Below are positions 1-64,000 of a stretch of DNA of 64,000 nucleotides, piece by piece. How positions within the stretch are numbered: the first letter of the stretch is position 1; every line of letters starts with the position of its first letter. Location: assembly GCA_019057815.1 (NCBI GenBank), contig JAHLWR010000014.1, positions 48,690 through 112,689 on the forward strand, in the 5' to 3' direction. The stretch comes from Candidatus Heimdallarchaeota archaeon. GTDB lineage: Archaea > Asgardarchaeota > Heimdallarchaeia > Heimdallarchaeales > Heimdallarchaeaceae. The notes under the pieces were generated by a model that worked only from the letters and a program-made list of their open reading frames with translations, ran no database searches and had not been told where the DNA came from. The position numbers were made by a program, and so were the translations under genes.

Positions 1-621
1 CTCCCTAAAATAATCTCCCAAGCTGAAAACTTAGCTGCAACTGAAAATGAACTCTTATTTTTTCTGAATGCAATGGAACCTTTGAGAAAAAATCTTGGTC
101 CTTTTATTCTCCAATGCTACCCGAATTTTGATAAAAACAATTTTTCATTCCAGCATTTAGAAGAATTCCTGGATTTCTATCCCCTAGATAAGTTCGAACT
201 TGCAGTAGAACTAAGACATACCTCCTGGTATGATGAAGACACATTTGATCTCCTTAACAAAAAGAATGTTGGAATTGTCAGTTCATACTTGCCTTATCTA
301 CCATTCGACCTTTTTGAAGAAGTAAAAAAGGAATATTGTTACATTCGCTTAATAGGTTCACACAATCAGGAAATTGAACTTGGAAAAGAGGGAGTTAATA
401 GAGAAGAACATTATATTGAAATCATTTCTAGATTTACTGAATTAATGAGAAATAAGAAAAAATTTGGTGCTTATGTAATGGTTAATAACCACTATTCAGG
501 TTATGCTCCTCCTATTGCTAAAAATATTATAGAAAAATTCATCGAATTTGGTTATAAACCTATAGAACCTCTCGTAACAGCTTATAAAGGGCAATCTAAT
601 TTATCAGACTTTTTCTCATGA
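1..621 (+). CDS. DUF72 (YecE-like) TIM-barrel protein, 5' end outside the window
   Basis: Frame is open from base 1 (LPKIISQAENL...); motifs LGPFILQCYPNF, AVELRHTSW, YIRLIG and NNHYSGYAP match DUF72. Confidence 0.8.
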   Translation, partial: LPKIISQAENLAATENELLFFLNAMEPLRKNLGPFILQCYPNFDKNNFSFQHLEEFLDFYPLDKFELAVELRHTSWYDEDTFDLLNKKNVGIVSSYLPYLPFDLFEEVKKEYCYIRLIGSHNQEIELGKEGVNREEHYIEIISRFTELMRNKKKFGAYVMVNNHYSGYAPPIAKNIIEKFIEFGYKPIEPLVTAYKGQSNLSDFFS

Positions 622-802
622 AAAAGAAAAAACCAAAAAATAGTTTTTATATTTGAATTTTTACATTTTTTTTACTTATTTACTTGAAATATAAACATGA
701 AATCATAGAAAAGGCAACTATTATGGATAATAATCAAGAAAAACTACTACTTCTTTAAGAATTTTATTACTGTATCTGAAAAACTAATAATATTTAAAAA
801 GA

Positions 803-1177
803 TCAACTCGTGTTAGAATTAAAAAGCTCCTTTACCATCCTTTTTAATTCACTAATTCTTATTGGTTTTCTAATAACGTCTATAGCTCCTGCTTGGAGCA
901 TCTGTTGTTGCAGTTTTCCACCAAAAGCTGATATTCCCAGAATTTGAATTTGGGGGTATCTGTTACTTATTATTTTAGTAGCTTCTGTTCCATCTAAAAC
1001 AGGCATTTTTATATCCATCAAAATTAGGTCTGGTAACCAAGTTTCAACAGTTTCAACAGCAATTTTACCATTTATAGCTGTTTTAATTACATAAGATTTT
1101 AATGCAATAGAGAAAATTGTAATAACGTCCTCATTATCGTCAACTATTAATATCCTCTTATTATTCACAAGAGACAA
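803..1177 (-). CDS. Stand-alone CheY-like response regulator receiver
   Basis: ILIVDDN, PDLILMDIKMPVLDG, ISA and KP motifs. Confidence 0.92.
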   Translation of the reverse strand: MSLVNNKRILIVDDNEDVITIFSIALKSYVIKTAINGKIAVETVETWLPDLILMDIKMPVLDGTEATKIISNRYPQIQILGISAFGGKLQQQMLQAGAIDVIRKPIRISELKRMVKELFNSNTS

Positions 1178-1387
1178 ACCTTAATCTTAATGGTTAATTT
1201 TAGTATCTAGTATTATTTAAGCTTGTTGTCAAACTATAGAATAATATAATTCCTTTTTAATAAATGCACATAATATCGATTTTAATAATGAAAAGATATT
1301 AATAGAAATGAGGAAAAAATCATTTGTACAACAAATTTTGTAAGAATTCAAAAATTAAGATTTTCACAACTTAATACAATTCTTTTA

Positions 1388-1921
1388 CTATTTATAAATC
1401 TCTAATAACAATGTACCTAGTAATTCAAAACACTCCTTCACGTTTAAACCGTAAAGAGCTGAAGTTTCTAGATATAATTCATGAGAAAAATTTACAGAGT
1501 CTAGTATTTCTTTGACCATATTTTCAGTAATTGTTCTCTCTTCTAAATCTGCTTTATTACCTAATATTACAATAGGACTATTTTCAACACTTGATTCTCT
1601 GAATTCTTGCATCCAATTTGGAATATCTTTCAAAGATTGAATGTTTGTTAAATCAAAAAGCAACAATGCTCCGTAAGCTCCCTCATAGAATTTTGATCTA
1701 AATGATTTAAATATCTTCTGTCCTGCTATATCAAATATTTGAAAAACTATGGAATTATTCCCGATATTTGTCCCATACGATGTAATATTTACACCTATAG
1801 TTGTAATATATTGTTCTGGGGAATATCCTTTCGTATAGCGAGTGATAAGAGTTGTCTTTCCTGCTGAACTATTCCCTAGAACCAGAATTTTAAAAATTCT
1901 CTTTTTTTCTTTTTCCATCAC
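1388..1921 (-). CDS. Rab-like small GTPase (Ras superfamily), no C-terminal prenylation cysteines
   Basis: G1 GNSSAGKTT, G2 TIGVN, G3 DIAGQ, G4 NKAD, G5 ETSAL; Rab-like FYEGAYGALLLFDLT. Confidence 0.92.
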   Translation of the reverse strand: MMEKEKKRIFKILVLGNSSAGKTTLITRYTKGYSPEQYITTIGVNITSYGTNIGNNSIVFQIFDIAGQKIFKSFRSKFYEGAYGALLLFDLTNIQSLKDIPNWMQEFRESSVENSPIVILGNKADLEERTITENMVKEILDSVNFSHELYLETSALYGLNVKECFELLGTLLLEIYK

Positions 1922-2008
1922 TTAATTGATGTAAAGGAATTTTTAAACTTTTACTTGTAATTCTAATACAGCTCTCAGTATATACAAATTTAGAGTATGT
2001 ACTTATTT

Positions 2009-4081
2009 TTAAAAAGTCCTATAAATTATTGCTTCTATTTTGTTAATCTTACTTTGATTCAGAATTTTTGTGATCTGTTCACTTTTTTGTAAATCCTGCC
2101 AAATATTTGAATTCTTAATATTTGTGATGAAATTTTCTATTCTTTTTGAAGCTGTATATGATTCACCCTTGTAAACATAACAAAAATATAATGATGCAAT
2201 CTTTTTTATGATTATACTATTCTCTTCATGTTTAATACGATCTATACAACCAGAAACCCCAAATGCTTCTTGAATGAAATTGTTTATAGCTGATATAAAA
2301 CCTGCAACAAGCATATCGTTAAAATCTTGGGACATAGCAAAATTTTTTGAATAAATAGGAATTCCTGATTCTGATAAGAGTAAAAGAATAATAGGTTCTT
2401 CATCCTGTTCTTCTAATATTTCTAGTTCTTTTTGTTTCCACATATTGCTTACTATTTCATCGAATTTTGTAGTTTTAATACGCTCAATTAGAGAAACATC
2501 CTTTTTTTCTAGTTCTTCCCATAGTTCTAATTTCTCAAGTAACAGATCATGTTCTTTAGAAATTTTCCTTGCTAGTTTTGTTAACCCCTTTTCTTCTGCT
2601 ATAATTTATGCTTGAGTTAACAAATGTCTAGCTTCATTCAAATCAAACTGTATTGCAGATAATTGTGAATGTAGCCAATAAGTTTCAGCAAGTAAGTGAT
2701 AATTACTCTGCGCTTTAGCAATCTTAATTAAATCCTGAAAAATAAGTTGAGCCTCTATCAGAGCTTCTTTATCACCATAATGACTAATTTCAGAAATAAG
2801 TAATTCAAATTTGTTGAGTAAAGCTATAACAGTTAATCTATGGTCTACTACTTCTTCACTAATTAACTGTGTAAGAAGAATTTCTGCTTGAACTCTATCT
2901 CTAGCGTGAGTACTAGTTTTTAGTTTTAGTGCATGAGCAATTTGATAACGTTGGCTGACAATTTTGTTTTCTTCCTGTTCATGAATTTGTTTTAGTAGTT
3001 GTAAGTACTCTTGGGTTTGATCATAAGAATGCATGTTAATAGATAAAATAACTAGAAAAAAGAGAACCTCAGCTAAATCGATTTTGTTTCCTAATTCTTC
3101 AAAAAGAACTACGCTTCGTTCAAAGTGATTAAAAGCTTTGTTCAGCTCGTCTTTCTGTTGATAAATTACCCCCATATTAGTGATAGAATAAGCTATGAAT
3201 AGCTTATTACCAAGTACTTCACTTATTACTAAAGATTGTTGCAAGAATTCCAATGCACGATCTAATTCGCCTTTATCTTTGTATAGATCACCCATATTAA
3301 CAAGAATAATTGTATTTCCTCTCTTATCACCTAATTTCTCATTTATTGTTAAAGCTTGACTGTAATTATCTAATGCTTTATCTAATTCACCTTGAAGTTT
3401 GTAGATAACTCCTATATTAACAAAAGACCTAGCCATCCTCTCTTCATTTACTAATTCTTCACTTATTTTCAAACTCCTCTGGAAACAAACTAAAGCATGA
3501 TCCAGTTCACCTTTTCGCGTGTAAATTTGTCCAGTACCATTTAGTATTTTCGTAATGTCTTGCTTATTACCTAATACTTCGTTTATCATTAAACTCTGCT
3601 GGAAACAATCTAAAGCTCGATCCAATTCATCTTTATGCAAAAGAGCTACTCCTTTATGAAGCAATAATGCAGCTTTTCGTGGTTTTTTTCCAGATAGTGG
3701 TTTTATTTCTAATCTTTGAAGTACTTTTTCCCCTTGCTCAACAACTTCTAATCCTCTATCATATTGACCAAGGAGCCATAATGCTTCTGCCATAATTATT
3801 AAAGCATCGACTTTAATCTCTTCTCTTTCTTCCCCTTCCATTTCTTCAATGTGTTCTTCTTCTCTTACGACTTGTTGTGCTATATTCAATGCGGTTTTAT
3901 GATCACTCTGTCCAAGCAAGCATCTACTCTTTACAATTTTACATCTTAAATAGAATGCATTCATAGGAGCTTGTTTTTCTATCTCTTCTACTTCTTTTAA
4001 TGCATCCTCGTATCTTCCCTCTAAAATCAGCTGTTCAATTCTTTCTAGATTCATAAACCCTATTACCTTTGTTTCGTTCAA
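2009..4081 (-). pseudogene. TPR-repeat protein with C-terminal longin-like domain, split by one in-frame TAA (2606-2608)
   Basis: ORFs 2606-4081 and 2009-2443 are in the same frame. Read-through gives LLTQA*IIAEEKGL versus LLTQAQIIAEEKGL in the neighbouring paralogue (CAA to TAA). Confidence 0.85.
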
Positions 4082-4209
4082 ATATAAGAATTTCTAATAG
4101 AATCAATTCTTTTGGTTATCTATGATTCAAGTCAGATTCGAATATATATATATGCATTAGAAGAATCCCATTGAAAGGGCTTAATACAGCATATTTTCAC
4201 AATTAATTC

Positions 4210-6396
4210 TTAGTTTGCAGGAAAGATATTTTCTATCATTGTTTCGACTCTGTTAATCTCACTTTGACTAAAACCTTTGGTAATCATTTCACTATCTTGT
4301 AAATAATCCAATATAGGAGAATTGTTAATTTCCTTGATGAAACGTTCAAGTTTTGAAGAAGCAGCGTATGATCCACCTTTAAAGACATAGCAGATAAACA
4401 TTGATTCAATGTGTTTTATCAGAATAGTATTTTCTTTATGTTTAATACGATCTATGTATCCAGAAACTCCAAAAGCATCTTGAATGAAATTGTTTATAGC
4501 TGATATAAAGCCTGCAACAAGCATATCATCAATTTCTTGGGACATAGCAAAATTTTTAGAGTAAATTGGAATTCCAGTCTCATATAATAATATTAAAACA
4601 ATTGGTTCTTCTTCTTGTTCTTCTAACATTTCCAGCTCCTTTTTCATCCGTATTTTTTTAACTAATTCTTCTAATTTTGCTATTTTCTCACCTTCAATAA
4701 GAGAATTATCCATCTTTGATAATTCTTCCCATTGTTCTATTTGAATTAATAAATTATCATGCTCACTGGATAATTTAACAGCTAGTCGAGAGAGACCCTT
4801 CTCTTCTGCAATAATTTGAGCTTGAGTTAGCAAATGCCTTGCTACATTAAAATCATATTGCACTATAGCCAACTGTGCTTGTAACCAATAAGATTCAGTA
4901 AACAATAGATATGAATTTTGCATTTTAGCAATCTTAATTAGGTTACTAGACAACAAATGAGCTTCTCTCAAAACTTCCTGATTACCATAATGACTAAATT
5001 CTGAAATAAGTAATTCAAACAAACAGAGCAGAGCTACAACTTTTAATTCATTATCTACACCTTCTTCGCTCAATATCTGCTCAAAAAGCTCTCCAGCCTC
5101 AACTCTAGAACGAACACGTGTGCTCGTTTTTAGAATTAATGCTTTTGATAGAATAAAGAGATGATTAATGTACTTGCTATCTTCTTTCCTATTAATTTGT
5201 TCTATCTCATCTAGTAACTTATTTGCCTTTTCTAGTGAATTCACATCAATATATGTGCAAATTAGATGAAATAAAATCCAAACCTTATAATAATTGTCTC
5301 CTATGTTCTCAAAAATCTCAAGTCCTTTACTAAAGTAATCAATTGCTAACTCTGCATTATCTTTTTTCCTATAAGTCTCTCCAATATTGGTATATAGCCA
5401 AGCCAAGCTCAATTCATTTTCTAATTCTTCATAAATCTTTGAACTTGCTTGGTAATATTCAAGTGCTTTATCTAACTCACCCATCTTTGTATATATTATA
5501 CCTATACTGAGTAGAGATGTTGGAGTGTCTTGAACATTTCCTATTTCTTCACTTATTGCTAAACTCTTGATGAAATCATCTAAAGCTCCCTTAATATCAC
5601 CAGTTTTTCCTTTAACAACACCTAGAGTATTAAGAGTTTGTGCAATACCAATTTGATCCCCCATCTCTTCTCTTAATGCCAAACCTTTTCTTAAAAACTC
5701 AAAAGACAGATGGAACTCCTCTTTATGGTGGTAATATACTCCATAATTACGATAAGATTCAGCTAAACCAGTTTTGTCTCCTATCTCTTCTCTAATTTTC
5801 ATACTTTGTTGATAATAGTCAAATGAACGATTATGATCACCTTTAATTGTGTAACTAACTCCAATATTACCTAATGTGTTAGCAATATTTTGCTTGTTAT
5901 CTAGTTGTTCATATAATTTTAAACTCCTTTCAAAAACGGATATAGACTTATCCAGATTTCCTTCAAGAAAAAATTGACAACCCTTTTGATATAAAATTGA
6001 AGCTTCTCTTGATTTATGCTTAAGATGCCTTTCTTTTTGCAATTCTTTGAGGATGTTCATACTTTTTTCTATAACTTCTTGACTTTTATTATATTCACCA
6101 AAATATTGCAGTATTTCTGCTTTTACTAGTAAGGAATCTATTAACAGTCCTTTCTTTTGTGTTTCTTGTAAATCATCAATTGAATTTTGAATTAGACTAA
6201 AAGCTTTTTCCAACGCCCCTATCTTTATCAGATTTTTACTTCTTAATATTCTACATCTTATTCTTTCATTTACTTTTTTTTGTTCTTTTTCTATCTTCTC
6301 AAGCTCTTCAATAGCTTCAATAATTTTTCCCTCAAGTACTAGACTATTGATTTTCTGATTGTTAGTTGAATTAGAGATAGAGATCACCAACTCCAT
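4210..6396 (-). CDS. TPR-repeat protein with C-terminal longin-like domain
   Basis: About 40-aa TPR repeats (A..L.NIG..Y...GD.D.A...YQ.S) followed by IVLILLYETGIPIYS...LVAGFISAINNF, typical of Asgard longin-like domains. Confidence 0.85.
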   Translation of the reverse strand: MELVISISNSTNNQKINSLVLEGKIIEAIEELEKIEKEQKKVNERIRCRILRSKNLIKIGALEKAFSLIQNSIDDLQETQKKGLLIDSLLVKAEILQYFGEYNKSQEVIEKSMNILKELQKERHLKHKSREASILYQKGCQFFLEGNLDKSISVFERSLKLYEQLDNKQNIANTLGNIGVSYTIKGDHNRSFDYYQQSMKIREEIGDKTGLAESYRNYGVYYHHKEEFHLSFEFLRKGLALREEMGDQIGIAQTLNTLGVVKGKTGDIKGALDDFIKSLAISEEIGNVQDTPTSLLSIGIIYTKMGELDKALEYYQASSKIYEELENELSLAWLYTNIGETYRKKDNAELAIDYFSKGLEIFENIGDNYYKVWILFHLICTYIDVNSLEKANKLLDEIEQINRKEDSKYINHLFILSKALILKTSTRVRSRVEAGELFEQILSEEGVDNELKVVALLCLFELLISEFSHYGNQEVLREAHLLSSNLIKIAKMQNSYLLFTESYWLQAQLAIVQYDFNVARHLLTQAQIIAEEKGLSRLAVKLSSEHDNLLIQIEQWEELSKMDNSLIEGEKIAKLEELVKKIRMKKELEMLEEQEEEPIVLILLYETGIPIYSKNFAMSQEIDDMLVAGFISAINNFIQDAFGVSGYIDRIKHKENTILIKHIESMFICYVFKGGSYAASSKLERFIKEINNSPILDYLQDSEMITKGFSQSEINRVETMIENIFPAN

Positions 6397-6673
6397 TCAA
6401 AGTAATTCCTACAATTACGGTATATCTACAGAATCCCTATCATATTGTACATTTACTAATATATACACTTTCTCTTTTACTTTCTCTAACTTAATTCAAA
6501 AATTGAATTAATGATCAAAAAAATTAGATGTTTTATTGATATCAAAATGATGTGTAATAATTGTTATATATTGATAAAGAAATATTTACTCATTAAGGAG
6601 TACTATCATCAAAATCTTCTTAATCACGAGGATTGTTTGTTTCTATTTAACAGAACAGAGATAGTGAATAAAT

Positions 6674-9600
6674 ATGAATATTGAGGATATTAAAACTCAA
6701 CAACTATTTGATTTAACAGAAGTAATATTTATCGTAATTAAAAACGATCTAAATCTTGCTATTATTAACAAAAAAGGACTGGAAATTCTAGAATATACAG
6801 AAGATGAAATTATAGGAAATAAATGGTTTGATAATTTTCTACCTAATAGGTCTATTAAAGAAGTAAAAACTTACTTTACTAACGTTTTCAAAGGAAATAT
6901 TAAACTTTCTGAATATTATGAATATCCTTTATTGACGAAGGCTGGTGAAGAGAAAGCGATTGCTTGGTATAATTCTCATATTAGAAGTAAAGATGACGAA
7001 ATAATTGGTATCCTTTCTACTGGTATAGATATTACCAAGCAAAAGAAATCGGAAGAAATGCTAAAATCTTCAGAAGCATTATATAAAACATTATTTGAAT
7101 CAACTGGAACAGGAGCAATACTAATTGAAGAAAATGGAACCATCTCATTATGTAATACGAAATTTGAAGAAATCACTGGATATTCAAAAGAAGAAGTAGA
7201 AGGGAAAAGAAATTGGATGGAATTGTTTCCAAAAAGTGAGCTTGAAAGATTAATTGAATTTTCCCGCAAAACTAGAGAGGAGCATTCTTTGTTACCTGTT
7301 GAAATTGAGATAAAACTGGTGAACAAACAGAGTGAATTAAGGGATGTAATAATTGTCCTTAATATAATTAAAGAATCAAATCAAACTATAATCATATTTT
7401 TTGATATAACAGAAAGAAAACAAGTGGAATTACAAGTACAGAAGGAGAAATATAAAGCAAAAAGCTATCTAGATGTTGCTGCTGTTATGCTTGTAGCTTT
7501 TGATGTAAACGGAAATATAACTCTTATCAATCGTAAAGGATGTGAAACATTAGGTTATAAAGAAAGTGAAATATTAGAGCAAAACTGGGTTGATAACTTC
7601 ATTCCATTGGATTGGAGAGATAATGTCAAACAAGTTTTTAGTAAATTAATATATGATGATATTGAACCATTTAGGTATTATGAAAATCCTGTTCTTACAA
7701 AAGATGGTTCAGAACAGCTTATTGCATGGTATAATTCTGTTATTAAAGATGAAGAGCAGAACGTTATAGGAATTCTGAGTTCTGGGGAAGATATAACAGA
7801 AAAGAGAAAAGCACAAGAAGATCTTGCTTTTCTCTATCATCTAGAACAGATTTTTTCAAGAATATCAGCAGATTTTATTAGCATGTCTATTAATGACATT
7901 GATCAAGGAATCAATAATTCTTTAGAGCAAATTGCAAATTTTACTGGTGCTTATCGTAGTTCAATAATTCACTTTTCAGAGGATTTTGAAACATTGAATT
8001 GCACTCATGATTGGATTAGTGAATCGATGGTTTCTAAAATTCAGCCACTCTTAAATATCTCATCAGATACTTTTATGTTTTTCATTGATTTGCTTAAGAA
8101 TAAAGAAAATATTGTTGTTCAAAGTATTGACACTCTTCCTGTAGATGCAGTAAAAGAAAGAGAGTGGATGAAAACTAATGAAATACAAACAATGATACTA
8201 GTCCCTATGTTATACGAAGATACTATGAGTGGAACCATTGCGATATTCCGAGAAACTGATCATGCACAAGCAAGACTTGAAAGATTATTTCCTCTTTTGC
8301 AATTTTCAGTAGATATGTTTGTTAGTGCATTAAAACGGAAAGAAGCAGAGGAAGTACTAGAAGAAAGTGAAGAAAGATATTCAACACTACTTCATGAGAT
8401 GTTAAGTGGATTTTCTTACCGTAAAGTTATTTTTGATGACGAAGGAAAACCGATTGATTTTGTTTTTCTTGAGGTAAACGATAACTATGAAAAATTAACT
8501 GGAATGAAGAGAGAAAATATTATAGGTAAAAGGTTTACTGAAATATATCCAAAAATTCAGTTTGATCAAGATTTTAATTGGTGTGAAGAATATGTAGAAG
8601 TGGCTATAACCGGTAAACCAAAGAGGTTTGTGAAATATCATACAGATCTTAATAGTTGGTTTGATATCTCTGTTTTTTCAATAGAGAAGGGATTCTTTGC
8701 TACAACTTTTGAAAACATAACAGATCGTATATTAGCTGAAAAGAAAATTAAAGAAAGTGAAGAGAAATATAGATCATTAGTAGAGACGATGAATGAAGGG
8801 TTATCAGTCATTGATGAAAAACAAGTTAATACCTATGTAAATAAGAAATTGTGTGAAATTCTAGGATATACAGAATATGAGTTGCTGGGGGAACCTATGG
8901 CAGAATTTCTGACTGAAGAAAGTCAAGAGATTTTTGCTAATCAGATGAAGGAAAGAAGAAAAGGTAAATATGAACCTTATGAGATGACTTGGAAGCGAAA
9001 GGATGGAACGATTGCTCATACTCTTTTAGCACCAAAAATTTTGTTCAATGAAAAAGGAGATTATATCGGTTCTTTTGCAGTTATTACTGATATATCAAAA
9101 CGTAAAAAAGCTGAAGAAGCTTTGAGAAAGCACAAAGATCATTTAGAAGAACTTGTGAAAGAGAGAACTGCTGAATTAGGACATTCAAATCAAGAATTAG
9201 AAGCTTTTACATACACAGTATCGCATGATCTTCGAGCACCACTCCGAGCAATGCAAGGGTTTTCTCAAGCTTTACTAGAAGACTACGAGAGCGTTTTAGA
9301 TGATGATGGTAAGGAATTTGCATCCAGGATAATTAACGCTGCAAATACAATGAATGAATTAATCACAGATTTACTGAATTATAGTAGAATAGGTCGCAAA
9401 AAAATAGATCTTATACCTATTTTACTATCAAAGCTAATTGAAGATGTTTTAAAACAACATGAAAATGAGATTAAGAAAAGTAAAACAAAAATTACATTAG
9501 AAAAGATAGACTGCAACATTTTGGGTCAACATAGTCTAGTGTCTCAAATTATTGAAAATTTAGTATCAAACGCTCTGAAATTTAGAAAACCTGAGATTGA

Positions 9601-9877
9601 TCTAACTATTAAAATTTGGACTGAGGATTATGGTGATAAAATACGCTTCTATATTAAAGATAATGGTATAGGAATTGATGAAGAATATTTCACAAAAATA
9701 TTTCAAGTCTTTGAAAGATTACATAGTACTGAAAAGTATCCAGGGACAGGGATAGGATTAGCTACAGTGAAAAAAACAGCTGAATTATTAGGTGGTAAAG
9801 TTGGAGTAATTTCAACTTTGGGAGAGGGTTCAATATTTTGGGCAGACTTTTTAAAAGCAAAAGAGAAGGTACAGTAA
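6674..9877 (+). CDS. Multi-PAS/GAF sensor histidine kinase (Cph1/bacteriophytochrome-like kinase core)
   Basis: Five PAS/PAC units ending in DIT/NIT/DIS, one GAF-like segment, H-box SHDLRAPLR, N-box NLVSNALKF, DNGIGI and GTGIGLA; no transmembrane segment. Confidence 0.95.
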   Translation: MNIEDIKTQQLFDLTEVIFIVIKNDLNLAIINKKGLEILEYTEDEIIGNKWFDNFLPNRSIKEVKTYFTNVFKGNIKLSEYYEYPLLTKAGEEKAIAWYNSHIRSKDDEIIGILSTGIDITKQKKSEEMLKSSEALYKTLFESTGTGAILIEENGTISLCNTKFEEITGYSKEEVEGKRNWMELFPKSELERLIEFSRKTREEHSLLPVEIEIKLVNKQSELRDVIIVLNIIKESNQTIIIFFDITERKQVELQVQKEKYKAKSYLDVAAVMLVAFDVNGNITLINRKGCETLGYKESEILEQNWVDNFIPLDWRDNVKQVFSKLIYDDIEPFRYYENPVLTKDGSEQLIAWYNSVIKDEEQNVIGILSSGEDITEKRKAQEDLAFLYHLEQIFSRISADFISMSINDIDQGINNSLEQIANFTGAYRSSIIHFSEDFETLNCTHDWISESMVSKIQPLLNISSDTFMFFIDLLKNKENIVVQSIDTLPVDAVKEREWMKTNEIQTMILVPMLYEDTMSGTIAIFRETDHAQARLERLFPLLQFSVDMFVSALKRKEAEEVLEESEERYSTLLHEMLSGFSYRKVIFDDEGKPIDFVFLEVNDNYEKLTGMKRENIIGKRFTEIYPKIQFDQDFNWCEEYVEVAITGKPKRFVKYHTDLNSWFDISVFSIEKGFFATTFENITDRILAEKKIKESEEKYRSLVETMNEGLSVIDEKQVNTYVNKKLCEILGYTEYELLGEPMAEFLTEESQEIFANQMKERRKGKYEPYEMTWKRKDGTIAHTLLAPKILFNEKGDYIGSFAVITDISKRKKAEEALRKHKDHLEELVKERTAELGHSNQELEAFTYTVSHDLRAPLRAMQGFSQALLEDYESVLDDDGKEFASRIINAANTMNELITDLLNYSRIGRKKIDLIPILLSKLIEDVLKQHENEIKKSKTKITLEKIDCNILGQHSLVSQIIENLVSNALKFRKPEIDLTIKIWTEDYGDKIRFYIKDNGIGIDEEYFTKIFQVFERLHSTEKYPGTGIGLATVKKTAELLGGKVGVISTLGEGSIFWADFLKAKEKVQ

Positions 9878-10314
9878 TGAAACAAAATTTAATTCTACTC
9901 GTAGAAGATGATGGAAATGATATAATATTAATTAAAAGAGCCTTTAAAAAAGCGAAAACTATTAATCCTCTTGAAGTAGTTACTGATGGAGAGGAAGCAA
10001 TAAACTATTTAAAAGGAGAAGGAAAGTATATTGATCGAATTCAATATCCCTTACCTATAATAATCCTTTTGGATTTAAAACTACCTTTAAAATCAGGTTT
10101 TGAAGTTTTAGAATGGATAAAAAAACAAGAGGGTTTAAAACGTATTCCAGTTGTCATCCTTACTTCTTCTTCAGAATCAAGAGATATCAATCGAGCATAC
10201 GATTTAGGAGCGAATACATACCTAACAAAACCTGTATATTTTGCAGATTTGATAGAGATATTGAAGACTATTGATATCTATTGGCTAATATTAAGCGAGA
10301 AACCTGATGTTTAA
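9877..10314 (+). CDS. Rcp1-like single-domain response regulator
   Basis: LLVEDD, ILLDLKLP, IPVVILTSS and YLTKP. ATG at 9877 overlaps the kinase stop (TAATG), so this start is preferred over 9838. Confidence 0.92.
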   Translation: MKQNLILLVEDDGNDIILIKRAFKKAKTINPLEVVTDGEEAINYLKGEGKYIDRIQYPLPIIILLDLKLPLKSGFEVLEWIKKQEGLKRIPVVILTSSSESRDINRAYDLGANTYLTKPVYFADLIEILKTIDIYWLILSEKPDV

Positions 10315-10353
10315 TATATATATTAAATTAATAATTATGAAAGGTGTGGTCAA

Positions 10354-10989
10354 ATGTCAAAAATAAAAATTCTTCTAATTGATGATGATTCAAATGATAG
10401 ATTACTGATTATTAGACACTTAAAACGAGAATTTCAAGATGTTGAAATAACGCAAATAATAAATGAATCTGAATTTTATTCTGCACTTGAAAAAGAGAAT
10501 TTCAATTGTGTTATTACTGATTATGTTTTCTATTGGTCTGATGGTTTGTCTATTTTGAGAACTATTAAGAAACTAGATCCTAATATGCCCGTTATAATGT
10601 TTACAGGTACAGGAGATGAAGAAGTAGCTGTAAAAGCCATGAAGACTGAATTAGATGATTATATTATAAAAAAACCGAAACACTTCCAACGTCTGGCTGT
10701 ATCCGTGAAAAAGACTTTAGAGAGATATGAAGAAAAAAAGAGATTAAAAGAAATAGAAATAGAAAAAAAACAAGCATTTGATCAATTAAGAAAGAATCTC
10801 GAAGCTTTTTCTATTTTGATAGATGAAATCAGAAATCCATTGACAATCATTTTGGGCTTAGCAGAGTTTTGTAAAGAAGATTGTGCAAAAACAATTACTA
10901 AAAATGTAATATTTATTGAAGAAGCTATAAGAAAAATTGATGATAGATATCTTGAATCTATAATTACATGGAATTTATTGCAGAAATAA
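10354..10989 (+). CDS. Response regulator receiver fused to a degenerate HisKA-like helix pair
   Basis: LLIDDD, ITDY, MFTGTG and IKK receiver motifs; C-terminal IDEIRNPLTIILGL resembles an H-box lacking the His; no ATPase domain. Confidence 0.85.
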   Translation: MSKIKILLIDDDSNDRLLIIRHLKREFQDVEITQIINESEFYSALEKENFNCVITDYVFYWSDGLSILRTIKKLDPNMPVIMFTGTGDEEVAVKAMKTELDDYIIKKPKHFQRLAVSVKKTLERYEEKKRLKEIEIEKKQAFDQLRKNLEAFSILIDEIRNPLTIILGLAEFCKEDCAKTITKNVIFIEEAIRKIDDRYLESIITWNLLQK

Positions 10990-11037
10990 TTAAGAATCGA
11001 CTCTCAGTAAAAACCTTTCTCCCAAAAAAGAAAAAGG

Positions 11038-12486
11038 TTAAATTTTAATTGTCTTCCAGAACTTTTTAGCTGATTTATTGCCACCATATCCAAGTAATTT
11101 TCCTACGTATGGCCAGATAGGATTAAGAAAAGGAAGATACATTACAATCCAATTAGCAATCTTATGAGGAAGTGTAGGAACATGATTATACTCACAATCA
11201 GAGATACATCTAGAACAGTCTCCACCATTGTCTAACCAGAACATATAACATGTTTCTACATTGATATACCATTTCTTGATACCAGGATTATTGCTCATAC
11301 TATAGGTTTTGTATGAGGGCTCTTTATCAAATGGAATAGAAGCACTTGGGCATTTTTCAGCACATGTCATGCAAGTTTTACAGAACTTCTCTACAGATTT
11401 AGCGAATTTATAATCTGCTTTATCTGGAACCAAAGGTAAGTCAGTTAATATTTTTGCTATCCTAATTCTAGGACCATATTCTCTTGTAATCAACAATCCA
11501 TGGCGACCATAACCCCCGAGTCCAGCTTCTACAGCTAGAGGTACTGACAAACCTAGACTGTTACCAGCTGGGATAGCTTCATAACCTAGATTTTTAAGAA
11601 AACTTGATAATAGTGTTCTTACAAAAGCTATTTTCGAGTATCCTAGACCTGTTGCAATACCTGAGGGCATCTTTGGTGCAGTGTTTATCGCTCCTTGATC
11701 CATTTCAATTGCTATAACAATAGCGTATTGAATCTTTTCAGGGATGACATAAGATCTATCCAGTCGATCATTTGTATAAATCCACTTTGGATCAAATTTA
11801 GCTATTCCAATCAAATCTGCACCATAAAACTTAGCAATCTTTTTCAGCCATTGAGTCATTATCTTAGGGTCTTCAATATCATATTTGGCTGGTTTTTGAA
11901 CATCATAATTAACCTGCTTAACATTATTTTTTGCTTTTTCTTCCTCCAATTTCTTCTTATCCTCTTCTGTTAAAGTTAGTTTTCTATCATTATGGAATTC
12001 TCTCATAGAAACTAAATTTTCTATTGTCCAAGCGGCATCAACAGCTGCAAGTTCAATTTCAGAATAGCCATCTAATCCCATGGCTGCTTTTTCTTTAGCT
12101 TTTCCAAAGATTGGTTTCTTGTAACCATCAAAACTTTCATCCCACATTCTTCGACTGAAAATAGTATTTTTTTCATTAAATCTTTGAAAAATCTCTTCAT
12201 CTATCTCAAAAGGTTGTTTTTCTTTTTTCCAATCTTTATTCTTCGTTTTTAACTTTAATTTACCTGGAATAATCTTCTTCTTATCACTTCTCTTTACTTC
12301 TATTGCATCAAATGGACAGACATAGACACACTGTAAACAGTTGATACAATTGCTTTTTATGATTACAGCAGTGTTTTTCTCTATTTTAACCGCTATTTTA
12401 CCCCTCTTGTTCTGAGGACAAATATCAACACATTCTTGTTTACATTGAGTTGGTTTACATCTATCAGATAGATTAAGAATTTCCAT
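11038..12486 (-). CDS. rdhA: Reductive dehalogenase-family (RdhA-like) corrinoid/Fe-S protein with an N-terminal 2x[4Fe-4S] domain
   Basis: AKFYGADLIGIA, AGLGGYGRHGLLITREYGPRIRI, ILTDLPLVPD, FCKTCMTCAEKCP and KKW...C..FW....DCSRCISDC; N-terminal CKPTQCKQEC...CP plus CINCLQCVYVCP. Confidence 0.85.
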   Translation of the reverse strand: MEILNLSDRCKPTQCKQECVDICPQNKRGKIAVKIEKNTAVIIKSNCINCLQCVYVCPFDAIEVKRSDKKKIIPGKLKLKTKNKDWKKEKQPFEIDEEIFQRFNEKNTIFSRRMWDESFDGYKKPIFGKAKEKAAMGLDGYSEIELAAVDAAWTIENLVSMREFHNDRKLTLTEEDKKKLEEEKAKNNVKQVNYDVQKPAKYDIEDPKIMTQWLKKIAKFYGADLIGIAKFDPKWIYTNDRLDRSYVIPEKIQYAIVIAIEMDQGAINTAPKMPSGIATGLGYSKIAFVRTLLSSFLKNLGYEAIPAGNSLGLSVPLAVEAGLGGYGRHGLLITREYGPRIRIAKILTDLPLVPDKADYKFAKSVEKFCKTCMTCAEKCPSASIPFDKEPSYKTYSMSNNPGIKKWYINVETCYMFWLDNGGDCSRCISDCEYNHVPTLPHKIANWIVMYLPFLNPIWPYVGKLLGYGGNKSAKKFWKTIKI

Positions 12487-12561
12487 TAGTCTGAAAACTG
12501 TGTATCATGCTAAAAATTTTTTGTAACGAGGATAAGTTTTGTGAAAATTCTCTGTAAGTTT

Positions 12562-14016
12562 TTATTTCATCTTTTTAGAAATCAAATAATTATTACCCCG
12601 TTGTACTATTTTCCCTTTGTTTAATAATATTTTAAGATCTGTTTCCAGGATATTAGAAGCATATCTCTTGTAGCGCTCTGGTAAATCTTTTTCTGTAATT
12701 TCAAGTAAATCTTGATTTGAATTGATACCTTGTTTGATTGCTTTATAAAGAATTTTAGTTCTGTGTTTAATGTTTTTCTTGTTTGCTTTAATATTTTTCT
12801 TGACATTATCCAAAATTCCTCCTTCGCCAGGAAGACCATATTTAACATGTAAAGATAATATTTTCTCTAAGCTTTGAACATAGCAAGTTGCTGAACCCTT
12901 TTTATGATCAATCAAACATACAGTTTCTTTTAACAGAATTCCTCCAACGAACAAAATCTTCCTTGTGTCATAAAATCCTAGTAAACCTTCTGTATGACCT
13001 GGAAGGGATATAACTTCAATTCCCCATTCTTTTTTAAAGAGAGATTTATGGCCTATTGATTTATAATCTCCCAATTTGATAAAATCTCCGTTTTTTAAAG
13101 TTTGAGCGACCTTAATTCCTTTTTCTTCTAGAATTTTTGCTGTATTATCAGAAGCATAAATCGGTATGTTATATTTTTCTTTAAGATATTTAGCAAAATT
13201 ACAATTAGATTCATGATGATGACTAACAAGAATACCTTCAATTGACATAATGTTGTTTTGAACATATTCCTCCAAATTTGATAAGGCTTTAAGATCCTCA
13301 GCTCCTGGGTCTAGAATATATTTTCTTTTATCTCCAATAACATAGATGTTTGAAACTGAGACTTTAATATGAGTCAAGCCTGGAACAGTGAATCTTAGAA
13401 TATGGGGAAAAACGTAAGTTTGAATATGGTTCTGAGCACTTTGTTCTGTTTGAGTGTGTGAGATTTCAGTGATGTTGAAGTCTTTATCTCTATAAGTTTC
13501 TATTAAATGAACAACAAAAGGGCTGAAAATTTTAGATATTCTATTAAATTCCTTTTCAATGCTTTTTAACGAGAACCATTTAAATTTGGGAATCGGTTTA
13601 TCTTTTTTCATTTTCATATTAAAAGGCGCTAATATACTATAACTTTGAATCTCATATTTTCTAGAACCCTCAAGATGTGTGATATTACAACAAGGAATTA
13701 TTAGATGTAACATGTTACTTATCATCAATGTATCAGCTACAAGAATATGACTGTAAACCTCTTCATGCTTCTTTTCTAGAGTAGACTTATGGAAAGAGTA
13801 AAAAAGAGTCTTTTGAACAAGAAGACGAATTACACTCAGTCTATTGAGTAGATCTGTGATAATATCTCCTTCTTTTCCTCGTATTTTTTTAGTGAGGATA
13901 ATGTCTTCTTCAGTTATAAAATCAGTAAACTTCTGCCAAATCTTAGGACCAGAAAAAAAGGGATAATGACCTTTAATTAACAGAAATTCAGTATTCCCTT
14001 CCTTAATCGAAAACAA
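12562..14016 (-). CDS. Degenerate NUDIX-like + metallo-beta-lactamase (LACTB2-like) + winged-helix fusion, probably catalytically inactive
   Basis: YILDPG, ILVSHHHESNC (canonical THxHxDH), LPGHT, LFVGG (canonical GD) and LPGEG (canonical PGHG). Confidence 0.65.
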   Translation of the reverse strand: MFSIKEGNTEFLLIKGHYPFFSGPKIWQKFTDFITEEDIILTKKIRGKEGDIITDLLNRLSVIRLLVQKTLFYSFHKSTLEKKHEEVYSHILVADTLMISNMLHLIIPCCNITHLEGSRKYEIQSYSILAPFNMKMKKDKPIPKFKWFSLKSIEKEFNRISKIFSPFVVHLIETYRDKDFNITEISHTQTEQSAQNHIQTYVFPHILRFTVPGLTHIKVSVSNIYVIGDKRKYILDPGAEDLKALSNLEEYVQNNIMSIEGILVSHHHESNCNFAKYLKEKYNIPIYASDNTAKILEEKGIKVAQTLKNGDFIKLGDYKSIGHKSLFKKEWGIEVISLPGHTEGLLGFYDTRKILFVGGILLKETVCLIDHKKGSATCYVQSLEKILSLHVKYGLPGEGGILDNVKKNIKANKKNIKHRTKILYKAIKQGINSNQDLLEITEKDLPERYKRYASNILETDLKILLNKGKIVQRGNNYLISKKMK

Positions 14017-14098
14017 ATAATCCCAATTCCTTTTTGAACATTCATTCGTTTACTCAACTTTTCGAGATATTTTATTCAACAATGTGAAGAGATATATT

Positions 14099-15526
14099 CT
14101 ATATAAGCTCAACATCATGACTTGTAGATTCTTTCCTACCTGCAGCGGTGATTTGGATGAATTCAGCATTTTTCTGCATTTCTTCAAGGTTTTTTGCACC
14201 ACAATAACTCATCCCTGAACGAAGTCCACCAACAAGTTGGAAGATTACTTCAGTAGCTGTTCCGCGGTAGGGTACCATAGCTTCGACACCTTCAGGGACA
14301 ACAGAACCATAATCTAGTTCATCAAATGAACCCTTTTTCTCTCTGGATTCTCTTCCAATAGTTGCACCTAAAGAAGCCATACCTCTAACAACTTTGTATC
14401 GCTGTCCATGTCTAAGAATTGGTACTCCAGGACTCTCTTCTGTTCCAGCAAGTAGACCCCCAATCATAACAGTGGATGCTCCAGCAGCAATAGCTTTAGT
14501 TATGTCACCAGACGTTCTAATCCCGCCATCAGAGATTAGAGGAATATTATGTTCTTTAGCTACTTTTGCACAATCTATTATAGCAGTTAACTGAGGAACA
14601 CCGCTTCCAGCTACCAATCTTGTTATACAGATCGAACCACTTCCAACACCTACTTTGATAGAATCACATCCTGCTTCAATTAACTCCAGAGTTCCATCAC
14701 CAGTTGCTACATTTCCAGCTATTAGCTCTATATCACCAAAAATCTTACGAATTTCTTTAATTGTGTCAAGGGTCAGAATAGAATGTCCATGAGCGATATC
14801 AATAACTAGCGCATCTACATCTGCGTTGATGAGTGCTTCAGCTCTTTGGATATAATCACCACGTACTCCTATTGCTGCACCAACTAATAGTCTCCCTTTT
14901 GCATCTTTAGAAGAATCAGGTAAAATTTTACTTTTAATAATGTCTTTTGATGTAATTAATCCTCTTAATTTCTTGTTTGAATCAACTAAAGGCAGTTTTT
15001 CTATTCTATTTTTTTGTAAAATTACTTTAGCCTCTTCAATTGATATAGAAGGATCAGCTGTTATAAGGTCTGTAGACATTAATTCTGAGATTTTCATATC
15101 GCCATTTTCTCCAAAAACAATGTCTCTATTGGTAAGTATTCCGACAAGGTTATCCCCGTTATCTGTGACTAAAATCCCAGAGATACCCTTCTCTTCCATT
15201 AATTTCTTAGCAACCTGCAATGTATGAGAAGGAGTTAAACAATAGGGGGAGTCAATTCTAATCATTTCAGAACGCTTAACTTTGTTGACTTCTTCAACTT
15301 GATCGGGAACACTCATAAACCTGTGAATTATCCCTATTCCTCCTTGTTGAGCACAGACAATAGCCATCTTGTGCTCACATACTGTATCCATATTAGCAGC
15401 AACAATAGGGATATTTAGTTTAATATTTCTTGAAAGCTTTGTAGAAGTAACAACATCTTTTCTAGAAGTAACATAAGACTTCTTAGGAACAAGAAGAACA
15501 TCATCAAAAGTGTATGCCTTTTTCAT
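14099..15526 (-). CDS. guaB: IMP dehydrogenase with CBS pair
   Basis: [46 protein letters not shown] and VPEGVE. Confidence 0.97.
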
Positions 15527-15713
15527 AACCTTTCGTCAACTTTGATTCTGAGCTGTTTATAAAGTTTTTAGTAAAGTTTCTAGTTCGAATTATGGAGAGG
15601 TGAGCAAAATTTTTAGAATTTAGCATAAAAAGAACAAATGCAAGTCTATCCTTTTTACAATAAATTTTTAAAAAGCATAATAATTTGGTATTACGTAATA
15701 GGAGAAGTATAAG

Positions 15714-16670
15714 ATGAAGAGATATTTAGTTACTGGTTCATATGGGCAAATAGGACAGGCTTTAATCCCAGCTATGTTAGAAAGATATGGAAAAGAAAAT
15801 GTTGTTGCTACAGGTAGAAAAAAGAAAATTCCTCTTTTTAAAGAACATGACGTTATATATCATAGATTAGATGTTAGAGATCAATTCGGTTTGAGATCCT
15901 TAATAGTGGAATATGACATTGACATCGTAATTCATAATGCTTCAGTTCTTTCAGCTACTGGTGAAAAAAACCCACAATTAGCTCATTCTATTAACTTTGA
16001 GGGTTTCTATAATGTTCTAGAAGCAACAAGAGAGCTAAATCTAGAGCAATTGTTTGCACCTTCTTCAATTGCAGTATTTGGTCCCTCGACACCTTTAGAA
16101 AACACACCAAATAATACAATAATGCGTCCAACAACAATTTACGGGATTTCAAAAGTATATTCTGAGTTAATGGGAGAATATTATAACCAGAAATATGGAA
16201 TCAACTTCAGAAGTTTAAGGTATCCTGGTGTCCTATCTCCAGATGAACCAGGTGGAGGAACTACTGATTATGCTATATGGATCTTTTACGAAGCACTGAA
16301 AACAAAAATGTACAAATGCTTCCTAGGTCCTGATGTCAGACTACCTATGATGCTTATGAGTGATTGCCTAAAATCTACTTTTGATCTATTGGAAGCTGAT
16401 GACTCCAAACTTACGGATCGCTCATTCAATGTTACAGCTATGAGCTTTACTCCAGAAGAACTAGCAGCTGAAATCAAAAAGTATATTCCTGATTTTAACA
16501 TAGTTTATGAAACTGATTTCAGGGATAAAATAGCCCGATCATGGCCTCAATCATTGGATGACGATGAAGCACGAAAACAGTGGGGTTGGGAACCAGAATT
16601 TAAATTCGAGAAGATGGTAGAAGTAATGATTGAAGGAATAAGTCAAAAATTGGGAATAGACTATAAGTAA
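15714..16670 (+). CDS. SDR-type L-threonine 3-dehydrogenase (NAD-dependent epimerase family)
   Basis: TGSYGQIG, LSATGE, PSSIAVFG, YGISK, PGGGTTDYA and IARSWP. Confidence 0.85.
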   Translation: MKRYLVTGSYGQIGQALIPAMLERYGKENVVATGRKKKIPLFKEHDVIYHRLDVRDQFGLRSLIVEYDIDIVIHNASVLSATGEKNPQLAHSINFEGFYNVLEATRELNLEQLFAPSSIAVFGPSTPLENTPNNTIMRPTTIYGISKVYSELMGEYYNQKYGINFRSLRYPGVLSPDEPGGGTTDYAIWIFYEALKTKMYKCFLGPDVRLPMMLMSDCLKSTFDLLEADDSKLTDRSFNVTAMSFTPEELAAEIKKYIPDFNIVYETDFRDKIARSWPQSLDDDEARKQWGWEPEFKFEKMVEVMIEGISQKLGIDYK

Positions 16671-16796
16671 AATGAAGCTTAAAGCCTTTATTTCTTTTTA
16701 AACCTTTATCAATTTTGTCATTTTATTGATTTTATTTATTACTAATTAATGACACTGCACAAACTTAATAAAATATTTATCTAATTAAATATTAAG

Positions 16797-17747
16797 TTGG
16801 GCTCGAGTAATGGTGAAGAAGTACTTTCCAAAGATAAAAGAGGTATCCCTTTAGTTATTGCTGGATTACCTCAAGCTGGAAAAACTACTTTTGTTCAAAG
16901 ACTTATAACAGGTAAATTCAATAAACCAAGTGCCACAATGGGAGTAAATTTCGAAACTATAAAAATAGGAGGTATAAAATTCGATGTTTTTGATTTAGGA
17001 GGACATCAGACTTTTCGAGATACCATCTGGACAAATTATATCAAAATGGCTTATGGGTTTATTTTTATTATTGATTCATCTGATACTGATAATTTCAGTT
17101 TAGCAAAAAAAGAATTCTGGAGATGTGTTGATCTTAAAGAAGAAGATGAAGAATTTTTGATACTTTTTATCTGCAATAAATCCGATCTTACAGAGAGCGA
17201 GAGTTTAGAAACTATAATTAATGAATTAGAACTATACAAACTTTCTGAAAAAATAAATGCTTCTTACTATTTCATTAAAACAAGTATGAAAACTGGAGAA
17301 AATGTCAATGAATCTTTAAACTGGTTACAAAACAATTCACAAAAAATAGCTTCAAATAAAAGGATCACCCCCTTAATGTTCTCATTAACTGAAACTAATG
17401 GTTTACCAATTATAGAACTCGATAGAATAGGATTAAAAGAAGATCCTTCCTTGATTTCAGGATTCTTGTCTGCAATTAATAGTTTCAGTCAACAATTATT
17501 CAAAAAAAATAATTCTCTTCAATACTTTGTATCAGGAGCTTATAAGTACGTTTTAACTTCAAATGAAGAGTATATTTTCTCGCTAATTATCCCAAATAAT
17601 GAACAACACGAAGAAGCGAGAAGAATCTTAGATTTAATCCAAGACTATATTAGAAATGTGAAAAATTCTACTGATTTGGAAGGGTTCCTTTTCGATATCC
17701 TAAAAATTGACCCCTCAAACTACAAGATAACAAGTGCTTTCAAGTAA
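16797..17747 (+). CDS. Arf/Sar-like small GTPase fused to a C-terminal longin-like domain
   Basis: GLPQAGKTT, TMGVN, DLGGH, NKSD and TSMKTG; C-terminal NGLPII...DPSLISGFLSAINSF. Confidence 0.88.
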   Translation: MGSSNGEEVLSKDKRGIPLVIAGLPQAGKTTFVQRLITGKFNKPSATMGVNFETIKIGGIKFDVFDLGGHQTFRDTIWTNYIKMAYGFIFIIDSSDTDNFSLAKKEFWRCVDLKEEDEEFLILFICNKSDLTESESLETIINELELYKLSEKINASYYFIKTSMKTGENVNESLNWLQNNSQKIASNKRITPLMFSLTETNGLPIIELDRIGLKEDPSLISGFLSAINSFSQQLFKKNNSLQYFVSGAYKYVLTSNEEYIFSLIIPNNEQHEEARRILDLIQDYIRNVKNSTDLEGFLFDILKIDPSNYKITSAFK

Positions 17748-17832
17748 ATCGACTCAAAATAAGTTAGCTTCATTACATTTTTTATTAAGAGCTATTTGGG
17801 AAAATACTTAAAGTCTAAGTGAGATTTTACAT

Positions 17833-19212
17833 ATGGTTGAGCATTTTTTCTATCCTAAAACCATTGCGATTATAGGAGCTACAGAAGATTCAAAGAAGTT
17901 TGGAAACGCAGTAACTATCAACTTATTAGAGAATGAATCCCTAAAGAGTGAAATATTCCCAGTTAACCCTAAATCAGAAATTATCTGTAATCTCAAATCA
18001 TACCCAAGTGTTCTAGAGATTCCAAAAGAAATTGACTTAGCTATTATTCTAGTTCCTAGTAAGGTTGTTTCTTTCGTAGTAAATCAATGTATAGAAAAAA
18101 AAGTTAAGAGATTGATTATCGTTTCAGCTGGTTTTGGTGAAATAAATGAAGAAGGTAAAAATGTTCAAGATACGATAGCTAAAAAGTGCAAAGAAGCTGA
18201 TATTAGAGTAATGGGTCCCAACTGTGTTGGTATCCAGAATCTGGACATTGGTATGAATGCTTCATTTATTCAGACACCATTAAAAGGAAATGTATCTATG
18301 ATTACTCAATCTGGCTCATTCGGTGCAGCTTGTTTATATGAGATGGATTGGCAAGGATTAGGTTTTTCAAAGTTTGTAAACCTAGGAAACATGATTGATG
18401 TCAACTATACAGACATATTAGAATATATGAAAGATGACAATAATAGTGAAGTTGTTTGCATTTACCTTGAGAATGTAGTTGATGGTAGGAAATTTTATTC
18501 TAAATTGAAGGAAGTAGCAAAAATAAAACCAACAGTTGTACTTAAAGGTGGTAGAACGATTTCAGGTATGAAAAGTGCTTCAAGCCATACTGGATCGATG
18601 GCTACCAGTTATTCTTCTCTCAAAACAGCTGTTAAACAAGCTGGAGCTATAATGTGTGAGAATCTACCAGACTATATAGCCGCTATCAAAGCTTTCGCAT
18701 TACTTCCAATTCCTGAAGGAGAAAAAATAGCTGTTCTATCAAATAGTGGTGGGAGTGCTGTTTTATTTAGCGATAACGCTGAAGAATATGGACTAGAACT
18801 TGCAGAATTTAGTGAAGAATTAAAGCAGAAAATAGATCCTTTTCTAATTTCTTTAGTTAAGAAAGTGAATCCCCTGGATATGATAGCTGGAGCTGCAGAG
18901 GAAGAATATTATCAAGTTACAAAAACAATGCTTGAAGATCCAAATATAGACATTGTAGTTCCATGTAGTGTTATTCCCACATTTCTCGGTATGCAACCTG
19001 ATGAACATTTCAAAGGTGTAATAAGAGCATGGAACGAAACAAGAAGGAAGAAACCTATGTTACCCCTTATGATGAGTGGAAATCTATTAAAACCGATTAA
19101 GGAAATAGCGAGAAAAGAAAAAGTACCTATCTTCTTATCACCTAAAGAAACAGCTTATGCTGCAAAAGTTTTAGTAGATTTAATGAGAAAAAGAAATCAC
19201 GACAAAATATAA
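17833..19212 (+). CDS. acdA: ADP-forming acyl-CoA synthetase alpha subunit
   Basis: IAIIGA, VSAGFGE, GPNCVG, QSG, SHTGS (phospho-His), NSGG and NPLD. Confidence 0.9.
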   Translation: MVEHFFYPKTIAIIGATEDSKKFGNAVTINLLENESLKSEIFPVNPKSEIICNLKSYPSVLEIPKEIDLAIILVPSKVVSFVVNQCIEKKVKRLIIVSAGFGEINEEGKNVQDTIAKKCKEADIRVMGPNCVGIQNLDIGMNASFIQTPLKGNVSMITQSGSFGAACLYEMDWQGLGFSKFVNLGNMIDVNYTDILEYMKDDNNSEVVCIYLENVVDGRKFYSKLKEVAKIKPTVVLKGGRTISGMKSASSHTGSMATSYSSLKTAVKQAGAIMCENLPDYIAAIKAFALLPIPEGEKIAVLSNSGGSAVLFSDNAEEYGLELAEFSEELKQKIDPFLISLVKKVNPLDMIAGAAEEEYYQVTKTMLEDPNIDIVVPCSVIPTFLGMQPDEHFKGVIRAWNETRRKKPMLPLMMSGNLLKPIKEIARKEKVPIFLSPKETAYAAKVLVDLMRKRNHDKI

Positions 19213-19439
19213 CTTTCTTCCAACATCTTCTTTATTTTCTCAGCATCTTGAATATATTTTGGGTAAGAATCGGTTCTATCTTCCAGATAATTATTAAGAT
19301 CGTCCATTTTCTTGATTTGACCTTTATCAATTAATCTAAGAGTGTTGAGAAGAAGAAGAAGGCTAATTTTTTCTCTTCTACACCTGTGAATCAAATTAAT
19401 CGACTTAGCAAAAAAATAAGAATTGTCGGATTTTTGCAT
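19197..19439 (-). CDS. Hypothetical protein (80 aa)
   Basis: ATG start, codirectional with the upstream small genes, convergent 16-nt overlap with acdA; no motif. Confidence 0.4.
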   Translation of the reverse strand: MQKSDNSYFFAKSINLIHRCRREKISLLLLLNTLRLIDKGQIKKMDDLNNYLEDRTDSYPKYIQDAEKIKKMLEESYILS

Positions 19440-19502
19440 TCTATCTAATCATTCTGAGATTCATATTTATACTTGTGTCACACCCATTTTATACAAGATG
19501 GT

Positions 19503-19769
19503 TTAGGATGTTTGAATAGCTTTTTTAGAAAGAATTCTTAAAAAAATGTAATGATATAATGCATATGAAAAAATAAGAAACAAGAAAACTATACCCCAAA
19601 TTTCAGGAACCCATGCAACTGTTTTCTTTTCAATGAACCTTAAAAATAATACAATACCCAGAGATACTATCAACATAGCAAAACTTGCTAGGGTTGAAAC
19701 TAACCAAATACTAATTTTCGGTTCTTCGTTCATTTCTTCCACTCTCTGGAGAATCGATTTTCTCTTCAT
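19503..19769 (-). CDS. Small two-TM membrane protein
   Basis: Two hydrophobic helices; overlaps the upstream ORF. Confidence 0.7.
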   Translation of the reverse strand: MKRKSILQRVEEMNEEPKISIWLVSTLASFAMLIVSLGIVLFLRFIEKKTVAWVPEIWGIVFLFLIFSYALYHYIFLRILSKKAIQTS

Positions 19770-20025
19770 TTTCTTTTCCTTCTGGGGTTATTGAAGTTAT
19801 TAAACTTTCCAGAGGAGGAGCAACTATTCTGGGCTTAAAAAGTTTGTAAATTGAATGAATTACTAGACCAATAGAAGCTAAACAGACAATAATTGATACT
19901 ATCCAGAATGCCAAGTTGTTAGTATAAGCAGCTAGAACTAAAATTCCTACTAGTAAACCTAATAAAAATATTAAATAAATGACTATTGTTTTTTTCTTAG
20001 TTTTTGGTGAATACTTAACTAACAC
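19711..20025 (-). CDS. Small two-TM membrane protein with charged C-terminal tail
   Basis: Two hydrophobic helices; AGGTGAT ribosome-binding site upstream. Confidence 0.75.
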   Translation of the reverse strand: MLVKYSPKTKKKTIVIYLIFLLGLLVGILVLAAYTNNLAFWIVSIIVCLASIGLVIHSIYKLFKPRIVAPPLESLITSITPEGKENEEKIDSPESGRNERRTEN

Positions 20026-20033
20026 AATATCAC

Positions 20034-20333
20034 CTATTTCCGAATCTGACTTTCTTTCAAATCGTTTTCTCGTTCTTTTTGAATCAACATCGAAATAAGA
20101 TTAATTGAGATATAAAGAAGAACTGCAAAGAATAACCAACCAAAAAGACCCCAAATAGAGTATATTCCTATACTTTGCCATTTTCCAAAAATTATCGTAA
20201 AGAAGCTGATAATAATTACTGTACCAAATATGAAGATAGAACCTATAAGTATAATCTTCCCATACAAAGTCTGCTTTTTAAAATAGAAGATTTTTTTGAG
20301 TCGTTTTTGCTCTTCTTTATCTTCAGAACTCAT
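20034..20333 (-). CDS. Small two-TM membrane protein
   Basis: Two hydrophobic helices flanked by charged termini. Confidence 0.75.
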   Translation of the reverse strand: MSSEDKEEQKRLKKIFYFKKQTLYGKIILIGSIFIFGTVIIISFFTIIFGKWQSIGIYSIWGLFGWLFFAVLLYISINLISMLIQKERENDLKESQIRK

Positions 20334-20421
20334 TGAATTTTACCTACAACATGCTATTATAAACATTTTCTGTTAAGCTTTTTACAAAAATTAATGGATA
20401 AAAAGAACAACACAAAATTCT

Positions 20422-21429
20422 TTATGTTTGAAGTTTATTAAGTAGTTCGAACAAAATCATTTGTTTTTCGAAAGGCAATGAATCTTTTGAATGAGTTTTA
20501 AGATTGAGAGATTTAAACGCTTGAAAAATCCAGTCTAATTCTGACCTTAAGAAACTATAAGCTTCCATTGCTGTGAGTCCTGCGAGAGGTTTTGCTATTT
20601 CCTTGAAATAAGAAGAAGATCTACCCCCAAAGACAACCCCTTCGTCAACATTGACTACAACAAGATTGTGACCTGGTATAACGTTTTGAATATCATTAGT
20701 TCCAATTATATCATAACCCATTTCTAAGGTTTTTAACCAGAATTTAACCTTGAGAATACGTGTAGGGGATAACAACCGCAAAGAATGTATCATGGGTTCG
20801 ACTATACTTCGAGTTCCTGAAACTATCAAGGGTATTCCTACAACTAGTCCATATAAGATTCTATCTAAACCTTCAGGTATCAATCGACAAATAACTTCGT
20901 ACGAAAGAAATTCTTTTGACCCTTCTAAAACGCTATCTTTAGCTACATTCTTTAGTTTAATAAGTGAATCAAAATCTGTTAAATCTGTTTTTTCAAACAC
21001 ATTCATCATGTTTTTTTGAATATTAGAAAGGTAGTTTGCTAAGGAACCTTTTATTTTTAGGTTTATTTCATTATGGTACTTTAAAGCTTGATGAAAAGAA
21101 AATTGATGCTTTTCTTGAACTTGCTTGAATTCAGCCAGAAGTATTGGAAGTATAGTCCCATTAAAGGGAGAGTCTATATCTACTAGCAATGCAGCTATAA
21201 GCTCATTTTCTATATAGAAATAGAGCATTTTACCTTCGAATTCAATCTCACGTGGAAATGAAAAAACTACTTCACTGCTTAGAGCTACAATAGCACTAAT
21301 TAGACCTGTTACTAAAGCATTATCAGGATGGTGTGCTTCAGTGAAACTATCATACTGGTAAAGTAGTTCACCATTCTTAGTAGTGATTAAGACCTTCATA
21401 TTTTCCACTTGATTTTGGCTGAAGCTCAT
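20422..21429 (-). CDS. Longin (uDENN)-like N-terminus + cDENN-like C-terminus (DENN/folliculin-like protein)
   Basis: VLITTKNGELLY...LVTGLISAIVALSSEV longin pattern; ILYGLVVGIPLIVSG...MIHSLRLLSP...YDIIG...VVVNVD alpha/beta pattern resembling cDENN. Confidence 0.6.
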   Translation of the reverse strand: MSFSQNQVENMKVLITTKNGELLYQYDSFTEAHHPDNALVTGLISAIVALSSEVVFSFPREIEFEGKMLYFYIENELIAALLVDIDSPFNGTILPILLAEFKQVQEKHQFSFHQALKYHNEINLKIKGSLANYLSNIQKNMMNVFEKTDLTDFDSLIKLKNVAKDSVLEGSKEFLSYEVICRLIPEGLDRILYGLVVGIPLIVSGTRSIVEPMIHSLRLLSPTRILKVKFWLKTLEMGYDIIGTNDIQNVIPGHNLVVVNVDEGVVFGGRSSSYFKEIAKPLAGLTAMEAYSFLRSELDWIFQAFKSLNLKTHSKDSLPFEKQMILFELLNKLQT

Positions 21430-21616
21430 TAGCGCACAAATAACTCTTGTATGCTATTTAAAGATGCATACTACTTGGATAATAATGAATCGAACCTATA
21501 TGAACCCCATTATAATGATGTGACAAATGTTATTTAAAGCAATATGTAAAGGCAAGAAAAACCTAAACAATGAAAATTCTGTTAGATCCACAGACTTTTT
21601 GTCCAAACAGCAGAAT

Positions 21617-21985
21617 TTAGAACCACCAAAACCAGCTACTAAATAATCCAAGCAAAACAAGAATAACTGGAATACCAAAGAAGAATAGTAATAGAAAAAT
21701 TTTCAACCCTTTGGGAAAACCTGAACGATTTTGACTTTGATTATAAGGTTGAGTTCTTGGTAAAGCATCGTAAGAACCAGACATGGGGGGATTTGTTGGT
21801 TGATAAGTTGAAGGTCCTCTTACTTGTTGATAGGTAGCATTTCTTGATTCTTGGGATGGTGGAGTAACATATTCCTTTTGAGTAGAGGAGGTGGTTTTAT
21901 GCATAGTATCACCACAATTCTCGCAGAAGCTATTAGAAGAATGATTTCTTGCTCCACAGAAAGAACAGTAAATGTAATCGCTCAT
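21617..21985 (-). CDS. Zinc-ribbon protein with low-complexity linker and C-terminal membrane anchor
   Basis: CSFCG...FCENCG, Q/P/T-rich linker and terminal TM helix; start at MSDYIYC avoids overlap with the divergent gene. Confidence 0.8.
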   Translation of the reverse strand: MSDYIYCSFCGARNHSSNSFCENCGDTMHKTTSSTQKEYVTPPSQESRNATYQQVRGPSTYQPTNPPMSGSYDALPRTQPYNQSQNRSGFPKGLKIFLLLFFFGIPVILVLLGLFSSWFWWF

Positions 21986-22103
21986 AGACTTTTCAAGAAA
22001 ATAATACAGATACATGTATATAAACCTATTAATTCCAGTTTTAGATGATAGTATAAAGAAGGAAAAGATTAAGAAATCTATCGGATAACGCAACAAATAG
22101 TAG

Positions 22104-23198
22104 GTGGAAATTTTGAATTGGTTCATAATAACTTCAAATGCATGTAATCTTTGTTGTTCATACTGTTTAAATGAACCTCACCCTCTCTTACCAGTTCAAC
22201 CTTCTTGGGATTTAGAAACTTTGAAGAATTTTATAGAAAAAGACGACAATCCAACATTAGCTTTTTATGGTGGAGAACCTTTACTTAATTTCTCTTTAAT
22301 TAAAGATGTAATGGATGAAATCAAAGCAGAAAACTACACTTTACAAACAAATGGACTACTGTTAAACAAAATCCCTAAAGAGTATTTACTAAAATTTTCT
22401 GCAATCCTAGTATCACTAGATGGAGGAAGAGAAATAACGGATTCTCACAGAGGTAAGGGTACATATGAGAAAGTATCAAGAAATATCCAAGAAATACGCA
22501 ACAATGGATACAACGCTGATTTAATTGCTCGAATGACGATAACAGAGAAATCAGATATTTACAGAGATGTAATTCATTTACTCAACAATGAAAAGCTAGG
22601 TTTTGATAATGTTCATTTTCAACTTGATTGTCAATGGGATGATTTGGATCACACACGTTGGAATAACTTCAAAGAGTGGATAGAAAATTACAATAATGGA
22701 ATCAGCAACCTTGTCACCTATTGGACAGATGAAATGGAAAATGGAATAGTAAAAGGTATAGTACCTTTTCTTGGAGTCTTTAATCATATATTGAATGATA
22801 CAATAACCGATCTTCCTTGTGAAGCAGGATTGAGAAGTTTTGCTGTAAGAACGGATGGAGTTTTAACTGTATGTCCTCTCCCCCCAGAATATGAATTTTC
22901 TGTAGTTGGTGACATAAAAACATCCATTCCTCTAAAATTGGAAAATTCTGTCAAAGTTGAGAAACCCTGTCCTTCTTGTGAAATATACCACTTATGTGGA
23001 GGAAGGTGTCTTTTTGCGAATAAAACAAAATTATGGGGAGAGGAAGGATTCAATCTAGTATGCACTTCTATTAAACATTTAGTCAATCAGCTGAAAATGA
23101 TTAAACCAAAAGTTGAGAAATTAATATACAACAAAACGATACATAAAGACTCCTTTAATTATCCAAAATTTAATAATACAACTGAAATCATACCTTAG
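22104..23198 (+). CDS. Radical SAM/SPASM protein, likely the AF0577 (TIGR04084) family
   Basis: CNLCCSYC, FYGGEPLL, QTNG and SLDG; SPASM PCEAG...VCP...CPSC...LCGGRCL...C. Confidence 0.85.
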   Translation: MEILNWFIITSNACNLCCSYCLNEPHPLLPVQPSWDLETLKNFIEKDDNPTLAFYGGEPLLNFSLIKDVMDEIKAENYTLQTNGLLLNKIPKEYLLKFSAILVSLDGGREITDSHRGKGTYEKVSRNIQEIRNNGYNADLIARMTITEKSDIYRDVIHLLNNEKLGFDNVHFQLDCQWDDLDHTRWNNFKEWIENYNNGISNLVTYWTDEMENGIVKGIVPFLGVFNHILNDTITDLPCEAGLRSFAVRTDGVLTVCPLPPEYEFSVVGDIKTSIPLKLENSVKVEKPCPSCEIYHLCGGRCLFANKTKLWGEEGFNLVCTSIKHLVNQLKMIKPKVEKLIYNKTIHKDSFNYPKFNNTTEIIP

Positions 23199-23202
23199 AT
23201 AG

Positions 23203-24156
23203 CTAGATTACCCATGTTGTATCAACTACATCAATCCTATCTTCAGTGTAAATTCTTAATACTCCCTGTTCAATAAAAATTTCAACAATATCACTTGTAG
23301 TTTTAATATCCATCTTTATTCTAGTAGACAATTTCTGTAGTGTTATTCCACCTTTTTTATGTTCCTTCAATACAACCAATAACACTGCTCTTTCAACGTC
23401 CTCTAGTTGAAGCAAATCTTTTGTTTCATAATAACGAGGAGTTTCTTGATGTTCTAGAATGTTAAGAAGTTGTATAGATAATTTGGAAAGAGTTTCTTTG
23501 TTTAAATCGTTAAGATCATTCAACCATGAGATATACCGTTGAAGAAGTTTCTCTATAGTATCTCTATTATTATTGAATTTCTGATAGAGATTTTGAGTCA
23601 TCACTAAAAATAGAAGCGAAGGGATTTTAACACCCATCATTGTGTGCAAAGAGAAGAAAAGGGGAACAATCCAACGATGTTCTTCATATTCTATCTCCTG
23701 AAAAAGTGGAAATTTTTCTTTAGAATTGTTAAAAAACGAAGTCATAATATTCTCTGACTTATAGTCCAAAATTAATTGAATTGGAGGTAAAGGTTTTACT
23801 AAAGAGAAATTCATTACAATATTATTCTCATCATAAGAATACGCAACAAGGTTAAACACTATTCCTTCATCAAAGGTTTTTGTAACTTTTTCTATTGTTA
23901 TTTCTACTCGAGGAGGTAACTCCCTATTGTGAAGAAAGTGTTTAACGTGACCTATAGTGATGTGTCTATTCCCTGAAACTTTTTTCTCATAAGGATAAAA
24001 ATCTTTTTTTCCTATAAAGCGAAGGTGCCCCTCTATTGTGTCTCCAGATTCTATGAAAGATATCCATTTGGGGACAGTAACGCGGTATGAAGAGGATACT
24101 TTCGTTTCATAGGTTAAAGGAAGTTTAATCTTTCCCTTGCCTTTCTTAATAGACAT
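23203..24156 (-). CDS. Putative regulator: tandem AbrB-like N-terminus, longin-like middle, C-terminal winged helix
   Basis: KVSSSYRVTVPK...GDTI and KVSGNRHITI repeats; C-terminal ERAVLLVV...GITLQKLSTRIKMD...IFIEQGVL. Confidence 0.55.
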   Translation of the reverse strand: MSIKKGKGKIKLPLTYETKVSSSYRVTVPKWISFIESGDTIEGHLRFIGKKDFYPYEKKVSGNRHITIGHVKHFLHNRELPPRVEITIEKVTKTFDEGIVFNLVAYSYDENNIVMNFSLVKPLPPIQLILDYKSENIMTSFFNNSKEKFPLFQEIEYEEHRWIVPLFFSLHTMMGVKIPSLLFLVMTQNLYQKFNNNRDTIEKLLQRYISWLNDLNDLNKETLSKLSIQLLNILEHQETPRYYETKDLLQLEDVERAVLLVVLKEHKKGGITLQKLSTRIKMDIKTTSDIVEIFIEQGVLRIYTEDRIDVVDTTWVI

Positions 24157-24208
24157 TGGTCAAACATATTCTGAATACAGAATAAAAGCTTTATTACTGG
24201 TAGCTTCA

Positions 24209-24243
24209 ATAAACTTCTCCTACCTAAAGTAAGGGGATTTCTG
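24209..24243 (-). mobile_element. Isolated IS200/IS605/IS607-type (tnpB) right-end hairpin remnant
   Basis: CAGAAATCCCCTTACTTTAGGTAGGAGAAGTTTAT; 27/35 identical to the copy at 28378 and resembling the GAA-CCCC-CTTTAGG-GGGG-AGTTCA end motif. Confidence 0.5.
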
Positions 24244-24326
24244 CTATCGTCCACTAAAATTGTTACTTCCAGGAGGAAATTAAGAATGCACAGAAAGCTT
24301 TTATTTTAAATGAATATAAGAAAATC

Positions 24327-25418
24327 ATGTCACTTATTTTTTCCGAATTTCAATTAAAAGACATAACTCTAAAAAACAGATTAGTTAGATCTGCTACCAC
24401 TTCTTATTGGTCTGATCAAGATGGTATTTTGACAAATCCAATTTTAAAATATTATGGGAAATTGGCTAAAGGAGGTGTAGGACTTATAATTAAGGGACAT
24501 TCATACGTTAGTGAAAAAGCAAAAGCACACACAGGACAATCAGGGTTGTCCAGTGACAAACACATTCCTAGAATGAAAGAACTTACAGAATTAACCCATT
24601 CCTTTAATACTCCTATCATTGCGCAATTAAACCACGGTGGTTATAATTGCAAAGCTAATCGAGTCACAGCATCTGATTACAAGATGCCCAAAGGGGAAGC
24701 GAGAGAAGCAACAAAAAATGATATTGAAAAGATAGTTGAAAACTTTGCAAATTCAGCAGAACACGCATTACAATCCGGATTTGATGGTGTTCAGATTCAC
24801 GGTGCTCATGGATATTTGGTAAGTCAGTTTCTAAGTGACATAGTAAACAGAAGAGATGATGAATATGGAGGATCGCTTGAAAAACGCTCTAAACTTCTTT
24901 TTGAGATTTATAAAGAAACAAGAAAAAGTTTGGGAAATAAAGCTCTTATAGGAATCAAACTTAATTGTGATGATTTTGCAGAGAAGGGGGGCATAAGATT
25001 AGAAGATTCTATTCAAGTTACTAAATGGTTGAAAAACAAAGGTATTGATTTTATCGAGATTTCCGGGGGTGGTCCTGAACAACAAGCTAAAATAAGAAGA
25101 GAAAGAGCAAAACCAGAACCAGAAACAGGTTTTATTGAAGCTAATTTTGGAGGACATACTCAAAGAATAAGAGAATCTGTTCCAGAAATACCTCTAGCTT
25201 TAGTGGATGGGATAAGATCTAAATCAACAATCGATAGTTTGCTTAAATCTGATGTAGTAGACCTAGTTTCAATGAGTAGACCATTGATTATAGAGCCTGA
25301 TTTGCCAGAAAGATTGAAGAAAAGTCAACAGAAATCTTCTTGCATAAGCTGTTCGAAATGTATTTCAAAAGAAGCTTTTGCGAAAATGATGTTAAGATGT
25401 CACCATCTTAATCCTTGA
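24327..25418 (+). CDS. NADH:flavin oxidoreductase (Old Yellow Enzyme family)
   Basis: LKNRLVRSAT, AQLNHGG, GFDGVQIHGAHGYLVSQFLS, NRRDDEYGGSLE, SRPLIIEPDL and a CxxCxxC tail. Confidence 0.93.
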   Translation: MSLIFSEFQLKDITLKNRLVRSATTSYWSDQDGILTNPILKYYGKLAKGGVGLIIKGHSYVSEKAKAHTGQSGLSSDKHIPRMKELTELTHSFNTPIIAQLNHGGYNCKANRVTASDYKMPKGEAREATKNDIEKIVENFANSAEHALQSGFDGVQIHGAHGYLVSQFLSDIVNRRDDEYGGSLEKRSKLLFEIYKETRKSLGNKALIGIKLNCDDFAEKGGIRLEDSIQVTKWLKNKGIDFIEISGGGPEQQAKIRRERAKPEPETGFIEANFGGHTQRIRESVPEIPLALVDGIRSKSTIDSLLKSDVVDLVSMSRPLIIEPDLPERLKKSQQKSSCISCSKCISKEAFAKMMLRCHHLNP

Positions 25419-25449
25419 CATCATTGCATTTTTATCAACCTTTATAAAC

Positions 25450-26499
25450 TTGGAAACAAAAACTCAAACGGGATTAATGTCTTCTTCTCTTACTAAAACG
25501 ATTAAACCGGTAATCAAAAAATTAGTAGAAGAATCGTGGTTAATTAAAGAAGGAGAAAGAATACTTATTGTCAGTGACTTCCCTTCTAATGAAGATTTTT
25601 CCTGTAAACCTGTTGAGCTTATTGAATCAATGGTTAACCGAAATATTCTCGCAAAAAGTATCCATGATTCCATTACAGATTTAATCCCTAACCCTGTTGA
25701 ACTTTACTTCATGGAACCAACGTATGAACATTGGAAAAACCCAATAGATAAGATTCTGAAAGAGAAGATCGAATCCTCAAATATAGTTTTTACACTAACA
25801 GAATATTCCTTAACAGATACTCCTATCGTTGCTGTACCTTTAGTAAAAAAACAAATAAAGCACATTTCAGCACCACTAATCCCCCCAGAAGTCTTCTTTC
25901 CTGGAGGACCTTTAGATATAGATTACGACAAAATTGAAGAATTATCTACAAATTTGTTTAATCTCTTTAAAGATGCTAAAAAGCTAGAATTCTATGATAT
26001 TGCAGGAAGTCATCTATCAATCGAATTACCTACCACCTGGCTTTTCGAAACAGGTAGAATCCCTGAATATGGAATGAATACCAATCTTCCACCTGGAGAA
26101 CTAACCTTAGAGATCCCTTATTCAGAATCTGATTGTAAAATATCAGGACAATTGAATATCTTTCCTGGTTGGCAGAGCGGTATGTCTGATCTTCTAATCT
26201 TAAATATAAGTGAAAATAGGTTACATGACGTTGTTGGTGGTGGAGAGATAGGGGAATTGATACAAAAATTGATTCAGAAAGAAGAAGTGAAAGTTGTCCA
26301 ATTTGGGATAGGTACGAATCCTGCTGCTAAAGATCCTTTTTGTCCTACAGTAGCTGACAAATATTATGGAATGGCTCACATTCGCTTTTATCCTGAAATA
26401 AATACAGAGCACTTTTACTTTCCAATATCTAAAATAAAAGTAGATGATAAAGAATACAATCATTTCCAAGTTTTTAGAAACTCTGAACGAAAAATCTAA
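25450..26499 (+). CDS. Aminopeptidase T/M29-like protein with degenerate metal ligands
   Basis: GERILIVSD, NLPPGE, QFGIGTNP and ADKYYGMAHI (family pattern E.GIGTN...DEK..GT.HIA.G). Confidence 0.65.
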   Translation: METKTQTGLMSSSLTKTIKPVIKKLVEESWLIKEGERILIVSDFPSNEDFSCKPVELIESMVNRNILAKSIHDSITDLIPNPVELYFMEPTYEHWKNPIDKILKEKIESSNIVFTLTEYSLTDTPIVAVPLVKKQIKHISAPLIPPEVFFPGGPLDIDYDKIEELSTNLFNLFKDAKKLEFYDIAGSHLSIELPTTWLFETGRIPEYGMNTNLPPGELTLEIPYSESDCKISGQLNIFPGWQSGMSDLLILNISENRLHDVVGGGEIGELIQKLIQKEEVKVVQFGIGTNPAAKDPFCPTVADKYYGMAHIRFYPEINTEHFYFPISKIKVDDKEYNHFQVFRNSERKI

Positions 26500-26510
26500 A
26501 AAAAACGAAA

Positions 26511-27473
26511 TTAATCGAAAACTTCAGCGTTCACTAGGTTTGGAGGTTTCTTTCCAGCTAGTGCAGCTATTAAGTCTTTCGCAGCCATTAAAGACATTTT
26601 TGTTCGTGTTTCAATACTAGCTGAACCAATGTGAGGTAAAACAACTACGTTAGAATATCCAAAAATTTTAGAATTGATTTCAGGTTCATTATAATACACA
26701 TCTAAACCTATACCTGCTATCAGTTTTTCCTCAAGTGCTAGGAGTAAACTAGTTTCGTCAATTACTTTTCCTCTTGCTGTATTGATAAGATATGCAGAAG
26801 ATTTCATTTTTCTAAACTCCTCTATTCCGATCATGTGGTGAGTTTCTGGAGTATAAGGGCAATGGATAGTAATGTAATCAGAAGAAAGAATTAAGTCTTC
26901 AAAAGTGACTTTAATAGCATTTAATTCGCTTTCAATGTCTTCTTTCGGAGATTGACTGTGATAAATAATATTCATTCCAAATCCTTTAGCTCTACGAGCA
27001 ACAGCTTGACCAATCCTACCAAGTCCAATGATACCCAATGTTTTTCCAGAAAAATCACCTCCTAGCAACTCCATAGGTTCCCACCCTTTGAAATTACCAT
27101 CTCTTACATATTTATCAGCTTCTACAATTCTTCTAGATACAGCCAATATTAGTGCAAATGTTAAATCAGCTGTAGCTTCTGTTAATACTCCTGGAGTATT
27201 AGTAACAGGAATTTTCCTTTCTGTAGCTGCTTTAATATCGATATTATCTACTCCAACAGCATAGTTAGCTATAGCTTTAATACCTAAAACATCTATTATT
27301 TCTTCATCTATTTTGTCTGTAAGTAAACAAAGTAAACCGTCAGAACCTCTAGCTTGTTCTAGTAATTCTTTTTTAGTAATCGGTCTGTCATGTTCAAATA
27401 TTTCCACTTCAAACATCTCTTTGAGCAATCTTAAGCCATCTTGAGGAATCATACGAGTAACAAAAACCTTCAT
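26511..27473 (-). CDS. gyaR: Glyoxylate reductase / D-glycerate dehydrogenase
   Basis: AVGVDNID, TNTPGVLTEATAD, GLGRIG, INTARG, GLDV and LPHIGSA. Confidence 0.9.
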   Translation of the reverse strand: MKVFVTRMIPQDGLRLLKEMFEVEIFEHDRPITKKELLEQARGSDGLLCLLTDKIDEEIIDVLGIKAIANYAVGVDNIDIKAATERKIPVTNTPGVLTEATADLTFALILAVSRRIVEADKYVRDGNFKGWEPMELLGGDFSGKTLGIIGLGRIGQAVARRAKGFGMNIIYHSQSPKEDIESELNAIKVTFEDLILSSDYITIHCPYTPETHHMIGIEEFRKMKSSAYLINTARGKVIDETSLLLALEEKLIAGIGLDVYYNEPEINSKIFGYSNVVVLPHIGSASIETRTKMSLMAAKDLIAALAGKKPPNLVNAEVFD

Positions 27474-27531
27474 TATGAAATAAGAAAAAGAGAAGTAAAA
27501 TAAATGTTGTTAAGTATGCAGATTTAATGTT

Positions 27532-28314
27532 TTAAGTATAACCTTCTCTAGCTTTTTTAGTTAAGGTTTGAGGTTCCAAAAGAGATCTTTGTTTCTCAGC
27601 TATCATAGCTAATTGTTTTTTTATTTGCTCAGCTTCTTCATAAAGAGGTTTAGTATCAATAGCTAAAGAGAAATAGTCATTAATCACATTAACGAGCGAA
27701 ATCGCTGCTTCTGGATCAGGAAGCTTAGAAGTAGCAGGAGTCATTAAAACTATACCGACTAATTCACGTAAAAGAGCTTCACTCATTAAAGCTCCAGATA
27801 ATCCTATAACAACTCCAAAGTCATAAATTTCTACAGCGTATTTCTTCAGTTCTAAAGCTACTTCTTTTTCTGCAGCTGTTATGACGACAGGTTTTTCTGG
27901 CTTAATATCTACTGGAATACCATCTAAACACACAAGGTATTTTGCGTCAAAATGCTCTTCTATCCAATTTAAGAGACCTTCAGAAAGCACTAAGTAAGAA
28001 TCTGGAGAAATAGGATAATCAATGCTAATAAGTAAGATTGTTCCTTCATCATTTGAATAAAGTAAGTAAGGGTGTTTTAGAACGTTGTCTGAAAAAATAG
28101 TTACAGGACTTAAAACATTGGATTTAAAGAAACCAATTTCAGTTAACCCTAAGGATCTGACCATTTGTCTGGAAATAATAGGACCAATAATACCAGGACC
28201 AGGATATGTCACAAAAACGATAGGGTTTTTTAGTTCGATTTCCTTCGTTTGAGTTATAAGAAAAGTGTCTTTATGAATACAGATGTCTTTTATATGTTTC
28301 TTCATGAATATCAA
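27532..28314 (-). CDS. PAC2-family proteasome assembly chaperone
   Basis: YPGPGIIG, LDGIP, GLSGALM, PDPEAA and LYEEAEQI. Confidence 0.88.
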   Translation of the reverse strand: MIFMKKHIKDICIHKDTFLITQTKEIELKNPIVFVTYPGPGIIGPIISRQMVRSLGLTEIGFFKSNVLSPVTIFSDNVLKHPYLLYSNDEGTILLISIDYPISPDSYLVLSEGLLNWIEEHFDAKYLVCLDGIPVDIKPEKPVVITAAEKEVALELKKYAVEIYDFGVVIGLSGALMSEALLRELVGIVLMTPATSKLPDPEAAISLVNVINDYFSLAIDTKPLYEEAEQIKKQLAMIAEKQRSLLEPQTLTKKAREGYT

Positions 28315-28377
28315 ATAACTATGTGTACAGAAAAACTTAAAGCTTTCTGTAGGTTAAATAAATTTAATTGAACATAA

Positions 28378-28412
28378 CAGAAGTCCCCTATCTTTAGGTG
28401 GAGGTAGTTCAT
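28378..28412 (+). mobile_element. Isolated IS200/IS605/IS607-type (tnpB) right-end hairpin remnant
   Basis: CAGAAGTCCCCTATCTTTAGGTGGAGGTAGTTCAT; second copy at 24209-24243 on the opposite strand. Confidence 0.55.
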
Positions 28413-28422
28413 CTTTTGAGAA

Positions 28423-29349
28423 CTAATTGTTAGGAAACTCTTTCTCTTGGAATTTTCTTTCTACAAAAAATATTCCCCCTACAATAAGAACAGCTCCAAT
28501 ACCAAAGATATATGTTATGCTTTCATCTAAAAATATTATCGCCAATATGACCGAAACAATAGGAACAAAGGCTTGTATGATGCCAGTTTTAGTAGCAGAT
28601 AGACCTTTAAGCAGTGTTAACCAAAATGTATAAGCTAAAGAAGTAGAAATGATGGCAATAAGTAGAATTAGAAACCAACCTGATAAATTAATATGTAAAT
28701 AATCCAAATCTATTGAGAAAGCAAAACCAGCAAGAAAAATAGAACCTATGAAAAGATTCAGGAAAGTAACAAGTAAAGGATTCTCATCAGAGAAGTATTT
28801 TTTCAAGATAATAGTGTATAATGCCCAAAATATCCCAGATGAGAAAGCGAGAAGGTTCCCTAACATATTAAGTTTTGAGAGTTGAAAAAGAGTTAACAAA
28901 TCATTATCAAATATGACTAAAAACAATCCTAAAAAGGATATCATAATCCCTATAGTTTGCCATTTAGATATTTTTTCACGTATGAAGAAAAAAGCGAAAA
29001 TTGGAATAAGAATTATATTGCTGTTTAAAAGAAAAGAAGCGGAAGAAGCAGAAGTCCACTTAACTGAAAAAAATAGCAATACAGGCATTCCAGCGCAGAT
29101 AGCAGAAGCTAATAAATATATCTTCCACTTATTTCTAAATGAATCAAAGATTTTTTTAAAAACGTTTTTGGTGTTGAATAGAAGTAGAATGAATAAGACC
29201 AAGGATGCAAAAAAATATCTGAAAAAAGATAGCTGTAAAGGAGTAAGCTGACCAGTTCGATCAATAAGATATTCCCCAATTACAGGAGTTAGAGCCCAAC
29301 CAAGAATAACTGTACCAACCTGAATTGACCTTGAGATAATCTTTTGCAC
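28423..29349 (-). CDS. EamA/DMT family transporter
   Basis: Ten TM helices, two EamA repeats (FFRY, IREKI, GNLLAF...WALYTI, FLDESI). Confidence 0.9.
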   Translation of the reverse strand: MQKIISRSIQVGTVILGWALTPVIGEYLIDRTGQLTPLQLSFFRYFFASLVLFILLLFNTKNVFKKIFDSFRNKWKIYLLASAICAGMPVLLFFSVKWTSASSASFLLNSNIILIPIFAFFFIREKISKWQTIGIMISFLGLFLVIFDNDLLTLFQLSKLNMLGNLLAFSSGIFWALYTIILKKYFSDENPLLVTFLNLFIGSIFLAGFAFSIDLDYLHINLSGWFLILLIAIISTSLAYTFWLTLLKGLSATKTGIIQAFVPIVSVILAIIFLDESITYIFGIGAVLIVGGIFFVERKFQEKEFPNN

Positions 29350-29403
29350 ATTCTATCCATAGCATCTGTGTTTCTAAATTTTTCGTAAAAATAAGAAGAA
29401 TCA

Positions 29404-30396
29404 CTATTTTTTAGATTTCTTTTTCCTTCTTGTATTTTTTTGAGATATAATTGGTAGGTAAGGTCCACCACCCATCATCCTAGGGTCGACACTTCTAGCA
29501 GCTAAAAGAGTCTGATCTTGGATTTCTTTAGCAGAATATTCGTAAGGTCTTTCTGTTCTCTTCCTTCTTTTGCTCGTAGAAATTCTGATTAGCATAAATA
29601 GAGCGAAAACTAAGACTAAACCAATTATTAAATCACTAATCTGAAAAGGTCTACTGAGATCAAGAGATAAGAATATTACAACATTGTGCTCTAAACCATC
29701 ATTAGTTTCGAGTACAACTAACTCTTTGTGCTCGTTTAAGCTCGCTTCAATTGAACCAAACTCGGATATAGTGGATGTTAAGTTTACAGTTGTACGCCAA
29801 TAAAGATCAAGAGTATTATCATTGTATAGAAGATGGAAAACAATACTACCATTAGAATCAGCAATTCCTAAAGAAAAGCGGTGGTTCCCTTCTTCAATTT
29901 CTTTAAGAGAAATCTTGGTTAATTCACCAGGTTTAACTTGTTCTTGCCAGACAACATTATCAGTAAATTCGAAGTAAAAACCTCCTTCATCACGTTCATT
30001 CAGTTTATCTATATAAACAAGGCATACTAATTCTAGAATGTCAGGAGTTAAATTATCATATCTTACTGAGTAAAAGCCTGTTCCAATATAGTAAAACGTA
30101 TTATCTTCGGTAACATTGTAACGAGAACCTAACAAAGATCCTTCAAGCGAAAAAAACATATTATACATCCCTTCTGTTTCGTCGAAAAATGTTTGAATAG
30201 TGCACAGAGTTGTATCAGCCCCCAGTGTAAGGTTGACATTAAAATATTCACTACTATAAGGATCGACTGTTAAGGTAATCGTGTTATAAGCTTCTACTGA
30301 ATAAGATGGAGGAAATAAAGAAGTGAGAACTATCAACGTTAGCGAGAAAACAAGCTTTTTTTTCATTATACTCTGTACTAAAAAATCTAAAATCAT
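29404..30396 (-). CDS. Secreted, C-terminally anchored hypothetical protein
   Basis: Signal peptide MKKKLVFSL..., beta-rich ectodomain, one TM helix and a basic cytoplasmic tail. Confidence 0.75.
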   Translation of the reverse strand: MILDFLVQSIMKKKLVFSLTLIVLTSLFPPSYSVEAYNTITLTVDPYSSEYFNVNLTLGADTTLCTIQTFFDETEGMYNMFFSLEGSLLGSRYNVTEDNTFYYIGTGFYSVRYDNLTPDILELVCLVYIDKLNERDEGGFYFEFTDNVVWQEQVKPGELTKISLKEIEEGNHRFSLGIADSNGSIVFHLLYNDNTLDLYWRTTVNLTSTISEFGSIEASLNEHKELVVLETNDGLEHNVVIFLSLDLSRPFQISDLIIGLVLVFALFMLIRISTSKRRKRTERPYEYSAKEIQDQTLLAARSVDPRMMGGGPYLPIISQKNTRRKKKSKK

Positions 30397-30505
30397 TAAT
30401 AATATTTGTGCAAAGAAAAAATTAGAAATCTTCTGAAGTTGAAATGAAAATTCTTAGGAACTTCTATATTTTCAGGATTAATTCGCTTACATTCTAGATT
30501 TCCGT

Positions 30506-32110
30506 TTATTGCTTTCTCGTTCGCTTTCTGGATATTCTCCCTGTGATTAATAGAACAGCTATTATTAGAAGAGTAAGGGTGAAGTCTAATTGATTTTCAT
30601 CTGTAGTAGATTCAACTGAAGTGTATTCAGTTGTAGTATGTTCAACATCTTCTTCAAGAGGATAGAGATCTTTTGAACCTGCAGAGCCATCAATAGAATA
30701 ACTGCCAAATCCTGACCAATCAGACCAAAAATTGCCTTTTTTTGCTTCTACATCAAACCAAATATTATTAGTTCCATCATCATATGCTTGGGACGAACCT
30801 TTAGGATAATTTTCTACGAAATTGTTGTTGTGAATAGTATTATCATGAGACATGTCACTTATGAAGATACCATATTCTTCGTTTTCTTGTAAAAGATTGT
30901 ATGTAATAAGACAAGAATTTGAATAATAGAGATTAATTCCATTATATCCATTGAAGTTACAAGTATTATTGATAAATGTTGAATTAGAACAAAACCACAG
31001 CGTGATACCACTCTTGTCATTGAAACTGCAGGTATTATTGAAAATAGTAGTACTTAGAGAATCACGAAGATAAATACCACAAAAGTTGTTATTACATGTG
31101 TTATTGATTAGAGTGGTTTTATTACACCAACGGAGAGTCAAACCATCAACGATATTTGATAATTCTTGGTTACTGACTATAAGTTCTGTGCAGTTAATTA
31201 AGATTAGTTGACCATATATTGGTTCGGAAAGGTTAATATTGAAGAGATTTATGTAAAAACCAAGTTTTTTATCGTTAACCAAGTTGTTTTCGATAGAGTA
31301 AGTGAGGAATTCTTCAATATTAGTTCCAAAGATATAGTAACCATTGTTATGGAAAGTGTTATTGATTACAATTGCACCAAAAGAATAGCGAGATATACGG
31401 ATACCATAGATATTGTTGTCCAAACAAGTGTTATTGATGACATTAGTATTAGAAGAAGAATACAAAAGGATACCATCAACGTTGTTAATAGAGCAAGCGT
31501 TATTGATAATTGTAGAATCAGAAGAAGAAGATAACCAAATGCCATAGTTGTTATTTGAACAAACATTATTCAAAAGTGTAGCATTAGAAGACTGTTCTAG
31601 ATAGATACCAATATTGTTGTGAGTACAAGTATTATTAGTAATAATAGCATTAGAGGAAAGAAACAAATAGATACCATTACCCCAGTGGTTCAAACATATG
31701 TTATTCATAATCTTAGCTTTTCCATCGGTAACATTCTCAATATAAATACCATTACCCCTCGTGTCCAAAAAACAATCTCGAATAATAAAAAATTTAGTTG
31801 TATCTGTAATAAGAATACCACTTGTAACATATGTAGTTGTAATGTTATATCCCTCTATTATATAGGGTTCTTCAGCTGTTCCTAAACCTGGAAAAACCTC
31901 AAAATCGCTATCAGAAGTAATACTAATAGCGTCATGGGGAGTTAAAGAGGAGTAGGAGAGTTGGGTGGATGAGTAAGTCACAGAATTCACGATAATTGCT
32001 GAGATGACGCTTGTTCTTATAATTAACACTGAAATACAAAGAATTACACAAATTGATAATTTAGATTTGGTAATCAATTTTCTCATTTGATTTCCTCCCA
32101 ATATAATCAT
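30506..32110 (-). CDS. Right-handed parallel beta-helix (NosD/CASH) surface protein with C-terminal anchor
   Basis: Signal peptide, G.GT.E.PYIIEG, repeated NN.C..N..GI.L..SS, GNFWSDW...D.YPL, then TM helix and basic tail. Confidence 0.9.
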   Translation of the reverse strand: MIILGGNQMRKLITKSKLSICVILCISVLIIRTSVISAIIVNSVTYSSTQLSYSSLTPHDAISITSDSDFEVFPGLGTAEEPYIIEGYNITTTYVTSGILITDTTKFFIIRDCFLDTRGNGIYIENVTDGKAKIMNNICLNHWGNGIYLFLSSNAIITNNTCTHNNIGIYLEQSSNATLLNNVCSNNNYGIWLSSSSDSTIINNACSINNVDGILLYSSSNTNVINNTCLDNNIYGIRISRYSFGAIVINNTFHNNGYYIFGTNIEEFLTYSIENNLVNDKKLGFYINLFNINLSEPIYGQLILINCTELIVSNQELSNIVDGLTLRWCNKTTLINNTCNNNFCGIYLRDSLSTTIFNNTCSFNDKSGITLWFCSNSTFINNTCNFNGYNGINLYYSNSCLITYNLLQENEEYGIFISDMSHDNTIHNNNFVENYPKGSSQAYDDGTNNIWFDVEAKKGNFWSDWSGFGSYSIDGSAGSKDLYPLEEDVEHTTTEYTSVESTTDENQLDFTLTLLIIAVLLITGRISRKRTRKQ

Positions 32111-32251
32111 CTATGTTTAAGTTATAATCGCAATAATATAAGTATTTTACTTAACAATGCGAAATGTTTTGCAGTTGTATAGTCTGAACAACTAAAATCC
32201 TTTGTGTCAATTAAAAATCTTACATTAGTTTAACTTAATGTTTTTGCAGTT

Positions 32252-33550
32252 TTAACCTTGAACCTCTTTCTCAGCTATCTTTTCTTTTCCTATTAATGGT
32301 GTTAGGAATAGTATTGGAATTATTCCTACCAGGTATACACATGCAGTTACTAAGAAGCACAATTTGAAATTGTATGGAGGTTCTGAACCAATTAAGTATC
32401 CCCCTAGCAATGCGCTGAAATTCCAGAAGAACCCCCAAGCGAAAGCTTCTAAAGAATTTATTTTTCCTCTGTGCTTTTTTGGGATAACATCCATTAGTAT
32501 TGATCTGCTCAAAGGTTGCGCAGCGTTCATTAGTGACCCCCTAGTTATGAAAATTGGTACCAAAATATAGACTGGCGGGAAAAATGCTATTCCAAATAAA
32601 CAAAGTGTTGCTATAAACTGAACTGTGAATATTATTTGTACTCTTCCTCTTTTCACTGAGAACTTTTGAGCTATCAAACTTGCTAAACCTGTAAATATAA
32701 ATGTCAATCCCATTATAACTTGAACCAGAACAGGATTGAGAAGATAAAATTCGTGCTCTTTGAAGAATATTGGAAAATATTTTATCGTCATACCAGCTCC
32801 AAAACCGATTATTATGTTGCTTCCTACAAGTAGAATTGCAATAAGCGCAGTAGAACTGATTCTAGAATGTTTACCATTTCTCTTGTCATCATGATTATGG
32901 TCCATTTCAAGGTCTATAGATTCACTTGAAGTGTCTAAAGATTTTTTATCATCAAAGAAGAGCATTATGACAAGAGAAAAAAGCGTTATACAGATTCCTA
33001 CTATCATAACATTCTTCATGATTTGAATATCCCATTCATCTCCAAAGATTAGGAAAAGACCTACATTCAAGAATGGACCAATGGCCATAGAAACCTGTCT
33101 TGTAAGATGAAGCCATGAATAAGTACGGGAACGTTTTCCTGATTTAACTGAATCTGCTAATATAGACTCAAGAGAAGGTCTACTCATCCCTTGAAAAAGC
33201 CCCCATAACACTAACGCTATTATAAGAAATTTGATTTCATTTTTACTAAATAAAATGAAACCTAGAGATGCAACACCTACAACTGAAGCAATTTTGAGAA
33301 AGATATCTCTTCTATATTTATCAATTAAGAAACCTGTAGGAAAAACAACGAGAGTCATTGTTATTCCAGTAGCAAAAGATGTCCATCCCAGAATTACGGG
33401 ATTATCTCCAGCGATAGCAAAGATATAAACGCTAAGTACGTTACCCATCCACACTCCTCGACCTATTGACTGAGAAATGGAAAAAAGGAATGCAAGTTTA
33501 ACATTGTGATTCATAGTTTTAATAGTATTTCGAAGAGATAAATTAGTCAA
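32252..33550 (-). CDS. MFS transporter
   Basis: Twelve TM helices, GFLIDKYRR motif A and SILADSV. Confidence 0.9.
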   Translation of the reverse strand: MTNLSLRNTIKTMNHNVKLAFLFSISQSIGRGVWMGNVLSVYIFAIAGDNPVILGWTSFATGITMTLVVFPTGFLIDKYRRDIFLKIASVVGVASLGFILFSKNEIKFLIIALVLWGLFQGMSRPSLESILADSVKSGKRSRTYSWLHLTRQVSMAIGPFLNVGLFLIFGDEWDIQIMKNVMIVGICITLFSLVIMLFFDDKKSLDTSSESIDLEMDHNHDDKRNGKHSRISSTALIAILLVGSNIIIGFGAGMTIKYFPIFFKEHEFYLLNPVLVQVIMGLTFIFTGLASLIAQKFSVKRGRVQIIFTVQFIATLCLFGIAFFPPVYILVPIFITRGSLMNAAQPLSRSILMDVIPKKHRGKINSLEAFAWGFFWNFSALLGGYLIGSEPPYNFKLCFLVTACVYLVGIIPILFLTPLIGKEKIAEKEVQG

Positions 33551-33856
33551 GAATACACATCCATAGCGCAGGATAAAGCTTCTGTGTATGATGAGAAATC
33601 TCTTATTTAAAATATTTCTTTAACGACACATAAGATCAAGTAACTTTAAAATTAGAATTATCTTCTAACAACTATAAATATCAATTTCTCTTGAAAACTC
33701 TAGAAAGGATAGACACATCTCTTTGAGTAGAAAAAAGATAATTTTTTGAATAAGAAAAAGAAGAAAATCTGGGATTATTGAACTTCATTTCAATTTTTTC
33801 TCAATCAACTGTATAAAATACGAGAAAAGTTTTTAATATTTACTTTGAATTACATG

Positions 33857-33928
33857 TAGATATCGTGAAATGAGCTTTTAAAGATTATCAGGCAAATTAA
33901 AACTAGTTCACGTAACGGTTTCTATCTA
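33857..33928 (+). promoter_or_regulatory. Long imperfect stem-loop in the 5' leader of 33941
   Basis: TAGATA/TATCTA outer stem, CGTGAA/TTCACG and TTTTAA/TTAAAA inner stems; lies between a BRE/TATA-like AAAAGTTTTTAAT and the RBS AGAGGTG. Confidence 0.4.
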
Positions 33929-33940
33929 AGAGGTGAAAAA

Positions 33941-34453
33941 ATGAAACAGAAGAAAAAAATAATACTACTTTTTACAATCTGTATGCTTATCTTTGTCTTT
34001 AATGCTTTTCAAAGTCAAGCAAAAACATTCGGTGCAACTAGAGAACTGGATTTTAATAGCTCTTTCTCGGTGGGATATAAGGTGAGTAAAAATCAAAATA
34101 TTAAATGGTCTTTTAATGGATCTAATTCACTTGTTGGTATTATAGTACTGGCAATGGATGAAAATAATTATAATATATTCATGGATGACGCCTTCAGCGC
34201 TTTCGCATACACTTTATCAGATGGGAGCTACTATTCTCACTATGGAACTTTCAAAGCTAAATCGAGTGATAAGTGGTGGATTGCTTTCATAAATTTAGAT
34301 GGAGATATGTTATCAACCTCAATTACATACAAAGTTGAATTTCCATATATGAGTACGGGCTTATACATAGCAATAATTGGAGGACTTTCAGTAATGGTGG
34401 TTATAGCTGCCATAGTCAGTTACAAACAAAAGAAAAAAAATAAACATCTTTGA
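33941..34453 (+). CDS. Type I membrane protein with a small beta-sandwich (GOLD/PPC-like) ectodomain
   Basis: Signal peptide, IKWSF...VLAMDENNY...GTFKAKSSDKWWIAFIN, TM helix and lysine-rich tail. Confidence 0.7.
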   Translation: MKQKKKIILLFTICMLIFVFNAFQSQAKTFGATRELDFNSSFSVGYKVSKNQNIKWSFNGSNSLVGIIVLAMDENNYNIFMDDAFSAFAYTLSDGSYYSHYGTFKAKSSDKWWIAFINLDGDMLSTSITYKVEFPYMSTGLYIAIIGGLSVMVVIAAIVSYKQKKKNKHL

Positions 34454-34531
34454 TTTCTGCTGTATCCCAGTCAAATATATATCAAACTAATGCACCACTA
34501 CATACTACTCACCAGCAATTTCTCTCAATAG

Positions 34532-34760
34532 ACAGCTGAAATTACAGATAGGAATAAGAGAGCTTTTACACGAAACAAGTAAACGTGAAGTACCAATAAA
34601 TTATGATATGAAAGAATTTGAAGAGGATTTAGAAATAATTGAGGAAGTATTGTGATGGTAGTTTGCATACAAGTTCTCTGATTGCACTTTCAAATATGAA
34701 AAGCTTATTTTTGAGAAATACTTGGGATTTATAGGTAGTGTAGATATATTGAACACTATT
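34532..34760 (+). pseudogene. Decayed UPF0175 antitoxin + DUF3368 (PIN) toxin pair
   Basis: IGIRELLHETSKREVPINYDMKEFEEDLEIIEEVL* overlapping ATG 34655; then MVVC / frameshift / TSSLIALSN, and a later piece GFIGSVDIL. Confidence 0.6.
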
Positions 34761-34765
34761 ACTCT

Positions 34766-35461
34766 TTATCCTTTTTTAAAGCACTGTTTTAAATCCTCAT
34801 CGAATAAATGAGCGTTTAACATCAGAATAAGGGAACCTGAATTAGCTAATACTTCACCCATCTCCTCAAAGCTTTGGTCTTTAGTCAAAGCACTAATCGC
34901 CTCACTATTTTTTTCAAACATACTAGCAGCTTCTGTGTCACGAAAAATCATAATTTTCTCCAAAAGTGCTCTTAAACAAGATTTTGATAGCTTTTGATCG
35001 GTTTTATACATGATTATTAATTCCAATAGAATATCAATATGTTTATCTAACTTTTTTGAATCCTCGAAATCTTTGAAAGAAAGTTTGGGATAGAACATTC
35101 TTGCAGTTCTAGAATAGATAGCTTTTGTGGATCTTTTTCCAGGTTCAATACATCTCCCAGCTTCGATAACAAGCTTAAATTTCTTAAGATCCTTTAAATA
35201 TCGATAAATAGTCATCTCGGACTTTTTCTCTTTTTTGAGAACCTCAGGGGCCAAACCAAGATCAGTTCCTCGCTTCTCAATAAAAGCATTATATTTTTTA
35301 GTTAATTCACTTACTGTTAAGGGACCCTCTCTTAATACAACAATTATTGGTTCGTAGACTGGATCTGATAGCATTTTATAGACTTTTTCATCTGTAATTG
35401 TTTTCAAAGCAACTGGTTCAAATTCAATGAAATTTTGACAACTCATGTTTATCACGACCAT
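34766..35461 (-). CDS. Winged-helix (ArsR-like) transcription regulator
   Basis: IIVVLREGPLTVSEL, TIYRYLKDLKKFKLVIEAG and YSRTARMF. Confidence 0.8.
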   Translation of the reverse strand: MVVINMSCQNFIEFEPVALKTITDEKVYKMLSDPVYEPIIVVLREGPLTVSELTKKYNAFIEKRGTDLGLAPEVLKKEKKSEMTIYRYLKDLKKFKLVIEAGRCIEPGKRSTKAIYSRTARMFYPKLSFKDFEDSKKLDKHIDILLELIIMYKTDQKLSKSCLRALLEKIMIFRDTEAASMFEKNSEAISALTKDQSFEEMGEVLANSGSLILMLNAHLFDEDLKQCFKKG

Positions 35462-35622
35462 TTCATCTGTTAGTTAACATAATATCATTAAGCGTTATAA
35501 ACGTTTTCATTCAACAATAATCGCATTTTCTTACAATGGTGGCAGGAATATCATAATTCAAAACCTTTATTAACACAGAACGAAATAGTATTCTTAAGCA
35601 ATAAGAATATGGTGTAAGAAAA

Positions 35623-35859
35623 ATGGTAGCAGAAACAACAATCCTGAAAAATCAAATAATGACCGAATTTAGAGTTAAAGAACCAGAAACATTCTATACT
35701 AATCTTCAAAAATTGGTTAAGAATGCAACAAGATTTCAATCAAGCAGAAAGGTTGATCAGATAACTCGATTATACCCCCAGAAATCTATTGAGGAGTTAT
35801 TATCTATACATAAGGATAAAGCTCGTGCAACGATAATGTTAAATTGTCCATATTTGTGA
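35623..35859 (+). CDS. Small hypothetical protein (78 aa), divergent from the wHTH regulator
   Basis: ATG with an upstream GGTG RBS-like site; fills the intergenic gap. Confidence 0.55.
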   Translation: MVAETTILKNQIMTEFRVKEPETFYTNLQKLVKNATRFQSSRKVDQITRLYPQKSIEELLSIHKDKARATIMLNCPYL

Positions 35860-35864
35860 TAATA

Positions 35865-36851
35865 TTACTCTTTTTTTCCTTCTTTTATTAAATCTAATCC
35901 TTGTTTTTCCTTAATTCGTGTTGAAATAATCATTATTGCTACTGCTAGCATAATTGCAAAACCTCCAATTAGATACCAACGAGTAATAGGTTCTTGTAAA
36001 ATTATAGCTCCAAGAATAATTGCTCCTACAGGCTCATCTAGAAGAAGTATTGACTGTGTTGATGATTCTACATATTTGGCTGAAACCATGATCAAACCAT
36101 ACGAAATTATACTTCCGAATAACGCAAGTAAACAACCTAATCCTATAATCTTCAAGTTAAAAACAGTACTGAATGAAAAACCAATCAGTGAAGAAGGTAA
36201 TGGAAATAATCTAAATATCAATAGCATAGGTAATCCTATTATTAAACCCCAGAGTAACACGTAACTAATGGATAAAGTAGCTGAGATGTCAGTTCTATCT
36301 TTAGCTGACCATCTACCGGCTAGTATATAAAAAGCATAAAGAAAGCCATTTGAAAGAGCAAGCAAGTCACCTGGTAAGGAAGAAACAAACGAACCCCATT
36401 TCCAAGGTTCAGTTAAAACAATAAGTCCTGATAATGCAAGAACTAGTGCTCCTACTTTTGTCTTGGAAATCTTCTCCTGGAAGAGTAAAGTTCCAAAAAG
36501 AAAAGTCATGAAAGGATGACTTTGTATCAACAATGCAGCTTTTCCTGCAGGGGTTCCCAATGAAATAGAACTTAAGTAAACGATTATCATTAAAGAGAAA
36601 ATAAATCCTTGGATAAAGTATGCTTTTTGCAGCTTAGATGTCATAATCAGCTTTACTTCGTTTTTACGCTTAAACAAGAAAAAAAGAATAACTGCAATAG
36701 CAAAAATTGAACCAAAAACAAGCCTGAGTAATGTTTGTTCTAAACTTGAAGCATTTAAATCTCTCATAAGAGCAGAAATAATAGGGATGGCACCAAAAGA
36801 TAATCCTCCGACAACAGCTGCTAAATAGCCTACTGTCTTCTTTTCTTTCAT
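35865..36851 (-). CDS. EamA/DMT family transporter
   Basis: Ten TM helices; FQEKI, GDLLAL, EPVGAIILG and LQEPI. Confidence 0.9.
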   Translation of the reverse strand: MKEKKTVGYLAAVVGGLSFGAIPIISALMRDLNASSLEQTLLRLVFGSIFAIAVILFFLFKRKNEVKLIMTSKLQKAYFIQGFIFSLMIIVYLSSISLGTPAGKAALLIQSHPFMTFLFGTLLFQEKISKTKVGALVLALSGLIVLTEPWKWGSFVSSLPGDLLALSNGFLYAFYILAGRWSAKDRTDISATLSISYVLLWGLIIGLPMLLIFRLFPLPSSLIGFSFSTVFNLKIIGLGCLLALFGSIISYGLIMVSAKYVESSTQSILLLDEPVGAIILGAIILQEPITRWYLIGGFAIMLAVAIMIISTRIKEKQGLDLIKEGKKE

Positions 36852-37149
36852 ATTACTTCACAACTAAATATTTCTTAATTACATCTCTTAAAAAGCTGTA
36901 TGTAATATTATTCATCTTAAGGATGAATTTACACACAAACAGGATTTAAAAGAAGGAAGGTATCAGAGTATCTCTTTTGTTTTAGGTACTCTGACATACA
37001 AAATCTTTTATTAAGACACTTATATTTGTTATTAGCTTAAATAAAATGTTTTCGAAAAAATATTCATTAAGCAGCTTATATTCTATTTCTAGGATATTTA
37101 TAATAATGAATAATTATATCTCCAAAAGAGAGGATGTCTCAGATTAAGA

Positions 37150-38151
37150 GTGGGTTTACCGAAAATAGGACGTTTTAACATAGGATTACTGAACAAAAAA
37201 AGGGGTAATTTTGAATTACAGGAAAAATTTGCAGGTTCTAATAAGGTTGTTGACGAAACATCCAAAGAGGTAGCACATCACCAACAAGCTTTGATTGATT
37301 CGGGGTATGACGTTTGTATAATAGATTGGGGTCCTGATTTTATTAAAGATATAAGAAAAGCAAATGTTGATATTGTATTTAACGTTTCCAGTGTGGTGGA
37401 AGCTGCAATATTAGAAGAAATTAAGATACCTTATGTTGGCTCTGATACTTTCACAATAGCAATTACAACAGACAAATCACTTACAAAAAGGATGTTGCAA
37501 CATGCGGGTTTGCCAACATCACCTTTCCATGTAGCAAGAACAGAAGCAGATTGTAGGATTTTTAAGGAAAATCCACCTTTTGATTATCCACTTTTTATAA
37601 AACCTGTAGCAGGAAGAGGTAGTGCTGGAATAAATGAGGAATCTGTTATTGATAACTATGATCAGCTAGTAAAAGGTGTACTAGAAAGATATAAAACCAT
37701 AGGACAGCCAGTCTTAATTGAGAGATTCTTAAAAGGAAGGGAAATAACATTCGGTGTTTTAGGTAATAATGAAGAGATAAGGGCACTCCCACCTTTGGAG
37801 ATAGTGTGTAGTGAAAGGAATGTCACATTGACATATGATAAGAAAGAAATGGACAATGATCGTTTTTTCTGCCCTGCAAAACTAACAAAAGAAAAAACAT
37901 TGGAGTTGCAATTGCTGGCAATTAAAGCTTACAAAGTATTAGGTTTCAAGGATTATGGAAGGATAGATACTAAATTAACAGCGGACGGACCCTTCCTGCT
38001 TGAAGGAAATACTTTTGCAGGTCTGATGTGCACGCCAGTAGAAAAACCTCATAGCTATATAGGATTTATGGCCGCTGCAGAAGGAAAACATAGCAAAGAA
38101 TTAATTGATGAAATAGTCCAGATTGCGATAAAGAGGTATGATCTAAGATAG
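37150..38151 (+). CDS. D-Ala-D-Ala ligase-like ATP-grasp enzyme
   Basis: IPYVGSD, DKSLTK, PLFIKP..GSAGI, LIERFLKGREIT, CPAKL, GRID and LEGN. Confidence 0.88.
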   Translation: MGLPKIGRFNIGLLNKKRGNFELQEKFAGSNKVVDETSKEVAHHQQALIDSGYDVCIIDWGPDFIKDIRKANVDIVFNVSSVVEAAILEEIKIPYVGSDTFTIAITTDKSLTKRMLQHAGLPTSPFHVARTEADCRIFKENPPFDYPLFIKPVAGRGSAGINEESVIDNYDQLVKGVLERYKTIGQPVLIERFLKGREITFGVLGNNEEIRALPPLEIVCSERNVTLTYDKKEMDNDRFFCPAKLTKEKTLELQLLAIKAYKVLGFKDYGRIDTKLTADGPFLLEGNTFAGLMCTPVEKPHSYIGFMAAAEGKHSKELIDEIVQIAIKRYDLR

Positions 38152-38152
38152 A

Positions 38153-39229
38153 GTGACTGGTATGAAAACACCCAGGATAGAGATAAACCTTGCAAAAATT
38201 GCACATAATGCCAAAAAGTTGAAGGAACTATACGGTTCAAAAGGTATCGGGGTAATTGGCGTAACAAAGGTGGTTTGTGGAGATCCCAAGATCGCTGATA
38301 TCTTGGTAAAAAGCGGAATAAATACTCTTGCCGATTCAAGGATAACCAATATCAGGAGGATGCGTAAAGCAGGCATACAGGCACAGTTTGTCCTGTTAAG
38401 AACACCCATACCTAGCCAAGCTGAATCAGTAGTAAAGTATGCCGACATTAGTCTTAATTCGGAGCTATCAGTAATCAAAAGCCTCTCAAAGTTTGCCATG
38501 AAAAACAATACAACACATAAAATCATTTTAATGGTAGAGTTGGGTGATCTAAGAGAGGGGTTAATGACTTCGGATTTAGAGGACATCGTAAGAGAGGTAG
38601 TAGAGCTGGAAGGGATTAAGCTTTCAGGTATAGGAACAAATCTGGCTTGTCTTGGAGGGATCAAACCGGACGAGGAGAAAATGGGATATTTGTCCTCACT
38701 CACTATAGAGGTTAAAGAGAGGTTCGACCTGACATTGGAGTTTGTTTCAGGTGGGAACTCAGCCAATTATAACTGGTTCATGTCCACAAAGGATGTTGGA
38801 AGGATCAATAACTTAAGACTGGGCGAATCGATCTATTTGGGACGTGAAACCCTCTATAGAAAAACCATCCCAGGATTATTCACAGATGCATTTACACTGG
38901 TAGCAGAGGTCATTGAATCGAAAATAAAGCCATCTGTACCATATGGAGAGGTATGTCAAGACGCATTTGGTAATATTCCAGAATTTCAAGATCGAGGACA
39001 AATAAGAAGAGCTATACTTGGAGTTGGATTACAAGATGTTCTAGTTTCTGGACTAACTCCCAGATCAGCGATTAACATCCTTGGTTCAAGCAGTGACCAT
39101 ATCATAGTTGATGCAAAGGAGATAGATTTAAATGTGGGAAACGAAGTGGAGTTCAACCTCAATTACGGTGCGTTACTCTCAGCTATGACATCTCCCTATG
39201 TAATGAAAAAATATGTAAATAATCTTTAG
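38153..39229 (+). CDS. Alanine/ornithine racemase-family PLP enzyme (YhfX/Orr-like)
   Basis: GVTKVVCG (PLP Lys), ELGDLREG, GTNLACLGG, SGGNS, LRLGES and GSSSDH. Confidence 0.9.
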   Translation: MTGMKTPRIEINLAKIAHNAKKLKELYGSKGIGVIGVTKVVCGDPKIADILVKSGINTLADSRITNIRRMRKAGIQAQFVLLRTPIPSQAESVVKYADISLNSELSVIKSLSKFAMKNNTTHKIILMVELGDLREGLMTSDLEDIVREVVELEGIKLSGIGTNLACLGGIKPDEEKMGYLSSLTIEVKERFDLTLEFVSGGNSANYNWFMSTKDVGRINNLRLGESIYLGRETLYRKTIPGLFTDAFTLVAEVIESKIKPSVPYGEVCQDAFGNIPEFQDRGQIRRAILGVGLQDVLVSGLTPRSAINILGSSSDHIIVDAKEIDLNVGNEVEFNLNYGALLSAMTSPYVMKKYVNNL

Positions 39230-39312
39230 ACTGAGAAGATGGAAAAAAGGAAAGCTAGCTTAATATTTTGATTCATGATCTTAATTGTATGTTTAAGTGA
39301 AAAATGGGCCAA
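39226..39312 (-). pseudogene. 5' remnant of an MFS paralogue of 32252-33550
   Basis: MAHFSLKHTIKIMNQNIKLAFLFSI versus MTNLSLRNTIKTMNHNVKLAFLFSI; both start with TTG after GTGTATTC. Confidence 0.8.
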
Positions 39313-39727
39313 GAATACACCTCTAAGTTTAGAATTAGAGTTTTTATTCAATCTCTAATACATGTTTTAGAAGTTTTTTTTAAACAGTACATAAACTCAA
39401 AAAAAAGCGAAATAATATTATATTATTGCTACTAGAAATCACAATTAAAATCAATTTTAGAGAAAAATTAATAAGAAGAAAACTGTACACTAAACTGCAT
39501 ATCTGGGGAAAAGCAGTGGTAAAAAACGGCCAAAAAGCAAGATTTAAGAAACTAGATCGCTTTGTTGAAGAGATAATAGATGGAGAGATTTGGACAATAA
39601 TGAATGAAAAAATGATTTCTAATGTAACTCTAAACGATTCAGACAATGCTAAATCGAAAAGATAATAAGGAAAACTTTTCCAAAATGAGGATACAAAATT
39701 AGTCAAGGAATATTAAATCATTTTTAG

Positions 39728-39761
39728 TAAAGCTTCTCTACCAGAAATTCTTACTTCTGTA
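39728..39761 (+). repeat. Imperfect direct repeat, left of the vapBC module
   Basis: TAAAGCTTCTCTACCAGAAATTCTTACTTCTGTA; partner at 40680. Confidence 0.6.
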
Positions 39762-39820
39762 AGTTATTTTTATCATCCAAATATACAAGAGTTCATTATA
39801 TACTAAATAGAAAATTACTT

Positions 39821-39840
39821 TAAGTAGAATATTCTACTTA
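39821..39840. promoter_or_regulatory. Perfect 20-bp palindrome, probable TA autoregulatory operator
   Basis: TAAGTAGAATATTCTACTTA, ending 5 nt before the antitoxin ATG. Confidence 0.7.
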
Positions 39841-39845
39841 TCTTT

Positions 39846-40130
39846 ATGTCTAGTGTAAAACTATCAAAAAAGCACCTTTTAGAGCAAATTCAAGCTAAAT
39901 TAGTTCTGATACAAGGTTCCAAAATATCTCAACAGGAAATTTTGGATAAATGTATAGAATTTTCGCACAATCATTTAGCTCAATTTGTTCAAGAACAATT
40001 AGATTCAACTCCAATAACTCCAGAACAAATAAGAAAGATTCTTAATAGTGCTTTAGATATCAATCTCTATCATCAGGATGAAACAGATGATGATCTACTC
40101 TATGGTATTTCTAAGACTGAGGAAAAGTGA
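39846..40130 (+). CDS. Putative antitoxin of the PIN toxin
   Basis: Small gene with N-terminal SSVKL (RHH-like) and acidic DDLLYG tail; GTGA overlap with the toxin. Confidence 0.75.
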   Translation: MSSVKLSKKHLLEQIQAKLVLIQGSKISQQEILDKCIEFSHNHLAQFVQEQLDSTPITPEQIRKILNSALDINLYHQDETDDDLLYGISKTEEK

Positions 40131-40558
40131 CTAGTATGGGAATAGTCTTAGATACAAGTTTCCTTTATGCACTTGTAATAGAGAAAGATAAAAACCATGA
40201 AGGAGCACAGATGATATTGAAAAATTCTGAATGGGAAAAATTTGGACCAGTTGTTACAATAGGTTTAGTGGTTAATGAAACATTTACATTAATGAATATG
40301 AGAACAAAAGGCAATATTATAGCAATAGAACTGTTAAACGATATTTTTTATGGAGAAAAAAACTTCTTTAGTATTATCTATCTAAATGAAGAAGATTTCA
40401 AATCATCAGTCAACATTATGAAAAAATATTCTAAAAAAGAAAGGATTCTGAGTTTTGTTGATGCTGCTTTGATTTATTTAGCAAAAAGATTGAGGTATGA
40501 AAATATTATATCCTTTGATTCACATTTTAATGGGATTTTAACTAGAATCTTTGAATAA
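40127..40558 (+). CDS. vapC: PIN-domain (VapC) toxin
   Basis: VLDTSFLYAL, NE, LSFVDA and SFDSHF. Confidence 0.9.
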   Translation: MTSMGIVLDTSFLYALVIEKDKNHEGAQMILKNSEWEKFGPVVTIGLVVNETFTLMNMRTKGNIIAIELLNDIFYGEKNFFSIIYLNEEDFKSSVNIMKKYSKKERILSFVDAALIYLAKRLRYENIISFDSHFNGILTRIFE

Positions 40559-40679
40559 TATCTGTTTTTAACAATTAATTTGTTACTAAAAACTAACAAA
40601 ATAGGAATTATTTTCTATTTTGTAGCCTCTTATCTTAAAAACCACTAATTTTGAAAAGGTTCAGTTTTCAACAACATCA

Positions 40680-40714
40680 TAAAGCTTCTCAAACAGAAAT
40701 TTTTTACTTTTATA
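40680..40714 (+). repeat. Imperfect direct repeat, right of the vapBC module
   Basis: TAAAGCTTCTCAAACAGAAATTTTTTACTTTTATA; partner at 39728. Confidence 0.6.
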
Positions 40715-40741
40715 GAACCAACAATTTCAATAAAAAAAGGT

Positions 40742-42046
40742 TTAACTCAACTTTTTCTTTCTTTTCTGAGTTAGAAATAGCACACATACAGGAGTTAAAA
40801 CTAAAATAAAGAAACTGGAAAAGCTAGTTTGTACGGTTTCTTGAAGTAGCATTGAGAAATCATATTTTATATCATCTAAGAGCATACTAGTAGCATTTAA
40901 AACAGTAAATATTGAAGAACCATTATTGAACATTGCGTCTACACAATGATATAGAGTATAACCTTTAAGATATAACTCTTCATGATGTTCGTGTCCATAT
41001 AACATAACTTCAATACTGTATAGTTTTCGTAGATTGGATGCTTGATTCATAAAGTTAGAATGATAAAATAAAATACTTGGAATATTGTTTTGATGAGCTA
41101 AGCCCAGAACTTCTTTAACGGTATTATATTCACTTGAACTTATTCCCTCTTTAGTTGCACTATAACCTACATAGAGCCAATCAAGAAATTCAAAACTTAT
41201 AATATTATTTTCTCCCAGATATTTTTCCCATATTACTCTAGAATTATCAGGAAGTATAGTAGAATAATCTAAATCATGATTTCCTGCTATAATAAACACA
41301 GGCATATCTAGCAAATCCAGAGCCCAAAGACCAAGCTTCAACTGAATCTCAGCAGCTAAAGGTTTCTTTGTAACAGGATCTACAAACAACCAAGCTGGTC
41401 CTCCTTCGATTAAATCTCCAGTGAAAATAGCAAAATCCACATCTAGATTCTTTATCTCTTCAATTTTATTCAAACAGATATCAGTTGTGTTTAATTGCCC
41501 ATAACAAGGAAAATGGCTATCAGATATATGAATAAAATTGAAAGGATACTCTTTCTTCTTAATGATCTTAACTGAATGGGTTTGAAAATCGTCACCGATA
41601 CTACTATTGAACTGTAAATCGTAAAGACCCTCAACATTTAAGGATGGTTGAACAGTGAGAACACAACCATCATCACTACTATAAGAATCCAAGACTTCTA
41701 ATTCAATTGTATTCACAGTATTTACTAATGAAAGAGTCCAATTGTCAGGTAGAGAAGATGAATTTATTGTTACATTAAAATTTCCATCAAAGTCAGTTAT
41801 AATTGGTCTTCCTTTATTTGGAGAAATAATTAGATCTATAGGTCTTGCAACTAAGTTGTACCGTTGATGTTTTGTTTCATTAAAGTACTCAATAGGGGAT
41901 GTTGTGTTATAATTTGAACTAAAAGAAGAGCTGACATTCTCCTCAAATTGTACATTAGAATCTACATTTAAATTTGCTTTAGAGTTTAAAATAAACAATA
42001 ACATCGATGTTATCAGAATAACTTTGAGCTTGTAGATATCAATCAT
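40742..42046 (-). CDS. Secreted calcineurin-like metallophosphoesterase with C-terminal anchor
   Basis: HISDSH, TGDL, AGNHD, FYH and GHEH; signal peptide; TM helix + KRKKK tail. Confidence 0.9.
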   Translation of the reverse strand: MIDIYKLKVILITSMLLFILNSKANLNVDSNVQFEENVSSSFSSNYNTTSPIEYFNETKHQRYNLVARPIDLIISPNKGRPIITDFDGNFNVTINSSSLPDNWTLSLVNTVNTIELEVLDSYSSDDGCVLTVQPSLNVEGLYDLQFNSSIGDDFQTHSVKIIKKKEYPFNFIHISDSHFPCYGQLNTTDICLNKIEEIKNLDVDFAIFTGDLIEGGPAWLFVDPVTKKPLAAEIQLKLGLWALDLLDMPVFIIAGNHDLDYSTILPDNSRVIWEKYLGENNIISFEFLDWLYVGYSATKEGISSSEYNTVKEVLGLAHQNNIPSILFYHSNFMNQASNLRKLYSIEVMLYGHEHHEELYLKGYTLYHCVDAMFNNGSSIFTVLNATSMLLDDIKYDFSMLLQETVQTSFSSFFILVLTPVCVLFLTQKRKKKLS

Positions 42047-42280
42047 GAAAACCAGTTCCTCTTTATAATTTTCTTTAGCTTTTTCTAATTCTCATTTTGG
42101 CATATAAACTTTAGCCATTGGTGGAAGAACCCACCACCTATATTCATGTTTATTTGAGGTAGAGAAGTTGTAAGCTTGCTATAATATACTATTCTGTATC
42201 TGTGTTTGTGGGAAAATTTTTTAATATTTCAAGAATATTTATATTCTGTTTTCTTTCAATTTAGAAAGAGGAGAAAAATT

Positions 42281-42578
42281 TTAACTAAAGTCATGGTAAT
42301 TAATGGAAGTCCAAAGTTAGAGAAAAGCTGGAGCATCAGTTGAAATGATTTACACAAAAAAACTCAAGATCCTTCCTTGTGTTGGTTGTTTTAAATGCTG
42401 GGGAGAAACTATTGGTGAATGTTTTATCCAAGATGATATGCAAGAACTTTAACCTAAGCTTAAAGAATCAGATATCTTAGTTTTAGCAACACCAGTTTAT
42501 TCTACCCTTCCTGGAGAAATGCAGAATTTTGTTAACAGATTAGTACCTCTTATAGAACCTATACATGTACAAATATAA
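42281..42578 (+). pseudogene. Iron-sulfur flavoprotein / FMN reductase-family relic
   Basis: LTKVMVINGSPK, then a frameshifting deletion, then AGASVE...PCVGCFKCWGETIGECFIQDDMQEL*PKLKESDILVLATPVY; truncated; AGAGGAG RBS upstream. Confidence 0.85.
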
Positions 42579-42708
42579 ATTTTGAGTAAAAGCTGTTTTT
42601 CTTAATAATTAGTATTTTAAGACATTCAATTTTTTAAAAAAATTAATACTACAAAGGTGAAGATAGATGTGCTGATTGGTATCGAAAAATATTCTTTTCT
42701 CTTTTCTT

Positions 42709-43605
42709 TTAACAATCAAATGTTAATGTTTCTCCGATTTTAAAGGGTCGAACTATTTCTTTCCCAAAGTAGTTTGTCATGTATTCTATTGCTTTCTTAC
42801 CTGTACAATGACTGAAATAGAGTAATGGTTTATTATATTCTTCCTCAAGCTTCTTAGCAACATATTCCAAATCTTTATCCTCAGTTAATGCAACTAAGTG
42901 GGTTCCTCCAATAATCGCCTTAATTTCTTGATTTGGAAACAATTCTTTTGCTCTTGCACAGATATTGAGAACTCCTGAGTGACCACACCCCAATATAACA
43001 ACAAGTCCTTCTTTTGTCTTTAGAATGAGTGAGAGATCATCAAGAAGGTCATCCTTAACATATCTTCTTCCCTCTTTTCTCTTGAGTATATCAATTGTAC
43101 AAGCTTTTTCCTTCCTTTCAGCAATTTCTCCTGTTGTTTTTAAGTAAGGAGTGATTTCAAAAGGTTTAGTTGTGGGTTCAAAGACCAGTCTACTTCTTTT
43201 AGATTTAGGAAGCATGGGAAAACCAAAATTATACATTCTATGTTTAAGAAGAGCTAAAAATGTGAGGGGAAATTTTACTTTCCTTCTTTGAAATGCATGA
43301 GGGTGAGCTATAATTCTTAATGTTTCGACCTCTTTTCTAGCATCTAATAGTGCCTCTATACCAAAAGTATGATCCCAATGACCATGACTTAAAATAAGGA
43401 ATTCTAAGGTGTTGGGGTCAATATTTAGAAGATTCATATGATGTATGAGAATAGTGCCACTATCCCCTGAATCAAATAGAATTCTTCTTCCTTCAAATTC
43501 TATTACATAGGCTAATCCATCAGACGGAGTAAAATCTGAATCTTCCTCTGCTTCTTTATCAACTACATTAATCAACTGAACTTGCATTTTTGACTTCTGA
43601 TTCAT
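42709..43605 (-). CDS. MBL-fold metallo-hydrolase (COG1237-like)
   Basis: ILFDSG, LSHGHWDH, GCGHSG, GGTHL and HCTG. Confidence 0.88.
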   Translation of the reverse strand: MNQKSKMQVQLINVVDKEAEEDSDFTPSDGLAYVIEFEGRRILFDSGDSGTILIHHMNLLNIDPNTLEFLILSHGHWDHTFGIEALLDARKEVETLRIIAHPHAFQRRKVKFPLTFLALLKHRMYNFGFPMLPKSKRSRLVFEPTTKPFEITPYLKTTGEIAERKEKACTIDILKRKEGRRYVKDDLLDDLSLILKTKEGLVVILGCGHSGVLNICARAKELFPNQEIKAIIGGTHLVALTEDKDLEYVAKKLEEEYNKPLLYFSHCTGKKAIEYMTNYFGKEIVRPFKIGETLTFDC

Positions 43606-43758
43606 GTATGTAACCTATTCCACGATGAAGATAAGTTCGATAAGCTTATGTAATAAGTTTGCTATAAAGTAGTTATGTTCATATGACATCAACTCACAAT
43701 AGGGTCTTTTGGTGGTCTTCTTGTGCGTTTTTTGAATTTCCAATAAAAGAAAGGTCTC

Positions 43759-44658
43759 TTATATAAATCGTAGATTTTCTAATATAGCTTTAACTTTCAT
43801 TTTTTCCAATACATACGTTTCAACTGCAGGTGTACAACCGCAATTCTCACAAACATATTCATCATAAATTCCTTCTCTGCAACAACAAATACTTTTTTTC
43901 CCACGTGTATAAGTTATACTTGACCAAATAGGTCTTTTCCAATTATTCAATTTGAGTGCTTTAAGTCCAGACCAAGTATTTAAAATCTTTGAAGGATTTT
44001 CTTTCTTAATTTTCCTTATTCTCGCTATAAGTTCTTCTTTTTCACGGGAATTCAAAAGTAGACTTTTATCTGAACCTATATAAGGAGTAAAGAAGTGGAA
44101 CAAGATTCCATTTATCTGTTTAATCTTAAGCAAAGAATCAGTAGCGGAATCAATATTTCTATAATTTAATTTACTTATGACAAAGTTAATATAAATTCCT
44201 GGATGATCACTTTGAATAATATTTTTAATTACACGCTCATAGATCCCTTCCCCTCGTATCATGTTGTGTTCTCTTGGAAGACCATCAATGCTGACCCATA
44301 AATAATCAGCATTTGATTCGAGTTTAAATGTTCCATTCGTACAAACCAAAATTCTGAAATAACCTAGTTTTTGTGCATATTCTACCAAGTCTTCAAGAGT
44401 TTTATTAGCATCAGACCACAAGTAAGGTTCTCCACCTGTTATTATTAGTATTCTGTTACCTAAATTATAGAGTGAAGCTAAATCTCTTTTTGCTTCCTCA
44501 AAGCTCATGTCTTGGTTACCTAAATTTCCTACTGTACAATGTTTACAACTTAAATTACATTTATCAGTGGGAATAAATGAACCAGTTAATGGAATCCTTT
44601 GTTTCAAAATTTTACACTTAAATATCCATAATAGATAGTAAGTGAGTTTCTTCAACAT
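43759..44658 (-). CDS. Radical SAM protein with C-terminal Cys cluster
   Basis: CNLSCKHC, TGGEP, TNG, VSIDG and CCC...CENCGC. Confidence 0.88.
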   Translation of the reverse strand: MLKKLTYYLLWIFKCKILKQRIPLTGSFIPTDKCNLSCKHCTVGNLGNQDMSFEEAKRDLASLYNLGNRILIITGGEPYLWSDANKTLEDLVEYAQKLGYFRILVCTNGTFKLESNADYLWVSIDGLPREHNMIRGEGIYERVIKNIIQSDHPGIYINFVISKLNYRNIDSATDSLLKIKQINGILFHFFTPYIGSDKSLLLNSREKEELIARIRKIKKENPSKILNTWSGLKALKLNNWKRPIWSSITYTRGKKSICCCREGIYDEYVCENCGCTPAVETYVLEKMKVKAILENLRFI

Positions 44659-44665
44659 GCTAAAA

Positions 44666-45955
44666 TCACCTTATAATCTCTAATTCTGATGGCCAAGGAT
44701 CATCTCTACAACTACCCCATACTGTGTTTATTCCTCCAAACGAGAATAAAGTCTGTATTTGATGTACCCAATAAGAACCTCTAGAATTAATTACTATATC
44801 ATCTCCATCCGAATAACACATTCCTAAGATTCTAGCTAATGTAATAGGAATCCTGAATCTTTTAGTAAATTTCTCTTCAAATTTCTTTTCGTATTCTTTA
44901 GTAGGGATACGAGTACAATACACTTTCCAATAGGTCCAAAAGACTTTTTGTATATTTACATCAAAAGGTGCTCTAACAGCGATTGGTAAACGATTTTTTA
45001 GAGAATCAATATAAGCTTCTAAAGAAAATGTGTTTAAGTAAAAGTAAGAACCAATATAAGAACCAGCACCAGGATCAAGACCAATATATCTTTCTCGAGT
45101 GACAGAACTATACCTTTGTGCAAGGCTTCTAGTAAACGTCCAAACAGAAGTTCGTAATAGACCAGCATCAAAACAAGTTTGTTCAAGTTTCTTAAATAAA
45201 CGATATTTCTGAAACCAGTTTGGTATCTTTATCGAACCTTCTATAACCTTCTTACCTAAATCAGTGAAAGGATAAGCATACAAAGGATAGCTCGATATCT
45301 GATCCACACCAAGTTCAATCACTTTTTCTACATCGTTTTTTAGCATATCTTTAGTCTGACCTGGGAGAGCAAACATCATATCAACATTTATAGTCGTAAA
45401 ATCTTGATCGACAGCTGTGGTAATAGCGCGTATAGCTTCACTAGAATCATGAGATCTACCTATTTTCTTTAACAAGGAATCAGTTAAAGATTCGATTCCG
45501 ATACTGAGCTTATTAACACCAACTTCTCGCAATTTATGAGTCATTTCAGAGGTTACAGTGGAAGGATGAGACTCTGTGCAAATATCTCCAGTTAAATTAA
45601 AATTTTCTTTGATCAGATTTATCAGATCACAAAGGATATCACAATCAAGAGTTGGTGTTCCACCTCCGATATAGAGAGATGTTATTTCTGTATCCTTAAT
45701 TATTCGACTATAGAATTCTATTTCTTTTCTTACAGCTTCAGCGTATTCCTTCATTTTTTTAGGGTCGTACAGAACCTTATTATAAGGACAATAAGGGCAA
45801 ATAGTTTTACAAAAAGGTACATGAAGGTAAAGACCTAAAGGATCAAGTGTTTCTGGGAAGTTGACTTTACCTTTTACTAGATTTAATGTTTTAGAAGATC
45901 CGATAATCATTTTTTTAAAGACTTTTCGTGTAAATGAATTAATCATATTATACAA
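44666..45955 (-). CDS. HemN-like (class C) radical SAM protein
   Basis: LYLHVPFCKTICPYC, YIGGGTPT, NVDMMFALPGQ and YIGLDPGAGS. Confidence 0.9.
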   Translation of the reverse strand: MYNMINSFTRKVFKKMIIGSSKTLNLVKGKVNFPETLDPLGLYLHVPFCKTICPYCPYNKVLYDPKKMKEYAEAVRKEIEFYSRIIKDTEITSLYIGGGTPTLDCDILCDLINLIKENFNLTGDICTESHPSTVTSEMTHKLREVGVNKLSIGIESLTDSLLKKIGRSHDSSEAIRAITTAVDQDFTTINVDMMFALPGQTKDMLKNDVEKVIELGVDQISSYPLYAYPFTDLGKKVIEGSIKIPNWFQKYRLFKKLEQTCFDAGLLRTSVWTFTRSLAQRYSSVTRERYIGLDPGAGSYIGSYFYLNTFSLEAYIDSLKNRLPIAVRAPFDVNIQKVFWTYWKVYCTRIPTKEYEKKFEEKFTKRFRIPITLARILGMCYSDGDDIVINSRGSYWVHQIQTLFSFGGINTVWGSCRDDPWPSELEIIR

Positions 45956-46113
45956 AGCTCTTTTTGTTAAAAATAATTAATAAGGATAACGATTTAAGTA
46001 TATTTTTCTCTATTATAAATAGGAATCTTTGTTCTGTTTTCAACCTTGACTTAGTTTATCAAAACCAAAAAAAATATATGAGACGATTTTTATTAAAACT
46101 TGGATATTGAAGA

Positions 46114-46236
46114 ATGGTACAATCATATTGATATACAGGAAAGATACTGTGGGTTGATCTTTCTACTAAACTAATTCATGAAGAAAAATCCCCCCGAAGA
46201 GGTATATCATAGCTATTTGGGCGGTTTAATTGGAAA
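46114..46236 (+). pseudogene. N-terminal relic of a tungsten aldehyde:ferredoxin oxidoreductase gene
   Basis: MVQSY*YTGKILWVDLSTKLIHEEK / +1 frameshift in a C-run / PEEVYHSYLGG, matching the AOR start GY.GKILRVDL...E...YLGG. Confidence 0.75.
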
Positions 46237-46935
46237 GTGTGGATAAAAATGAAAGCATTTGATATTCAACCAACTCTACAGATGTATTCTGGAGAGATCA
46301 AAGAAATCATTAAAGTATGCATTGGGATGCTCAAGAAAGAATTCATTATTAGTACAGCTGGAAATGTTTCTGTTCGTGTAAAATTACCTAATGGTCAAGA
46401 TGCTTTTCTTGTTACACCAAGTGCAGTGAAATATGAAGAAATGGGTATTGAAGATGCAGTTTTGATTGATGAAGAAGGTAATACTATTGTTGGACAAAGA
46501 AAACCTACTTCTGAAAAAAGATTGCACTTAGCTATTTACAAAGCCCGTGAGGATATCAAGGCCATAGTTCATTCTCATGCGACTTATTCTACAGTATTAT
46601 CAATTGTTCGAATGCCTATCGGACCTGTAGTTGATGAAGTCATTCCTATCATCGGAGGTTGTGAAGTAGCAGAATATGGTAGGGCTGGAACTGATGATTT
46701 AGCTAATAATGCAGTTGAAGCTCTTGGTGAAAATCTAGCGGTCTTCATTGCAAATCATGGAAATGTTTGCTGTGGAAGTTCATTGGAACAAGCTTGGACG
46801 GTTTGTCAGCAAGTTGAAATGGCAGCTAAGATTCAATATCGGGCTTCATTACTAGGGACAATCTATGCTCTACCAGAAGAAGCAGAAGAAGAAGAAAGAG
46901 AAATCTTCCATAAAATGCGAGATATGAATGAATAG
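46237..46935 (+). CDS. Class II aldolase/adducin family (fuculose-1-phosphate aldolase-like)
   Basis: AGNVSVR, VTPS, PTSEKRLH, VHSH and NHG. Confidence 0.9.
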   Translation: MWIKMKAFDIQPTLQMYSGEIKEIIKVCIGMLKKEFIISTAGNVSVRVKLPNGQDAFLVTPSAVKYEEMGIEDAVLIDEEGNTIVGQRKPTSEKRLHLAIYKAREDIKAIVHSHATYSTVLSIVRMPIGPVVDEVIPIIGGCEVAEYGRAGTDDLANNAVEALGENLAVFIANHGNVCCGSSLEQAWTVCQQVEMAAKIQYRASLLGTIYALPEEAEEEEREIFHKMRDMNE

Positions 46936-47197
46936 CGATTAGATTTTTGTGATGCCAATCCATTAAAATTGCTATAAAATCATCATATCATACTACTTTT
47001 GTTAAAATACAAATTGACAAGAGCATTTTAGTTATTCTTCTTCTTACTAGTGACTTTGTCACACTCTATCGCGTGCTGCAATTCTTCAGAAAACTTGCTG
47101 AAGGGGATGTGTGAATGTAAAAGGTTTATTGCGAAAGTGATATATCAGTTAAAAATCTTTAATAAGAATAGAAACAACAATAATTCAGTGAAATTGC

Positions 47198-47386
47198 TTG
47201 AAATCCTCTTTAGAACAGGAAATCAATGATATCAAAAATCGATTAGAAGAGATTTTTACTATTTCTAATACTATCCTTCAATTGCTTATACCAGAGGAAG
47301 AAGCATTTTCTGATGAGAAATCTGCTATTAAAATTAAGGAAGATATAGTAACAGAAGAAGAGCTATTTAATGAGTTAACAAGTTGA
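47198..47386 (+). CDS. Small acidic orphan antitoxin-like protein
   Basis: 62 aa, coiled coil + IPEEE..DE; its stop overlaps (TTGA) a RelE-like relic. Confidence 0.6.
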   Translation: MKSSLEQEINDIKNRLEEIFTISNTILQLLIPEEEAFSDEKSAIKIKEDIVTEEELFNELTS

Positions 47387-47442
47387 CTTTTGAAATTTCA
47401 ATAAAATAATCAGCTTTGAAATTCATAATTTCTGATAACTAA
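47383..47442 (+). pseudogene. RelE/ParE-like toxin 5' relic
   Basis: MTFEISIK*SALKFI resembles RelE N-termini; in-frame TAA and truncation. Confidence 0.5.
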
Positions 47443-47479
47443 GCTTTTAAGCTTATGTTTCTGGTTCCTAGGTGATTTT

Positions 47480-47644
47480 GTGAAAAAATGTCCAAAATGT
47501 TCCAAGTATATCAATGAAATGGGTAACAAAAAGTATTATTGTAAAGTATGTAATCTGTTATTCTATTTCATTTATCCCGGAACTCCCCCAACAGTATTTA
47601 GGATGAATAAGGAGCGCATGAAACGACCAGAATTCAAGGGTTGA
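47480..47644 (+). CDS. 54-aa zinc-ribbon microprotein (not in the ORF track)
   Basis: MKKCPKCSKYINEMGNKKYYCKVCNLLFYFIYPGTPPTVFRMNKERMKRPEFKG; AGGTGAT RBS just before the GTG. Confidence 0.75.
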   Translation: MKKCPKCSKYINEMGNKKYYCKVCNLLFYFIYPGTPPTVFRMNKERMKRPEFKG

Positions 47645-47711
47645 TTTCTTTTGGATATGAATAAAATTCCTCCTTTCAAGTAAATCTTTTAAGAAAGCAG
47701 TCATTTTTTCC

Positions 47712-48768
47712 CTATTGTAATTTCTTTGTCTTCTTTAAGATTATCCTTGTGAGTAATAAGGGAAATACTAATATTAGAAGAGTAAAAGCGAAGTCTAATT
47801 GATTTTCATCTGTAGAATATATAGTAGGTTCATCGAGAGGATAGAGATCAACCGAACTTGCAGAACCATCAATGGGATAAGAACCTATCTCTAACCAATC
47901 GGACCAGAAATTACCTCCAAGTGTTGCAGTATCATACCAATAGTTATCAGTACAATCATCATACGCTTGAGAAGAACCTCCTAAGTTATTATCTATGAAA
48001 GTATTATGGTGAATGATATTACTATCAGACCAAAGTAATAAGTATACTCCATAGCCTTCATTTTCTTGTAGCAGATTGTAAGAAAGGACACAAAAATTAG
48101 AAGACAAAAGATGGATGCCGTCATAACCATTGTTGTTGCAAGTATTGTTTGCTACAGTAGAACTATCAGAAGAGAAAATATAGATGCTATAGTTGTTATT
48201 GTTGCAAGTGTTGTTAGAAACAGTAGAACCGCCAGAATGGGAAAGATAGCTGCCTATATTGTTATTGTTGCACATGTTGTTTGCGACAGTAGAATTACCA
48301 GAAGAGGAAAGCCTGATGCCCCAGTTGTTATTGCTGCATGTGTTGTTGGCAACAGTAGAACTGTCAGAATATCGAAGATAGATACCATCCCAGATGTTAT
48401 TGGTGCAAGTATTGTTAGTGACAGTTACTGTGCTATCAGCTACATTCTCGATAAAAATACCATACTTTGCTGCGTCAACATAGCAGTTACGAACAATGAA
48501 ATATTTAGTTGTACTAGTGATATAAATACCCTTGTCATTAGTTGTTGTAATATTGTAACCATCAATAACATAAGGATCTTCAGCTGTTCCTGTTCCTAGA
48601 AAAACCCCAAAATCACTATCACTTGTTATTTCAATAGGATCGTGAGGAGTTATACTCTAAAGATGTAGATCTATTATTATTCTCTTCAGCGGTTATTTGT
48701 ACATTGATATTCAATGCGTAGATTGATAATGTCAGTATTAATAGAACTATTGTTGTTTTCTTTCTCAT
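47712..48768 (-). pseudogene. Frameshifted beta-helix (NosD/CASH) surface protein, paralogue of 30506-32110
   Basis: Signal peptide from ATG 48768 (MRKKTTIVLL) is one base out of frame with TPHDPIEITSDSDF...GTAEDPY, which reads open to the stop at 47712. Confidence 0.85.
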
Positions 48769-48903
48769 TAAATCACACTAAATTGAACTCTCTATCTAAT
48801 ATACCTTGTTCAACGAATTCTTCCAATAAGATTCCTTACTAGAATAATTTTCGAGTTTATATTTTAATTAATGTACAAAAAATATGAAAAAACCTTTGAC
48901 CAA

Positions 48904-49392
48904 TCACCAATTGTCAAGATTCGTGGGTGGTCGGTTATGTGTGTCTAAGAATCTATTATATTTTTCTGCTACTCGATAAGCATCAATATGACACCAAATT
49001 TGCAAACCAGCTACAACTGGAATTAAAAACCAAGCAACTGGCCACCATAAAATAAATGCAAAAATAAAGAATATTGTTATTCCAAAAACTCCAAATAAGA
49101 AACCTATACCTCTTCCTACTTTTCCAGCATACATTTGACCTGAGCCTAAAAGAACAAATATCGATAGAACTACTGCAAGACCTGGACTTTTGCGTTGAGA
49201 ATATACAGGTGATGGTTGATAAACAATAGTTGATTGCTGATAAGGACCGCTATACTGTTGTTGAGGGGGTTGTTGAGGGGATTGTTGTTGTAAAGAGGTG
49301 TCAACTTTTTGCGTTCCTTCAACACTAGCTCCGCAATTCTCACAAAATTTGTCACTTTCTTTTAACTTGCTTCCGCAACTATTACAAAACAT
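48904..49392 (-). CDS. Zinc-ribbon + Q/P linker + TM2-like membrane protein
   Basis: FCNSCG...FCENCG, QQP repeats and KSPGLAVVLS..LGSGQMYAG; AGGTG RBS before ATG 49392. Confidence 0.85.
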   Translation of the reverse strand: MFCNSCGSKLKESDKFCENCGASVEGTQKVDTSLQQQSPQQPPQQQYSGPYQQSTIVYQPSPVYSQRKSPGLAVVLSIFVLLGSGQMYAGKVGRGIGFLFGVFGITIFFIFAFILWWPVAWFLIPVVAGLQIWCHIDAYRVAEKYNRFLDTHNRPPTNLDNW

Positions 49393-49446
49393 TGTACACC
49401 TTTTTTCTTTTTGCATAATAAATATCATAAACATATTATTAAACAT

Positions 49447-49530
49447 ATCTTATTTTTTTTTTTTTGGTATAAAATCGATGTGAATATACAAAAAAAAGAT
49501 TCACCTATTGTAAGATCTATTCTCAATATC
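49447..49530 (+). repeat. Copy 1 (most diverged) of the ~100-bp gene-end/terminator repeat
   Basis: AAAATCGATGTGAATATACAAAAAAAAGATTCACCTATTGTAAGAT matches copies 2 and 3. Confidence 0.85.
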
Positions 49531-49556
49531 ATCTATTTTGTATCCCAATCTATCAA

Positions 49557-49751
49557 TTATCCTAGTATTGATTTAACTCTGCCCACTTTCCCATTTTCCA
49601 GTCTCACCTTGATTCCGTGAGGATGGCTACCCGAGTTGGTGAGAATAGTTTTTACCACACCTGTTGTCAAGTCTCCGGTTCTTTGATTATGTTTCTCCAA
49701 TATTGATACATTTGCACCGATGTGAATGTTTTTTCTAGTTCTTGAGGGCAT
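49557..49751 (-). CDS. YwbE (DUF2196) family protein
   Basis: NQRTGDLTTGVVKTILTNSGSHPHGIKVRLENGKVGRV. Confidence 0.92.
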   Translation of the reverse strand: MPSRTRKNIHIGANVSILEKHNQRTGDLTTGVVKTILTNSGSHPHGIKVRLENGKVGRVKSILG

Positions 49752-49886
49752 AATTGTATCTTCTTGTACTCTTTTTAATCTTTAATATTCTTAGCAGAAA
49801 AAATTGTGTAAAATTGAGTATATGAGTTTATAAAATGCAAGAGCACCAAGGTAAAACCATATCTATCATAAAAATATTGTTAAAAT

Positions 49887-49984
49887 ATCTTTATCGTTTT
49901 CGTTATGAAAATCGCTGGGAATATAAAAAAAAAGACTCACCTATTGTGAGATTTTTTTATCTATATCAAAGATCTTTGTAATTT
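49887..49984 (+). repeat. Copy 2 of the ~100-bp gene-end/terminator repeat
   Basis: ATCTTTATCGTTTTCGTTATGAAAATCGCTG...TCACCTATTGTGAGATT...TATCTATATCAAAG...GTAATTT, about 90% identical to copy 3 by eye. Confidence 0.92.
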
Positions 49985-50070
49985 CAAGGCTTAAGCTAAC
50001 GACAACCACACAGTAAAATATACTAGTAATGTGAGAGAAGGAGTTCTATATTTATCATTCTGAACTGAAA

Positions 50071-50445
50071 TTGTCCGAATATTTGAAAGTCTTTTTATAT
50101 CATAATGCTTTGAAAATAATGAGAAGGATGACAACCATCAGGACAACAGAAAATGAGCAAGTATCTTTCTTCTTGAAGATTTTGAGAAATCATTTTCAGG
50201 AAATAACTGATTTGTACAAAGTCAATTATTTGGGTATTTTTGGTTCATATATTCGAAATGAACAAAAAAATCACAGTGATCTTGATGTGTTGGTCGCTTT
50301 TAATAAACCTCCAAGTCTGTTTCAATATATTCGTTTAGAAAGCTATCTGAGTGAATTATTACAAGTCAAAGTCGATTTAGTTATGAAAGAAGCTCTAAAA
50401 CCCGCTATAGGAAAACAAATTCTCAAGGAGGTTGTGGAAGTATGA
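50071..50445 (+). CDS. mntA: Minimal nucleotidyltransferase (MNT) antitoxin
   Basis: GIFGSYIRNEQ...SDLDVLV and KVDLV; the true start is probably slightly downstream. Confidence 0.92.
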   Translation: MSEYLKVFLYHNALKIMRRMTTIRTTENEQVSFFLKILRNHFQEITDLYKVNYLGIFGSYIRNEQKNHSDLDVLVAFNKPPSLFQYIRLESYLSELLQVKVDLVMKEALKPAIGKQILKEVVEV

Positions 50446-50804
50446 ACATAAAACGACATTATATTGATTTTTTTAATGATATACTAGAATCTATTAAAAA
50501 AATTGAACAGTTTACAAAAGGGATGAATTATAATCAATTTGCAACTGACGATAAAACTTCATATGCGGTTATTAGAGCACTGGAAATCATAGGTGAAGCA
50601 GCAAAAGAAATACCTGAGAAGATAAAAGAAGAAAATCAAGAACTGCCTTGGAAAGAAATGGCTGGAATGAGAGATAAATTAATTCATGTGTATTTCGGAG
50701 TTAATCTAGAAGTTGTATGGGAAACCATAGAAGAAGATATACCAAAACTAAAGCCAATAATAGCACAGATTATTAAGGAAATGGATAAAAATCAGCTGGA
50801 ATAG
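50442..50804 (+). CDS. hepT: HEPN (DUF86) toxin
   Basis: LEIIGEAAK, PWKEMAGMRDKLIH.Y (RxxxxH); ATGA overlap with the MNT gene. Confidence 0.93.
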   Translation: MNIKRHYIDFFNDILESIKKIEQFTKGMNYNQFATDDKTSYAVIRALEIIGEAAKEIPEKIKEENQELPWKEMAGMRDKLIHVYFGVNLEVVWETIEEDIPKLKPIIAQIIKEMDKNQLE

Positions 50805-50841
50805 TAACTTTTTCTTTTTGTAAAATAAATATCACAAACAG

Positions 50842-50938
50842 ATCTTTATCGTTTTCGTTATGAAAATCGCTGTGAATATACAAAAAAAGAATCACCTATT
50901 GTGAGATTGACTATCTATATCAAAGCTCTTAGTAATTT
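50842..50938 (+). repeat. Copy 3 (resident): last ~47 nt of CDS 50892-51620 plus its T-tract terminator and hairpin
   Basis: Contains the stop codon (50892-50894), the minus-strand T-tract and the inverted repeat CGTTTTC-GTTAT-GAAAATCG. Confidence 0.92.
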
Positions 50939-51620
50939 TATCTTTACTTCTTGTGAAATACCTTTTCTTAGCGAGATAAAGGAGAACGATATTAAATAGA
51001 GCATAATTAATAGAAGGAATCAAATATCCCCAAACAGGAATGGCGATAACATAGCAGAAAAAACTAACCATAGCTAAAAACAATAGCTCTGTATGCTTAG
51101 CTGTGGCTGTAACGAAAAGTAAAGTGATATCTCCAAAATCTGGTAACGCGAAGAGAATAAAGCTAATCTTGAGATAAATAATTAACCATTCACCTGGAGG
51201 GAAATTAATGAATTCAAAATAAATTCTGAAAGATTCGTGAAATTGGATCAGAAGAAGAACAACGACTAAATTTAAGAGAGGAGCAAAACCGATCAAAAAA
51301 GCGTGCCAGGGGTTCTTCAAATCGCCAGATAAACTCATTGAACTCATATCATCCAAAGTGAAACTCATGTGAAAATTAACACGGACATCGTAACCAAGAA
51401 ACCTGATTGCTAGAGCATGGAAAAAAGTGTGCATGAACGACCCTGGAAGAAAAATCCATTTAAGATACTTCTTCAAGCCTTTAAGCAACCACTCAGAAAT
51501 AATCTCAAATAACAGTTTAAGGACAAAAACTAGCAAAATAACTAAAAAAGTTACCTTAACTACACCAGTAAAGATGCCTTCTATCTGGTAGAGAAGCTCA
51601 CTTATCCCAGATCCTGTCAC
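50892..51620 (-). CDS. Membrane metalloprotease-like protein (M50B/DUF3267-like) lacking the catalytic Glu
   Basis: PGSFMHTFFHAL...LG (HExxH to HTxxH), IGFAPL and LPDFGD; about six TM helices. Confidence 0.6.
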   Translation of the reverse strand: MTGSGISELLYQIEGIFTGVVKVTFLVILLVFVLKLLFEIISEWLLKGLKKYLKWIFLPGSFMHTFFHALAIRFLGYDVRVNFHMSFTLDDMSSMSLSGDLKNPWHAFLIGFAPLLNLVVVLLLIQFHESFRIYFEFINFPPGEWLIIYLKISFILFALPDFGDITLLFVTATAKHTELLFLAMVSFFCYVIAIPVWGYLIPSINYALFNIVLLYLAKKRYFTRSKDKITKSFDIDSQSHNR

Positions 51621-51695
51621 AATATTTCAATCTCCTATCTTCCTTGTACATTTCCAAACCCATAATTCTATTCATTTAATTGTCTCTCTATTTTA

Positions 51696-52514
51696 TTAGT
51701 TTAAATGATTCTTTCTAAGCATACTCCTGAAACGATAGACTTTACGTTTAATGTAGCCTATATCAATATTATAGTGGTGTTCCAAGTACATCCAGATAAC
51801 TTTCATTAATCCCCTCTCTTTTTTACAATAGAAAGGAATTAAAGTTGCTAGGATAACAATTGCGCAATCATCGATGTTAATCTTAGGAACAATCTGTGAT
51901 TCGATAAGCTTAAGACTTTCTTCTCGGACTCTGATCCAAAGATTTTCTAGTTGGGGAAAGGCTTGCTCTAGTCCACAGATAGCTTGATTAACTTTAGAAA
52001 TAAGTAAAGGAGAATAGATCATCTTACGCTTTCTTTGAATAAAACCAGCAGCTAGAAGATCATTTTGAACCTTCTTCATAGCGAAAAAACTGAAAGTTTT
52101 AGTCTTACCTCGTTGATAATCTAAGTTCTTACTAATAAGGTCAATATGCTTGGGTGAAAGCTTAGAACCAACTAAGGACAACCTATAATCCAATAAAGCT
52201 AAAAAGTGATTAGCTACATGAAGTCTGGTAAAATATCTGCTGTCACCATAATCTTCGAGAAATTTAGGAACAAGCCTCTGAAAATGAATAGTAACCTCAG
52301 TGATAATTTTAAGAGGAAAATACTCTATCAGCTGATTGCCAATATGATTAGTAAAAGTCATAATCCTATTGATTCTCTCGTCTTCAGGATTGCTGAAATA
52401 AGATTTAACTAAACTTTGCTTCCGAATACCAGAAGAAAGAATCTGAGATAGGTCAGCAGAACTGATGTACCCGCCTAACTGACCTACCTTAAATTCCGAT
52501 GCTACCACGCTCAT
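51696..52514 (-). CDS. Divergent TFB/TFIIB-like tandem cyclin-fold protein without zinc ribbon
   Basis: SNPEDERINRIMTFTNHIGNQL..PLKIITEV, RVREESLKLIE and YNIDIGYIKRKVYRF align by eye with the TFB linker, the cyclin repeats and the terminal HTH. Confidence 0.45.
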   Translation of the reverse strand: MSVVASEFKVGQLGGYISSADLSQILSSGIRKQSLVKSYFSNPEDERINRIMTFTNHIGNQLIEYFPLKIITEVTIHFQRLVPKFLEDYGDSRYFTRLHVANHFLALLDYRLSLVGSKLSPKHIDLISKNLDYQRGKTKTFSFFAMKKVQNDLLAAGFIQRKRKMIYSPLLISKVNQAICGLEQAFPQLENLWIRVREESLKLIESQIVPKINIDDCAIVILATLIPFYCKKERGLMKVIWMYLEHHYNIDIGYIKRKVYRFRSMLRKNHLN

Positions 52515-52587
52515 TTTTGTGTGACCTTGCCATGTCTTAGGAGAACGAATTCTCCCATTGAAAAATTGTCGCTGCCTTTTATATACC
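52511..52587 (-). promoter_or_regulatory. Strong TATA box, UUCG-loop hairpin and 15-codon leader ORF upstream of the TFB-like gene
   Basis: TATATAAA at 52585-52578; ATG 52558 MGEFVLLRHGKVTQK* overlapping the main ATG (ATGA); GGAGAA-TTCG-TTCTCC at 52555-52540. Confidence 0.55.
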
Positions 52588-52888
52588 TAGCGTACCACGT
52601 TGCAGTTAGATTGCAGTTTTTGTTTTTTTGTCTGCTTTTTTTCGTGGGGTTTATATAGTAAAATATTTTTTCCTCCCCTTTTTTTCAGAAAAGTGTCAAT
52701 ACCTTGATATTTACTTCTAAGTGCTTAGATTGCTTTCTTCCACACTTTTTAAACGTATCATATAGTATACTCCTTGTTTTTAAGTACTTACACAGTTCTT
52801 ATCTCAGTTCTAATAGCATTTTTAGTACTACAGATTCAATAATTTGAATATTCAACCTAGATTGCCTAATTAGTACACAATGGATTTC

Positions 52889-54586
52889 TTATGAAATTAC
52901 TATTGTTTTCATCAAATTGGTTTGAACTAGGAAATACTCAGGGTCAGCATTGAGGTTAGAATGAGTTAGTACAAAATTAATTGTTGAATCTACAATAAAT
53001 GAAGTGTTGAGAAAACCTCTAATTTGATAATTACCCGATTTATAGAGTACAAAGATGCTACCTTGTGTTGTATTCAAGATTCTGTATTCCAATTGTGGTT
53101 CTTCTGCAATGATTTCAATATGACTAAAATATCTAAATGAGTCAAATAACAAATTATTGTCACTATCAATAACTATAGAATCGACTATAATGATATCCCC
53201 ACGCATAAAATCAGGAACATTGTGATGTATATATTGGAAATTAATTTCCATTACAAAAGTAGAATTTTCATATAATTCTACTTCTTTAATCGTTATTGAC
53301 GAATTACTAGACATATTCATACCAAAAGCATCATCAATTTCAAAATTGTTTATATTCCAACCATCACAAACAGCTTCTCCCTGGATGATCAAATTACCAG
53401 GGAGCCCTAGAATTAAAGTTATTAGAATAATGGAGATTGCTTGTTCTATTTTTATCTTTTTGTTATAATTAATTGGAACGATTTTATCTACTTCTTTAAC
53501 AATCTTATCCTCTTCTTCAGTCTTATCAGTTTTTTTTCTCATTTTTAGTTTATATATTAGAAATAGTATACTTGAAGATATTATTAACGGAATTATAAAT
53601 AACAAAAGGACCAGAATAAAACCTGCTAGAATTTCGCTTGAAATTGCAGAAAAGTCCAAATTGAAAGTTAATTCTAGAGTGTAGAAGAAGTTTAAATAGT
53701 AAAATAACTCATCGTTCCAGAAAGATATAGAAAACAAGGTTATAGCTATAAAAAATATACTAGCTATCGAAAGTGCAAGAATTTTTATTTTTCGTGATTT
53801 TGAAATTACAGGTTCCTTGATCTTGCTTTGTAGCTTTGAAAGTATTAAGAAAATCACACTTGTTGCAAGAATATAAGTTAAGTAAACACCCAAAAGATTA
53901 AATTTTCCAGTAATAGGTAAAGTTAAAAGAAAAGCACAACCGAACATTCCAACTAGGCTAAAAGTATAAATCCCGTAGAATGGAATAACTGCAATTATTT
54001 GCTCCACTAGTTCTTCTTTACTATTTAACCTCTTATGTTCTCTTGAACTCCTTGTTTTTTTCGAAGAAGCAATTAAGATCACCCCTTTTAGAAACAGCAA
54101 TAAAGGAGTAAGAAATATTAAGAACAAGAAAAGAACATTCACATTACTTGAATAACTATTTGCTCCACCAAGAAGCATTACAGCTGCCCCTCCACCATGA
54201 GACGAGTATCGTATGTGAGCCATTAATCTTACCAGCTCATCTATATGATATACAGCGAAAAAAACACTAAATAATCCCACTTTTTTTGGGTAGAGTCTAG
54301 AAAGAAGGAAACCAGTTAGTACAAGAATTGCACTTAATATATAAATAGCTAAATCGTTTTTTTCATCTGAGATATATGCGTCCATCTCGACCAAGCTATA
54401 CTCTATTGTTCCGTTAGCTGAAGATATATCTAGAGTTTGAATCGTTTGATCATATAGAGTTAACTTTGATATTCTTATAGTAGCAATAAGTATAAAACCA
54501 ACAATTATCAAAACAGAGAAGATTAAAACAATATAATCCCAGTATTTCTTCCTGGAGATGAAAAAATTCAATCTTGTTCTCCTCAT
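52889..54586 (-). CDS. Polytopic membrane protein with C-terminal extracellular beta-rich domain
   Basis: About nine TM helices and N-x-S/T sequons in the C-terminal domain; no recognised family. Confidence 0.75.
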   Translation of the reverse strand: MRRTRLNFFISRKKYWDYIVLIFSVLIIVGFILIATIRISKLTLYDQTIQTLDISSANGTIEYSLVEMDAYISDEKNDLAIYILSAILVLTGFLLSRLYPKKVGLFSVFFAVYHIDELVRLMAHIRYSSHGGGAAVMLLGGANSYSSNVNVLFLFLIFLTPLLLFLKGVILIASSKKTRSSREHKRLNSKEELVEQIIAVIPFYGIYTFSLVGMFGCAFLLTLPITGKFNLLGVYLTYILATSVIFLILSKLQSKIKEPVISKSRKIKILALSIASIFFIAITLFSISFWNDELFYYLNFFYTLELTFNLDFSAISSEILAGFILVLLLFIIPLIISSSILFLIYKLKMRKKTDKTEEEDKIVKEVDKIVPINYNKKIKIEQAISIILITLILGLPGNLIIQGEAVCDGWNINNFEIDDAFGMNMSSNSSITIKEVELYENSTFVMEINFQYIHHNVPDFMRGDIIIVDSIVIDSDNNLLFDSFRYFSHIEIIAEEPQLEYRILNTTQGSIFVLYKSGNYQIRGFLNTSFIVDSTINFVLTHSNLNADPEYFLVQTNLMKTIVIS

Positions 54587-54791
54587 TCTTGATTAGATAT
54601 TATATGTACAAACTAGCTTTTAAAAACTCTTTTTAATATAACCACAGTACAACACTTAGGAAACCTTTTGTAATTACATGATTTTTGTCGAAAGAGTTTT
54701 ATTATCGGAAAATCAAGTATGTACTAGACCAATATTTGTCAACATTCATATACTAAGGTAAACGTACTAGTTCTTTAGGTAGTGATGATCC

Positions 54792-55451
54792 ATGGATTTC
54801 CGAGAATCTAACTCTTCTATTACTCCAGACTGCGTTAGCTCTGATTTCTCTGTTGATCTTACTGTCGATGATCGCGATTCTACCATTCTTGAACTCTATT
54901 CTCAAGGTTACTCTACCTATCAAATTGCCTCAAAATTAACTATCAATCGTCACACAGTTAGCAAGGTTTTGCGTGATAATGATATCAAGACTCGTAGAAC
55001 AAAAGACTATTTCAAGCCTGCACATGATGAGATAGTTAATCTTTTTACTCGGAAGGGTTTGTCCAAGCACGAAATTGCTAAAAAGATGGATTGTACTTAT
55101 TATACTGTTCGAAAGGTTCTAGAAGACAGGGGAGTTATTTTTAATAAGAAGGACCGCGAAACTTTAGCTATAGCCAAATATATCCAAATGAAAAATCAAG
55201 GTCTGATGAATATTGATATAGCTAATTTTCTTGAAATGACCACCAAGCAACTCAACAGGTTAGTACGCAATTCAGGTTTCAACATTCAAGTCATCAGGTT
55301 AAGGACAAAGAAGTTCACTAACTTGATTGACATAATCAAATTAAGACTAGAAGGATGCACACTTACAGAGATTTCAATTAAATTCAGAATGAACATAGTT
55401 GAGATTAAGGATATTCTATACCATTTTGGTCTATCAAAAAATAAAAGTTAG
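54792..55451 (+). CDS. Protein made of four tandem helix-turn-helix repeats
   Basis: Four ~45-50-aa units: YSQGYSTYQIASKL, RKGLSKHEIAKKM, NQGLMNIDIANFL and LEGCTLTEISIKF. Confidence 0.8.
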   Translation: MDFRESNSSITPDCVSSDFSVDLTVDDRDSTILELYSQGYSTYQIASKLTINRHTVSKVLRDNDIKTRRTKDYFKPAHDEIVNLFTRKGLSKHEIAKKMDCTYYTVRKVLEDRGVIFNKKDRETLAIAKYIQMKNQGLMNIDIANFLEMTTKQLNRLVRNSGFNIQVIRLRTKKFTNLIDIIKLRLEGCTLTEISIKFRMNIVEIKDILYHFGLSKNKS

Positions 55452-55542
55452 AACAGATTTAAAGGATTCAGTTTTTCAATGACTAATCAAAAAAAGAATG
55501 TTAAAGAATCTTCTCCTCTTTAAGTCGTTCTAGAACAGCTAT

Positions 55543-55746
55543 TTAAAAGATCTCGAGAATCATGTCTTTCATTTTATCATAGTCGAGGGTTACTAAGCCT
55601 GTCATTTTAATTTGTTCAAAATCAGCATAAAGAGGAGATGATTTAATTCCATCAATCAACTTAAGTAAACGCTTACTAGCAAGATAAGACTGTCCTCGTA
55701 GTACGTAAGAGCAGATGAATGATTCTCCAAAAGGTTCCAGAAGGCT
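55543..55746 (-). pseudogene. Orphan 3' fragment of a third TPR-longin paralogue
   Basis: ESFICSYVLRGQSYLASKRLLKLIDGIKSSPLY...MILEIF* versus ESMFICYVFKGGSYAASSKLERFIKEINNSPIL...MIENIF in 4210-6396; no upstream start codon. Confidence 0.8.
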
Positions 55747-55818
55747 CTTTATCTTTCTGTCTTTTTTAATAATTTATTTAGATAGCTTTAATTAGAGTCT
55801 TCTATGAATTAGATTGTC

Positions 55819-56565
55819 ATGTCTAAAAAGACTGGTCAAACATCAGTAAAGACTGTTAGCTTGGTTAAAGATTTTATTCTCCCAGGTGGAGACGTTGTTA
55901 ATGTTTTAACTGGTGCAAAAATAGAAGTAAAACCAGGTGATTTTGTAGCAGTAATGGGTCCTTCTGGTTCGGGGAAATCCACTCTTCTTAATATTCTAGC
56001 TACACTAGAACCCTTGACATCAGGAGATGTGTTTATTGGTGGAGTTAATCTTAAAGATACTACTTATAAGGATCAACTAGAGATAAGAAGAACTTATAGC
56101 TCACTTGTATTTCAAAGCTTTGCTTTAATACCCTATTTAACAGCCTTAGAAAATGTTAAGCTTCCAATGAAATTAAGGAAAGTTCCTGAAGAAGAAGCAG
56201 AACAGAAGGCAATGCAGCACTTAGAATCAGTAGGTTTGTATGGAAGATTAAACCATCTGCCAGAAGAACTAAGTGGGGGAGAGCAACAGAGGGTAGCGAT
56301 AGCAAGAGCACTGGCTCACGATCCTCAGATAATTTATGCTGATGAACCAACAGGAAATCTTGATACTCATATTGGAAAGGAGATTATTCAGCTCTTCAAA
56401 TCATTGGCTAAAGAGCAAAATATTGCTATTATAATGGTAACTCATGATTCAGAAAGTGCTCAGCAAACTGATCGTATTTACATTCTTCAGAAAGGTAAGG
56501 TGTTAATTGAGAAAACCAAATCTTCGACTAAAAAGACTGAAAAGAAGGAGGATTTAAAGAAATGA
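55819..56565 (+). CDS. LolD/MacB-type ABC transporter ATPase
   Basis: [33 protein letters not shown] and VTHD. Confidence 0.95.
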   Translation: MSKKTGQTSVKTVSLVKDFILPGGDVVNVLTGAKIEVKPGDFVAVMGPSGSGKSTLLNILATLEPLTSGDVFIGGVNLKDTTYKDQLEIRRTYSSLVFQSFALIPYLTALENVKLPMKLRKVPEEEAEQKAMQHLESVGLYGRLNHLPEELSGGEQQRVAIARALAHDPQIIYADEPTGNLDTHIGKEIIQLFKSLAKEQNIAIIMVTHDSESAQQTDRIYILQKGKVLIEKTKSSTKKTEKKEDLKK

Positions 56566-59375
56566 AAATACGTAATATCTTCTCTTTCATTGGTTTTTCT
56601 TTCAAGTCAATGTACGCAAATAAAAGAAGAAGTATCTCGATAGGCGCAGGGATGGTTCTAGGAGCAGCTATTTTCTCAAGCATCTTCTTCTATGGTTCAA
56701 TTATTAATTCAATTACAGTCCAAGACATGATTGAAAATGTTGAATTTGAAGTGACTTTTGTACCATTTGATGATGTACCATTTGATGAAGATGTTGAACA
56801 AACTCCGAAAGAACTAGCTTCTCTTATCAAACAAGAAGCGGAATTTGACGAATGTATCGTTACTTTTGGGAATGATTATAGTATTCATACTGAGGCTGGT
56901 TTTAACGTATATCATTCATTTTTAACCCCTTCATTTAATTTCTCCGAATATTCAGGACTTCAAGTGATTCAACCACATTTTAATCCCATCATAGTCGATG
57001 AGGATTCAATTAATACTACAATAGCTGACAGGATAGATGTTGTTTCAGGTGAAACTGATTTACTTGGAGATGGTGTTCTAATATCTATTGATAGATATAG
57101 ATCTCTTGGAATACAAATTAATGACACTTTGGCTTTTACATTCGGTTTGAATAAGACAGTTTACAAAAGTGATCATCCCATAGATATGAATCTTGTACTT
57201 TTTGATCTCAATATAACAGTAAGAGGTTTCTTTCAATCAGGATTAATGCTTGGTGGAAGAGATATGATCATAAGCAGCCATAATTTCAATACCAGTATAA
57301 TTAGCAATTTGACTTACTACAAAATGTTTCGATTACCTGCAAAACTCAACTTAGAAGAGTTTCCTTTGAATGATATACAAGACCTTAATGAAGCAATATC
57401 AATTGTTATTACAAGGGTAGAACAGAAGTACCTATTAAGGGGTATTAATTTAATACAAGGGACTTTACGGGCTTATCAGGGTATAATTATCTTTATGCAA
57501 ATAATAGATACAGTTCTCTACATCCCTGCAATTGTATTATCAATAATCCTAATAAATCTGGGTGCTGAATTGGCTTTGCAGGAAAGGAAGTTTGAGATTT
57601 CAGTTCTTAAAGCTCAAGGTGCATCCCCAAAGCAAATAAGAAGAATGATTTTTTCAGAAGTAATAATTATTGCAGTAATAGGAGAAATAATAGGAATAGT
57701 TATAGGTATATTTGGTGCTGCAACTGTTTTATCTACATATCGTTTTATGGTGATTGATTTCTCAACACTTACTCAAGCATTGGGGGTATTGAGGATCAAA
57801 CCATGGAGCGTTATAACAACGGTTATAGTGACTATGGGAATACTATTCATCGCTACAAGAAAGAAAACAAATGCCTTCATTAAACAAGAGGTTGCAGTAG
57901 CTAAAACTATTGAAAGAGAGAAAAAAGGTTGGTTTAAGAAAATATATGGTGATGTAATATTCTTCTTCTTAGGACTAATCGGTGTTATATTAACAATTGC
58001 ATCTGATATAAATCCTGATGTATCATATAGTTTTGTAGTTAATTTACTTCAAAACTTTACGCCATTGTTACTTTGGTATGGTTCAGCGGGGGTAGTTAGT
58101 AGATTGTCTACAAAAGTACCTGAAAAATTAGATAAAATTCTTGTAAAAACATTCAAAGATGTTGGGAGTTTGCTTAAAGGAAGTCTATCTAGAAGACATC
58201 AAAACTTCCCAAGAATGACAGTTCTATTATGTTTATCTGTATCACTTTGTATTTTTACTGCAATCCAAGGTGAAACTAGTGCTATGGAAATTACTAGACA
58301 TTCTGATGCTTTCATAGGAGGAGATATGAAGGTTGATGTACTTGGAGAATTCCATGATATTTCTCCTTCAAATTTCACAGGTTATGAAGATAAAATCGAA
58401 TCTGTAATTCCAATTCATTTTACGATGATACGTTTTGGTCATAGACGGATTAATTGTTTTGGTGTTGATTTAGAAGAATATGGAAGAGAAGCTCTGTGGC
58501 ACAAGGATTCAATAGTAGGATATCCAGATTGGAAAGAAGGTTTAGAAATACTCAGTGACAATCCTACTCAAAATGTTGGAGTAGGAGTTGCAACTGCAAG
58601 ATCATTTGAAATTAATGAAGATTCTTCATTTAATTTTACAATCTATAATCAAACAAAGTATTCTGCTAATGCTGCTATAGTAATAGATCATGCTCCTGGA
58701 ATATTGATGAGTTTTGAGGGATTACAGATTTTTGATTTTGATGAAATTGGAGATTATTTCATGCTTGTTGATAAACAATTTATTGATGTCTATGCTCCAT
58801 TTACAAATACAATAATCAGTGCCATTATTAATTTAAAACCTGGTGTGGATCCTATAGAAGAAAATCTTTCCTTCAAGTTTGACACTGAATTTGAGTGGAT
58901 AGTAGAAGCTCAATCATATGCTGAAGAAGTGGAAGAAACAAAAGCAAGACAAGGTTTGAGCTTTGGTTTTCCAGGATTACTTACAATCAACTTCATCATT
59001 GCATTAGTTGGAATAATCATTGGTGTTTCAATTTTCATGTTTATGATAATCAATCAACGTAAAAAAGAATTTGCGATTCTTATTTCAGAAGGAGCTTCGA
59101 GAACACAGTTGATCAAATTAGTTCTTACAGAAGTTTTTTCTATGGCAGTATTTGCTACGCTGTTTGGAACCTTTATAGGTTTCTTACTGGGATATCAATT
59201 CAATGATTTCTTTGGTATCTTTAGTGTGACAACTTTCAATAGACTGCTAGTATTCCCACCGATACCCCTGATTGCAACTGTTTTAGGTACATTTGGTATT
59301 GTGATATTAGCCACATTAATTCCAGCTGTAATCGCTGCTAGAACTAATGTCGTAGAGGAGATGAGAACAGTATAG
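56562..59375 (+). CDS. Duplicated FtsX/MacB-type ABC permease
   Basis: Two FtsX units (ERKFEISVLKAQGAS; QRKKEFAILISEGAS) with large ectodomains. Confidence 0.92.
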   Translation: MKIRNIFSFIGFSFKSMYANKRRSISIGAGMVLGAAIFSSIFFYGSIINSITVQDMIENVEFEVTFVPFDDVPFDEDVEQTPKELASLIKQEAEFDECIVTFGNDYSIHTEAGFNVYHSFLTPSFNFSEYSGLQVIQPHFNPIIVDEDSINTTIADRIDVVSGETDLLGDGVLISIDRYRSLGIQINDTLAFTFGLNKTVYKSDHPIDMNLVLFDLNITVRGFFQSGLMLGGRDMIISSHNFNTSIISNLTYYKMFRLPAKLNLEEFPLNDIQDLNEAISIVITRVEQKYLLRGINLIQGTLRAYQGIIIFMQIIDTVLYIPAIVLSIILINLGAELALQERKFEISVLKAQGASPKQIRRMIFSEVIIIAVIGEIIGIVIGIFGAATVLSTYRFMVIDFSTLTQALGVLRIKPWSVITTVIVTMGILFIATRKKTNAFIKQEVAVAKTIEREKKGWFKKIYGDVIFFFLGLIGVILTIASDINPDVSYSFVVNLLQNFTPLLLWYGSAGVVSRLSTKVPEKLDKILVKTFKDVGSLLKGSLSRRHQNFPRMTVLLCLSVSLCIFTAIQGETSAMEITRHSDAFIGGDMKVDVLGEFHDISPSNFTGYEDKIESVIPIHFTMIRFGHRRINCFGVDLEEYGREALWHKDSIVGYPDWKEGLEILSDNPTQNVGVGVATARSFEINEDSSFNFTIYNQTKYSANAAIVIDHAPGILMSFEGLQIFDFDEIGDYFMLVDKQFIDVYAPFTNTIISAIINLKPGVDPIEENLSFKFDTEFEWIVEAQSYAEEVEETKARQGLSFGFPGLLTINFIIALVGIIIGVSIFMFMIINQRKKEFAILISEGASRTQLIKLVLTEVFSMAVFATLFGTFIGFLLGYQFNDFFGIFSVTTFNRLLVFPPIPLIATVLGTFGIVILATLIPAVIAARTNVVEEMRTV

Positions 59376-59380
59376 GATAG

Positions 59381-60397
59381 GTGATAATGATGTACACAAC
59401 AGAATCAAAAATAAAAATAGAACCTCTTCCAGAAGGATTAACTCTTCAAGCAATTGATATTTATCATGTTTACGGATTAGAGCATCAGAATAAAGTAGTA
59501 GCTTTAAGAGGAGTAAGCTTCGATATTAAAAAAGGAGAAACTCTTGGAATCATTGGACCATCTGGATCAGGGAAATCTACATTGTTGCTTTCCTTAGGTG
59601 GAATGCTTAAACCGACTGCCGGACAAGTGATCTATTCAGATGGAACAGATTTAACAAAATTACCTGAAGAATCACAATTCAAATTCAGACGAAACAATAT
59701 CGGTTATATATTCCAAGAACAGAATCTCATCCCATATCTTTCAACAGAAAAGAATATTGAAATGCCTATGAGATTGGTCAACCTACCTTTTGCTGAACGT
59801 AAGAATCGTGTTAAGGAGTTGATGGAAAGGCTTGGAATATGGCATCGAAGAGCTCATACTCCAAAAAGAATATCTGGTGGTGAGCAGCAGAGAGTAGCAA
59901 TAGCACGAGCATTAGCTAACAATCCTAAACTAATTTTCGCTGATGAACCCACTGGAAACGTAGATTCGGAAACCTCTACTCAAATCCTTGAATTATTTAT
60001 GGAGTTGAAAAAAGAGATGGAGACTTCATTTTTGCTATGTTCTCACGATCCAGTTGTTGGAGAATTCACTGATAGAACGTTGGAAATTAGAGATGGGATC
60101 TTAATTGGTGAACATCTACTTGGAATTGATTTTACAGATTTGGACAGTTCAAGATTGTTAGTAATTGATAATCAAAATAGAATAACACTTCCAGAAAAAG
60201 CTATATTACAATTGAAAGGAACAATACTTTACACTTGGGAACTGACGAACAAAGGAATTCTATTAATGCCACTTGGTGCAAAAGAAGAAAAGAAGGAAAG
60301 AAAAATCAAGTATTGTACAACATGTGGTGCTGATATACCTCCTGATACCTATTCTTGCCCCAGATGCGGAGCTAAACTTACTAGAATCGTCAGATAA
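59381..60397 (+). CDS. ABC ATPase with C-terminal AbrB-like domain and zinc ribbon
   Basis: [17 protein letters not shown] and DEPTGN; [11 protein letters not shown] (AbrB-like); CTTCG...CPRCG. Confidence 0.88.
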
Positions 60398-60452
60398 TGA
60401 TCTAAAACAAACGTTCCCTAAACTTTTTTAATCATTTTATATTAGTGTTTAT

Positions 60453-60488
60453 ATGAAGATTTTTCTCGTTAGACATGGGTGTAGGTAG
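60453..60488 (+). pseudogene. N-terminal stub of a histidine phosphatase (PGAM family) gene
   Basis: ATG AAG ATT TTT CTC GTT AGA CAT GGG = MKIFLVRHG, then a stop two codons later; TATA-like TTTTTAAT about 25 nt upstream. Confidence 0.65.
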
Positions 60489-60767
60489 TATTCAGCAGTG
60501 TATTGGGTGAATCTATCTAACAGGTAAAAGAGTGAGAAGGGAAATAACACGCAATAGGACAAAACAGGTTAGCTTATACAGTAACTTAATCAGTTAGTTA
60601 TTAAGGAAAATTGTGAATTTTATTTCTTTCACTCCTTCAATTTCATCTTAGGGATTCATAGTTTTTCGATGAAAAAGTTGATTAGTTCTTCTTATTCATT
60701 GATTTTTTTCCTCTAAAACTTACAGGACTAGCTTTTGAATACTTCTTTCACTCTATGATTCTAACGT

Positions 60768-61169
60768 CTATTTTTGTAATATTTGAATATTAAATCCTAG
60801 TTCCTTTAAAGGTTCAAAATCTTTATCAAATGTCAATATTTCAGCTTCTTCTGAGCATGCAATTAACAAATCAATATCAGGAACAGATGTTTCCCGAATC
60901 ATTAATTCTGCTCTTGTTTCAGCTGCCTTCCAAGTAACTTTTGAATCGATTATTGCTTCTGTGAGAATTTGGAGCATGTTTTGAATGATTTTTAACTCAG
61001 TAGTATTTTTGTATTTTTTAATCAAGTAATGAGCTCCTGAAAGTAGTTCAAAAATTGTTAAAGAGCTAACAAGAATATCCTCACTAGTCTTTTTTCTTTC
61101 CTCTAAGACTTTAACTGCAAGCTTGTTGCTTCTTTTAAGTTCAATAAGAAGGGATGTATCCAAAATCAC
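60768..61169 (-). CDS. vapC: PIN-domain (VapC) toxin
   Basis: ILDTSLLI, FEL, DLLIA and LTFDKDF. Confidence 0.9.
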   Translation of the reverse strand: MILDTSLLIELKRSNKLAVKVLEERKKTSEDILVSSLTIFELLSGAHYLIKKYKNTTELKIIQNMLQILTEAIIDSKVTWKAAETRAELMIRETSVPDIDLLIACSEEAEILTFDKDFEPLKELGFNIQILQK

Positions 61170-61171
61170 CT

Positions 61172-61384
61172 TTATACTCTGACCATAAAGTTCTTTCTTA
61201 TTTTTTCTGAGATATCTTGAAGTTCATTTTCGAAACCTGATTCTTTTGCAGCTTCTATAAGCAAATCAATTCTCTTTTCAATATTTGAAGAAATAAGTTT
61301 GTTAATTGCATAATTAAAACTTTTGTTTCCTTTGATTCTGACTAATTTCTTATAAATTTCATCAGAAAGTGTTATTGTTTTCAT
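61172..61384 (-). CDS. vapB: Archaeal VapB-type antitoxin
   Basis: MKTITLSDEIYKKL...KSF..AI.KL; start placed at 61384. Confidence 0.85.
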   Translation of the reverse strand: MKTITLSDEIYKKLVRIKGNKSFNYAINKLISSNIEKRIDLLIEAAKESGFENELQDISEKIRKNFMVRV

Positions 61385-61401
61385 GTATACTATAGTATAC
61401 A
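61384..61401. promoter_or_regulatory. Perfect 18-bp palindrome, probable TA operator
   Basis: TGTATACTATAGTATACA, abutting the antitoxin start codon. Confidence 0.7.
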
Positions 61402-61596
61402 CGATATATTTAATTTTACTTCTATAATGAATTAATATTTTCTTCAGAGGATAGTTTGTTATCAAGAAATTAACATCACAAACAGCAGAATCCACCAGGA
61501 ATTTTAGGATTATTCGCTCTTAAGACACTGATAACTGAGTATTAATAATTCGTAGTTTTTGAATTTTAATGCTCATAGGAGGAGATACTAACAGTT

Positions 61597-62910
61597 TCAT
61601 GGAATGTAGATAAAAGGAAAAGGATCTGTATTATTTGCTAGACCATCGATTGAATAACTGCCTGTTCCGTTCCAATCTGACCAGTAATTCCCCATATTAA
61701 GAGAATAATCAAACCAGAGCGTCGAAGTTCCGTAATCATATGCTTGAGATGTTCCTCCTTGATTGTTAAGGTAGAATGTATTCATGAAGATATGACTGAA
61801 GTATGGATATCTAGCTACTCTTACGCCGTAGTTCGTATTATTGTAAAACAGATTAAACTTTGCAGTAGTATATTCAGTTCGAACATAAGAGATTGTTCCT
61901 GGATAACCTACTATAATATTTAAACCTATATAGTTTTGAATAAAACTATTATTAGCTACTAAATTGTACTTGCTCTCATAGATTTCAATACCTATATTAT
62001 TCCCTCTAAGCTCATTTAGCGTTAAAGTATTATTTCTTCCTTTTTCGATATATACTCCACTACGAGAGTTGTTCACAAAAGTATTTGAAGTGAAATTTGA
62101 ATAGTATGTCATTTGAAAATGAATGCCTCTTTCACAGTTCTCAACAAGATTATTCTCAATAATTCCATAATTTGAATGATAAATATAGAAGCCATATACA
62201 CAGTTGAGAACATGATTGTTCCTTAATTTAATTCCCAAACCATCACCAACTACTATACCAAAGTTTATTTCGTGTATCATTGATCCTTCTACATAGTTGT
62301 TTTCAACCTTGCAATAATAAGAACTCTGTAAAGAAATCCCTCATCCATCGATAGTTATGAAGTTATCATGGATATGACAATGATCTGAATCTGACAGTGA
62401 TATACCTGTAAGAAAACCTCCCGTTAGTTGATGATCATAGATTTCTACATAATTAGCTTCGATTAGACTTATTGCACTTTGATTAAATCCAATGATTGTA
62501 TTGTTATGGATTTTGACAGAGCTTTCAACAATTTGGGTTATATATATACCTTTCATGTTAGCATCAATTAGGCAGTCACGAATTATGAAATGGTAAGATG
62601 TTTGTAAAATTCTAATACCGTATTTCTCTGAAGTAATATTGTATTTCTCAATTATTAATGGATCTGTTTCATTTCCTGTTCCTGGAAAAGCATAAGCCAG
62701 GAATTCCGCATCTGATTTAATTATTATAGGATCATGGGATTTATAGACTTCAGGAGGAGTAGTTTCTTCAGTCGTTGTAGTTGTAGTTGTTTCTTCTGGA
62801 TCATCATTAGGAGGAGTATCATTTTGGTATAGAGAAATAAAAACTACTCCAGAAATTATAGTTCCAATTACAATAACAGTTAAAGCAATCTTAACTACAT
62901 TAGATTTTAT
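61597..62910 (-). pseudogene. Beta-helix (NosD/CASH) surface protein with lost start (ATA) and in-frame TGA
   Basis: One frame from ATA AAA TCT (62910) through an N-terminal TM helix, a T-rich linker, FPGTGNETDP, ITIDG*GISLQSS (TGA 62341-62343) and GNYWSDW. Confidence 0.85.
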
Positions 62911-63054
62911 AAATGAGATTTAAACCACTCTCTAGATTATCTTATCAGTATCTTTTAGGATGTTGACACACTTATAATCTTTTGCTAAAATGAAAATTAT
63001 ACCCATATAGAACCGGACTAATTCAATAATTCAAAAATTAATTCTCAATTTTTA

Positions 63055-63867
63055 TTAGAGATGATAAAATATCTTCTTGTTCTTTTGTTCGTATCCGTAT
63101 CTCCAAAGTCTTTCTAGAACATCTACTAAGTTGTAATAAAATTCTTGAACTTCTTTTTCTATTTTTAGCTTAAATGGTAGGTCGTGAGCCTTTGAATAAT
63201 AATTAAAATACTGATAATCGAAAAAAGGTAGCTCAGGTCTAGAAAATTCCCAATCTATTAGTACAAACTTATCATCAATTAGAATAAAGTTAGGAGGAAT
63301 CAAGTCTCCGTGAACATATGTAAGCTTTTCTTGATATTCATCAAGAATCTCTCTCTGTTGATTTATAAGATCCTTCAATTTGTTGATTAGTTTTGTTGGA
63401 TATCCAAGTACTGACTTTTCATAAGATTGAGCTAATTTCGCATAGAAAAGTACTACATCAGTTTTCATTACTTTCCTTTTTGTATTTGATATTTTATGAA
63501 CTGAATTAATCACTTCTTCTAGTTTATCAGAGATACTTTCATCGAACTTTAGAAGATGAAGCTCTGTCCCTTCAACATACTCATAGACTACTACCTCTGA
63601 TTCCTTCTTCCAAATGATTTTGGGAGCTATTGAACCATCATATACTTCCAAAGCTTGTACTTCTCTTTCAAACCTCTGTTCATGTTGATAGATCCCATCT
63701 TCAGTGAAAATCTTACAGATTGCTAAAGGTTCTTTGTTGTTTCCTGAAAGAAGATATTTTTCATTTGTATATCCTGCAACTATAGGTTCCCACTTGAAAG
63801 GTTCTAGATTCTTGAATCTTTGATTGACAGCTATTTCTATCTCTTTTTTTAATGATTCTTGAATCAA
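63055..63867 (-). CDS. Aminoglycoside phosphotransferase/choline kinase-family protein
   Basis: GYTN, REVQAL, APKI, YEYVEG, VHGDL.P.N and LIDWE. Confidence 0.88.
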   Translation of the reverse strand: MIQESLKKEIEIAVNQRFKNLEPFKWEPIVAGYTNEKYLLSGNNKEPLAICKIFTEDGIYQHEQRFEREVQALEVYDGSIAPKIIWKKESEVVVYEYVEGTELHLLKFDESISDKLEEVINSVHKISNTKRKVMKTDVVLFYAKLAQSYEKSVLGYPTKLINKLKDLINQQREILDEYQEKLTYVHGDLIPPNFILIDDKFVLIDWEFSRPELPFFDYQYFNYYSKAHDLPFKLKIEKEVQEFYYNLVDVLERLWRYGYEQKNKKIFYHL

Positions 63868-64000
63868 AGTGAGGTTACCTCTGCGCTTTATTTCTTATCT
63901 AATCTCATCCAAAAAGACAATCTCTGCTCCTACAATCTTTGATTTTTGTACCAGTACTTGAACATCTTTTTTGTCGGTAATACAAAGAGAAAATAGAGGT

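Follow-up and report, generated by a model that had tools for sequence, protein, structure and literature searches.

Introduction

Integron cassettes are mostly promoterless, lie in one orientation and are read from a common promoter, and their attC sites are conserved in structure, not in sequence. In the orphan-module arrays of rhs and cdiA, which arise by C-terminal displacement, repeated fragments of the gene end separate the modules, with the newest module beside the gene. In archaea, integrated elements can occupy the 3'-distal end of a protein-coding or tRNA gene in tandem, as the thaumarchaeal iMGEs do (PMC6563490).

The locus described here lies in a window, i.e., the whole stretch of DNA analysed, of 64,000 nt from Candidatus Heimdallarchaeota archaeon GCA_019057815.1 (contig JAHLWR010000014.1, positions 48,690-112,689 of the forward strand); the genome, G000, comprises 3.7 Mb and is 95% complete. 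The intergenic region between the membrane-protein gene termed TM242 and a Zn-ribbon gene is probably a strain-variable cassette array without integrase, which host recombination has made and reshuffled and in which the cassette beside the gene is the newest. The array was compared in five sequences of one genus (G000, G001, L070, L071, and L072), and metagenomes and genome collections were scanned for relatives with the TM242 protein as query. All array sequences compared come from MAGs or metagenomes, and at repeats a MAG contig can join different strains into a chimera.

Architecture of the array

Read in the direction of the gene, the order is TM242 with copy 3 of a repeated unit, an inverted MNT-HEPN module, copy 2, DUF2196, copy 1, and the Zn-ribbon gene, with the following features:

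50892..51620, minus strand: anchor gene TM242, encoding a 242-aa polytopic membrane protein (ORF call)
50849..50945, minus strand: unit copy 3 (A part and hairpin), with the native TM242 3' end, TGA stop, T7 tract and a weak bulged hairpin
50809..50848, minus strand: B3, a TATA-like 40-nt segment, 85% identical to B1 (repeat search and alignment)
49985..50814, plus strand: cassette 1, a predicted type VII toxin-antitoxin (TA) module with its own promoter, inverted
50442-50804, plus strand: HepT-like HEPN gene (PF01934, E 6e-33)
50119-50445, plus strand: MntA-like MNT gene (PF01909, E 9e-14)
49985-50010: filler of 26 nt at the cassette 1 junction
49872..49984, minus strand: unit copy 2, non-coding, repeating the TM242 tail together with the T-tract and hairpin
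49787..49871, minus strand: spacer that separates copy 2 from cassette 2 and includes a decayed B-like stretch (identity about 55% by eye)
49547..49786, minus strand: cassette 2, 240 nt with a single gene (35-nt promoter region, CDS and about 10 nt)
49557-49751, minus strand: DUF2196/YwbE CDS (Pfam PF09962)
about 49447..49540, minus strand: unit copy 1, the most decayed duplicate, with an A-run in place of the hairpin
49402..49446, minus strand: B1, TATA-like, directly upstream of the Zn-ribbon gene start
48904..49392, minus strand: Zn-ribbon membrane protein gene (Pfam zinc-ribbon families), which closes the array; ATG at 49392

The anchor protein TM242 has no Pfam match. Its orthologues occur in 26 of 41 related genomes, adjoined in every case by a 272-aa gene, and this upstream gene and TM242 are kept together throughout the family. 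The last 15 codons of TM242 are part of the repeated unit, and copy 3 contains the last 47 nt of the CDS, stop included. Since the C-terminal K(S/G)F(D/E) tail of the protein is kept in other genera, copy 3 is taken as the native end of the gene. The Zn-ribbon gene is the ancestral downstream neighbour of TM242; in genus g3, too, TM242 is followed at a distance of 2-4 kb by a Zn-ribbon gene of the same strand. Behind the TM242 orthologues of 16 genomes of other genera no analogous 3'-end repeats were found, nor are there direct repeats around an extra 367-aa gene next door in G001.

The original prediction, made from the letters of the window, had described three direct copies of a gene-end and terminator unit around an inverted MNT-HEPN module and ywbE, with copy 2 about 90% identical to the gene end and copy 1 more diverged. 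All of these elements were recovered in their places; copy 2 is 87% (alignment) to 91% (blastn) identical to copy 3, and copy 1, the oldest duplicate, is 73-79% identical, with values of 73-76% relative to copies 2 and 3 in the alignment. A 40-nt TATA-like segment common to copies 3 and 1 (50809-50848 and 49402-49441, 85%) was absent from that description. B3 is oriented antisense into the HEPN gene, and B1, given its position and TATA-like sequence, probably serves as promoter or leader of the Zn-ribbon gene. Copy 3 is a mosaic, its A part and hairpin resembling copy 2 and its B part resembling copy 1, which is not explained by a single fixed crossover. When the unit was compared by BLASTN with the 3.7-Mb genome, as had been proposed, it matched in only three places (E 1e-66, 5e-32, and 1e-15; next best E 0.005), and it is therefore neither a chance repeat nor a dispersed MITE; in relatives it occurs only at the orthologous locus, within the same genus, and the idea of a dispersed repeat was rejected.

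A structured att site or hairpin was likewise considered and rejected. The z-scores of the unit folds range from +0.9 to -2.6, with copy 3 (z = +0.46) no better than shuffled sequences, and the stems break without compensation. No known RNA family was matched in 49300-51100 at E values up to 1, and a scan of IMG/VR with a degenerate core of the unit gave no match to an attP on a virus.

The slots contain no genes other than MNT, HEPN, and DUF2196, and each cassette is present once in the genome. Cassette 1 is predicted to be a HepT/MntA-type (type VII) TA module, with adjacent MNT and HepT-like HEPN genes that overlap by 4 nt and whose catalytic motifs, RX4H (RDKLIH) and GS...DLD, can be read in the translations; in such a module AMPylation would neutralise the toxicity of the RNase. 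Where B3 joins cassette 1 there is a 7-nt microhomology, CTTTTTC. Searches with the segments 49787-49871 and 49985-50072 gave no match, either among the other cassette loci or elsewhere in the genome.

Variation between lineages and mobility of the cassettes

The array is common to G001, L070, and L071, which are independent assemblies. In L072 (Ga0114920_10022266) the order is TM242, unit, DUF2196, unit, and Zn-ribbon gene; the TA cassette and one unit copy are precisely missing, as are about 60 nt of the spacer 49787-49871. The arrangement downstream of the TM242 orthologues is thus not fixed, and the presence or absence of the TA cassette is precise at the unit. This cassette is also much younger than its flanks. 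Relative to G000, the dS values are 0.030 for HEPN and 0.016-0.032 for MNT, as compared with 0.30-0.60 for TM242, 0.35 for the 272-aa gene, and 0.22 for the Zn-ribbon gene, i.e., 10-20 times below the flanks, and the block of low divergence spans about 50822-49954. Its absence in L072, its low dS, and the decay of the distal unit copy support the gene-proximal TA cassette as the youngest, and with it the earlier proposal that small, separately mobile cassettes had entered at one site, the newest beside the gene.

Recombination between the unit copies is visible. Around the stop codon, paralogous copies within one genome have the same variant, TAGGTG in all three copies of G000, TAAGTG in both copies of L072, and TCGTTG in copies 3 and 1 of L070 and L071. 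Because such lineage-specific variants are common to the paralogous copies of a genome, the copies must exchange sequence through homologous recombination (gene conversion). Of the 40 positions of B3, 4-5 are different in G000 from those in the other lineages, in spite of the nearly identical cassette next to it, and copy 2 orthologues are 94-98% identical between lineages. The donor-like parts of low divergence in copies 3 and 2 total only about 44 nt, not one full unit, so that a single simple crossover from one donor misfits G000. L070 and L071 are identical from B3 onward, but in TM242 their identity is only 93%. The points at which identity breaks off vary from one lineage pair to another, as judged from five sequences with few informative sites.

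Both cassettes occur outside this genus. Positions 50072-50803 of cassette 1 are 89% identical in nucleotides to a copy in G017, a genome of another genus with a TM242 orthologue of only 54% protein identity; in G017 the cassette lies at a different locus, between 152-nt direct repeats. The same 240 nt of cassette 2 are found at 80-88% identity in genus g3, at at least two other loci, and in G020, G010, and G003 the DUF2196 cassette lies between direct repeats of 50-66 nt. Across genera both cassettes retain 35-110 nt of their own TATA-containing upstream DNA. As both are present in another genus at other loci with 88-89% nucleotide identity, they are mobile, moving between genera as well as between loci. 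A second HEPN and MNT cassette of G000 (C31) lies between 119-nt repeats, with an exact empty site in G001.

It might be argued that the array is a static relic, triplicated once in the ancestor of the genus, with no ongoing insertion: the gap in L072 would be a one-off deletion caused by recombination of copy 3 with copy 2, and the sweep of one allele by ordinary gene conversion would account for the similarity of the TA genes between lineages. Such a history agrees with the identical order in four of the five assemblies, with a crossover of copies 3 and 2 that would also give the L072 junction, with divergence that is patchy along the region anyway (e.g., dS 0.07-0.10 in a 565-aa gene), and with the nesting of L072 among cassette-bearing lineages in the segment from DUF2196 to the Zn-ribbon gene. 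It is nevertheless unlikely in view of the occurrence of both cassettes at other loci of another genus and of the clean empty site in G001 for the second TA cassette. Moreover, the tract of low divergence stops within tens of nucleotides of the cassette on both sides, and copies 3 and 2, 10% apart, are older than the cassette they enclose, which differs by 2% between lineages.

Proposed mechanism and the question of a recombinase

For an array made by host recombination the following course can be envisaged. The repeated unit would be the native end of TM242, comprising its final 15 codons with stop and oligo-T terminator, to which the promoter of the downstream gene is in part appended. Two mini-cassettes, each with a promoter, would have entered successively, DUF2196 first and MntA/HepT later beside the gene, each coming to lie between unit copies. 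Crossover of the flanking copies could loop out a cassette as a circle with one unit copy, and re-entry into a related genome could occur by a Campbell-type single crossover within the unit of 100-135 bp; alternatively, linear DNA might be swapped by double crossover. Campbell-type entry fails for the first arrival at a new locus, because the circle must already carry the unit; such an arrival may have been an illegitimate, microhomology-guided join that duplicated 40-150 bp of the target. A dedicated recombinase would be unnecessary on these terms, and the addictive nature of the TA module could aid its persistence. Most likely, the slots are filled, emptied, and exchanged across strains and genera by ordinary recombination, which is favoured over an integron-like machine.

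Five independent insertions with local duplications of 40-150 bp hint at an insertion process that duplicates its target. A more far-reaching idea, which must be called speculative and for now doubtful, is that the Heimdallarchaeaceae possess an enzyme-driven mover of promoter-plus-gene mini-cassettes (0.24-1.4 kb; TA, DUF2196, and others) into gene ends and intergenic DNA, each insertion duplicating 40-150 bp and thereby giving self-extending arrays; its agent might be solo serine recombinases or a replication-coupled template switch. In length, the target duplication comes near to an archaeal Okazaki fragment or a res site.

The original prediction had noted that no recombinase lies in the 64 kb and had left the choice between an enzyme acting in trans and homologous recombination. 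No tyrosine- or serine-recombinase domain is present on the array contig; of the two, homologous recombination agrees with the gene conversion described above, and a dedicated site-specific system is not supported. When recombinases were listed, as proposed, no tyrosine recombinase candidate (PF00589) was found in G000 or G001, the two array-bearing whole genomes searched, although the control genomes all matched, and PF16795 had no match in G000. The genome does encode three intact paralogous solo serine recombinases of 240-278 aa with the catalytic motif YxRVSTxxQ and a C-terminal HTH, located among host genes with no relevant direct repeats around them; they may act as helpers and are counted against a recombinase-free reading.

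With these enzymes as candidates, a dedicated recombinase could act in trans, with the unit serving as its att- or res-like site, and move the cassettes as circles in the manner of an integron or resolvase. The precision of gain and loss at the unit, the recurrence of one cassette between repeats at several loci, and the length of the unit, about 100-135 bp and within the range of resolvase res sites, would fit such a system. It is quite improbable, however, given that the contig encodes no such enzyme, that tyrosine recombinases including IntI were found in neither G000 nor G001, and that the units of 12 repeat-bounded loci have no motif in common other than runs of T or A. Hairpins no stabler than shuffled sequences and the mosaic copy 3 also speak against it, and the identity left behind by serine integrases is only about 2 bp, far short of repeats of 100 bp.

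Misjoined strain variants in MAGs, finally, are an exceedingly improbable source of the array even though all sequences are MAG or metagenome contigs and copy 3 is the very place where L070 and L071 look like recombinants, since four assemblies from different studies have the identical three-copy order, the copies are 10-25% diverged and orthologous by position, and the unit, at 100-135 nt, is presumably shorter than typical short reads.

Significance

Little is understood of how TA modules and other tiny accessory genes spread when they encode neither transposase nor integrase, and few mobile elements of Asgard archaea have been charted. The TM242 locus is a dated example from several genomes, in which one TA cassette of 830 nt and one DUF2196 cassette of 240 nt occur in different genera and at different loci, always between duplicated local DNA; empty sites are clean, and gene conversion can be seen among the repeats. 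If the process is general, as several other loci of G000 suggest, it would amount to cheap gene capture without a dedicated recombinase and could be responsible for some of the gene flux among the archaea nearest to eukaryotes. The locus supplies concrete junctions to be sought in reads.

Comparison with known systems

The rhs/cdiA orphan modules are similar in that their array, too, extends from a gene's 3' end, with gene-end fragments between the modules and the newest adjoining the gene. There, however, the module replaces the C-terminal tip and brings an immunity gene, whereas the TM242 tail is native and the cargo is unrelated to the anchor. With integrons, including the archaeal ones (PMC9668308), the locus has in common an ordered array of one- and two-gene cassettes, TA modules as typical cargo, and the newest cassette in the proximal position. 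The likeness to an integron or att array that had been proposed at the outset is not supported in the sense of a dedicated site-specific system: IntI and attI are absent, other repeat-bounded loci have no core motif in common with this one, and the boundaries are copies of the gene end with 73-91% sequence identity instead of structured attC sites. Furthermore, the cassettes have their own promoters and one is inverted, and copy 3 is a mosaic. Transposons and MITEs differ as well, as the cassette ends carry no inverted repeats, the unit and the cassettes are confined to a single locus of this genome, and the duplications of 40-150 nt vary in length. The Aloposons (PMC8813620), giant-gene elements at tRNA sites, were considered and found to be unrelated. 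Searches of the literature for repeat-flanked HEPN-MNT or integrase-free cassettes in Asgard archaea returned no description.

In the iMGEs (PMC6563490), as here, direct repeats duplicate the 3' end of the target gene, which stays intact; empty and filled sites are found in close relatives (here L072 has the empty site, which may also be due to deletion by recombination), and the site is re-used, giving rise to arrays. Those elements are kilobase-long, with a tyrosine integrase or casposase gene of their own and att sites that mostly fall short of 70 bp, while the present cassettes measure 240 and 830 nt, carry no recombinase, and reside in a host without a tyrosine recombinase match. Campbell-type (pop-in/pop-out) integration and homology-facilitated illegitimate recombination of transformed DNA (compare PMC8116780 and PMC3410848) are known chiefly from bacteria, as results of laboratory work or transformation, and the literature search found no description of them as a recurrent natural mini-cassette architecture in Asgard archaea. 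Their likeness to the TM242 array lies in an insert between direct repeats of the recipient, in microhomology and filler at the junction, and in loss via the repeats.

Architecture of the array

In this Heimdall-group Asgard archaeon, three direct copies of a unit surround a toxin-antitoxin (TA) module, MNT-HEPN (cassette 1), and a DUF2196/YwbE gene (cassette 2), and on this point re-reading of the coordinates agreed with the original prediction.

Features of the array (window positions)
50892-51620, minus strand: TM242, 242-aa membrane-protein gene, ending in the unit
50849-50945, minus strand: unit copy 3, the last 47 nt of TM242 (TGA stop included), a T7 tract and a short bulged hairpin
50442-50804, inverted relative to TM242: HepT-like HEPN, paired with MNT
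50119-50445, inverted relative to TM242: MNT, paired with HEPN
49872-49984: unit copy 2, 89-91% identical to copy 3
49557-49751: DUF2196/YwbE gene, between copies 2 and 1
~49447-49540: unit copy 1, 73-79% identical, hairpin lost
48904-49392: Zn-ribbon membrane-protein gene (ZnR), after copy 1 in TM242 direction

Read in the direction of TM242, the order is TM242, copy 3, MNT-HEPN, copy 2, DUF2196/YwbE, copy 1 and ZnR. Searched against the whole 3.7-Mb assembly (genome G000), the unit matched at these three places only (E values 1e-66, 5e-32 and 1e-15; next best 0.005). Copies 3 and 1 have a 40-nt TATA-like B segment in common (B3, 50809-50848; B1, 49402-49441; 85% identical), and since that of copy 1 lies directly upstream of the ZnR start codon, the ancestral unit is taken to have comprised gene end, terminator and the next gene's putative promoter. 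Copy 3 encodes the native TM242 tail, the K(S/G)F(D/E) motif of this tail being kept in other genera. In G000, the junction of cassette 1 with B3 is marked by a 7-nt microhomology, CTTTTTC, and 26 nt of filler precede copy 2 at the other end. B3, a copy of the putative ZnR promoter, now reads antisense into HEPN from the 3' end of this toxin gene and could drive an antisense transcript across the TA module.

Distribution among relatives

The pair of TM242 and a 272-aa gene is conserved throughout the family. Repeats of the 3' end behind the TM242 orthologue were found in this genus only, with none in 16 genomes of other genera. In genus g3, TM242 is followed instead by a 310-aa gene, a radical-SAM-like gene and a membrane protein, ahead of a Zn-ribbon gene. 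The same three-copy array is present in the sister species G001 and on two contigs of the genus, L070 (JABUBN010002204) and L071 (JABUBP010000842), all sequences compared being metagenome assemblies. A further contig, L072 (Ga0114920_10022266), has the order TM242-unit-DUF2196-unit-ZnR and lacks the TA cassette together with exactly one unit copy, so that gene content varies among relatives, and the fixed arrangement that would have spoken against the original prediction is not seen. From B3 onward L070 and L071 do not differ, yet they are 7% apart in TM242, which reflects either a strain chimera or true recombination at copy 3.

The neighbourhood varies at other points as well. G001 has an extra 367-aa gene, free of flanking direct repeats, between a 565-aa gene and the 272-aa gene (L050:2014-3117, contig C11), a place taken in G000 by 374 intergenic nt (52515-52888). 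In L071 a 297-aa gene (L071:924-1981) is added upstream of the 565-aa gene, and before it stands a 137-nt stretch that duplicates, at 90% identity, the 565-aa gene's own 3' end (52901-53036), so that a unit copy has moved along with its cargo. Some g3 genomes carry a related MNT-HEPN (59-73% protein identity) at the opposite flank of this neighbourhood, where it lies upstream of the 272-aa gene (L051:9158-9852, L052:6620-7161, L053:271-627), partly degraded in G006 and G008. The NosD/beta-helix gene adjoining the array (47712-48275) has a very large number of paralogues, with 164 tblastn hits genome-wide, many of them in tandem.

Ages of the parts and exchange between copies

Divergence of G000 from the other lineages
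TM242: nucleotide identity 90-93%; dS 0.30-0.60
272-aa gene: dS 0.35
DUF2196: nucleotide identity 87%
ZnR: nucleotide identity 90-91%; dS 0.22
MNT-HEPN: nucleotide identity 97.9-99.2%; dS 0.030 (HEPN) and 0.016-0.032 (MNT)

The few TA differences between lineages are mostly non-synonymous, so purifying selection cannot account for the similarity of the module. The low-divergence block runs from ~50822 to 49954; beyond cassette 1 it takes in ~14 nt of B3 on one side and ~30 nt of copy 2 on the other. Copies 3 and 2 are ~10% apart in every lineage and so are older than the TA cassette now between them. Across the five lineages compared, with few informative sites, unit copies group by position, copy 1 being the most decayed. 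The low divergence of the TA module, the decay of copy 1 and the state of L072, itself possibly a deletion, lend support to the predicted polarity with the newest cassette beside the gene: DUF2196 would have entered first, and the TA module later, next to TM242.

Variants around the TM242 stop are lineage-specific and common to paralogous copies inside one genome (TAGGTG in 3/3 copies of G000, TAAGTG in 2/2 copies of L072, TCGTTG in L070/L071 copies 3 and 1), the signature of short-tract gene conversion and direct evidence of recombination among the unit copies. Copy 3 is a mosaic, its A part and hairpin being copy-2-like and its B segment copy-1-like. The 565-aa membrane-protein gene (52889-54586) shows a dS of 0.07-0.10 to G001 and L071, against 0.3 for its neighbours, a sign of recombination patches between these species.

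Cassettes at other loci

In G017, a genome of another genus whose TM242 orthologue has only 54% protein identity, the same MNT-HEPN occurs with 89% nucleotide identity over 50072-50803. The locus is unrelated, and the cassette is enclosed there by a pair of 152-nt direct repeats (87% identical) that consist of its own promoter and first codons (MRRMTT); a neighbouring 80-aa gene has a promoter and start homologous to them. A circular cassette entering by crossover in the promoter would give this layout. The cassette (L076:1260-2313, contig C39) stands directly upstream of the 80-aa gene, sharing with it the 152-nt promoter and MRRMTT. The G000 copy of the 80-aa gene (C1:96321-98075, L092) is apparently split by a ~1.39 kb insertion; similarity to the G017 gene breaks off at 96484 and is picked up again at 97872. 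The DUF2196 cassette (240 nt, 49547-49786) is 80-88% identical in g3, a similarity equal to that between the two species of this genus, and is found there at at least two other loci; in G020, G010 and G003, local intergenic DNA repeated directly over 50-66 nt encloses it. Both cassettes are mobile beyond the TM242 locus.

Self-comparison of G000 revealed many 55-270-nt direct-repeat pairs flanking one or two genes, with arrays of the same kind on C2, C23 and C30 among them. At C31:20603-22210 (L087:1604-3211), the one such locus checked fully, a second TA pair, HEPN (PF05168) and MNT (NTP_transf_2), is enclosed by 119-nt direct repeats comprising the 5' end of a 510-aa gene together with the DNA upstream of it, and the corresponding site in G001 is precisely empty, with one unit. 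Further loci, among them a NosD-like gene behind a PARP-zinc-finger gene tail and TnpB with Dus behind a DUF123 gene tail, are in a variable but complex state in G001. On C23 (2024-3881), direct repeats including the 16S rRNA gene 3' end and trailer flank a 449-aa ORF; the trailer motif recurs on C10 (1255-3400).

Origin of the array

The array is most simply explained as a product of the host's general recombination, which would have both built and reshaped it. Crossover between flanking copies would release a cassette as a circle with a single unit on it; this circle, or linear DNA of a related strain, could then enter a unit-bearing genome, and gene conversion would keep the copies alike. 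That copy 3 is a mosaic fits a cassette arriving with the unit copy of a related donor better than a simple local target duplication. This reading does not account for first arrival at a new locus: five independent insertions with 40-150-nt duplications of local DNA (TA and DUF2196 here, TA in G017, the second TA at C31, DUF2196 in g3) suggest that the primary event itself duplicates its target. Candidates are replication template switch, staggered-break fill-in and homology-facilitated illegitimate recombination.

A dedicated recombinase acting in trans is a less likely alternative, with no positive support. The tyrosine recombinase domain (PF00589) gave no match in G000 (95% complete) or G001, every control genome and many relatives being positive, and matches in the family are only sporadic, so that a XerA-type enzyme seems to be missing; the SSV-type integrase domain had no match in G000. 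The sole candidates are solo serine recombinases, with three intact among six matches in G000 (C1:82593-83315, C24:157167-157916, C21:46262-47098; 240-278 aa, 41-45% mutual identity), which lie among ordinary host/housekeeping genes without flanking repeats. None of the six is on the array contig, in line with the predicted lack of a local recombinase. The unit hairpins show no gain in stability over shuffled sequence (z +0.9 to -2.6), and several copies have lost pairing with no compensatory change; an Rfam search found no RNA family, and the units of 12 repeat-bounded loci have no motif in common beyond T/A runs. Of the original prediction, an array of tiny cassettes that grows and varies with no recombinase close by holds up; an integron-like site-specific system is not supported, given the missing tyrosine recombinase, the weak hairpins and the lack of a common motif. 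The value of the array is that the same mini-cassettes can be traced across loci, species and genera, and it is classed with recombination-built insertion slots or tandem att-like arrays.
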